From Euprymna scolopes (taxonomy: Eukaryota): a stretch of DNA of 64,000 bases. A program made the position numbers and the translations under genes. Shown piece after piece: positions 1-64,000 of the stretch. Under the pieces are notes generated by a model. The model did not search any database, was not told the origin of the DNA, and saw only the letters and a list, made by a program, of their open reading frames with translations. The stretch is from assembly GCA_053919585.1 (NCBI GenBank), contig CM132809.1. One strand, 5' to 3'. Within the stretch, counting starts at the first letter, position 1, and each line of letters begins with the position of its first letter.

Positions 1-2219
1 TTCGTCTCTATTATTACATATTTAATTCTCTATTCAATAATACACTTGCCTAATATAAGTAGCAATTTTAGCTGGTTTAAAAATTAACTTAGTTGGCATC
101 AGTTTGAATAGGTTTGCTGACAATTTGCATCTAGTGCTCCAGATGCGCCTCTACCAATATCGCTATTGATGGATGAGTGAGGGAAATTTGATGAAATACC
201 TAAATTAAGGGCATGCAAAAACATATGCCTGCATCGAAACTTCCGATATATGTCTGTACGTGTTAGTCATACATAGAAAGTTTTTACTTGTTATAAAAAA
301 CGCATTGGGTACGAATATACTTTACATTTAAATTTAGGCTTATGTTAAAGAGTCCATGGTTTAAATGTTTACACACCGGCAGACACACTCTAATACATCT
401 ACCTTTTTATGTATATGACCAATCGGGAGCATTATAAAAACACAAAAATACTTTTAGGAAGATGTAGTAAAGGTACATTAGTTTAGATGCACTAGCGAGG
501 GAGGCGCTCGGCTTACCTCGGTCGTAAAGTACGCGTACATATTATGTTTTAATTTGTCCAGATTTCGTATATATTATGATAGCGTCGTTATTTTAAAAGC
601 ATAAATAATAATGCAGGTGATATTAGCTAGAATCGAAATTAGAAGCAAATCTGTAGCATAAAAAACTTATCGCGTTAATACAGTACAAACATGGCATGCT
701 AATATGACTGATTAAAACTGACTTACTACATAAAGTGATAAAAATTAAAAATAAACTTTAAAAAACGTACCAAATGTATAACGATTTTATTTCAATTTTC
801 ATCTATTTTTGACCTATTATTAAATATTTAACCCGGATAAAGGTAGGAAAAAAAAAACGGTCCATAAAAAATTTGAAGTGTGTATATATAGTGTTTAAAT
901 AAATATTTTATCTTCACCTCTCACATCCACGATCGATCATTTTATTTCATTTTCTNNNNNNNNNNNNNNNNNNNNNNNNNNNNNNNNNNNNNNNNNNNNN
1001 NNNNNNNNNNNNNNNNNNNNNNNNNNNNNNNNNNNNNNNNNNNNNNNNNNNNNNNNNNNNNNNNNNNNNNNNNNNNNNNNNNNNNNNNNNNNNNNNNNNN
1101 NNNNNNNNNNNNNNNNATTGTTATTGTTTAATGTACCCCTGCTTGGCTTGAGGGATCATGATCTCATTTTGTATAGCAGTGTAATAAAGAAGTCGAAAGC
1201 TGTTTCTAAAGAGGCATATACCACAAGTTTATGTCAAAGTTCTGACATACTTATTCGCTCGGTTTAAATGTTTTCATAGAATCACAATGTCTCTGTTGTA
1301 TTATTAACAGATATAGCATGTGGTAAAATAGGACAGGTTATAAATTGAAAATTAATACATAATAGTTTTGCACAAGAGACCTTACAATATATTTTACAAT
1401 TTCCTAGACTGTCAAGGTATTTCTTAGGTTGCTCAATATAACCTTCAAATGAGAATAATTGATAGAGTTTACGTTATGTCACATATTTACAAAATTTGTA
1501 ATAATAATTTGTGACTTGTACTATGATAATATGTTACTTTGTAAATCATTTAATTGTATGTTAAACTATTTTGTTCAGTAAATTAATTAAAGCTCTTCTG
1601 AGTCATAATTATTGGAGTTATATTAATATATCAACATTTCTTTCTGTATGTATGGACGTTCTTCATAGAAATAAAACAGTACACTTAGTGCTTAATAAAT
1701 TTTAAAGACGCTGACTGATTTTATATCAAGATTCTAGAGACATCAACCATAGCTAGTATTTTCTCCACACTAAAACTGATGTATATTATAGCATACGACG
1801 CTATAAAACAGAAAAAATATCAGACACTCATACCTTTCGTTTTATCTTAGCTATTCCAACACGAATTATATGCGTTCATCATTTAAAACCGTTTGTTACA
1901 CATTTTTCTGTAAAGTTTGTACTTTCTATCAAGGATAACCTTTACAGGTTGGTGTCATATAAAAACGATTTAGTCGTGACACGATTGATCCGTACGAAAA
2001 GATGAATCTATCTACATAGCCACAAAATCGCTTTCAAACAATTTAGAAGCCGCTATCTTTACTGCCGATTTGACAAAGTCAATATTTCTAAACTCACCTC
2101 GGAAACCTAAGCTCAAAAAAACGAGAATTATAAATGCTTGCAGAAAATTGAGTAGGCCAAAGCGACCTTGGAGCTAGCTTTCTGGAGTCAGACATTAGTT
2201 GAGAAAAAAACCTCAAAAA

Positions 2220-2262
<43 letters not shown>

Positions 2263-2310
2263 CAACAATAAGAAGAAGAAAAAGAAGAAGAAGAAGAAGA
2301 GGAAAAGAAG
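2220..2310. repeat. Compound (TAA)n/(CAA)n/(GAA)n microsatellite
   Basis: Read directly from the sequence. Confidence 0.9.
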
Positions 2311-2716
2311 TCTATATTTTACCATCCAACCAACAATATATTAAGGAAAAGTTATGGTTTGAATAACGGATGCTGTTGCATCTCTGATATATTTTATATC
2401 AGAGTTCGCATTTTATCATGACAAACGTAGAGGATAGAATATGTGCGTTAAAGCACATGGGCATAATAAATCAAAACAACAATATATGAAAATGTATTTC
2501 ACACTCTTAAATTAGATGTAATGCAGCGAGTCTTAGGCGTTATGCAATCTCTATCGTAATTTCTGCTCCAGAAATATGTTTCAGTCAATCGTCGGTAAAA
2601 AATGTAATGGTGAATTATCTGTTGGAAATGCGGAGATTTCCCATCGTTTTCATTGTTCTGTTTTCTATTTCTCATCAATTTTATCTCTCCTTTTCATTGT
2701 CATTCTATCTATCTTA

Positions 2717-2801
<85 letters not shown>

Positions 2802-3577
2802 AGGCGGTAGCACTCTCTATATAGGGATGGCCCGTACACGCCTATATATGCCTACAAAACAAAACTATCCAAATCTCAACTAAAATCAACTTATAAGTTT
2901 CAAAATGCACATATTCTTACAGAGAAGCGTCTTACGAATCCAGCGAGTGTCAGAACGTCGGTTAAAATGTCAAAAGAGAGCAAAAAAAAGGGTACAAAAA
3001 TGGTCAATTCTTCTTCTTTCTTCTTTCTTCTTCTTTCTTCTTTCTGTCAAACTACTGGAAAATAAGGAGGAAAATTTAAATTCTCACGCATGCGCAAAAA
3101 TACACTATAGCAACCATTGTTAAATGCAGCTGAATCTCTTCGCTCGCTAAGAAAAGCAGATCGGATTAGTTCTTCTAAGAACTCACCAAACGCCAAAGGA
3201 AATAAGTTAAATTAACCGCAAAAGAAACTGCAAGAAAGTCATCTTCTAAGAACTCACTGGAAGCTGACCAAAAAGAATCAAAATCCAAGCCCTAGCCACA
3301 AAAATAACTAGATATTGTGGCTACTATACACAATCTACTAATAAAAACAAGTAAGTTTTCTAAAATAAACTACAATAAATTAACCAAGTAACCTCACACT
3401 GTCACTGATTAGGATTCATATAAAGATAACAACTACACTATTGGTGTATATACTGTTCCACATTTTAACTATCGGTGACGGGGCAGTATCTCAATTCTAC
3501 GAGAGTTGTCTTGCTATAAGATAAGTGATATTATAGTAAGATACACATAAGTGTTATATGTTTACATTTAATAAAAA

Positions 3578-4037
3578 ATGCCAAAGTCAGCACGTAGTAA
3601 AAAAGCTCAGAGAAATATAGACTATGAAAAAAAACAAAGTCTACTACAAAGAATACTATCAGAAAAATGCTGAAATAATAAAAATTAAGTATCATGCAAA
3701 TCCTGAGGCAAAGAAGGCTGCCTCACGTGCTGACTCAAAAGCACGGTATAACAGGGATCCCGAGGGGAAAAAACTGCCTCACGTGATCTTTATAACAAAG
3801 AACCAGAAGAAAAGAAGGCTGCCTCACGTGCTTACTCAAAAGCACGGTATAACAGGGATTCCGAGGGAAAAAGCGTCCTCACGTGCTCTTTATAACAAAG
3901 AACCAGAAAAAAAGAAGGCTGCCTCACGTGCTGACACAAAAGCACGGTATAACAGGGATCCCAAGGGGGAAAAACTGCCTCATGCACAAACTATTATAAA
4001 AAGACCTAAAACCCAGCAGGAAGCGACCTGCTACTAA
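3578..4037 (+). pseudogene. Frameshifted ORF of tandem basic repeats (KKAASRADSKARYNRDPEG / KKAASRALYNKEPEE)
   Basis: ATG at 3578 (MPKSARSKK). A unit of about 101 bp starts at 3711, 3812 and 3912. The frame breaks in A/G homopolymer runs. Confidence 0.5.
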
Positions 4038-4126
4038 TGGAGGCGGCAATGAGCCGCCTCCTAAAAAAGACAATACTATCATGAATGTAAGTTTAAAAAT
4101 AAGACTGTAAGTAAAAATACTAATTA

Positions 4127-4429
4127 ACAAGAATAAAAAAAACATTGGAAATGCAAAAGGATATAGGGATGGTATGCCCAAAAGTATACAAACAAGATAG
4201 CTATGAATGGCAAGGCACATGGAAATAGAATTGCATCCAAAGTATAGCCCTATAGCTTTTTACAACCGCAATGAGGGCACGGAATGAAGATTGGAGAAAA
4301 GCTATAGGGCTATACTTTGGATGCAATTCTATTTCCATGTGCCTAGCCATTCATAGCTATCTTGTTTGTATACTTTTTGGCATACCATCCCTATATCCTT
4401 TTGCATTTCCAATGTTTTTTTTTTATTCT

Positions 4430-4432
<3 letters not shown>
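4127..4432. repeat. Near-perfect inverted repeat, arms about 135 bp, spacer about 36 bp
   Basis: 4127-4260 is the reverse complement of 4297-4432 with about 2 mismatches. Confidence 0.95.
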
Positions 4433-4498
<66 letters not shown>

Positions 4499-4633
4499 TG
4501 GATATGACACAGAATAAAAATCTGGTGAAATATGTTGTCCCTTCTATATAATTCTTTTTGTCAACAATAAATTGTTAACTCTTATATATGGGTCTATATT
4601 TTGATTTTCAGAATTTAATGTTAACCACTAAAC

Positions 4634-4713
<80 letters not shown>

Positions 4714-5149
4714 ACATTGAATACTGTATCACATCTCATCAATGCGGTTCGACAAGAAACTACCTCAAGCTGGAATCGAAACATAATTGCTCAAACGACA
4801 TCAAGACTTTGAACCATACGCTATTCAGAATCTGATCTGCGGGTAGAAAAATAAGGATATTTTTACATCGTCCGAATATCTAAGTCCGATTCGTTCACAC
4901 AAACAGCATCGTTTATTCGCTAATGGTTTATCCTATTTACTTCCTGTTTCACTGTATCACTGCTCATCACAAACGCTTTCAACATCAGCCGCAGTAATCA
5001 AGTCGTTATATGACGATTTACGCATATGAGCTAAGTTTTTTTTTAACACATGCATCACCACATTATCAAGGCAAAGATGCCACTCATGGAAAAGGGTTAA
5101 AGAGTATACAGTAATCATTAGTAATGAAAATTCGGTAAATTTTTTAACT

Positions 5150-5730
5150 TATGTGGAACGGCTCATCAAAAACTTATTTTCGTTCGACTTGAAGACACCC
5201 ATATTGTAGTCAGCCGGAAAGCAGAAAAACGAAAGACAATTCCACAGACGTGTAGTTCTAAGAAAGAAGCTTTGTTCATGGAATCTACGTTTAGGTTTAG
5301 GCTCATATAAAGAGTGGGGGGAATTATTGGTAGTGATTTCAGCATAGACGAGTGTTTATTGTGAAAGTTTGGCGAGGGAAGACCATAGACTGATGCTCAG
5401 TTGAACACTTTCCATGAAAATAACGATACGTCAGAAACAAACTCGCAATATTTCTTCTGTGAGCTAGAGGTTGCAGAGAAGAGAAAACGACATCTCTTAC
5501 GAGGCTACGAAGTCTATTTTGAACTCTATCAAGGCAGGGCAAGTCCTTTCTAGCAGCTCCTGCCTACATGTGACAAGAGTATTCCATTCTTGGGCGTACC
5601 TGGCTGTTACATAGATAGAGAATTGCATCAGCAGTGTGATAGCCACTGGATCGATCGAAAGATCCCACAATTTTTCAAGCGGCCATGGCAAGGGATCAAC
5701 GATTAGAAACAAGTTTCTTAAAGGATCGTA
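5150..5730 (-). mobile_element. 3' fragment of a CR1/L2-like (Jockey superclade) LINE
   Basis: Translation LDRVQNRLRSLVRDVVFSSLQPLAHRRNIASLFLTYRYFHGKCS resembles the post-RT C-terminus of these LINEs. Same motifs as 58600-58760. Confidence 0.65.
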
Positions 5731-5762
5731 CATAATTATTTACTATAATTATTAAATACTTA

Positions 5763-5800
5763 CAGACACTAGTGGTTCATCCTTTGAGGAATCATTAGTG
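5763..5800 (-). ncRNA. Degenerate type I hammerhead motif
   Basis: Minus strand reads ca-CTAATGA-TTCC-TCAAA-GGAT-GAACC-ACTAGT-GTC-tg. Two core substitutions. Same family as the 31239-31275 motif. Confidence 0.45.
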
Positions 5801-5893
5801 CAGGGTGTTACTAGACACCGGCAATTTTCCAGACGCCAAATGCACTTCAGATATGAGAGTTTGATTTATGCAGATTATGTATTTAATATTATA

Positions 5894-6350
5894 ATAGCCA
5901 GCGTTGCTCGGGTATTTGGAGCTGTGTGTTTAACAAAAAATAAAAATAATGATAAATAAAAATGACAGTAGGCAGGCAGGCTCGAACCCGGACAGAAAAG
6001 TAGAAAAATAACGCGAAACAAAAAAAAAATCGTGACGTTTTTACGCCCATTGCAAAACTGGAAGGTCCGAAGGTTTGAATTAAAACTAGTCAATCAAAAA
6101 GAGGGTATGCCTATCGAAAATATCGGCAAAAATGCGACCGCTTCTGGTAGAAGTCCTAATTAAAGGGGAAAGAAATAATGTTTTAGCTAATTTTTCCATA
6201 TTTATCTTTTAAGGAGTCGGGTTTCAAAACGATTCCGATTTCCTGAAAATCCGTCCCGTCCGTCGAAGGTTTTAGGCAGACATAAAAACATACATACATC
6301 CATTAATAAATACATACATTTAAACAGAGACGTAATATTTATATTATAGA
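5894..6350 (-). mobile_element. Non-autonomous Helitron-like element
   Basis: Minus strand starts TCTATAATATAAAT, contains (TATG)n, and ends with a CCCGAGCAACGCTGG hairpin-like motif and CTAT. Confidence 0.45.
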
Positions 6351-6398
6351 ATCTAAATATATAATATTTGTTTAAAAAGTAAAACTTAAATAAATTGT

Positions 6399-6478
6399 GC
6401 CCACCACGAAAGAATCGAACCCAAAATGTTTAACTTACAATTTACTTTTTCTCTTGACGTTACTGCCTGAGCTATGAG
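6399..6478 (-). mobile_element. tRNA-derived SINE head
   Basis: Minus strand has A-box TAGCTCAGGCAG and B-box GGTTCGATTC. No intact cloverleaf. Confidence 0.55.
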
Positions 6479-6769
6479 TACATGTTTGCCAAAATACTAA
6501 AAATTAAAAAAAACATAATGCAACACTTCATATGATACGCACGCATATTCGTAACGCCGTCATTTGGCATTCACTTTGAAAATTTCATTTATTAACTGTT
6601 CATAATTTTTCACTGATTTACTCTGCCTAAAAGCTAAACATAAAGTATCGCATGAATTCGAGTATCTTATGTATAAAGTTTAATCTTTGTAGACCAAAAA
6701 CTGACTAGAGAATTATTTAGGAAAAAAAAATCAAACACACACACATTTATGGTGTCTTTTAAATTTAAT

Positions 6770-7135
6770 AAAAAACCCTTCAAAATTTGCTGACGAGGAG
6801 ACCTTGCTTATTAAAAAACTATATGTAATAATTATTGCCCGTAACTTTATGTCTACCACAATAAAAATCATTATTTTACGAAACGATCGTACAGATAATT
6901 GATGTTGTTGTTGTTCCTTCTTATGAAACGGATTTTTAATTTAATTATAATTTGATTTTTAAATTTCAAATTATCAATAAGATTACTTAATATTGAATTA
7001 TCTCTAGGGTATTTACCTATCGAGCTTATTATATATCTAAATAGGGACGAGCACTTTCTCTTTCCTGTATTTTAATTAAACTAGTAGTTTAACTGTTACA
7101 TCGAAATTCCACTCAGCTCTTTAGACTATTGTTCT
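6770..7135 (+). repeat. Dispersed repeat (PLE pLTR-like); second copy at about 34430-34790
   Basis: Colinear shared blocks, e.g. tgtctaccacaataaaa, aaacgatcgtaca, tatttacctatcgag, gctctttagacta. Begins with CTGAYGAG (decayed hammerhead core). Confidence 0.75.
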
Positions 7136-7491
7136 AATCTCTCTCTCTTTCTCTCTCTCTCTATATATATATGTATGTATATATATATATATATAATAGC
7201 ATACGCAAATATATATAGAAAGAGGTGTGTGTTTTCTATTTCTTTTCACACAAATACAACGCAAGAATAAATCCTACAGAATATATTCATAAATACTTGA
7301 CTAAAAATGTTAATTCAATGGGAATACCAAAAAAACAAATAAGTTATTAATGAGACAATATTTACAAGTATATTCAGATTAGCTAGATCTTTACCAGTCG
7401 AATGCAATTCCATGATCAATTTATAATAGAGTTTTATTTTATTTTCTAGTAAATAGAAAAAGCGTTTTAAATATTGAGAGGAATTCACACA

Positions 7492-7579
<88 letters not shown>

Positions 7580-8119
7580 TTATAAGTATGCGGNNNNNNN
7601 NNNNNNNNNNNNNNNNNNNNNNNNNNNNNNNNNNNNNNNNNNNNNNNNNNNNNNNNNNNNNNNNNNNNNNNNNNNNNNNNNNNNNNNNNNNNNNNNNNNN
7701 NNNNNNNNNNNNNNNNNNNNNNNNNNNNNNNNNNNACAAATTTTCATAGTGGCAACACCGGATATGATAATATAAAACACCATTAAAGTAAATTTAAGTA
7801 TGTTCTTTTTTAACATAGTTGTCTTATATCCATTAAAGAACGGTACTGGTTTACCAGAACAAAAGTAATATAACATGGCCTCACGAGGACATATGCTTTT
7901 AACCAACGCTCCGTCCGAAACATTAAAATATCAAGTGTTGCGAACATATAAATTACTTTTTACCAAGGAAAGTACATCTGACACGTGCCTCTCATACCAC
8001 TTTGATTTTTCTGTGATCTTTATGATGAATACATATTATATTGTATACACTTTACACTATTTGGGGCGTCTTTTTTAAAGCGGAAAAAAATCAAATTCAC
8101 AACATATCTTCAACAATGG

Positions 8120-9262
8120 GCCCTTCGTGACTGTAAGTAAGAATTGTTTTTGGGTGAAATAAACTTCAGCTTTTAGTTTTTGAAAAGAAAACAAATAAAC
8201 TTTCCAGATAGAATCGGCACATTTTTGCCCGAAAACGCTATTACACAATTAAACACTTTAATAAAGATAAAGATTATAAACTAAAATGAATATAATATTA
8301 GCACTTGCGTCTAGAAAATAAAAAAAATACAAATCTACAATGTAACTGCTTAAATACCTCCTCTGTGACTGCAGATAAGAATTGATTCTGCTTGAAATAA
8401 AATGCAGCCTTTATTGTTTTTTTTAGAGAAAACGGTCATCCCGTGATATAGCACGTTACTTGGACAAGCATGTTCTTTTGTAAGGTGTGAAATAGGGGGT
8501 TATAGAAGAATGTTTTCCGATCTATTTATGCTCTAATTCAAATGAACTTGGCAGATAGAATAGGCACATTGTGGCTGGATAACACCCATTACACAATTAA
8601 TAAAACACTGAAATATATATAAATATTGAATACTAAAATAAATACGATATTGGCACTTGCATCTAGAAAATTACAAATTACAACTGCTAAAACGTCTTCT
8701 GTGACTGCAAATAAGATTTGATTTTGCTTGAAATACACTTCATTTCTTTTATGAAAGAATACAGTAATCGCGTCATATAGCTCGCTACTTGGAAAGGCAT
8801 GTTCTTTTATAAGTAGAAAAGTATGACAAGGGTGGTAAGAAAACAGAATTTTCGGCTCTGTTATGCTCTATTTAAAATAAAATAGCATTGTTATATTTTT
8901 GCTCGAGAAAACACATTACACAACTAATAAGACAATAAAATAAAGATTAAGCTTAAAAACTGAAAAAAATATAATAGCACTTGCATCAAACAGACAAAAA
9001 TACAAATACACAACTTAATTGCTAAAATACGCCCTAAGTGACTGCAATAAGAAGTGATTTTGCTTGAAAAAGAATCAGAGTTTTCATTTTTAAAGGAAAA
9101 CGGTAATCTTGTGATATAGCTCGCTACTTGGACAAGCCTGTGTTTTTTTTATATGTAGTAAGGTGTTTAAGGGGGAGTGTACGTGAACAGCATTTTTAGA
9201 TTTATTTATGCTCTATTTCAAATTAACTTGCCAGATTAAATCGTCACATTTGTGCATGAGAT
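8120..9262. repeat. Diverged tandem repeat, about 337-bp unit, about 3.5 copies
   Basis: Anchor GTGACTGCA..TAAGAA recurs at 8128, 8365, 8701 and 9038 (first unit internally deleted). Shared GCACTTGCATCTAG, CATTACACAATTAA and CGCTACTTGGA blocks. Confidence 0.85.
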
Positions 9263-9634
9263 ATTAGGGATTCTACCCTTGGATCATAGCTAATGGACAA
9301 AGAATGGATTATTTTAAATTCACTTGCGGCCCAAAAAAGGCAGCATTTTTTTTATTCAACTATTTTTACATTTCGTACTCGGTGATAAGGTTATCCTCTT
9401 TATCAAAACCGAGTATCAAATTGATAACATAATCATATGTTCGCTTTAGAATTATGAAACAAGTTTATTCTGAAAACAAATCGAAATTCTGTTTTTGCTT
9501 TGTCGAATATGGACGTAAAAAGAGTACACAACAACAAAGAGAATAAATGAGAAATAATTGAACATTTAATTCAGTAATACTTGTTCCCAAATAAAGATAT
9601 TATATAAAAGTGACATACATTTAATTGCAATGAG

Positions 9635-9698
<64 letters not shown>

Positions 9699-9702
<4 letters not shown>

Positions 9703-9780
9703 GATTAAGCTACACTGAATATTCTGCGTTTCATCCACTGTAGGATGAAACGCAGAATATTCAGTATAGCTTAATCGCCA
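9699..9780. repeat. 38-bp-arm hairpin centred on a hammerhead-like stem II
   Basis: TGGCGATTAAGC...TTTCATCC-actgta-GGATGAAAC...GCTTAATCGCCA with one mismatch, inserted in (TA)n. Confidence 0.9.
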
Positions 9781-9903
9781 TATATATTTTATAAATAACT
9801 AACTAGCTCTACCTACGTATTGAGCACTTTTGAAGTAAATACTTAAAGTTTACGCATAAATCTATACTTTCGTATATTAAATTTGTGTGAGTAAATGAAG
9901 TAG

Positions 9904-9959
<56 letters not shown>

Positions 9960-9963
<4 letters not shown>

Positions 9964-10660
9964 AAATAAAAAATTACAATTAAATGTACCAAAATGATCC
10001 AAGATGGTAAAAGTAAAGTATATTAATAATGTTAAAGAATTAATATGTGTAAAGGTATCTAAGCCAGATGTAAAAGCTCGATAAAACTAAATAGGAGATT
10101 GAGCTCATAATAAGAGCGCACAGCCAATCAAGCATGTTAAAAAACACGTTGAAAAAGAGTTAAAACCATTTTTAATCTGAAAAAGAACACTTGATAAGTG
10201 GATAATCCTGTATCCCTTATGTCTTGACCGTCGTGTGAAAAGCATATCTTATTTTTCTTTTATTAATATTATTGGAATTTCCCCCTTTTCTTTTCTTTTC
10301 TTTGTGAATTATTCTATGCATTTCGGTCTTTTGGATTATTTTGGACCATCTTCCAATTACCTGTTTTCCTTGGATTTTACTTGTTCAAATGGAAACTCAA
10401 TTAACTTTCTTGGAGTTATATTTTTGGATTTTGCCGTCATTGGAGTATTTACCTTTCACCAGACTAGCCATTCACGTGTACTCACCTTTTTCTTCACCAT
10501 ATTCCCTCTGCTCCACTTTTTGTTATCAAGTAAGATATTTGACTTACTTGTTGTTTCATCAAATTAAGCATTATCGACTTATCAAGTGTTTATTTTTCAG
10601 ATTAAATATGTGTATAACTCTTTTTAAAAGTGTTCTTACCATGTTTTATTAACTGTTTAC

Positions 10661-10665
<5 letters not shown>
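9960..10665. repeat. (TA)n-flanked cassette with diverged inverted ends (probable PLE terminal remnant)
   Basis: About 10120-10206 (aatctgaaaaagaacacttgataagt) is inverted relative to about 10570-10657 (acttatcaagtgtttatttttcagatt). Confidence 0.5.
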
Positions 10666-10740
<75 letters not shown>

Positions 10741-10908
10741 CGACTTGGTCGTCCATTACAAAACCTGGGACGGTAAGAAGTTGAAGTAATCCTGTTTTCT
10801 AACGAGAAACAATCAAATTTCCAAATTCTGGAAACATTTTATTTAAAAAAAAATAGAAATAGAATTTTAATATAAATATTAATCTCCCATAAAAATAAAT
10901 GTATACGA

Positions 10909-11001
<93 letters not shown>

Positions 11002-11213
11002 AGTTCTTTAATATAACTTTTTGTAAATATTCTGTATGGTAATGTTTATATACTGCACACAAGAAATTAAAGTATTTCTCCAAGCGATATTTCCCAGCTC
11101 TAATGCACTTGTTGCACCGTGCAAATATATTTTGTAGTTTGGTTAATAACTCTAATCACAGCCTAGTTAATCTTCTCAACATTTGCATGACGAATATCCT
11201 CTAATGTTTTCCT

Positions 11214-14200
11214 GGTGTGTGCGATTGGTTTCTTGATTCAACGAGAGGATGTGATGCGTCTAGTGTGTAAGGTACAAGTTAGTGTTAAGTTCATGCTTGC
11301 ATGCCTTCTTGCTTTCAGCCAACACCGGAACGGTTACTTAAAATCCTACTTCTTCCTTGCATTTTGTCTTAAAATGCTAGTGAACCTTATCCAGAGAGAA
11401 CAGGCGACTGCCACCCTCATTGAGATTACTTTTGGCCAGAAGTTGCAGCCTCCTCTACTGCCAGTCGTCGAGGGTTAGTTCCACTGGACATGAGCATTTG
11501 AGGTTCAGAGGGTGTCTATCTGATGCGCAACAGATACTAAACATCAACTGCTCAAGCAAGTTAGGAGCCAAGGTGGAAAGTCCTGTTGCAATGGAGCGAG
11601 AATAACAGTGGCATGTGTGAGAGCTGGTAAACACTAATACAACCTCTGCACATAGGCAGCCCTGTGTGAAGGTCGCATGTGTAAAGAGTGGAAGACGATA
11701 CCCTGAGGCAGCTGCACGGATGACCAAGCATCCCTGTTTAGGGATAGCTCAGCTTCCCCGGGGACGCCTCTATAAAAGGGAGGTGAACAAAGCTAATCTA
11801 AAGACCATCTGACTGCCATACCGCGGGCAGTGGATCTCCAATCGAGCGGTAACAATTACAGAACAAGAAATAACAACACTCAAGACTTGAACATCACAAC
11901 ATGGAACGTCAGAACCATCCTTAATACGGACTTTGGTGACAGACCACATAGTAGAACAACAATCATAGGTCTTGAGCTCGAAAATACAAATATCGACATA
12001 GCTGCATTGCAACTAAGAGAAGTAAGAAGAACCTGTGTCTGGAAGGGCTGTCCTGTAGATCAACCAAAAGAGCTGGAGTCGTTTTTGCGATCATAAATGA
12101 CCTAGCCAGTAGACTCGCAGAGAGCCCAAGAGGAGTCTCTGAAATAATAATGGCACTGGGAATCACCACATGCCATAACCGTAACATCACCATCATCAAC
12201 GTCTATGCACTGACAATGACCTACCCAGACGAGGAAAAGGGGGCATTTTACTCTCAGCTGAAAGACACCATAGACAACGTCCCTGCAGCGAATAAGCTAG
12301 TTCTCCTTGGTGATTTCAATGCTAGCGTGGCCCATGACTACAATACATGGAGCTCTGTTCTCGGAAAGTGTGGAAACGGAAATCTCAATTAAAATGGAGG
12401 ACTACTTCTCTGTTTGTGCAAGACTATAAACTGGCAATTACGAACACTTACTTCAAACATTCGGATAATCCTTACACCTCCTGGGAGCATCCCATTACAA
12501 AGAGATGCCATCTCCTGGATTATATTATCACAACAAAGAAAGGACCTCAAATGTCAAGAACACAAGAGCTATGCGTAGCCCAGATTGCCAAACTAAACAC
12601 TACCTAATCAAGACTACCTTCAAGTTATCCATAAAACATGTGTACAGCATGTCGACAACGAAGCACAAGAGAAGGCTAAACATATCAAAGCTCGGAGATA
12701 GAAAATGGCAAGATAGACTACAACTTGCAATCAACTCAGCATAAGAACAAACCACCGATGATTCTGATTCACCAGAACAAATGTGGGACTTTCTAAGCAG
12801 GCCTGCATTCTCTGCTGCGGTAGAGCTACTTGGTTACACAAAAAAGCAGAATGCGGACTGGTTCAATGAGAATGGTCAAGAGATTAGAGATGTAATAAAC
12901 GAAAGAAACCAAGCTCTAAATCACAGCTACGCAACACAACTAGAGTAAACCAGAAAAAGCTGAAACAAGTGAGGGCAGGAGTTCAGAAAAAAACTAAGAG
13001 AAATGGAAAACACCTGGTGGCTGAAAAAGGCTGAAGATATGCAGAGGCAAGCCGAGGAAAACAATTCTGCAGGTTTCTTCAGATCACTGGAAGAAGTGTA
13101 TGCCCCATTGACTCAGATGACCAACACCCTCTTATTAGAAGAATGAAACACCATACTGACCCAACCTAAACAGATAATTCGAAGATGGCAAGTATATTTC
13201 GGCACCCTACTGAATGTGCACTCCAATACGGATGAGGAAATCTTAAGCCACATAACAATTTTCCCCCAGCAGATGGACCTAAATGACACACCAACTCTTG
13301 GGAAAGTTAGAAAAGCAATTGACAAAACTAAAATTAACAAATCTCCAGGAATCGACGGCATACCAACTGAAGTATACAAGTTCGGTGGAGAACAACTCAT
13401 GAGAAAACTTCACCATCTAATAGCAAAATGCTGGTAACAAGAAACGCTGCCACAAGAATTGAAAGATGTCATGATTATCCTAAACTATAAAAACAAAGGT
13501 TATCACAAAGGCTGCATCAATTACCAAGATATATCCTTGCTGACCATTGCCAGGAAAATAATGGCTACATTGGTGCAAGCACGACTAGCCAGACTGGTAG
13601 AAAGGGTACTACCAGAATCACAGTGTGGATTCAGACATGAAAGATCTAAAATAGATATGATCTTCATCTTATGGAAGATCCAAGAAAAAGCCATTTAACA
13701 GTATCGGGAGCTCTACATAGTCTTTGTAGACTTCCATAAAGCATTTGATACAGGACAAGGAAGGAGCTGATAACAGAACTACTGTTCGCAGACGACACTG
13801 ATCTGATAACTCACAATAAAGCTCAGATGCAAAGGATAGTTGCTACTTTCTCTCAAGCATCCATGAAGATAGGTCTACAAATCAACATAGGGAAGACTGA
13901 ATTGATGTATCAGCCCTCACCAGATAACAACGACCCACAAGAGCCTACACCAATAATCAACGGCAAGGTTCTAAAAGTTGTTGAAAATTTCAAATAACTT
14001 GGAAGCACTCTAAGCACTGATAACCCTGCTGACAAAAAATAAGCTGCCGAATTCAAAGCGAATTGGCAAGTTAGAAAAGCGGCTCTGGGCAAGGGCTGGT
14101 ATCCGGCTAGAGACAAAGTGCAGAGTCTACAAAACCATCGTCCTGCCAGCCCTGCTGAACTCAGTAGAGACCTACACTCTGTATAGAGGACGGGTAAGGA

Positions 14201-14748
14201 GATTGGAAGCCGTCCAACAGAGACACCTAAGTAGGATCATGAAACTCATTTGGAGTATCTTTATACCAAACACCGAAGTTCTCAGGAGAGCAAACCTAAA
14301 TAGTGTTGAAGCTATCCTTACTACTATGCAACTACGATGGACTGGGCATATTACTAGGATGTAAGAAAACCGAATTCCAAAGAATATCTTCTACGGGGAA
14401 CTGGAAAATAGAATCCGCAAGGTTGGAGGTCAGAAGCTTCGCTACAAAGATGTAACAAGGCGGCACCTGAAGGCAATGAACATTATTGTCAAAAGTGGGG
14501 AGGAGCAAGTCAAAGAAAGGAGTTGGTGGCAGAACAATCTCCACAAAGAAAAGAAAGAAATAGAGAGAAAGATGGGAGAAGCCTTAGACAGAGACACTAT
14601 AGACGACACAACCCTGGCACCCACATATGCAGTGCCTGTGACCGAATATTTCACACAGACAGAGGGCTATATCAACACCAAATGTTAAAGCACCGAGACC
14701 CTAACTAGTCATCGTCAAGACTGAAAGACTGCATCATGATGATGATAG
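11214..14748 (+). mobile_element. RTE-clade LINE, full-length but decayed, with an internal RT deletion
   Basis: APE motifs (ITTWNVRT, IDIAAL, LLGDFNA, LLDYII) and RT motifs (KSPGIDG, PESQCGFR, KAFD, LLFADD). (ATG)n tail. 10-bp target-site duplication ATGTTTTCCT at 11204-11213 and 14749-14758. Many stops and frameshifts. Confidence 0.93.
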
Positions 14749-15808
14749 ATGTTTTCCTCAGCTGAGGGAATAACCAAAATAACATGGAGCAAAATGTGAA
14801 CTGCGGTATCTGAATTGATCTACTTGACCTACATCCTGATGTAATAACAACGTCTTTATTTCTTATCTTTCTTAAACACCCTTGGGACAAACTTCGCACA
14901 AATCATTTGCATTTTCATTTTCTCACAAATAATTGCCTGGACAGTTCACACACTGACAAAATCTGCAGTTAGGGTTTCTATGGACACATTGGTCTTTATC
15001 CATGAAATTTATATTTGGTTAATCAACTTTGGTGGTCTGAAATGCTTGACCCACCTACATCTCTTAACATCCGACCCGCACTCCCTAACTTCCTTTAAAC
15101 TATTATTCTAATCAAAAACTAATGTTTGATTCATGAAAATGTATCCAAAACAGTGTGAAGTATTTTATACATTACTTCCAAGTTTAAATAGGATTTTCTC
15201 GCATAGATTCTTCTAAGGAGTCATCACGTTCAGATTGCATTTTTGCCATTCGCCTGTTGTGCTTATAAGATAAAGGAAGGTGTATTTAAATTCCTGCTCT
15301 GCATGTTTATTTGGGCGTCAAACAATTAAAATATGTCACTTAGTAATGAGATATAGAGTAATTACAAAGGTTAATGCTTATTTTAGACGTATGTAGAAAA
15401 ACGTATTAAGAATTTATCAAATGGAAGTNNNNNNNNNNNNNNNNNNNNNNNNNNNNNNNNNNNNNNNNNNNNNNNNNNNNNNNNNNNNNNNNNNNNNNNN
15501 NNNNNNNNNNNNNNNNNNNNNNNNNNNNNNNNNNNNNNNNNNNNNNNNNNNNNNNNNCCACACTTGTAATTTTTTCAAAAACTATAAATTAAAGCCAAAT
15601 ATAATGTAACTGTTTAAACAACCCATGCCTTATTTGACTTGCCTTTGTGTCGTTAAAAGTAAAGAACCTTACCTCATGCATCGAGCGGCTCGTGTTAGGA
15701 AAGAAACAAAAGAGAAAATAAAAATGGCAACCCCCTGGTATTTATGGACTGAAAACCACGTGATGTAACGAAAGATGGGTATGCAAACGAGATGTGGTTG
15801 GGTCTCTC

Positions 15809-15843
15809 TATAAAAGAACGTCTTCTTTATTTTGGACGTCAGT
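15809..15843 (+). promoter_or_regulatory. Putative transposase core promoter (TATA box plus Inr-like TCAGT)
   Basis: TATAAAAG at 15809 and TCAGT 30 nt downstream, upstream of the ATG at 16144. Confidence 0.35.
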
Positions 15844-16143
15844 GTGGAAAGTGCAGAGAAAAGAGAACTGTTTGATTTGCGTTAAAGACTTTTGGTCTGA
15901 GGTTTAGTTCAAAATTAATTTAATTGCTCTTATTTTACTTTAAATTGAAATATTCTGGTGTTCACGTCAATTAAAAAATAACTTCAAATTGATGATGCAA
16001 AAAGAAAGTCCACAGCAAAAAATCGCTTAAACCGCTGACATTATCGCCCCTTAATCAGTGTTATATATCCATCAACTGACAACAAAACATCTCTAATCGT
16101 AATTGTTGTTGTTCCAGATTATCCAACGTAACATTTACTCCAT

Positions 16144-17100
16144 ATGCCACGACTTTCGTTAAGTGATGATCAGGAACTCATTACTCTCCAGCTTTCTGGT
16201 TCAACGAATCGAAAATCGGCCGCAGATTGAAAAGTGATGGTAAAAAAGGTACGAAAGACTGGCAAAGCACCATACAAACAGCAGTGTTCATGGCGCCCCT
16301 TCATCTAGTCGTACTAGAGTTACTTCTATCAGGAAAGACAATGCTGTCAAGATCCGCAGTCTAAGAAACACATTTGAAACGGCTCCCAAAATCCAACAGG
16401 AGTCCAATCTTGCTAAAACGTGCTCTCTTTCTGCTGCAAAGAAAAAATGTGTAAAGAACAGAAAGCGCCGCATGGCCTTCGTCAGATGCAATGAGGTCAT
16501 GACTCTTCATATCTGTCAAGATGCTATTTAGCGACGAAAGCAAGTTCAATAGGCTATGTAGTGATTGTAGGCAGTGCGCCCGTTCGAGAAAAAACGAAGA
16601 ATGTTATTCTAGGTGCTCAGTTTCAACGCAGACAGGTGGGGGAGGTCAAGTTTTCGTGGGTAGCCTTATTAGTACCGAAGCACCAGGTCCTATAGTTCGT
16701 TTGCAAGGGCGCATTAATTTGACCAAGTACATTAATATGCTTACTGATCATTTTGAATCGTACTTTTGTCGGAATTTGTATGATAATTACATCTTCATGC
16801 AGGACAATGCTACCATTCACACAGCTAGCAATGTCAGGAGATTCATGGAAGAGCATGGTATTCCGTGTTTGGATTGGTCTACACAATTTTCAGACATCAA
16901 TCCTATCGAAAATGCATGGCATTACACCAAACAACAGCTACGCAAGGATAAAAGTTTACATTTGGAAGAACTTTAGACAAAAATTAAAGAAAAGTGGCGT
17001 GTCCTTCCTTCGGAGTAATTCTGCAGTCTAATTCAAGGAATTCCCAAAAGATTGGAGGTTTTACAATTGCAGAAAGGCTATACTACTAAATATGGAATAG
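16144..17100 (+). pseudogene. Tc1-like transposase pseudogene
   Basis: FSDESKF, FMQDNATIH and SDINPIENAW catalytic motifs. N-terminal region is frameshifted; ends ...KGYTTKY. Confidence 0.9.
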
Positions 17101-17938
17101 CTCATTGTGGTTCTGTTGGATTTGTGTTGCATTTATGTCCTAAGGTTGCATATAAATAACAATTTTCCTCCCCAATTTGAATTGGGTTTTTATATATTGT
17201 AGTTTAGACTATTTCAATTAAAAGTCAAATATAGACAGGGAAAATTATAAAAGAATAAAAGGCACATCCAATAAAGTATACTTTGTTTAACCGTCTAGGG
17301 TCTGAACATATTAATACTTATAAACGCATAGTAATAAAAATTCTGACATTTGGAATTATAGACTTTATTGGATAAAGAATCATGGATCTGAACAAACAAA
17401 ATGAATTCATTTAAAAACGTGGACGTTATAAAATGTGCCGGATCTGTCCCGTTTGATCCTAATCTTCCTGATTACGATTGTGCCGTATATGACACGGGTA
17501 GTCCTGGAGGCTTTAACACTTTCAGTAAACTTAGCTTAAATTTGCAGTTTTCGATAAAAATTAAAAGTGTGGNNNNNNNNNNNNNNNNNNNNNNNNNNNN
17601 NNNNNNNNNNNNNNNNNNNNNNNNNNNNNNNNNNNNNNNNNNNNNNNNNNNNNNNNNNNNNNNNNNNNNNNNNNNNNNNNNNNNNNNNNNNNNNNNNNNN
17701 NNNNNNNNNNNNNNNNNNNNNNNNNNNNNNNNNNNNNNNNNNNNNNNNNNNNNNNNNNNNNNNNNNNNNNNNNNNNNNNNNNNNNNNNNNNNNNNNNNNN
17801 NNNNNNNNNNNNNNNNNNNNNNNNNNNNNNNNNNNNNNNNNNTACAACGAGAGAAAAATGTATATTTAAAAGAGTGTAGCCGTCAACAATTGTGGTTTCT
17901 TTTCAGCGTTTTGTCATATTTTTATTTTAAAATATTTT

Positions 17939-17977
17939 TATAACGTATTTAAAGCTTTGTTTCGCTCTCTTCAGATA
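17939..17977 (-). ncRNA. Degenerate hammerhead in the inverted PLE terminus
   Basis: CTGAAGA-GAGC-gaaacaaa-GCTT-TAAAT-AC-GTT; G12 of the core is mutated. Confidence 0.55.
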
Positions 17978-18636
17978 TTTTCGTAAAACGTGTTTTTTTT
18001 AATAAGACTTTGAACTGTTATTTTTAAATCTGCTGGTACTAAATGAGGTTTTTGGAATGATGCGGTCTACGTCATTCTGCCCGCATCAGTATATAATGTT
18101 AGTGTCCAGACAGAGTTCAAATAGGGATTTGGGCCCAGTTGGTAAAGGTTTTTATGTTTTTTATGACTTTCTTTCCCTATATATAGCCCACACTCACACA
18201 AAATCACACAAATACATATACATGCATGCACATATAAATATACACCCGCATACACACGCACGTAGGTATATGCACATATATACACGCATATACCCAGACA
18301 TATCTGTAGGAGCATACATACATACGCTCCTACACACTCACACACGTACACACAAGCATCCACCCACTAATATATCAGTCACACATTGGTATTTTTTTAT
18401 GTCTTTCCCAATGAAAACAAGTATGCATACATGTACTTAATCATTAAGACATAAGTACACGCACACAAGCACAAGTAAGATTGAGAATAGGTAGGAGATG
18501 ATGTATACACACACACACATATAAATGCAAACACACATATACATATATATATATATACATGTATGCACATACCTACTCACATACATCCGCATACGTATCC
18601 AGGCACACACACATACATACACCCAGGCGTATATGT

Positions 18637-18688
<52 letters not shown>

Positions 18689-20525
18689 GCAAGGACTCAC
18701 ACATACACACACGAATGCATTTACCGACCCATGTATATGCATAAATATATCCACACACACACACACATACAGATGCGTAGACATCCATCTAACAACTTTT
18801 ACGAACTGCCCAAATACACAAATCTGACGTAATAAAACTTGCCATCGATACACAAAACTCAGAATATATTAACACCCCAAACTCTAGTGAGCTTACATTT
18901 AGAACCATTGTTGGAGGACCAGCCTGTCAGACAAGCGGACTTAGCAATTTAATAGACATTTTATTACAACCATTCACATATCAAGTTAAGAGCTACATAA
19001 GGTACGACACCCACTTTCTTACTACCTTACCACATTCAGTAGAAAACGGGGCACTATTAGTTACATTATACATTAGCAGTTTATATAGTATTATACCCAT
19101 TGAACTAAGAAAAGAAGCAATAACATTTTGGATCAACTGACACGCACAAACACTCCATCCTTGATTCACAAAGCGATTAAGTATCGATAGTATAGATACA
19201 CTCCTAAATAATAAGTCCTTCGATTCAACAATGGCAACTACATAATACCACGAGGTATAGCAATGGGAACGAAAATGTCACCGACTTACGCAACCCTTAG
19301 ATGAAACCTTGTATGAAAAGATAGAACTAAAATTTGCCCACAAAACTTTAAAAAAATGTTTATAGAATCCTAGAAAAGATACCTTGATGACTGCTCCATC
19401 CTGTGGAAACCTACATTGGGAACATCACAGACTTACACATCATACTCTAGAACCTACGCCCAAAAATTAAATTCCCCTATAGAATTAAGCTCTACAGAAT
19501 TACCCTTCCTAGATGTAGTTATAAAGATTAAAGACAATCACATTATCACAGATATTTACCGCAAACCTACAGATATCCAACAATACCACACTTTAAAAGT
19601 CACCCCCTAAAAACTGAATAAACCCCATTCCCTACACCCTAGCCCGTAGAATCTGCACAATAATATCGGACAAAATCCCCCAGCAATCCGATTCAAGGAA
19701 CTACATATAAATCTTAGAAAAAGAAAATACCCACCACAACTTTGAGACAAAGGGATCCAACTCGCGATAAATATACCAGTAGAAGATTTGAGGACCCCTA
19801 AAGAACGAAACAAAGAACGAACCCTAACATACGTCTCCACACACAACACACACACACCAGAGTTTTTCACAGAGATAACAAAAAAACTTGTCCTAACCTG
19901 TCCAAGCGCCAACGAAAAAACCTCAAACGCATTCCTACTTTATCCAAACTCAATCAGGACACAACAAAATGAGTCACAAAATGAAACAAACAACGATGTG
20001 GAGTCTGCAACATAATATTAGAGGGAAACACATACACATTCACGAGCCCCATAGAACCATTAAAAATTAAGAAAAACCTAGGTTGCACCTCACAAAACTT
20101 AATCTATGTAATAAAATGTGCAGCATATGATAAATCCTACATAGGCGCCACAAAAAAAAAAACGTAGCAATAGATTACCCCTACACCGCTCCAACATCAA
20201 GATCGCGGAAAATAGAAACCTGCATGCATCACACACACATCTTCCAAACTGACAACTACTTCTAATTACTAACGCAAGAAAAACACTTTATCCAAAGTTC
20301 AACCTCGCCATAAACATCGTTAAATAATTATACACATAAATAGGCAAAATACACTTATAATCATTCATACTTAGGTAAATATGCGCCCTCACACAGGAAA
20401 CAAAACAAGCCCAATAAAGCACGCGCAAACTTTCACGGGCGCGCACATCCATAGCAAGTATAGCACTATTTCCCTAACCTAAACAAACAATTAGAAAGCA
20501 TACGTGTGTATGTGTATGTACACCC

Positions 20526-20610
<85 letters not shown>

Positions 20611-20833
20611 TGTATGCGGTTATGTGTTTGATTGTGTATGAGTGTGTGTGAATATATATAATCTGTTATCTATCCTCCATCTTGTTTGTGTGTGTACGTG
20701 CACTTATGTTTGGGTGACTGAATACATGTATATATGTGTGCTAGGAATAGGAAATAAAGACAACTTCAACGAATATATATGTAAGGTATGGGTGTATGAA
20801 TATGTATGTGTGTGTGATGGTGGGTGCGTGTGT

Positions 20834-20919
<86 letters not shown>

Positions 20920-21741
20920 GTGGATGGATGTATACTGATCTGTATATGTGTGTGCACACGTATATATTTATGCATATATATGGGTGGGTAACTGCATTCC
21001 TGTGTTCATGTGTGTATATGGGTGTATGCGTTTGTGTGAGCACCTGCATATGTCTCAAGATATATGCATGTGTGTGTATGTAGGTGGGTATGCCTGCATT
21101 CGTATGCGAATGTATGTGAGTGTGTATCTGCATACATGTATATATATATATATATGTGTGTGTGCGCATGTATATGTATCTGTATGATTGTGTGCGCGTG
21201 GGTGTATATATCATCTCCTACTTATTATCTATCTTTCTTGTGTGCGTGTAATTATGTTTGTATGATTAAGTACATGTATGCATGCGTGTTTGGATTAGGA
21301 AAGACCCAAAAAATAACCCAATATGTATGTGATATGTTAGTGGGTGGATGTGTATGTACGTGTATGAGTGTACAGGTGGGTATGTATATATGTATTCTCC
21401 TACATATATTTCTGTGTATATGTGTGTATATGTGTATATACCTACGTGCGTGCGTATGCGTATGTATATGTATGTGCATATATGTATATGCATGTGTGTG
21501 TGATTGTTTGTGAGTGTGTGCTATACATGGGGAAATAAATTTATAAACAAACCATAAAAACCTTCACCAAATGGGCCAAAATTCCTGTTTGAACTTAACT
21601 CTGACTGACAACTACCAACAGTTGCTGTTGGGGGCAAAATGTCTGAGACCATATCACTCTGAAAAACACATCTGGTATCAGGAGATGTGAAAATTACATT
21701 TCAAACTCTCATTTAAAAAAGTCAAAACTTTTTTACGAACA

Positions 21742-21780
21742 TATCTGAAGAGAGCGAAACAAAGCTTGAAATGCGTTATA
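21742..21780 (+). ncRNA. Minimal type I hammerhead in the PLE 3' terminus
   Basis: tat-CTGAAGA-GAGC-gaaacaaa-GCTT-GAAAT-GC-GTT-ata. Confidence 0.7.
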
Positions 21781-21995
21781 AAAATATGTGTAAATAAAAA
21801 TATGATAAAAGGCTGAACACCCTACAATTGNNNNNNNNNNNNNNNNNNNNNNNNNNNNNNNNNNNNNNNNNNNNNNNNNNNNNNNNNNNNNNNNNNNNNN
21901 NNNNNNNNNNNNNNNNNNNNNNNNNNNNNNNNNNNNNNNNNNNNNNNNNNNNNNNNNNNNNNNNNNNNNNNNNNNNNNNNNNNNNNNNNNNNNNN

Positions 21996-24900
21996 CCGAC
22001 GTATGAGACTCCGACAATTAACCAGAAGGTCCAGAACTCAGCGTGTCGACATTCACTTAGACGTATGTGGCACTTTATCGTGCTAGAGACTTGCAATGGC
22101 GACCACAGTGGTTACAGACATATAAATGCGACAATTAGCCTTACATTGCTCAGTATTATTTTTTGACTTGACTCTCGCTTCTTTTAGTTTTTTTATGCAA
22201 ATCGCCGAGAACTCCTTGATTTTTCTGTCAAACATTTCTATCCACTTCCTTCTGTCTATTGCAGTTAGCTCAATGGTGTTATATTCAATATCAAGAACCT
22301 GCAACTTAGACTTTATTTTGTCTTTGTAACGCAACAATGGCCGTCCCACGTTTCGATGGTATCTGTCTAATTGGCCATACAGGAGTTCCTTCGGTATCCT
22401 ATCAGCATCCATTCGCATCACATGGCCCGCCCATCGGAGCTGCGACTGGATTAAGAAGCTTTCGATGTTGCTGATTTTACAAAGTGTGAATAATTTCGCA
22501 TTTTATATTTTGTCTTTCAAAGTAAAACCGCAAATGGCACGTAGACATCTCTTATGGAAGGCGTCAAGTTGCGAAATTTGTTTTCGGTACGGGGTCCATG
22601 TCTCCGAGGCATACAAAAGTGTGGACAGTACCACAGCCTTATATACATGAATGTTTGTCTTCAGGCTTAAACCCCGAACATTCTATAATATTGTGCGCAG
22701 ATTGCCAAAGGCGCTGCTTGCTCGGGAGGTACCGTTGATAACTTCATGGTTAAGAGATGCACTTTAATCAACCACACTTCCCAAGTATGTAAACTTGTAA
22801 ATATACTTCAGGTTTTTCCCATCTACCTGAATCGACATCTGAGGAAAATTGTGCACGGTTTGTTTCTGTTTAACACCCTGTACTTGTTTTGGTGTAGGTG
22901 GTGGCTGGTAGATGACTTCCGTTTTCTTTATACTGATTGTCAAGCCAAAGGCTTTACATGCGGTAGAAAACCGATTTACAAGATGTTGAGCCTCCTCCCG
23001 AGAAGTCGCGACAAGGGCAGCATCATCTGCAAACAGAAAATCTCTTATAATGATTCTTCGGAGAAGTGTTTTCTCTTTGAAGCGTCGTTGATTAAAAATC
23101 CCACCATCTGTACGGAATTGGAAATGAACGCCAGTGTCAACATCTGCAAATGCATATTTCAGCATAACATAGAAGTAAAGGACGAATAGTACTGGAGCCA
23201 TTACACAACCTTGTTTTGTTCCATTGGTCACATTGAAAGGCTCAGAAGAGTCCCCATTGGACATCACTGAAGCCTTCGTGCCATCATGGAAGGATGTTAT
23301 AACTTTGAGCATATTGTCAGGTATACCAATTTTCTTAAGGATTTTCCATAGGGTAGTTCGGTTGACAATGTCAAAGGCTTTAGTAAGATCAATGAACACT
23401 ATGTATAGCTCTTGGTTCTTTTCTCGAACTTTCTCAGAGACCTGTAGCAGAGAAAAGATCATATCTATTGTACCCCGAAGAAAGCGGAAACCAAACTGCG
23501 ATTCGGGTTATATCTCATCTACAAGATGTCTAATTAATCTGTTGATTATTAGTCTGCCCATGATTTTTCCAGCAATTGAGAGCAGAGATATGCCACAGTG
23601 ATTGTCACAGGAATTCCTCAAGCCTTTATTTTTATAAAGATGGTAAATTGATGCATCTTTAAAGTCCTGTGGGACTTTTCCAGATGTCCAAATGCACACG
23701 AAAAGTGCATGTAGCTTTCTGGCCAGTTTATGACCACCATATCTGTAGACTTCCGGTGGTATACCGTCATTTCCTGGTGCTTTACCCAATGATATCTGTT
23801 CAACTGCTGCAAGGACTTCTGGGAGAGTTGATAACACGGATAATTCTGATCTCTCGGGAACCTGCTCACTTGAGTTTATAATCTCATCATCTGTTACCGA
23901 AGAAGAATTTAACACTGTTTCAAAATTTTCCTTCCAGCGTCTCAAGCTTCCGTCCTTGTCTGTCAGTAATGTCCAATCTTCTGCCAAAAATGGCGAAACT
24001 CCTGATTCTTGAGGGCCGAAAACCTTCCTTATACCTTCATAAAATGTTTTTGTGTCCTTTCTGTTGAATGCTGACTGAACAGCTTCTGCGTGTGCCGTCC
24101 ACCATTTCTCTTTCATCTGTCTAGTGTCCTCTGCACTTTCCCTTTGCAGGTTTTGTATGCCAATCTTTTTTCAGTAGAGTTTTGGTCGTCAATCCATGCT
24201 TTGTGAGCTTGATGCATTTTCTTAATTTGATCCTGGGCTTCTATATCCTGGTCATCAAACCAATCCTGGTGCTTCCGTATGTGTAAGCCCAGCACTTCAA
24301 GGGCAGTGGAATGGGTGATATTTCGTAGCGCTTCCCAGGACGCTTCTATGTTGTCAGTTATTTCTACACCATCTTAATTTTCATCAAGCTTGTCAGAAAG
24401 TATTGTTCGAGTGTCAGTATTCTTAAGCGACAATACATTAATACGTTTTGGAATAGATGACTTCTTTACCTGTCTGCGCCAAAGACTCAGAGACACCTTG
24501 CTACGTAGCAGGACAGTATCTGATAGCTTGTATGGAAGGAGCGCGTTATTTTGAAGTCAAGAAAATCACGTTTCTTAGTGATGACATAGTCAATCATATG
24601 CCAGCTGTTTGAACGAGGGCGCATCCATGTGGTTTTGCGACTATTTTTCTGTTGAAAAACTGTGTTAGTTATGGCCATATTGAATTCTCTGAAGAGGGAG
24701 AGCAAATGAATACCATTTTAATGCATTCTACCAACGCCATGATGTCCCAGAACCTCTTTCCATAATTGGAAGTCAGAACCGACCCGAGCATTATAGTCGC
24801 CCATCAAAATGAGTTTGTCCTTATGGTGAATACCACCGATTACTTCTCGTAGTTGTTGGTAGAATTCATCTCTCTCCTCATCCAGTCTGCTCATTGTTGG

Positions 24901-25981
24901 TGCATACCAGCTTACAAGTGTAACCCGAGTTTCAAGTTCCAACTAAAGGGGCAAAGTCATAATGCGGTCCGATAGACCTTTGGGAAGAGATGTCAGTGAT
25001 TTGGCTAGTTCTGATTTTACGGCAAATCCCACACCAGGGAGGCGAGACTCATCAGGCCCTCTACCCTTGGAGAAAAAGACATAGCAACCCTTTTCCTCCT
25101 TACATTGAGATACACCAGAAAGGCGTGTTTCACTGAGTGCCGCAATATCGATCTTACATTTCTTAAGTTCACGAGATATCAACGCTGTTTTACGTTCTGG
25201 TGCATTAGGATTGTCCTGGAGGGTGCGAATATTCCACGACGCAATATTACATTTCTTACTTAATTTATAATTATTTCGACTGCACACTGGATACCCAGAC
25301 AGCTGTAGTTCACTGTCAAGGTGAATGTGTACGAGCAATGTTTAGGGCTCATTTTATCGCCCCTTCCCCATACATGGGGAAAGCAGTGCTATCCCTAAAT
25401 TGGGCTGCTTTACCAGCAATAGAGGACACGAGCTGCGCAATTGCACACATATTTGCACAGAACGGACATCACCCATTGGCCGCCACAGTGAAGACATTCG
25501 GCTAAGGACTTCCACTGATACCCTTCACCTATCCCCGTCACCTTCAACCTTACACTCATGGACTTTGTTGGTGCAGGACCATGTAAAACCTAGACCCCAT
25601 CAAAGGTGGCAGAGAACCCACACATAGGTCTTGATTATAGTGGTGAAAGTCCGTGTACAACTATCCACACTTTTTGGTGCTGCTGATAGCACTAAATCGG
25701 TGCAAAGATTTGCCACAGAGGAAGCGAACAACAGCCCTTAGGTTTTATATCAGAGTTTCTCTCTCCTATATACATGTCTAAACAAAGACTAAGGGTGCAT
25801 CTCTCCTTGTGGTCAGGTATCATCCCACCAGTTTTCTGGATCACTCTTCGTCTGGACTCTACCCTTTGACCTGTCCGGCTTGGGTGGCCCTACCAGGAGT
25901 ACATGACTCCCGCCGGCATAACTCTAGGGGTCATAGAGACTCGCAAAATGCCCCACCACGGTAAGTTGGTGATCCACGGGG
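21996..25981 (-). mobile_element. RTE-clade (BovB-like) LINE, near full-length, frameshifted
   Basis: APE motifs (IASWNIRTL, DIAALSETR, LMGDYNARVG, MIDYVI), RT motifs (KAPGNDG, FIDLTKAFD, GTKQGC, FLFADD) and C-terminal RIPKELLYG. Structured 5' UTR; 3' end runs into a gap. Confidence 0.93.
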
Positions 25982-26057
<76 letters not shown>

Positions 26058-27061
26058 TATAAGCTTAATTTCCCGTCGTTGACTGAATTAAAAAGAGTAT
26101 TAAAAAAGGACTTTGATTTATGACAGGATTACCAGGTGCGTGCGTCTAAGTTTTAAAATTTGGTGTATCAAAATCAAAGCAAAATATGAGGGAAATTTAA
26201 ATATGGTGATATCTTGTGGAAATATATATTTTCGATTTCCAAAACATAATTTTGTATCCGTTGCTAAGAGTGACCCACAAAATCCTGTCAGAAAGCAAAC
26301 ACGGATAATCCGCACTCATAGATCCCTTTCAATTGCTCAATTGCAAAGAGAATGTTAAAACATGTTAAACATATAAATCATGTCAGAAATATTTTGAATT
26401 CATCGAAATTGTGTGGAACGAGCGTTTATTTTGCTGTGTTGACTTTATCTATCCCTAGCACAATCCTTATTTTAGTGATACGTTTCAATAACTAAAAGTA
26501 AAATCCAAACGAAAATTCTTAATTTTAACAATTACTAATCTGTAAAATATAGGTCTATAGAATTTCATAGATGATTGCCTCAAAATCTCTAAAAAATAAA
26601 GAGTGTATCAGATACACCCAAAATATGAATACTCAATCACATATATTAGAATCACATATATATACAATTAGTTACGACATGAACAATTATATCCAACCTT
26701 TGTATTGCGCAAAATTATTTAAAAAAATAAATCATTTACCTTCGCTTATGATGTCGATTAGGACAGTTTTCTACACAGGTACAAAAGATAGTCTAAAACT
26801 GTTGTTTCCATTTTTAGAATCCTATTTGCAAAAGTGTGTCTCTATGATTTTAGGGTTGGGTCATAATCGACTTACGAAAAATGTTCACCTATTACTTAAA
26901 TTGTTAATTTGACAGATACAACTTCCTCATAAATAAAACTTCTAGTTTTACTATAAGGAATGCATATTAAAATGTCGTTCTTACTTTCTAGTCTGTAGTT
27001 GTCCATATGAAAAACAATCATCCTCTTAATGCAAATAAACCACCTGTAGCATCTGCCCCTC

Positions 27062-27310
27062 AGATACGTCACAATCACGTTGACACACCGGTTCTTTCCA
27101 GATCACCGAAGTTAAGCAACGCTGAACCTGACCAGCACCGGATGGGTGATCCTTTCGGTAGACTAGGCGCTGTATGTACGTGCTGGGAAGGTTGGGCGTG
27201 GGGCCAGCACCCTCACCCCGTAAAAAGAACAAAGTCGCTACAAAATTATCTACAAAGTTGTAGATGGTATATGCCCTTTAGGAGCTCAAGGCTATGGATG
27301 CATGGCTGGG
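27062..27310 (+). mobile_element. 5S rRNA-derived SINE (SINE3-like) with RTE-like tail
   Basis: 27062-27177 resembles animal 5S rRNA (CACGTTGA..CACCGGTTCT..GATCACCGAAGTTAAGCAACG..GGATGGGTGA..GCTGTA) but is diverged. It is followed by GGTTGGGCGTGGGGCCAGCACCCTCACCCCGTAAAAA, an RTE-leader-like motif. Confidence 0.75.
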
Positions 27311-30300
27311 TCTAACCTGTAACTTATTGATAGGCACTGAATACAGATGTGAATGTGTTTGATCTCAAAAGGAGTGCTGGAAGATATTAAAAGAATGTTA
27401 GATATACAAGCATCTTCAGCTTTTCCAAAGCCATAGATTAGTGTTCACTCTTAAGCATTTATCATACTTTTTGGATAACGAGTCTTGTGGCATTCTTGTT
27501 TCGAGGGGCGAGGTCTGGTAATCTAGATGGTAGCTACCTAGAAAAAACGTAACTAATGAAAACACTTCTGCTACCTGACGGAATTGCCCTACAAGAGGGA
27601 AGGCTAAGAGCATAAACTCTAACCGAAAAAAATTGAGGTAAGGTTCGAATAGATAATGTAACTTAATATAGCCATAAAGTGTAGTATATGTTCTTCAGAT
27701 CTGCACTTCAATGGCTTGTTCTCTGTCAGTGGAGGAGAGATCCTTCACGACTGAGACACTTTTTATTTTTGTTCCTTTTCTCCACGTTAAAAAAACGACC
27801 CTGGTGTCTAACTCTTTCCCGTGGGGAGGCATTGTAAATAGGAACTTAATATAGCCATAACAAGCATCTTATTCGACGCAGTCAGAGCCAAGCGATATCG
27901 ATTGAGTATTTGTCTTGGATCCTCTGATTTCTTTAAGATAGGAGACTGCTGTACAAGTAAAAATAATATCCTATAAAGTTATATAAGATATGCTGCTCCA
28001 AGAGGCAAGAAGTACCGCTCCCGAGATTTACTAGACAGCTTTTACCGACGGTACAGATAAATAATTGGACTACACAATCCAGAGGGATAGTTTCCGACGA
28101 CCTACACCAAAACCATTAAAAATCGCGTAATATAGAATGTGTTAATAAAGTTTGATTTTAATTTTCTAAAGTCATATTAATTTTTCATTTCCGTCCTTTT
28201 TAATTTGCCACTTAAACATTTCTAAAACTATTTTTGATGACCGATGATCATAAAAATCTTTCCAGGAATACGCAAGTTTAGTACGAAGTGATGTTATCTT
28301 GCTATATTATTTATTTTTAGTTAGTAATTTCCTCTGTTTCGACGATCTGTATATCTTATTTAAATAGAAATAGATAATATTTTCATTATTAAACTTACTT
28401 CAAACCACTAGATTGTTTTTTAAAAGAGTCTTAAGAAGCCAGAAACCTTACGGGCGATCTTAATAAGTAAACATTCGAAGTTAGTTGAACGAGATGTAGA
28501 CCCTGATTTTCTACCTGTGCATAACTATTTTTTATTACCAATATATTTGTGCGATTTGACTTCGCTTCGGACAGTTTAGACATACATTTTTTCAGTTCAC
28601 TTCCTGTTCCGGGAAACATCAGGGCACAGGTCAGTTGCTCGTCAAATACTTCTTGTGCAGTTTTTTCCACGACAAAAAAGGAGGGTGGGCCTGTAAATCC
28701 ACTTTTGTCCTTTCGTATGTCCGCACTTTTCTTAATAATTACGCATTGGATTTTTTGGGAAATTCTGCAGAAACATTAACCATGGTATAAATAAAAAAGT
28801 AACAGAATGGATTTTCTCGAGAAAGTCCGGTTGCAACCCTAGGAGGTTCTTTCGGGTTTAACTGTTTAAAATTTTGTGTTATTATAAAAAGATATGGCTT
28901 TCTGAAAAGTTGTATATAACTGTTTTCTACATAATTCTCTTCCTCTATACTTAGCGATAACTGTTGGGTTTGTTCCAGTTGCTCTTAGAGTTAATGAAAG
29001 CACTCAATTTTTTAGACTATTGTTTCGTATTTTTGCAAAATTTTCTGTGTATACCTTTATAGCAGTTTTGTACAGTGCTAAACTCAAATATAAATATAAT
29101 AATGTTTTGAGGACTTTTGGGGGCTAAATGGGGGAAGGCCATATATTGACTTATTCATTTCGTTTTTTATTTCTTNNNNNNNNNNNNNNNNNNNNNNNNN
29201 NNNNNNNNNNNNNNNNNNNNNNNNNNNNNNNNNNNNNNNNNNNNNNNNNNNNNNNNNNNNNNNNNNNNNNNNNNNNNNNNNNNNNNNNNNNNNNNNNNNN
29301 NNNNNNNNNNNNNNNNNNNNNNNNNNNNNNNNNNNNNNNNNNNNNNNNNNNNNNNNNNNNNNNNNNNNNNNNNNNNNNNNNNNNNNNNNNNNNNNNNGTT
29401 CAGTTAATTTTCACCAAGATTTGACGTCCCTGGGGATTTGGGGGGTAAATTTGGGAGAGCGAATGCTGAACTCATTCATTTTTTTTATGCCTCGTTCACT
29501 GTTCACTTACGGTGGAACATGGCTGCTTCACTTGTCTTTGTTTGTTTTCAGATTCTGTTTTAATTTAAATATTAACTTGTTTTATTTCAATACCTTCTGC
29601 CATTGATTTTTCAAATATATTCATTCACTGACGTTCTCCCTTGCGTATTATTCTCGACATAGTGTCTTTTTTACTGATATTCTTTGTTTTTATTCGTGTT
29701 GTTAATATTTATGTCTTCGACTGGATTTTCTGGATTATATTGTTCCTTCATCATCTATAAAGTAGTCTTACTAGAGAGTCACTTCTTTCCCAGGACTCAA
29801 AGGAACTCATAGTAAATAGTTAAAACACTGTCAAGTGAACAATAAGACAATGCTCTACTGATTAGAAGATCAAATAATTATTTTAGACGATGGAACAATT
29901 TTTTTAAATTTAATTATTTGGACACTACTCTGTAAAATTAGAAAGTAAGTGCATTATATTGTGCTCCACTACGCAGTTCTATGAATGATATTTTTCAAAA
30001 AGGAATATTTTTCTTTCTGGTATTTTTGTTTTACCAGCTTTTTTCCTCTTGTTTTTCTTTCTGTTATTATTTTCTCTTCTACTATTACTCCTTTTTCGGT
30101 TAACCTCTTTTAAATATAAATATTTTTGCGCTATTGCTTCTAGTGATCTTTTTTATTTTGGAAAAGTTTATCGTTGTATTATGTGTCATCTGTTTCTTTC
30201 TATCTCTCTTGAAAGTATACTTTATTTCTTATTTGAGTTTTCATTATTTTATTGTCATCCATTTCTCTACTTGTATGCATATTTGCTTGTACAAAGTTCC

Positions 30301-31229
30301 AAACTCGACTTTAGCGTCAAGTATGCCCCCGGGACTCATTGCCATCATCGTTTGAAATATGTAATTGACTTTCTTCCGACTGTTCAATTTGCAAAGCAAG
30401 ACAGAATTGTCGGACAAACTATCTCGCTATTGACCAGTGCCGGGCTAATGCGACCATTACTTAGCTTAGTGTTGTCTGTGTCGAGCAAGCAACGTTAATT
30501 ATAGCCAAAAGGCTGGCATATTATCCACTCAATTAAGATGCAAACGTTATTCATTTGAAGCGAATATTTAAAATTCATCGGCTATATCACATGCGGGACT
30601 TAATGATTGCAATATATTGCAAAAACGTCAATAAAAGACAAAGGTACATGGAACGTATTTGTATGCAGCGAATAGCAATTGTAAAGGGAAATACAGTTCC
30701 TTCATTCAAATGATAAATGCTTCTGACATTGTTCTTACAATTTATCTAATGCAATCAATATTTTCAAACAATAATAATTGAAAACACAGGCAAGACTGTT
30801 GAATTTTTTTTTACTTTTAAATAAAACTTCTCTCAGTCTCGGCATGTTAACCTTTGATTCGGTAAAATATTTGGTAAAAGACGGATAGATCTTGAACGGT
30901 GGCTATTTTCGGAAGAGTTTCCCGGTAATTTAATGCGATTTTTATTTAATTCTATGCTTTGTCTACAAAAATTGCCATAATTATGCTTAAAATAGAGAAA
31001 CATTTACATTTACACTTTTATATCATGTAAAACATTCGGTAAATAATTTTCGATACGTTATCTATTGGTAACATACAAAGAGGTATAAACAGAAGGAATA
31101 CAAACACTCTCAGAAACATTCACATACACATATACACACACGCATATATATATGTGTGTGTGTGTGTGTGTGTTTGTGTGTGTGTGCATGTATGGGTGTT
31201 TGTGTGTGTATTTTGTTTACTACAATAAT

Positions 31230-31365
31230 AAAATACCTGCAGACTAGTGTTTTATCCTTTCAGGAATCTTCACGATAAACCCTAGTCAACGGATTCGAAC
31301 CTGGCAACACGAGACATGTCTAGCTCCTTTAGCAAAGAAAGTATGCCATCGGCTACCATTAACCT
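31230..31365 (-). mobile_element. tRNA-like head joined to a degenerate hammerhead
   Basis: Minus strand: A-box TAGCCGATGG, B-box GGTTCGAATCC, then GTGAAGA-TTCC-TGAAA-GGAT-AAAAC-ACTA-GTC. Confidence 0.55.
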
Positions 31366-31564
31366 CGAGAAATAACATTGAATTTAAACATTTTAATCTT
31401 TAAATGCTCTTTACGTCAGTCCAGTGATCTAATCGTTATACGATTATCTATGCATAAGAGCAAAATTGAACGACATAGTTCAACTTAAATTGCTCCCCGA
31501 TTGGAAACGAGTTTCATAAAGTGACTGACTTAATTATTTTTCACCATAACAATTAAATATGCAA

Positions 31565-31645
<81 letters not shown>

Positions 31646-31680
31646 TAAATTTTTGGTACAGCAAAATGGAAGGAGAAATT

Positions 31681-33143
31681 TCAGAGGAAACATAATTTAA
31701 TTTAAATACCAAAAAACAAGAAATGGGCAGGTGAAATTATTAAAATTACCTTAAGGCCTTATCGTCTGACCCTCTAAGAGGAAACGTCAGAATGATAAAT
31801 TAAAAACTAAGAAAACGAATGAGGGAAGAAGGGAATTTTGGTTTCAGTTGGAAGAACAGTGGGGGAAAAAATATCTCACTGTTCAGGTGGTTTTAAATAA
31901 AAGAATATCTCCAACTGGTGTTTCAGAATATTTTGTCTACTCAGGCTAGGTCGAGAGTTGTTAATAACTAACGCCTCAATAATATTGAGATGATAGTTCG
32001 ACCTAGCACTGTATGTAACAGAAAACCACCCATCGGAATATTGATCGGCACACCTATTTATACTCAACAGGTGATTACCAATGGCGGACTCATGAGCTTG
32101 GGAGTGCCCGGATATTCTCGAAACCTGGTGTAGTCGAATATCCCGAGGGATATGTTGGGATATTCTCATTTCTAATCTTTGGGATGTTTTGCCAACGTAG
32201 TCAGCTCCACACTGACAAACGAATTTATAAACAACAGAGTTATTTTGAATGGTTGGCAAAACATCTTTACGAAAAGAAGAGAAAAAGGTTCGAGTTGTGT
32301 AAACTACTCTAAGCATAGTAGCTGGAAAACAACGTTGAGTAGCAGAATAAACCCTTTTAACAATATGAAGGCCATCAGGACCCAACCATGGTAATTTTAG
32401 ATAAATGGGACAACGTGATGGACCAATATGTTAACCACTATTAAATGTAGTAATTTTACGTTCAATAGTACAAGATGAAATCCTGTTTAATTCCGATACA
32501 TATAATTCGTTACGTAGTAAACACCTTTTACTTTGGGCCATGGTTTGGAAAGAACTAGCTTTCTTTGATAAACTCCGTTTTTCTAGGTTTTTATCCATCG
32601 GCGATAATTTTACCCGTATTAAATGTACTTCTTCTTATGATAAATATTTAAAAAATTTAATTACTAAGAAGTTTGGGATTATAACAAATCTGGATTAACA
32701 TATATTTAATTATTCTTCTCATGTTTTGTCCAATACAGAAGAATTTGTTTTATCTGCCGGCTTACAATTTTGCATTCCTCCCCCTTCTGTTGATAAAATC
32801 TCAGTATTTAGTGAAATTGAATTATTGTATACTCAATTAAAACACCATTCGCCTATCTCTACTGATGAAAATAACTAGTGTTAAAATTCAGTTGGGCGAA
32901 TTAGGTCGGAGGTTTTCTGCCATAAATACTAAATCTAGTGATTTTGTTTGGCAGAAAAATCATTTTGAAGCGGCAACTGAAACCAAAATTCCCTTCTTCC
33001 CTCATTCGTTTTCTTAGTTTTTAATTTATCATTCTGGCGTTTCTTCTTAGAGGGTCAGACGATAAGGCCTTAAGGTAATTTTAATAATTTCACCTGCCCA
33101 TTTCTTGTTTTTTGGTATTTAAATTAAATTATGTTTCCTCTGA
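31681..33143. mobile_element. Penelope-like element remnant with 170-bp inverted termini
   Basis: 31681-31850 is the reverse complement of 32974-33143 (about 2 mismatches). It encloses a minus-strand GIY-YIG ORF and a plus-strand PLE N-terminal fragment (IFNYSSHVLSNTEEFVLSAGLQFCIPP, about 32700-32790). Flanked by (TA)n. Confidence 0.85.
31876..32410 (-). pseudogene. PLE C-terminal GIY-YIG endonuclease fragment
   Basis: LPWLG...VVYKFVCQCGADYVGKTSQRLEMRISQH...SAIGNHL...IIEALVI...PSL. Confidence 0.85.
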
Positions 33144-33160
33144 GATATATATATATATAC

Positions 33161-33215
<55 letters not shown>

Positions 33216-34075
33216 GACTTTCGGAACTGTCCGATCTTACATTACGCTTAAATAAGATATTTTAATTTAGGTAGATTGCGAATGTATTATTATAGAATCA
33301 ATCCTCTATTGATTATTATATATTACAAGGAATAATTTGTCCTAGTGAACTAAACTTTAAAAAATGGTAAAAATTATAATAATGTCGTGCAAAAATTCTA
33401 TCTGTTTTTGTTTACAATAGAATGTAAGGTGATATTTGATTTGACGATGAATGCCTTTTATGAAGATTTTATTACTTCTATTGCATGGCCAAATATTCCC
33501 TTTATAAACTTCCTTTTTAATAAGTTCATGACACTATTTATAGGATCGGATTTTTTTTTCCATTTTCGATACTTATCAGATGAATATCTATACAAAGCGT
33601 CTCTAAGATTTCCAGACATATTTCGGTAACATTAGCAAAGGACAGGTTTGACCGTGTCTGAACCTATGCGGAATGAATTCAGAAACACACAGACATTGAC
33701 TTATATATAAGAGTAAAGAACACTACTAAAATATAACAGGAACAAAATACTTACACCAAGANNNNNNNNNNNNNNNNNNNNNNNNNNNNNNNNNNNNNNN
33801 NNNNNNNNNNNNNNNNNNNNNNNNNNNNNNNNNNNNNNNNNNNNNNNNNNNNNNNNNNNNNNNNNNNNNNNNNNNNNNNNNNNNNNNNNNNNNNNNNNNN
33901 NTATTACCGTATCTTTCTGTTAAGTTACATTATTGTTTCAGCTACCCGGACGTTTTTGACCGTCTGTAGCTTCTTCAGACTTTTACAGAAATGTTCGTTG
34001 TTATGGGATGAAAGAGTGAAAGAGTGAACATCTCCTGTAAAGAATGTCTCAGTTTCAATAGTTTATACTTAAATA

Positions 34076-34129
<54 letters not shown>

Positions 34130-34171
34130 AATTCTTTCTATAATCTCCGATTATATATATATGTATGTATG

Positions 34172-34204
<33 letters not shown>

Positions 34205-34211
<7 letters not shown>

Positions 34212-34795
34212 AATGTGATTGATAATTTAAAATTCAAATTATAATTAAATTTAAAAAATTCAAATTAGAATTAAAAAAAAAAACTTGTTTATGAGTTGGA
34301 AAATTACAATAAACATTTATATGAATGCTTTGACCTTAAATGCTGATTTCAAAAATCCGAAGAATTAAAAGATACCTCTGCCGATGCTATTTATGCTAGC
34401 TTAATTTATGATGTCTTTTACATATATTAAAAAAAACCTTCCCAATATTTTGCTGATGAGGAAACTTAGCTTGTTAAAAATACTATATGTAAAAATTATT
34501 GTCCGTGGCCTAATGTCTACCACAATAAAAACATTGTTTTCAGAAACGATCGTACAAATTATTGATTTTGTTGTTGTTCCTTCTCGTGAAATGAATGTTT
34601 AATTTAATTATAATTTGAATTTTAAATTATCAATCACATTGCTTAATATTAAATTAGCTCTAGGATATTTACCTATCGAGTTTATTATTTATCTAACTTA
34701 CAACGAGCACCTGTTTTTCTATGTATTTTAATTAAATTACTAATTTTACTATGACATTAAAACACAATCTGCTCTTTAGACTAATCTCCTTTAAA
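34205..34795 (+). mobile_element. Short PLE 3' remnant with inverted 5' segment
   Basis: 34205-34315 is an inverted copy of about 34555-34650. 34320-34405 encodes a PLE-like C-terminus (..DAIYASLI), followed by CTGATGAG and the same terminal repeat as 6770-7135. Confidence 0.55.
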
Positions 34796-34802
34796 TATAT
34801 AT

Positions 34803-35466
34803 ATCATCATCATCATCATCATCATCATCATCGGCAGTCACTCGTGTCCGAGTAAGACTGTCCTCCGTTGTGGCTTCTCTGGGTCCTCAGGTGAGCATAG
34901 AGCCCAATCCTAGCTCCGATTTGTCTTGTGCAATTTGGGCAGATAAAGGTAGTGGTGGTGGGGTGGAGTTGGGTGTGTCTGGTTGATAATCTGTCCTTTC
35001 TATGCTTGCGTTTATCCTCAGCACCTTGATTTAGGTTACTACTATAAAGCGCAGCACCTTCATGGACAGCGCTCTTCCATGCCAACCTGCTCCCAGCCAC
35101 GCCCTCCCATGTCTCAAGGTCCATGTGAAACCGCTTTAGATCTGCTTTGATGTTGTCCTTATACCTCATCTTTTGGCCACCCTGGGCACGCTTTCCCTCA
35201 ACAAGCTGAGAGTAGAAAATCTGTTTTGGGAGGCGGAGATCCGGCATTCGGACAACATGACCAGTCCATCTGAGCTGGCGTTGAGCAACAGTAGCGTTGA
35301 TAGTGGAAATATCAGCCTCACTCAGGACGCTGGTGTTGGTGCGTCGGTCCTTCCAACAAATTCTGAGGATTTTTCGGAGGCATATTTGGTGGTACGTCTC
35401 CAGGGTTGTTACGTGCCTCCTGTATGTGGTCCAGGTCTCCGATCCATAGAGAAGAGTGGGCAGCCA

Positions 35467-35470
<4 letters not shown>
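34803..35470 (-). mobile_element. 5'-truncated RTE LINE (3' 670 bp), open frame, (ATG)n tail
   Basis: LPTLLYGSETW..LRWTGHVVRM..RLPKQIFY..CPNCTR..GLYAHLRT. Inserted in (TA)n. Confidence 0.9.
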
Positions 35471-35542
<72 letters not shown>

Positions 35543-35659
35543 AAGTGATGGTTGTGTAGTTCCAACGAGAGAAAAAATGTATATTTAAAAGAGTGTAGCC
35601 ATCAACAATTGTGGGTTTTTTTTTAAGGTTTTCATCATATTTTTATTTTAAAATATTTT

Positions 35660-35699
35660 TATAACGCGTTTCGAGCTTAGGGTGTGCTCTCTTCAGATA
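35660..35699 (-). ncRNA. Minimal type I hammerhead ribozyme (left PLE arm)
   Basis: Exact inverted copy of 40647-40686. Confidence 0.8.
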
Positions 35700-37049
35700 T
35701 TTTCGTAAAAAGTTTTTCTTTAAAATGGGAGTTTGTGGATATGCCTCCGCTGATATCAAATATGTTTTTCATAGTGGTGCGATGCGTGTGTTCAGTGTTT
35801 AGACGTTCTGTCTCCAGCTGTAAGTGTTTTACTGTGACCGGTCAAAGTTAGTTTCAAAGAGTGTTTTTTTAGTCCATATGGTGAAGGTTTTTATGGCTTC
35901 TTTAGGGTTCTTTTTTAAAGACTTTCTTTCCCCATGTATAGCATACACTCACACACAATCCCATACGCATACATATATATTCATGTACATGTACACATGC
36001 ACACGCACACAGGCACACACACATACACACACGTACATACATAGAAATATATGTAGGACCATACATATATACACATATACATACCCACCTACACACTCAC
36101 ACACGCACTCGCATACATCCACCGCTAACAATTATTTTTATTTTTTTATTTTTTATTTTATATATATATATATATATATATATTTTATATATATATATAT
36201 ATATTTTTTTTTTTCCTACAAAAACACGCATGTATATATGCGCTTAATCATTCAGACATATGTACACGTACCCACACACACACACACAAGTAAGATGGAG
36301 AATAATAGGTAGAAGATATGTATACACACACATACACGCACATACACACATATATGTACACACATATATGTATGTGCACATACACTCACAAACATCCACA
36401 TACTGTGTAGGCACATACACATACACACACATGCACACACACAGACATATGCAGGGGCTCACACATACGCGTATATCCATATTCACACGAACACATTTAC
36501 CCACTCATACATGTGCATACATATGTATATATACATACATACATACATACGGATGTGTATACACTCATCCACCCATATATATATATATATATATGGGCAC
36601 ATACATTCACAATCCCACACACACACACATATTCATACATCCCACCTTATGTATATATTGGTTGGAGTTTCCTTTCCAATCCATGCACATATGCATACAT
36701 GGATTCGGTCACCCAAACATAAGTGCACGTATATATACAAACAAGATGTAGCATAGATAACAGAGGATAGATAATTATACACACACGCATACACAATCAT
36801 ATGTGTACACCCACGCACATACACATATACACACGCACACACGCGCGCACACACACATACATACGTTTAATTTCTAGTTGTTTGTTTAGTTAAGAGAAAT
36901 GGTACTGTACTGGGTATGGGCGCGCGCACCCGCGAAAGTGTGCGTGTGCCTTATTGTGCTTTTTTGTTGTTTCGTGTGTGAGGGTGCACACCTACCCAAG
37001 CATGCATGCGTGTAAGTGTATTTTGTGTTTTGCCTATTTATGTGTATAA

Positions 37050-37685
37050 TTATGGAGAGACGTTTAAGGCGGGATTAAACTTTGTTATGAAATTTTTTTC
37101 TTGAGTTAGCAAGTAGAAGTAGTTGTCAGTTTGGAAGATGGGCATTATCTCGAATCTGCCTCCACTGCATGCGTGTATATGTTGTGATACATGTAGGTGT
37201 CTATTTTCCGCGATTTTGATGTTGGATCGGTGTAGGGCTACTCTATTACTAAGGTTTTTTGTAGCGCCTATGTAGGATTTATCGCATGCTGGACATTTTA
37301 TTACATAGATTACGTTTTTTGAGGTGCAATCTAGGTTTTTTTTAATTTTGAATGTTTGTATGGGGTTCGCAAATGTGTATGTGTTTCCCTCTAATATTAT
37401 GTTGCAGACTCCACATCGTTGTTTGTTGCATTTTGTGACTCCTTTTGTTGCGTCTTGATTGAGTTTGGATGAGGTAAGTATGCGTTGTAGGTTTTTGGGT
37501 TGGCGTTTGCTTTTTATTATTTTTGTTGTTTTAAGGAAATTGTTTAGTTTGCTGTTTTGGTTAAGTAGGACGAGGTTTTTCGTTATCTCTGTGAAAAGTT
37601 CAGGGTTGTTTGTGTTGTGTGTGGAGACGTATGTTAGGATTTGTTCTTTGTTTCGTTCTTTAGGGGTTCTCAAATCTTCTACTGG
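37050..37685 (-). pseudogene. Inverted duplicate of the PLE linker and GIY-YIG domain (uninterrupted frame)
   Basis: ORF 37050..37799; from PVEDLR onward it matches the right-arm translation. Confidence 0.9.
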
Positions 37686-39248
37686 ATATATTAGCGCTCC
37701 AAACCCTAGCGACCTTACATTTAGACCCATTGTAGCAGGACCAGCCTGTCCGACAAGCAGACTTAGCAACTTAATAGACATCTTATTGCAACCTTTCACA
37801 GATCAAGTTAAGAGCTACATAAGGGACGACATCCATGTTCTCACTACCTTACCACATACAGTAGAAAACGGGACACTATTAGTTACATTTGACGTTAGTA
37901 GTTTATATAGTAATACACCCCATGAATTAGGAAAAGAAGCAATACTATTTTGGATCAACAGACACGCACAAACACTACATCCCAGATTCACAAAGCAATT
38001 CATTATCGATAGTATAGACATAATTCTAAATAATAATTCCTTCGAATTCAACAATACCAACTACATCCAAACACTAGGTACAACAATGGGAACGAAAATG
38101 GCACCGACTTACGCAACCCTTACATTAGCCTACCTAGAAGAAACCCTATATAAAAAATAGAACAAAAATTTGGCCACAGCACTAAAATACTGTTTGTAGA
38201 ATCATGGAAAATGTACTTAGATGACTGCTTCATCCTATGGAAACCCACATGGGGGACATCACAGACTTACACACCATACTCCAGAACCTACACCCAAAAA
38301 TTAAATTCACCATAGAACAAAGCTCTACAGAATTACCTTTCCTAGACATACTGATAAAGATTAAAGACAATAACATTATCACAGACATGTACCGAAAACC
38401 TACAGACACCCAACAATACCTACACTTTAAAAGTCACCACCCTAAAAACTGCATAAAATCAATTCCCTACACCCTAGCACGTAGAATCTGCACCATAATC
38501 ACGGACAATAACCTTCGAAAAATCCGACTCAAGGAACTACGAATAAATTTAAGAAAAAGAAAATACCCATCACAACTTATAGACAAAGGGATCCAACTTG
38601 CGACAAATATACCAGTAGAAGATTTGAGAACCCCTAAAGAACGAAACAAAGAACAAATCCTAACATACGTCTCCACACACAACACAAACAACCCTGAACT
38701 TTTCACAGAGATAACGAAAAACCTCGTCCTACTTAACCAAAACAGCAAACTAAACAATTTCCTTAAAACAACAAAAATAATAAAAAGCAAACGCCAACCC
38801 AAAAACCTAAAACGCATTCTTACCTCATCCAAACTCAATCAAGACGCAACAAAAGGAGTCACAAAATGCAACAAACAACGATGTGGAGTCTGCAACATAA
38901 TATTAGAGGGAAACACATACACATTTGCGAACCCCATACAAACATTCAAAATTTAAAAAAAACCTAGATTGCACCTCAAAAAACGTAATCTATGTTATAA
39001 AATGTCCAGCATGCGATAAATCCTACATAGGCGCTACAAAAAACCTTAGTAATAGAGTAGCCCTACACCGATCCAACATCAAAATCGCGGAAAATAGACA
39101 CCTACATGTATCACAACATATACACGCATGCAGTGGAGGCAGATTCGAGATAATGCCCATCTTCCAAACTGACAACTACTTCTACTTGCTAACTCAAGAA
39201 AAAAATTTCATAATAAAGTTTAATCCCGCCTTAAACGTCTCTCCATAA
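37686..39248 (+). pseudogene. PLE reverse transcriptase plus GIY-YIG endonuclease, 5'-truncated, three single-base frameshifts
   Basis: RPIVAG, FDVSSLYSN, GTTMGTKMAPTYA, YLDD (38214-38225), LPFLD, KCNKQRCGVC linker, NVIYVIKCPACDKSYIGAT..R..H. Confidence 0.92.
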
Positions 39249-39701
39249 TTATACACATAAATAGGCAAAACACAAAATACACTTACACGCATGCATGCTT
39301 GGGTAGGTGTGCACCCTCACACACGAAACAACAAAAAAGCACAATAAGGCACACGCACACTTTCGCGGGTGCGCGCGCCCATACCCAGTACAGTACCATT
39401 TCTCTTAACTAAACAAACAACTAGAAATTAAACGTATGTATGTATGTGTGCGCGCATGTGTGCGTGTGTATATGTGTATGTGCGTGGGTGTACACATATG
39501 ATTGTGAATGCGTGTGTGTAAAATTATATATCATCTGTTATCTATGCTACATCTTGTTTGTATATATACGTGCACTTATGTTTGGGTGACCGAATCCATG
39601 TATGCATATGTGCATGGATTGGAAAGGAAACTCCAACCAATATATACATAAGGTGGGATGTATGAATATGTATGTGTGTGTGGGATTGTGAATGTATGTG
39701 C

Positions 39702-39759
<58 letters not shown>

Positions 39760-40646
39760 GTGGATGAGTGTATACACATCCGTATGTATGTATGTATGTA
39801 TATATACATATGTATGCACATGTATGAGTGGGTAAATGTGTTCGTGTGAATATGGATATACGCGTATGTGTGAGCCCCTGCATATGTCTGTGTGTGTGCA
39901 TGTGTGTGTATGTGTATGTGCCTACACAGTATGTGGATGTTTGTGAGTGTATGTGCACATACATATATGTGTGTACATATATGTGTGTATGTGCGTGTAT
40001 GTGTGTGTATACATATCTTCTACCTATTATTCTCCATCTTACTTGTGTGTGTGTGTGTGGGTGCGTGTACATATGTCTGAATGATTAAGCGCATATATNN
40101 NNNNNNNNNNNNNNNNNNNNNNNNNNNNNNNNNNNNNNNNNNNNNNNNNNNNNNNNNNNNNNNNNNNNNNNNNNNNNNNNNNNNNNNNNNNNNNNNNNNN
40201 NNNNNNNNNNNNNNNNNNNNNNNNNNNNNNNNATGCGAGTGCGTGTGTGAGTGTGTAGGTTGGTATGTATGTGTGTATATATGTATGGTCCTACATATAT
40301 TTCTATGTATGTACGTGTGTGTATGTGTGTGTGCCTGTGTGCGTGTGCATGTGTACATGTACATGAATATATATGTATGCGTATGGGATTGTGTGTGAGT
40401 GTATGCTATACATGGGGAAAGAAAGTCTTTAAAAAAGAACCCTAAAGAAGCCATAAAAACCTTCACCATATGGACTAAAAAACACTCTTTGAAACTAACT
40501 TTGACCGGTCACAGTAAAACACTTACAGCTGGAGACAGAACGTCTAAACACTGAACACACGCATCGCACCACTATGAAAAACATATTTGATATCAGCGGA
40601 GGCATATCCACAAACTCCCATTTTAAAGAAAAACTTTTTACGAAAA

Positions 40647-40686
40647 TATCTGAAGAGAGCACACCCTAAGCTCGAAACGCGTTATA
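40647..40686 (+). ncRNA. Minimal type I hammerhead ribozyme (right PLE arm)
   Basis: tat-CTGAAGA-GAGC-acaccctaa-GCTC-GAAAC-GC-GTT-ata. Intact core, palindromic AACGCGTT stem III, predicted cleavage after 40683. Confidence 0.82.
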
Positions 40687-40758
40687 AAAATATTTTAAAA
40701 TAAAAATATGATGAAAACCTTTAAAAAAAACCCACAATTGTAGATGGCTACACTCTTT

Positions 40759-40830
<72 letters not shown>

Positions 40831-40884
40831 TGAAAAATAAAAATACCAGCGATAGTTGTGGTTATGTCGTCTTGCAAAAAAACC

Positions 40885-41065
40885 ACCGAATGAATTTATG
40901 AAATGATCAATGTTTCGTCCCTATTGCAGAGGACATCTTCAGGATATTAAAAGGAAAATGCAATGCTCTGTGATCGTTTTCTTCTGTTCCATTTTCCTTT
41001 TAATATCCTGAAGATGACCTCTGCAATAGAGACGAAAGATTTATCATTTCCTAAATTCATTCGGT
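40885..41065. repeat. Mini inverted repeat (76-bp arms), each arm carrying a hammerhead-like motif
   Basis: 40885-40960 versus 40990-41065. Minus arm reads atc-CTGAAGA-T-GTCC-tctgcaatag-GGAC-GAAAC-ATT-gat; the plus arm is more decayed. Confidence 0.8.
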
Positions 41066-41081
41066 TTTTCTTTTTTAAAAG

Positions 41082-41154
<73 letters not shown>

Positions 41155-41157
<3 letters not shown>

Positions 41158-42443
41158 ATAAAAACAGAGATGTGTGTGCCACAGACGATTTCTGATTGGT
41201 TAATCCAATAATCACATCTCCTAAAAAAGTATAGTTCTTACGCTCTTAACTTTACCATAAAATATTTTGGTCTTATTTATTGTCCATCTTAGAAGGGTTT
41301 AATTTTTTTCTAACTTGCGATTTACAACTTAAAAAAATACGAAACTAACTTACAATCTAACAATCGAATCTCAGACATCACGGCCGCCATTATGAAACTA
41401 AACCAAAAAAAAAAAAAAGCTCCTTCACTCGTGGTCTTTACATTTCGGGTTTGGGTACTTGTGCAGTTTTCCATTGACATTAAAAAATGGAAATATTAAA
41501 AAAAAATATATATATATATTGTACGTACTCGTCATGGGATAAAGTTTTCCTACAGAAAAAATCACGTAATTTCATCAAGTATTTATTTTTTTATAGCGAA
41601 AAAAGAAAAAAATCAACGCTACAAGCGAGTCATTATTAATTAAACAGAAAGTTCAAGTAGGGGGATTTCCCCCTTTTTTTTTTTAAGCGAGGCCAAATTT
41701 CGCGAATTTGGCCTTTTTTTAAAGCAGTTTGGCCTTCAAATTTCTGTTTAGCCTTTTTCTTCACCGATGAAATAAAAAAAGCAAATAAAAACAACGCAAT
41801 AAAACTTTTAAAAATACGGCACACCTTTGTTGTTCTTGTTTGTTTTTTTTGGTAATTTTCCTTATTTTTTTATTTTTTCAAGATAATACTATTAAATGGA
41901 CACTATTATGCCAAATTAGCCCAGCCCCCCCCCCAAAAAAAAATGCACAAAAATTCGAGATTTAAGGTTTTGACGAGATAATTTAGCGAATTGTCCGGAC
42001 TATTGCGAGAGAACCATCCATTAGTTTTTCCTGAAATTTTGCCACAAATTGTATTTCAATACATAGATGTGCATAGTAACTACATTTTTTAGCCGAAAAT
42101 TCCTGTTGCGTCCCCAGATTTCATCGGTGAAGAAAAAGGCCAAACAGAAATTTTGAAGGCCAAACTGCTTTAAAAAAAAGGCCAAATTCGCGAAATTTGG
42201 CCTCGCTATCAAACGATTTGACCTTTGAGAACTCTACCAAACTCCTCCTAAAATTTTGGGTCTAAACACGTGATATTTTAGATATAGATTCCTTGGACAT
42301 GGATCTAACTTATTACCTTTACTTGATCCCTAAACAATAAATGTTAAGAAGTCATAATAGGGGTCAAAGTTTAAAAAATTGACCGTTTTTTTTTCTCAGC
42401 ATTAACCTCAAAACACCTGGGCAACGCCGGGCACCGATTGCTA

Positions 42444-42444
<1 letters not shown>
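41155..42444 (+). mobile_element. Non-autonomous Helitron inserted in (TA)n
   Basis: 5' TC, 3' CCTGGGCAACGCCGGG hairpin followed by CTAG, A^T insertion site, no TSD. Confidence 0.75.
41686..42207. mobile_element. MITE-like insert with about 88-bp terminal inverted repeats nested in the Helitron
   Basis: AGCGAGGCCAAATTTCGCGAATTTGGCC...TCACCGATGAAAT (41686-41773) is inverted at 42118-42207. Confidence 0.8.
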
Positions 42445-42520
<76 letters not shown>

Positions 42521-42982
42521 CATGTCAGTATCAGATACATATATACTTCGTCATTTATTTTAAAAACCTAACAGTAATATTACTATAAGTTGATTTGAAT
42601 TTGTTAGGTTTGGAGGATTGCAATGAAAGTTTTGAAAAATGATCACCTTAAGCTAGCAGTATATTGTCTGCATTCCGCATGAACTAGACATTTTATAGTC
42701 GGCAATCTAGTATTGCTGTGGTAGTATACTTAAGTAGGTCCTTGGCATGTCGAGAATAAAAGTCAAATTATTGAGAGTTAATATTTATATAATAAAAATT
42801 TACAAAAAATACGTCCCCAAAATTAAGGGCGACTAGAATATAAACAAAACGATGATAACTCTTAGCTCTATGCTCACCTGAGGATCAGGGAGTGAAAACA
42901 AACAACACACCACTGAATCGATTATAAGAAAAAAACGAATAAATAAACACTCTTTCATTTAAAAACAATAAAAGCAGAATTG

Positions 42983-43050
42983 TGGAGATCTCGTGATCCG
43001 GTGGTACAATATAAGGCTACGTATCGCCTGGTTGTGAGTTCGAGTCTCAA
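42983..43050 (+). promoter_or_regulatory. tRNA-like Pol III head upstream of a hammerhead
   Basis: A-box-like TGATCCGGTGG (42994-43004) and B-box GAGTTCGAGTCTC (43036-43048), which forms a T-arm-like hairpin. Confidence 0.6.
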
Positions 43051-43051
43051 A

Positions 43052-43111
43052 TAGTTAGTTATACTGACGAGAAGTGATACTTCGAAACACGACATGTCTA
43101 CAGGTTAACTA
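43052..43111 (+). ncRNA. Type I hammerhead ribozyme with fully canonical core
   Basis: tagttag.tta.ta-CTGACGA-GAAG-tgata-CTTC-GAA-ACA-cgaca-TGT-C-ta.cagg.ttaacta. All three stems pair; GUC cleavage predicted after 43098. Confidence 0.88.
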
Positions 43112-43454
43112 ATTTAATGCAANNNNNNNNNNNNNNNNNNNNNNNNNNNNNNNNNNNNNNNNNNNNNNNNNNNNNNNNNNNNNNNNNNNNNNNNNNNNNN
43201 NNNNNNNNNNNNNNNNNNNNNNNNNNNNNNNNNNNNNNNNNNNNNNNNNNNNNNAGAAAGGTTTAGATCTGATGGAAGAATCATATTATATGTGAGTGGC
43301 ACTGTATAAGAGTTTGTGGGTATATTATTTAGTGGCATATATACATGAATCCGTGTCTTACTATCTATATACAAAAATACTGCTATTTAAATAAGTGATT
43401 GAAGTTTCCCCTGCATACACCACTATATACGAAATCAATTATAAATTGCTTGTT

Positions 43455-43530
43455 CCGCTTAGCTTAGTGGTAGGTAATCAATCTTTTGAGCCATGGGCTA
43501 TAAGATATCAAAGTTCGAAATTCAAGCAAA
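43455..43530 (+). mobile_element. tRNA-derived SINE head
   Basis: A-box TAGCTTAGTGG (43460-43470) and B-box-like GTTCGAAAT (43513-43521). Confidence 0.5.
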
Positions 43531-44106
43531 GTGGTCGTTAACAAAGGCTGTAAAAGCGGGCAGCGATCAAAAGTTTCTCAGCAAAGCAACAAGGCCCGCC
43601 ACAAGAGTTGAGAAAACACTTGATGATCGTATGTTACGTGAACAAGATCGACCTATTAATCGTATATATTTTTCATGTTATCTTGAACATTTGGTAGTGA
43701 GAACAGTTATATGCTTCTCTCCTTGAATATCAATTTAGCTGTGTGTGCGATTTTCGTATAATCGAACCATAATAGATCAGGTAAATGATGTTTATAAGAT
43801 ATTTAAGAAAGCTGATTAAATGTTAATAAATTAAAAAAATAAAAAGGTGCAAAATGTCTCATTGTTTATTCATTATTTTCCTACGTAATTTGCACAGGTA
43901 TTACTGCTCAAAATATATCAATATGAGGCTTTACTTCAGGATTGCACCATCTATCAATTTGTCTTTCTTTCTAGTTCTATCAATGGATCTACCTATTAAT
44001 ATATGCATATGTATGTCTGTGTATTCACCAGTATATTTGCCTATATTTCTCCACCCTTCTCTTTCTCACGCTCATTCTCCTTCTATATCTATCTATCTAT
44101 CTATAT

Positions 44107-44173
<67 letters not shown>

Positions 44174-45043
44174 GAAATTTTGAAGTTAAAAAATATTAAA
44201 ACATTAAAAAAAAACTTTCAACTGTGTACGGAATATATACAAAGTGTTAGTTAATCGAGAAAAAGTACGAATAAAACAAGAAACCCCTTATTTCATGAAG
44301 TTTCAGAGAATGTACTTTATGTCATTAGATCGAAGGGGTTAACAAAATATGCAATAAATTGTTCAGGTAAATGCATTAGTAGAAACTAATAAAGTGAAGT
44401 TAATCATATTTGCATAAACGTCATTTAAGAGTTTATACAGGCCAACATTTTAAAGGTACAACAAGAAACAGGCGAAAGGGAGAAAAAGGATATGGTAAAA
44501 GACGATTAATGATAAATTCCAGAATAGGAGACATATAGGGTGCATCTGTTAAAAATGTATTGGTAATCCATGGAAAAACAGGAATAATAATATAATCATG
44601 GATGGTAAAATTTAGAGTATCCTGAAAAGTCGTCAAGTTGTGGGGATATGAATAAATATTTTAGTGTGTGTATTTGTCTGCATTAGTTTATGTTTTTATA
44701 TATCGTAAACAGTATATAATATGTTGCCTCTAAAACTTATTAAATACACAGAACATTTTTTGTATTGCCATTCTCTAAACGTCAATTTAAATGTCTATTG
44801 CATTAGAAACCAGGAATACAGTAGTATGATATAGCTTTATTAGGTCACGATGTTGAATACGATGTTTGTTGGGTTTTTTTTCTTGTGGTTATGGCATTTG
44901 CCACCCCTTATGTTCTTGTTTATAATGTAATTTGATAATAAACATGTGTCGGATATACTGTACCCTATTGTGATAATAATTTTTAATGGGGGTCTATTGA
45001 ATATAAAATATATGAACACATGATTTATCAGCATAATTACTTA

Positions 45044-45505
45044 CTAGTGAGGACGGCGGCCGGCTTTGTCTTTTCGAAAAATACACCTAAATACAATATT
45101 TTAGTTTGCCCATATTTCCTAGATATTATTTTGAATCATGATTTTAAAAGTAAAAACGAATATCTGTGCATTAGCTAAAATTTGAACCGAAAGCAACTCC
45201 GCAGCATTTCAAAGCTGTTGACGTTACCACTGTTTAAAAGTGAGACGCATATGAAGTGAAAAATATTAAGAATTAAAAATAAACTGAACTAAATATACAA
45301 AATGTAAATCAATTATTTACATTTTGACCCGTTTTGCCGCTTTAATGCAACTATGTGACAAGCGCAAGGAATATAAAGGAAGATCCGTAAAAATCCAATA
45401 ATTTGTGACCCTAGCTGTGCTTGGCGACTATTAGTTTTGGAGAGATAAAAATATAGAGACAGAGAGACAGAAAAACAGACATGCATATACCTTTTATATA
45501 TTAGA
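45044..45505 (-). mobile_element. Non-autonomous Helitron-like element
   Basis: Minus strand starts TCTAATATATAAAAG, has (TCTG/TC)n, and ends with a GC-rich hairpin-like segment and CTAG-T. Confidence 0.5.
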
Positions 45506-45711
45506 TTTCCTAGCAGATTCAAAGGTGCGTATATGTTTGTTGAGAGAAAGAAACAGAAGCCGCTTCAGGTGGCCGATTAACCAGACAAAATGTAACTGGA
45601 TAGTTCTGGCAAGAATGTACTTCAGAGCAAGAAAGTGTAAACTCGTATTCTTCAATTATCCCGGTATAAAAAATACAAAATCATTTTATGTATGCATACA
45701 CGCAACCACTT

Positions 45712-45773
<62 letters not shown>

Positions 45774-46467
45774 CTACTTTTTATTTAAGGGAGGATCAGT
45801 TGTTTACCATGAAATACGGAGACAGGGATTAAGAAAAAAACAGTATATTAAATAATGGCTTCATCGCAGTGATGATCACACACCCCCTCACTTAATTTCA
45901 AAGAACAAAACTGTTTTTGTTTCTTTGTTTTTTTATATTCCTCGATATTATTTAGTAAGGATATTTTTAGCAGAAACGCCAACAAACGACTACCCGAACA
46001 AATAAATATACAAGAAATACATGTTACCATAGCAAATAAAAGTTCAGGTTATGTTTACTTTTTGTTTCGACATAGTTTTTTATTCCCTTTGATTGAAATA
46101 ATTTAAGCGAACCGAAATTAAAACGAAAGTTGAGGCGATAACTACTTAAATGAATTTTTATATGAACTACAAATGCCATAATCGAATATGCCTCAAGCAC
46201 AAGATAACGGAAACCATTAAAAAAATATATGTAAATATCCCTTACATTGACGGAACTCTATTAAATTGTTAAAACAGGATTATCTGGCGCCCCTCCTTCA
46301 AATTGAAAACGGGGATGTCCATTTCAAATCGCTACCATTTTGATTTTTTTAAAAACCGGTTTGTGGATTAAAAAAAACACTTTTAGAAACTACTTAAAAT
46401 ATAAACCAATGAACATTTCTACCATAAAAGTAACTTTTATTTACTGTAGTAACATTTATTTCTTGCA

Positions 46468-46518
<51 letters not shown>

Positions 46519-46763
46519 ACATTTTCTCTTTGTAAGGAAACATCATTTGTTGGTCACTCTTGGCTGCAGAATGGAAACAAAGTTGATATTTTCGCGAAAA
46601 TTATATAAACTCTCATAATATTTTGTCTTAGGGTAAAATTTTTGAGTATCAAAACCTATCTCTTTACAACCGCCTCCTTTTCATAACCTACCATATTTCA
46701 TCAATCACAGTCCATTTTCTGTCGGCTATCTTTGAAGCAAGTCAACGACGGGTCCTTCTGCTA

Positions 46764-46817
<54 letters not shown>

Positions 46818-49599
46818 CATTAGAAACAATCGATTACCTATTGACTATATAATGTTATAAACTGAATTCATTAAAAAATGTTAGGTAATACCTTCTTTTT
46901 CAGTTTTAAAAACAAGTATTTTACGTCTCCATGTGTAAGCTTAATGATATTAGTTATTGATCGCATTTTACTACAGTAATCCATATTTTTTCAAGATTTA
47001 CAATATGATTCACTTGCTATTTTTTAAATTTTCAGTCTTACACACATGTAATAACTATGTATGGCACGTGTCTGCGGTCATTTAATTATCTTCGCTTTCA
47101 TAGTGTTATACACTCTGTTTCAATTATTTCATTTTTACTTCTTTATTCGAGAAAGCAGTGCATTTGTAGCAACTGTCTTCGATAGGCGATGCGGTTGCTA
47201 TAGAAACTAGTCATAAAAAGCGCCGATCACATCCTAATATTTCTTTACGATTTTGAACACCAGAAAAGTCATCATAACTGTTGTTCAACTGTAGGAAAAT
47301 TCATTTTTCTCGCAATATGGCCGAGGAGTTGATTTGTAAACTGTAATAATTGTTTGAAATTTGGGCGAAAAAAGCTTTCAAGCAGTTCTTGATGACTAAA
47401 ACTGCCACTTAACAAAATATTCAAATACTAACGTGTTTGAATGATATTAATTTTAATATACCTGTAAACACTACTGTTTAGTATTTTCCTGAATCATCTG
47501 TGCAGTCAGGAGATTCGAAGCCGACCACAAATCCATTTCTGACTCCATTAAAACAAACGGCACGGCCAGCAAAAAACAAACGTCACAGCGAAACTTAACT
47601 GTTGAAATAAATATTTATGTTTAAATGTCGATATATCCGTCCATATTATTTAATGATTATAACATTATAATCTACCCATGCGAGCTTAAATATCCGACAT
47701 ATATTTCAACTTTAAAGGAATCGACAATAAGAAAAAATTACACAACACGTGAGAGGTTGTCTCTGTATATGTTGTGCTAACTATGGAATAGTAAGTGTAT
47801 TAATTACTTCAAAAATATGCGCGCTTGCGCGAACAATGGTAACATTGGCTAATATATGGAACACTACTTATTGGCGGAAAATTTACATGCGATATTCGTT
47901 TATGCATATCCAACACCTACAAAATCGTTACCCCCTCCAAAAAAAGATTAATTAGAAACCAGGGATAACTTTACCACATAATATATTTTTATATTTGTTT
48001 TAAAAAAATACAGTGCTTGCCTACTTAATTTTTAAATTTGTCTTACGTCACTTCCATTATAAACAATGAAGCTCAAAACTTAAAAACACTTATCACAAAA
48101 AAAATCGTAAAACACTTATCACAAAACAACGGTTATCTGTTCTCCCATCAATTGTTTCTCGAACGATAAATTGTACTCTCCGCATATAGGCACAGTAATC
48201 TACACAGCAAACTTTTTTACCACATTACTCACCACTCTTGTCCATTTTGTTACATCTACAAATTTGTCCCTTTATCATAATACTTACTGGAATGCTCCTA
48301 CCACTATCCCTACATATTTTCAATGTGCTAACCTTTTCCTCTCGTGTACTTTCTTTCGATTCTTATGTAGGTGTCGCTAGATATGCATAGTTAATAGATT
48401 AGCTAAAACGTTATCTTTTCTGATTATAATAAACTGTACTTTTTTAATTATCTAGGTAAAAAGAGCTTACCTCGTCTTTACCCATAATTGATGGAATCTC
48501 CCTACTAATCATACGATAAAATTCATATGCATTAATATATTGTCACTTTCTCTGTATCCTCTCTATCTCCATCTCCTTCTCCTTTTTTCTTCCTCACACT
48601 CTAAATACACACACAGACGCATATGTATATACTAAGTCATTTATTTTAAATTGGACAGAAGACCAGCAAAAAACAGTGTTACCCTCGGTGACAATCCTAA
48701 TATGAGGGGGCTTAGTTAATGGTAAATAAGGCTCTTGTCAGCTATGTTGTTTCTGTTTGAGAAAAATGCAGGATCACATATATTTTTTATAATGAAGTTC
48801 ATATTTCTTTAGCTACAGCTTATCTCTATATCTATATATTTTACGTTAATATCAATTTTCTACTTTTTCAATATTTTATTTAATGTAAACGTATGGTCAA
48901 ATTAATGTTGCCCTATTCTGCTCCTAATTGTCATGGTTTCCCGTTTTAATCTGTTATCCGTGGCTTGTCCAAGGGAGGTATTTTACCCATCTAATAATTC
49001 TTAAAACATTTCCCTTTATTTATTTTAGTTAAAGGGGGATAACACAGGAATCTTTACTTTTCTATTATATAATATTTTATATCTNNNNNNNNNNNNNNNN
49101 NNNNNNNNNNNNNNNNNNNNNNNNNNNNNNNNNNNNNNNNNNNNNNNNNNNNNNNNNNNNNNNNNNNNNNNNNNNNNNNNNNNNNNNNNNNNNNNNNNNN
49201 NNNNNNNNNNNNNNATACACATGTATATATTATACGATTAAAATTTGATTAACCAATCAGTATCTCATATGATGTTATTTTTTATCTTTGGTTACAGCGT
49301 ATCTTATATCAGTTTCCACGGGATCTTATAAAAGCTATTTTAATTTCATTTACTGACTTATAATGTATAGNNNNNNNNNNNNNNNNNNNNNNNNNNNNNN
49401 NNNNNNNNNNNNNNNNNNNNNNNNNNNNNNNNNNNNNNNNNNNNNNNNNNNNNNNNNNNNNNNNNNNNNNNNNNNNNNNNNNNNNNNNNNNNNNNNNNTA
49501 TGTAGCCGTAACAATCCCTATATTTTCAGTAAGATTGCCGAAATATCTGCTTTAACTTTTACTATATTATTGGGTGCATTTAGCATACATTTGACGGAT

Positions 49600-63251: not shown

Positions 63252-64000
63252 CATTTACATAAACACATGTACATATAATTACACATACATACACATATAT
63301 GTGGGTGAGCGTAATATTAGAGATTCGCTTATTCTTTTAGAACAATTATTCCAAAGTTATGAGGGGGTTTTCTTATATAAAATATTTCATTTCGTTAAAA
63401 ATGTAAAGAGATCCTCCGTACTTGATCACAAAACTGTATCAAAAACAATACGTTTTGTAATTAAGAGCAGAGCAACGCTTGAAATATATAAAAAAATAAC
63501 TACTACCAAAATGAAATACGTTTCAATGTTTCGAACANNNNNNNNNNNNNNNNNNNNNNNNNNNNNNNNNNNNNNNNNNNNNNNNNNNNNNNNNNNNNNN
63601 NNNNNNNNNNNNNNNNNNNNNNNNNNNNNNNNNNNNNNNNNNNNNNNNNNNNNNNNNNNNNNNNNNNNNNNNNNNNNNNNNNNNNNNNNNNNNNNNNNNN
63701 NNNNNNNNNACTGGGTTCAAAAACAGCCAACAGTAAATGGACTCTGATTTATGAAAATATGATAGGTTATAAAAAGGAAGGGTTGTAAAGAGATAGCTTC
63801 GAATTTGGGGGTGTCAAACAAAAGCAAAATATGATAAAAGTAAAAATCAAATAAATGCACCCCATAATTTATTATACCATACGTGTTCACACTGAAACAC
63901 TTTTCACAATATTCTGTGGATCGCTATTAAAAAAACACGTTGTAAAACTTTGTGACATATTTCCATTCTATGGATGTCAGGCGCGAACGAACATCCCATA

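What the first reader, a model, noticed from the sequence alone, without database searches (positions are those of the whole stretch)
42983..43111. tRNA-like Pol III head fused directly to an intact hammerhead ribozyme
Seen: A-box-like and B-box motifs followed within 3 nt by a type I hammerhead with canonical CUGACGA/GAAA core, three paired stems, an internal loop in stem I and a GUC site (after 43098). Established: A/B boxes drive Pol III transcription internally; PLEs carry type I hammerheads in their terminal repeats; a tRNA-like promoter plus hammerhead is known from Schistosoma SM-alpha repeats. Inference: this is a roughly 115-nt self-transcribing RNA that makes its own 3' end by self-cleavage, i.e. 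a non-autonomous ribozyme-SINE that may use PLE RT/GIY-YIG. The adjacent N-gap hides its 3' boundary.
Basis: partly seen in the sequence, partly recalled or inferred. Interest (0 to 1): 0.9.

Follow-up and report, generated by a model that had tools for sequence, protein, structure and literature searches.

The report
Hammerhead ribozyme retroelement copy, tRNA-like head
This is one somewhat mutated copy of a many-copy, non-coding jumping element that carries a self-cutting hammerhead RNA motif next to a tRNA-gene-like promoter box; the design is already known from blood flukes and from animal "retrozymes", so the locus is a new example, not a new kind.

Summary
The hammerhead is real. At 43053-43114(+) every conserved core base is present (CUGACGA, GAAA, A15.1-U16.1, GUC with cleavage predicted after 43098). 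The helices are type I: 4-bp helix II, 3-bp helix III, and an 11-bp helix I with a 5-nt bulge. Motifs this good occur twice in the window and in none of 60 shuffles.

The "tRNA-like head" is weaker. There is a good B box/T-arm hairpin (43035-43049). The A box has 3 mismatches, A+B pairs of this quality are no commoner than chance, and neither ARAGORN nor Rfam sees a tRNA.

The junction is not unique. Contigs of a DNA run and of a run labelled RNA from the same organism hold many 85-95% alike copies of 43005-43109. At least 12 contigs carry the same B box directly before the ribozyme.

I read it as a diverged member of a high-copy hammerhead retroelement, of the animal retrozyme / Schistosoma Sm-alpha kind. 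The genome also holds Penelope-like elements and (TA)n-targeted insertions.

Pol III transcription, cleavage and circles are not shown: two poly(A) RNA runs were nearly empty. The predicted monomer fold is weak (-1.7 against -14.7 kcal/mol). This scan has already reported many such elements elsewhere in this genome.

The parts
42444..42519 (.). (TA)38 microsatellite 463 nt upstream of the head. It is a possible insertion target, but the link to this element is not shown.
   Evidence: perfect self-complementary TA run. PLEs and related elements prefer (TA)n (PMC8557442).
42921..42982 (+). A-rich leader upstream of the head, shared with a minority of the paralogs.
   Evidence: summed contig depth 18-44 in the DNA run X1 and 4-10 in X2, against 0 over 42858-42920 except for 5.95 in X1 at 42858-42878.
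42983..43052 (+). tRNA-like head: weak A-box-like 42994-43004, B box 43037-43047, T-arm-like hairpin 43035-43049.
   Evidence: It is not called as a tRNA. The B-box half (43005 onward) is high-copy and conserved in paralogs.
43053..43063 (+). Hammerhead helix I, 5' strand.
   Evidence: At 43059 this copy has T where nearly all paralogs have C.
43064..43070 (+). Core CUGACGA (C3-A9).
   Evidence: No variant at 10% share or more among the laid paralogs.
43071..43083 (+). Helix II GAAG/CUUC with loop UGAUA.
43084..43087 (+). Core GAAA (G12, A13, A14, A15.1).
43087..43097 (+). Helix III: A-U, C-G, A-U with loop CGACA.
   Evidence: The noisy paralog consensus reads ACAUGCAUGU, a palindrome that this copy has lost.
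43098..43098 (+). C17 of GUC; the predicted cleavage is 3' of this base.
   Evidence: No pile-up of read ends was seen (table 6).
43099..43114 (+). Helix I 3' strand, with the 5-nt bulge CAGGU at 43101-43105.
43115..43122 (+). Start of the post-ribozyme tail (TAATGCAA), cut off by the N stretch.
   Evidence: Paralogs continue ...AATTTTATGCACG (loose ends).
43123..43254 (.). 132 N (gap or mask) that hides the 3' boundary. Not filled.

Best explanation
The locus is a diverged genomic copy of a high-copy, non-coding retroelement. The conserved module of that element is a tRNA-gene-related B-box/T-arm piece joined directly to a type I hammerhead ribozyme. This is the animal non-LTR retrozyme / Schistosoma Sm-alpha kind.

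Shown here:
- The ribozyme core and its three helices are intact in this copy.
- The B-box-plus-ribozyme block is the most conserved and most repeated part of the family.
- Copies carry sequence on both sides of the cut site.
- Penelope-like elements (RT, GIY-YIG, their own hammerheads) and (TA)n-flanked insertions are in the same window.

Inferred:
- The element is transcribed, perhaps from the internal B-box-type promoter (about 1 chance in 3), otherwise by read-through.
- The hammerhead trims multimeric or read-through RNA to unit length, probably better as a dimer or in tandem context than as this lone monomer.
- A Penelope-like reverse transcriptase copies the RNA back into DNA.
- This particular copy differs from the family majority in helix I and helix III, and it may no longer cut well.
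For: - Motif intact and beyond chance.
- Family membership: 69 DNA contigs and 14 'RNA?' contigs of the same organism lie on it at 85-99%. Summed depth is 234-480 over 43005-43088, against 0 over 42522-42773. At least 21 distinct contigs carry C at 43059.
- Junction: the 12-contig loose-end consensus repeats the B box just 5' of helix I. Contigs also span the junction directly, e.g. 43029-43089 and 43036-43102.
- Conservation: no variant at 10% share or more inside 43060-43098.
- The majority C at 43059 turns a U.G pair (with G43103) into C-G in the proximal type I helix, and would break the rival type III helix I.
- A distant relative in the window, 31185-31312(-), has the same order: perfect B box GGTTCGAATCC, then a hammerhead-like core, then GUC|UGCAGGU. 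Smith-Waterman score 39 against 27.5+-4.7 in shuffles, with 5 of 200 reaching it.
- That relative's insertion starts with a copy of its own tail next to (TA)n, a unit-plus-tail layout as in PLEs (PMC8557442, PMC11167929).
- PLE parts in the window: hammerheads at 35696(-) and 40650(+), GIY-YIG ORF at 37053-37799(-), RVT_1 ORF at 22767-23462(-).
- A 4-bp helix II with a short helix III matches the usual metazoan type I hammerhead (PMC4209133).
Against: - No second copy in the window and no tandem unit visible here.
- No Rfam hammerhead call at gathering score.
- The catalytic fold is predicted at -1.7 kcal/mol against an MFE of -14.7.
- No RNA ends at 43098, no circular joints, and only 2 weak reads in two poly(A) runs.
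- The 'RNA?' contig run may hold DNA.
- The Penelope hammerheads in the window are not similar to this one, so no partner is identified.
- The head is not statistically tRNA-like in this copy.
- Contig depth is not a copy number.
Confidence: 0.7

Rival explanations
1. The head is a working internal Pol III promoter. It makes a short RNA (about 115-135 nt: head plus hammerhead) whose 3' end is set by self-cleavage after 43098. That short RNA is the mobile unit, a head-first ribozyme-SINE.
For: - The B box is conserved across paralogs and sits at tRNA-like spacing from an A-box-like site.
- There is no T4 run between 42983 and 43122.
- Paralog consensus strings carry AATTTTATG about 20 nt after the cut site, a possible Pol III terminator; this copy has AATTTAATG.
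- Sm-alpha precedent (PMC2770079).
Against: - A/B boxes of this quality are at chance level, and no tRNA model matches.
- Repeated DNA begins upstream of the head, near 42921.
- Paralogs keep homologous sequence beyond the cut site. A copy made from an RNA ending at GUC would lack the helix I 3' strand.
- The in-window relative carries about 200 nt of element between (TA)n and its head.
Confidence: 0.17
2. The B-box/T-arm-like hairpin is not a promoter but an RNA part of the element. It could be a tRNA-like handle for the reverse transcriptase, RNase P/Z or the RtcB-type ligase. It could also be part of an alternative type III hammerhead that cuts at the GUC inside the B box (after 43046).
For: - Rfam Hammerhead_3 aligns 43039-43093 with helix III formed by UCGAGU (43040-43045) and ACACGA (43087-43092): 5 pairs and 1 mismatch, 18.4 bits, E=0.1 in a 148-nt search.
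- The hairpin is conserved next to the ribozyme.
- The retrozyme papers read here do not invoke Pol III.
Against: - The score is far below the gathering score of 48.5.
- The type III helix I would have only 3 of 5 pairs, and the family-majority C at 43059 breaks one more.
- The type I helix I has 11 pairs.
Confidence: 0.1
3. Chance: an unrelated SINE fragment happens to abut a Penelope hammerhead remnant, or the hammerhead is a chance motif.
For: - Single copy in the window.
- No Rfam call at gathering score.
- Weak A box.
Against: - The junction recurs in many independent contigs.
- 0 of 60 shuffles give a motif of this quality.
- The same layout is seen in a distant relative at 31185-31312(-).
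Confidence: 0.03

Closest known systems
Schistosoma Sm-alpha / Sj-alpha SINE-like retroposons
   Same: High-copy, non-coding elements in which a tRNA-related Pol III-type head and a type I hammerhead sit in one short unit. tRNAscan calls about 2,300 Sm-alpha copies tRNA-Gln-like, and blastn with Rfam's hammerhead motif gives about 38,500 candidates in S. mansoni (PMC2770079).
   Different: The host is different: earlier notes of this scan call it a mollusc, which I did not verify. No sequence similarity was tested or seen. Here the head is not recognised as a tRNA by any tool, whereas Sm-alpha heads are. Cleavage and transcripts are documented for Sm-alpha (my recollection of Ferbeyre et al. 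1998, which I could not open), but not here.
Animal non-LTR retrozymes (Cervera & de la Pena 2020, PMC7229834; preprint 10.64898/2026.07.22.740005)
   Same: A type I hammerhead in a small, AT-rich, non-coding repeat. Many copies per genome (about 5,000 in the mussel). Proposed mobilisation by Penelope-like elements.
   Different: Retrozymes are defined by tandem units that yield circular RNA. No tandem unit or circle is visible at this locus. Those papers do not mention tRNA-like heads or Pol III.
Hammerheads in the pseudo-LTRs of Penelope-like elements (PMC4209133)
   Same: Type I topology and a short helix III that is palindromic in the family majority, which suggests dimer action. PLEs with such hammerheads are in this window (35696-, 40650+).
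   Different: This one is not inside a PLE and has no ORF nearby. Its sequence differs from the window's PLE hammerheads. Its helix II has 4 bp rather than the 6-8 bp of min-HHRs.

Membership tests
Hammerhead ribozyme, type I | Conserved core: C3 U4 G5 A6 N7 G8 A9, G12 A13 A14, A15.1-U16.1, H17 | tested here: met
   CUGACGA 43064-70, GAAA 43084-87, A43087-U43097, C43098.
Hammerhead ribozyme, type I | Three helices with helix I open (type I), more than chance would give | tested here: met
   Helix I 11 bp with a 5-nt bulge, helix II 4 bp, helix III 3 bp. 2 sites in the window against 0 in 60 shuffles.
Hammerhead ribozyme, type I | Match to the curated covariance model (Rfam RF00163) | tested here: inconclusive
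   No Hammerhead_1 hit. Hammerhead_3 scores 18.4 bits, below its gathering score of 48.5. A control type I motif at 33978(-) is also missed.
Hammerhead ribozyme, type I | Compensatory changes in the helices across copies | tested here: inconclusive
   The only data are position-wise variants and 30-nt consensus strings from contigs. The one suggestive case is U.G in this copy against C-G in the majority at 43059/43103.
Hammerhead ribozyme, type I | Mg2+-dependent self-cleavage at H17 | not testable with these tools
   No read-end pile-up at 43098 in the runs laid. The predicted catalytic fold is -1.7 against an MFE of -14.7 kcal/mol.
Animal non-LTR retrozyme | Tandem units, one type I hammerhead per unit | tested here: not met
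   No tandem or second copy in the visible sequence. The N stretch at 43123-43254 could hide the start of a next unit.
Animal non-LTR retrozyme | Many dispersed copies in the genome | tested here: met
   69 DNA contigs at 85-99%, summed depth 234-480 over 43005-43088, and at least 21 distinct contigs at 43059. This is not an exact copy number.
Animal non-LTR retrozyme | Unit-length circular RNA | tested here: inconclusive
   No back-joints. The poly(A) runs gave 2 and 0 reads. Poly(A) libraries are a poor test for circles.
Animal non-LTR retrozyme | Sequence shared with a partner Penelope-like element | tested here: not met
   The window's PLE hammerheads and their flanks are not similar to the target. 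PLEs elsewhere in the genome were not searched.
tRNA-derived SINE / Sm-alpha-like | tRNA-related head with A and B boxes | tested here: inconclusive
   B box has 2 mismatches (core GTTCGANTC exact) and the A box has 3. Such pairs are at chance level. No tRNA call. However, the B box is conserved in paralogs, and a relative has a perfect B box and an 80%-threshold ARAGORN call.
tRNA-derived SINE / Sm-alpha-like | Head at the 5' end of the element (transcript starts just before the A box) | tested here: inconclusive
   Repeated DNA reaches upstream to about 42921, at lower depth. The relative at 31185-31567(-) has about 200 nt of element before its head.
tRNA-derived SINE / Sm-alpha-like | Pol III transcription | not testable with these tools
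   No Pol III occupancy or small-RNA data were available.

The most novel reading that the evidence does not exclude
In this genome, hammerhead retrozymes carry their own internal Pol III (tRNA-type) promoter directly in front of the ribozyme. Each new insertion would then be transcribed whatever its surroundings. Several unrelated families, each with a different tRNA-like head, would have reached this design independently. That would be a second, independent origin of the Sm-alpha design, and it would answer how animal retrozymes get transcribed, a point the retrozyme papers I read do not address.
Probability: 0.3. Interest if true: 0.55.

Novelty: new member of a known kind. Interest (0 to 1): 0.25.

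Why it matters
If the B-box module really drives Pol III transcription, these elements would be self-transcribing ribozyme retroposons in a second animal phylum. They would also offer a simple test bed for how retrozyme RNA is made, cut and copied. As a single locus it adds little. It is a moderately diverged copy whose 3' end is hidden, and the same kind of element has already been reported many times by this scan elsewhere in this genome, often as cleaner tandem arrays.

Tried and rejected
- Rfam at gathering score on the whole window: only a 5S rRNA.
- Rfam at E<=10 on 1 kb and on 148 nt: no Hammerhead_1 and no tRNA; one weak Hammerhead_3 match.
- ARAGORN at default, -ps and 80% thresholds: nothing on the target. 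The 70% call is not above background.
- Repeat finder and blastn of 42400-43122 against the window: only (TA)n matches.
- Smith-Waterman of head plus ribozyme against the upstream 463 nt, the post-gap 646 nt, the 5763(-) element, the 33978(-) ribozyme and the PLE ribozyme: none above shuffles. Only the 31185-31312(-) element is marginally above them.
- Test of whether the DNA just after (TA)n (42515-42600) repeats the post-cleavage tail: not significant for the target's own tail (355 of 500 shuffles reach the score) and marginal for one paralog consensus (30 of 500).
- Pattern scan for B box plus hammerhead in metagenome and viral contigs: one chance match in a bacterial tRNA cluster (L001) and none.
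- First sequencing-run search, with the 164-nt element: none listed.
- Rejected idea: that N stretches mark the element. Three of the hammerhead-like sites lie 25-50 nt from an N run, but the flanks of the 15 N runs share nothing and look randomly placed. I did not try to fill them.
- Ferbeyre et al. 1998 could not be opened.

Full report
**What is in the sequence**

From 43053 to 43114 on the + strand it can be drawn as a type I hammerhead:
- helix I 5' strand AGUUAGUUAUA (43053-43063);
- core CUGACGA (43064-43070);
- helix II GAAG/CUUC closed by UGAUA (43071-43083);
- core GAAA (43084-43087);
- helix III A-U, C-G, A-U with loop CGACA (43087-43097);
- C17 at 43098, so cleavage is predicted after GUC;
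- helix I 3' strand (43099-43114). It pairs UA with UA next to the core, bulges CAGGU (43101-43105), then forms nine more pairs.

All positions that define the hammerhead core are present. N runs from 43123 to 43254, and I did not try to fill it.

**Is it more than chance?**

I wrote a descriptor scan: CUGANGA, helix II hairpin, GAAA, helix III hairpin ending in U-H, and helix I allowing one bulge.
- It finds four sites in the window.
- At the target's stringency (helix II >=4 bp, III >=3 bp, I >=8 bp) two sites remain: this one and 33978-33926(-).
- None appear in 60 dinucleotide-preserving shuffles.
- A looser scan also picks up the two hammerheads of the Penelope palindrome, 35696(-) and 40650(+), and a relative of them at 21745(+).

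The window is therefore rich in hammerheads.

Rfam does not call the target as Hammerhead_1 at gathering score or at E<=10. It also misses the clean motif at 33978(-), so this miss is weak evidence.

In a 148-nt search Rfam gives 18.4 bits for Hammerhead_3 (gathering score 48.5) over 43039-43093. That is an alternative type III drawing. In it the GUC inside the B box (cut after 43046) is the site, and UCGAGU pairs with ACACGA as helix III. Its helix I has only 3 of 5 pairs. I rank it well below the type I drawing.

**Stability of the fold**

The nearest-neighbour energy of the type I catalytic fold is -1.7 kcal/mol, against an MFE of -14.7 for the same 66 nt. A weak helix III is normal for metazoan type I hammerheads, which are thought to act as dimers in tandem context (PMC4209133). 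It does mean that "intact" here refers to the motif, not to shown activity.

**The head**

The B box is good. AGTTCGAGTCT (43037-43047) lies inside a T-arm-like hairpin, UGAGUUCGAGUCUCA, at 43035-43049.

The A-box-like site at 42994-43004 has 3 mismatches in 9 specified positions. A/B pairs of this quality at tRNA spacing occur 17 times in the window against 18.8 in shuffles.

ARAGORN finds no tRNA at default, -ps or 80% thresholds. It draws a cloverleaf on 42978-43057 only at the 70% threshold, where it makes 166 calls in the window and of 300 shuffled segments. Rfam's tRNA model gives nothing.

On this copy alone, "tRNA-like Pol III head" is not established.

**Is the junction unique?**

No. 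There is no second copy in the window. I therefore laid contigs and reads of public runs of the same organism on 42522-43122 at 85% likeness or more.

None holds the locus itself at 99% or more. However, 69 contigs of a DNA run (X1) and 14 of a run labelled RNA (X2) lie on it at 85-99%.

Summed contig depth in X1:

| Stretch | Depth in X1 |
|---|---|
| 42522-42773 | 0 |
| 42795-42857 (a different short repeat) | 270-1040 |
| 42921-43004 | 18-44 |
| 43005-43088 | 234-480 |
| 43089-43109 | 97 |
| 43110 onward | 0 |

Contigs span the junction directly (43029-43089, 43034-43087, 43036-43102).

Twelve contigs that the aligner clipped at 43055 have the consensus ...GGTGAGTTCGAGTCTCAATAAGT just before it. 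That is the same B box in front of the same ribozyme, offset by a 1-nt indel.

Within 43060-43098 no variant reaches 10% of the depth, so the ribozyme core is the most conserved part of the family.

Past the cut site the clipped ends read ...ATAACTTAATTTTATGA and ...TATTAATTTTATGCACG. These are recognisably homologous to the target's TTAACTAATTTAATGCAA, so genomic copies continue through the helix I 3' strand and beyond.

Contig depth is not a copy number. Contigs also drop rare variants.

**How this copy compares with the family**

- At 43059 nearly all paralogs have C where the target has T (347 of 396 depth, 21 contigs). With G43103 that makes a C-G pair in the proximal type I helix I, where the target has U.G. 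It would break a pair of the type III helix I.
- The noisy majority consensus of helix III reads ACAUGCAUGU, a perfect palindrome of the kind described for dimer-acting hammerheads (PMC4209133). The target reads ACACGACAUGU.
- Most laid contigs are 85-95% alike.

The target is therefore a diverged copy, not a master copy.

**RNA evidence**

The evidence is weak.
- X2 is only guessed to be RNA, and it holds much of a 5.8-kb non-coding stretch, so DNA or nuclear RNA in it cannot be excluded.
- Two poly(A) raw-read runs gave 2 reads (under 90% alike) and 0 reads.
- There is no pile-up of ends at 43098 and no back-joint.
- Contig ends fall at 43098-43103 in both the DNA run and the RNA-labelled run, so they reflect paralog divergence rather than cleavage.

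Poly(A) libraries are a poor test for Pol III products or circles.

**Surroundings**

- A (TA)38 run lies 463 nt upstream (42444-42519). The DNA between it and about 42773 has no laid contigs.
- 2.5 kb upstream is a 5.2-kb inverted Penelope-like structure. It has hammerheads of the ACGCGU-palindrome type facing outward and an ORF with a GIY-YIG domain (37053-37799(-), 27.4 bits). An RVT_1 ORF lies at 22767-23462(-) (79 bits).
- These hammerheads are not similar in sequence to the target, so no partner is identified.
- A distant relative of the target lies at 31185-31312(-). It shows, in order, a perfect B box GGTTCGAATCC, about 15 nt, a hammerhead-like core whose key bases are mutated (G in place of C3, A in place of G12), and then GUC|UGCAGGU, as against GUC|UACAGGU in the target. 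Smith-Waterman score is 39 against 27.5+-4.7 in shuffles, with 5 of 200 reaching it.
- That insertion is bounded by (TA)n and (CA)n. It begins with a copy of its own roughly 33-nt post-ribozyme tail (28 against 18.1+-3.5, with 8 of 500 reaching it). This is a unit-plus-tail layout, like the 30-40 bp tail of PLE insertions (PMC8557442, PMC11167929).

**Comparison with what is known**

- tRNA-related heads joined to hammerheads in high-copy SINE-like repeats are known from Schistosoma Sm-alpha and Sj-alpha (PMC2770079).
- Small non-coding repeats with type I hammerheads, thousands of copies, circular RNAs and a proposed dependence on PLEs are the animal non-LTR retrozymes (PMC7229834; preprint 10.64898/2026.07.22.740005). 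Those two papers do not mention tRNA or Pol III.
- PLEs prefer (TA)n targets (PMC8557442).
- For one PLE, hammerhead cleavage was not needed for insertion in vitro (PMC11167929).

The target works like these elements as far as can be seen. As a retrozyme it fails the tandem-unit test at this locus. As a tRNA-SINE its head is unproven.

**Verdict**

The hammerhead observation is confirmed and the head only partly. The junction is a family feature and the element is very likely a non-autonomous retroelement. The short head-to-GUC Pol III RNA, however, is not supported by the layout of the copies.

It is a new member of a known kind. Earlier notes of this scan report many tRNA-headed hammerhead arrays elsewhere in this genome. 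They call it a 5.9-Gb mollusc, which I did not verify, so this locus adds little.

Noticed in passing
window 33926-33990 (-): A clean type I hammerhead: CUGAAGA, 6-bp helix II AGCUAC/GUAGCU, GAAA, short helix III, GUA site, and helix I of 4+6 bp. It lies about 100 nt from a (TA)n run, has no tRNA-like head, and is followed 25 nt later by an N stretch. Rfam misses it.
   Followed up: partly
window 31185-31567 (-): A complete-looking insertion between (TA)n and (CA)n. In order: tail-like start, roughly 200-nt body, tRNA-Ser-like head with a perfect B box (ARAGORN at the 80% threshold), a hammerhead-like core with G in place of C3 and A in place of G12 (dead), and a roughly 33-nt tail. A head-less relative of its ribozyme and tail lies at 5715-5800(-).
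   Followed up: partly
window 35563-40766: An inverted Penelope-like structure with arms 97-100% complementary. Outward hammerheads at 35696(-) and 40650(+) have helix III/loop ACGCGU. A GIY-YIG ORF lies at 37053-37799(-). A diverged copy of the same hammerhead is at 21745(+), near an RVT_1 ORF at 22767-23462(-).
   Followed up: partly
window 43456-43534 (+): A second tRNA-like stretch after the N run. It has a perfect A box, TAGCTTAGTGG, and a weak B box, AGTTCGAAATT. No hammerhead core follows it. ARAGORN calls it only at the 70% threshold.
   Followed up: no
window 42795-42857 (+): A short segment with the highest contig depth on the stretch (up to 1040 in the DNA run). It holds the hairpin-like CGTCCCCAAAATTAAGGGCGAC. 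One DNA contig joins 42847 directly to 43060, the start of the ribozyme, so it may belong to the body of a related element.
   Followed up: no
window 42839-42926 (+): A weak C/D-box snoRNA-like match (snoR69Y, 23.4 bits against a gathering score of 45, E=0.16 in a 1-kb search). Probably chance.
   Followed up: no
window 27062-27178 (+): A 5S rRNA gene (Rfam 51.7 bits, gathering score 38).
   Followed up: no
window 8085-9152 (+): Three to four tandem units of about 335 bp, 60-80% alike, with no hammerhead core that I could see. The unit size resembles the retrozyme arrays that earlier notes report for this genome.
   Followed up: no
window, 15 N runs (e.g. 21831-21995, 33762-33901, 43123-43254): N runs of 128-271 nt occur about every 4 kb. 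Three of them start 25-50 nt downstream of a hammerhead-like site. Their flanks share no sequence, so I treat the association as chance. They were not filled.
   Followed up: partly
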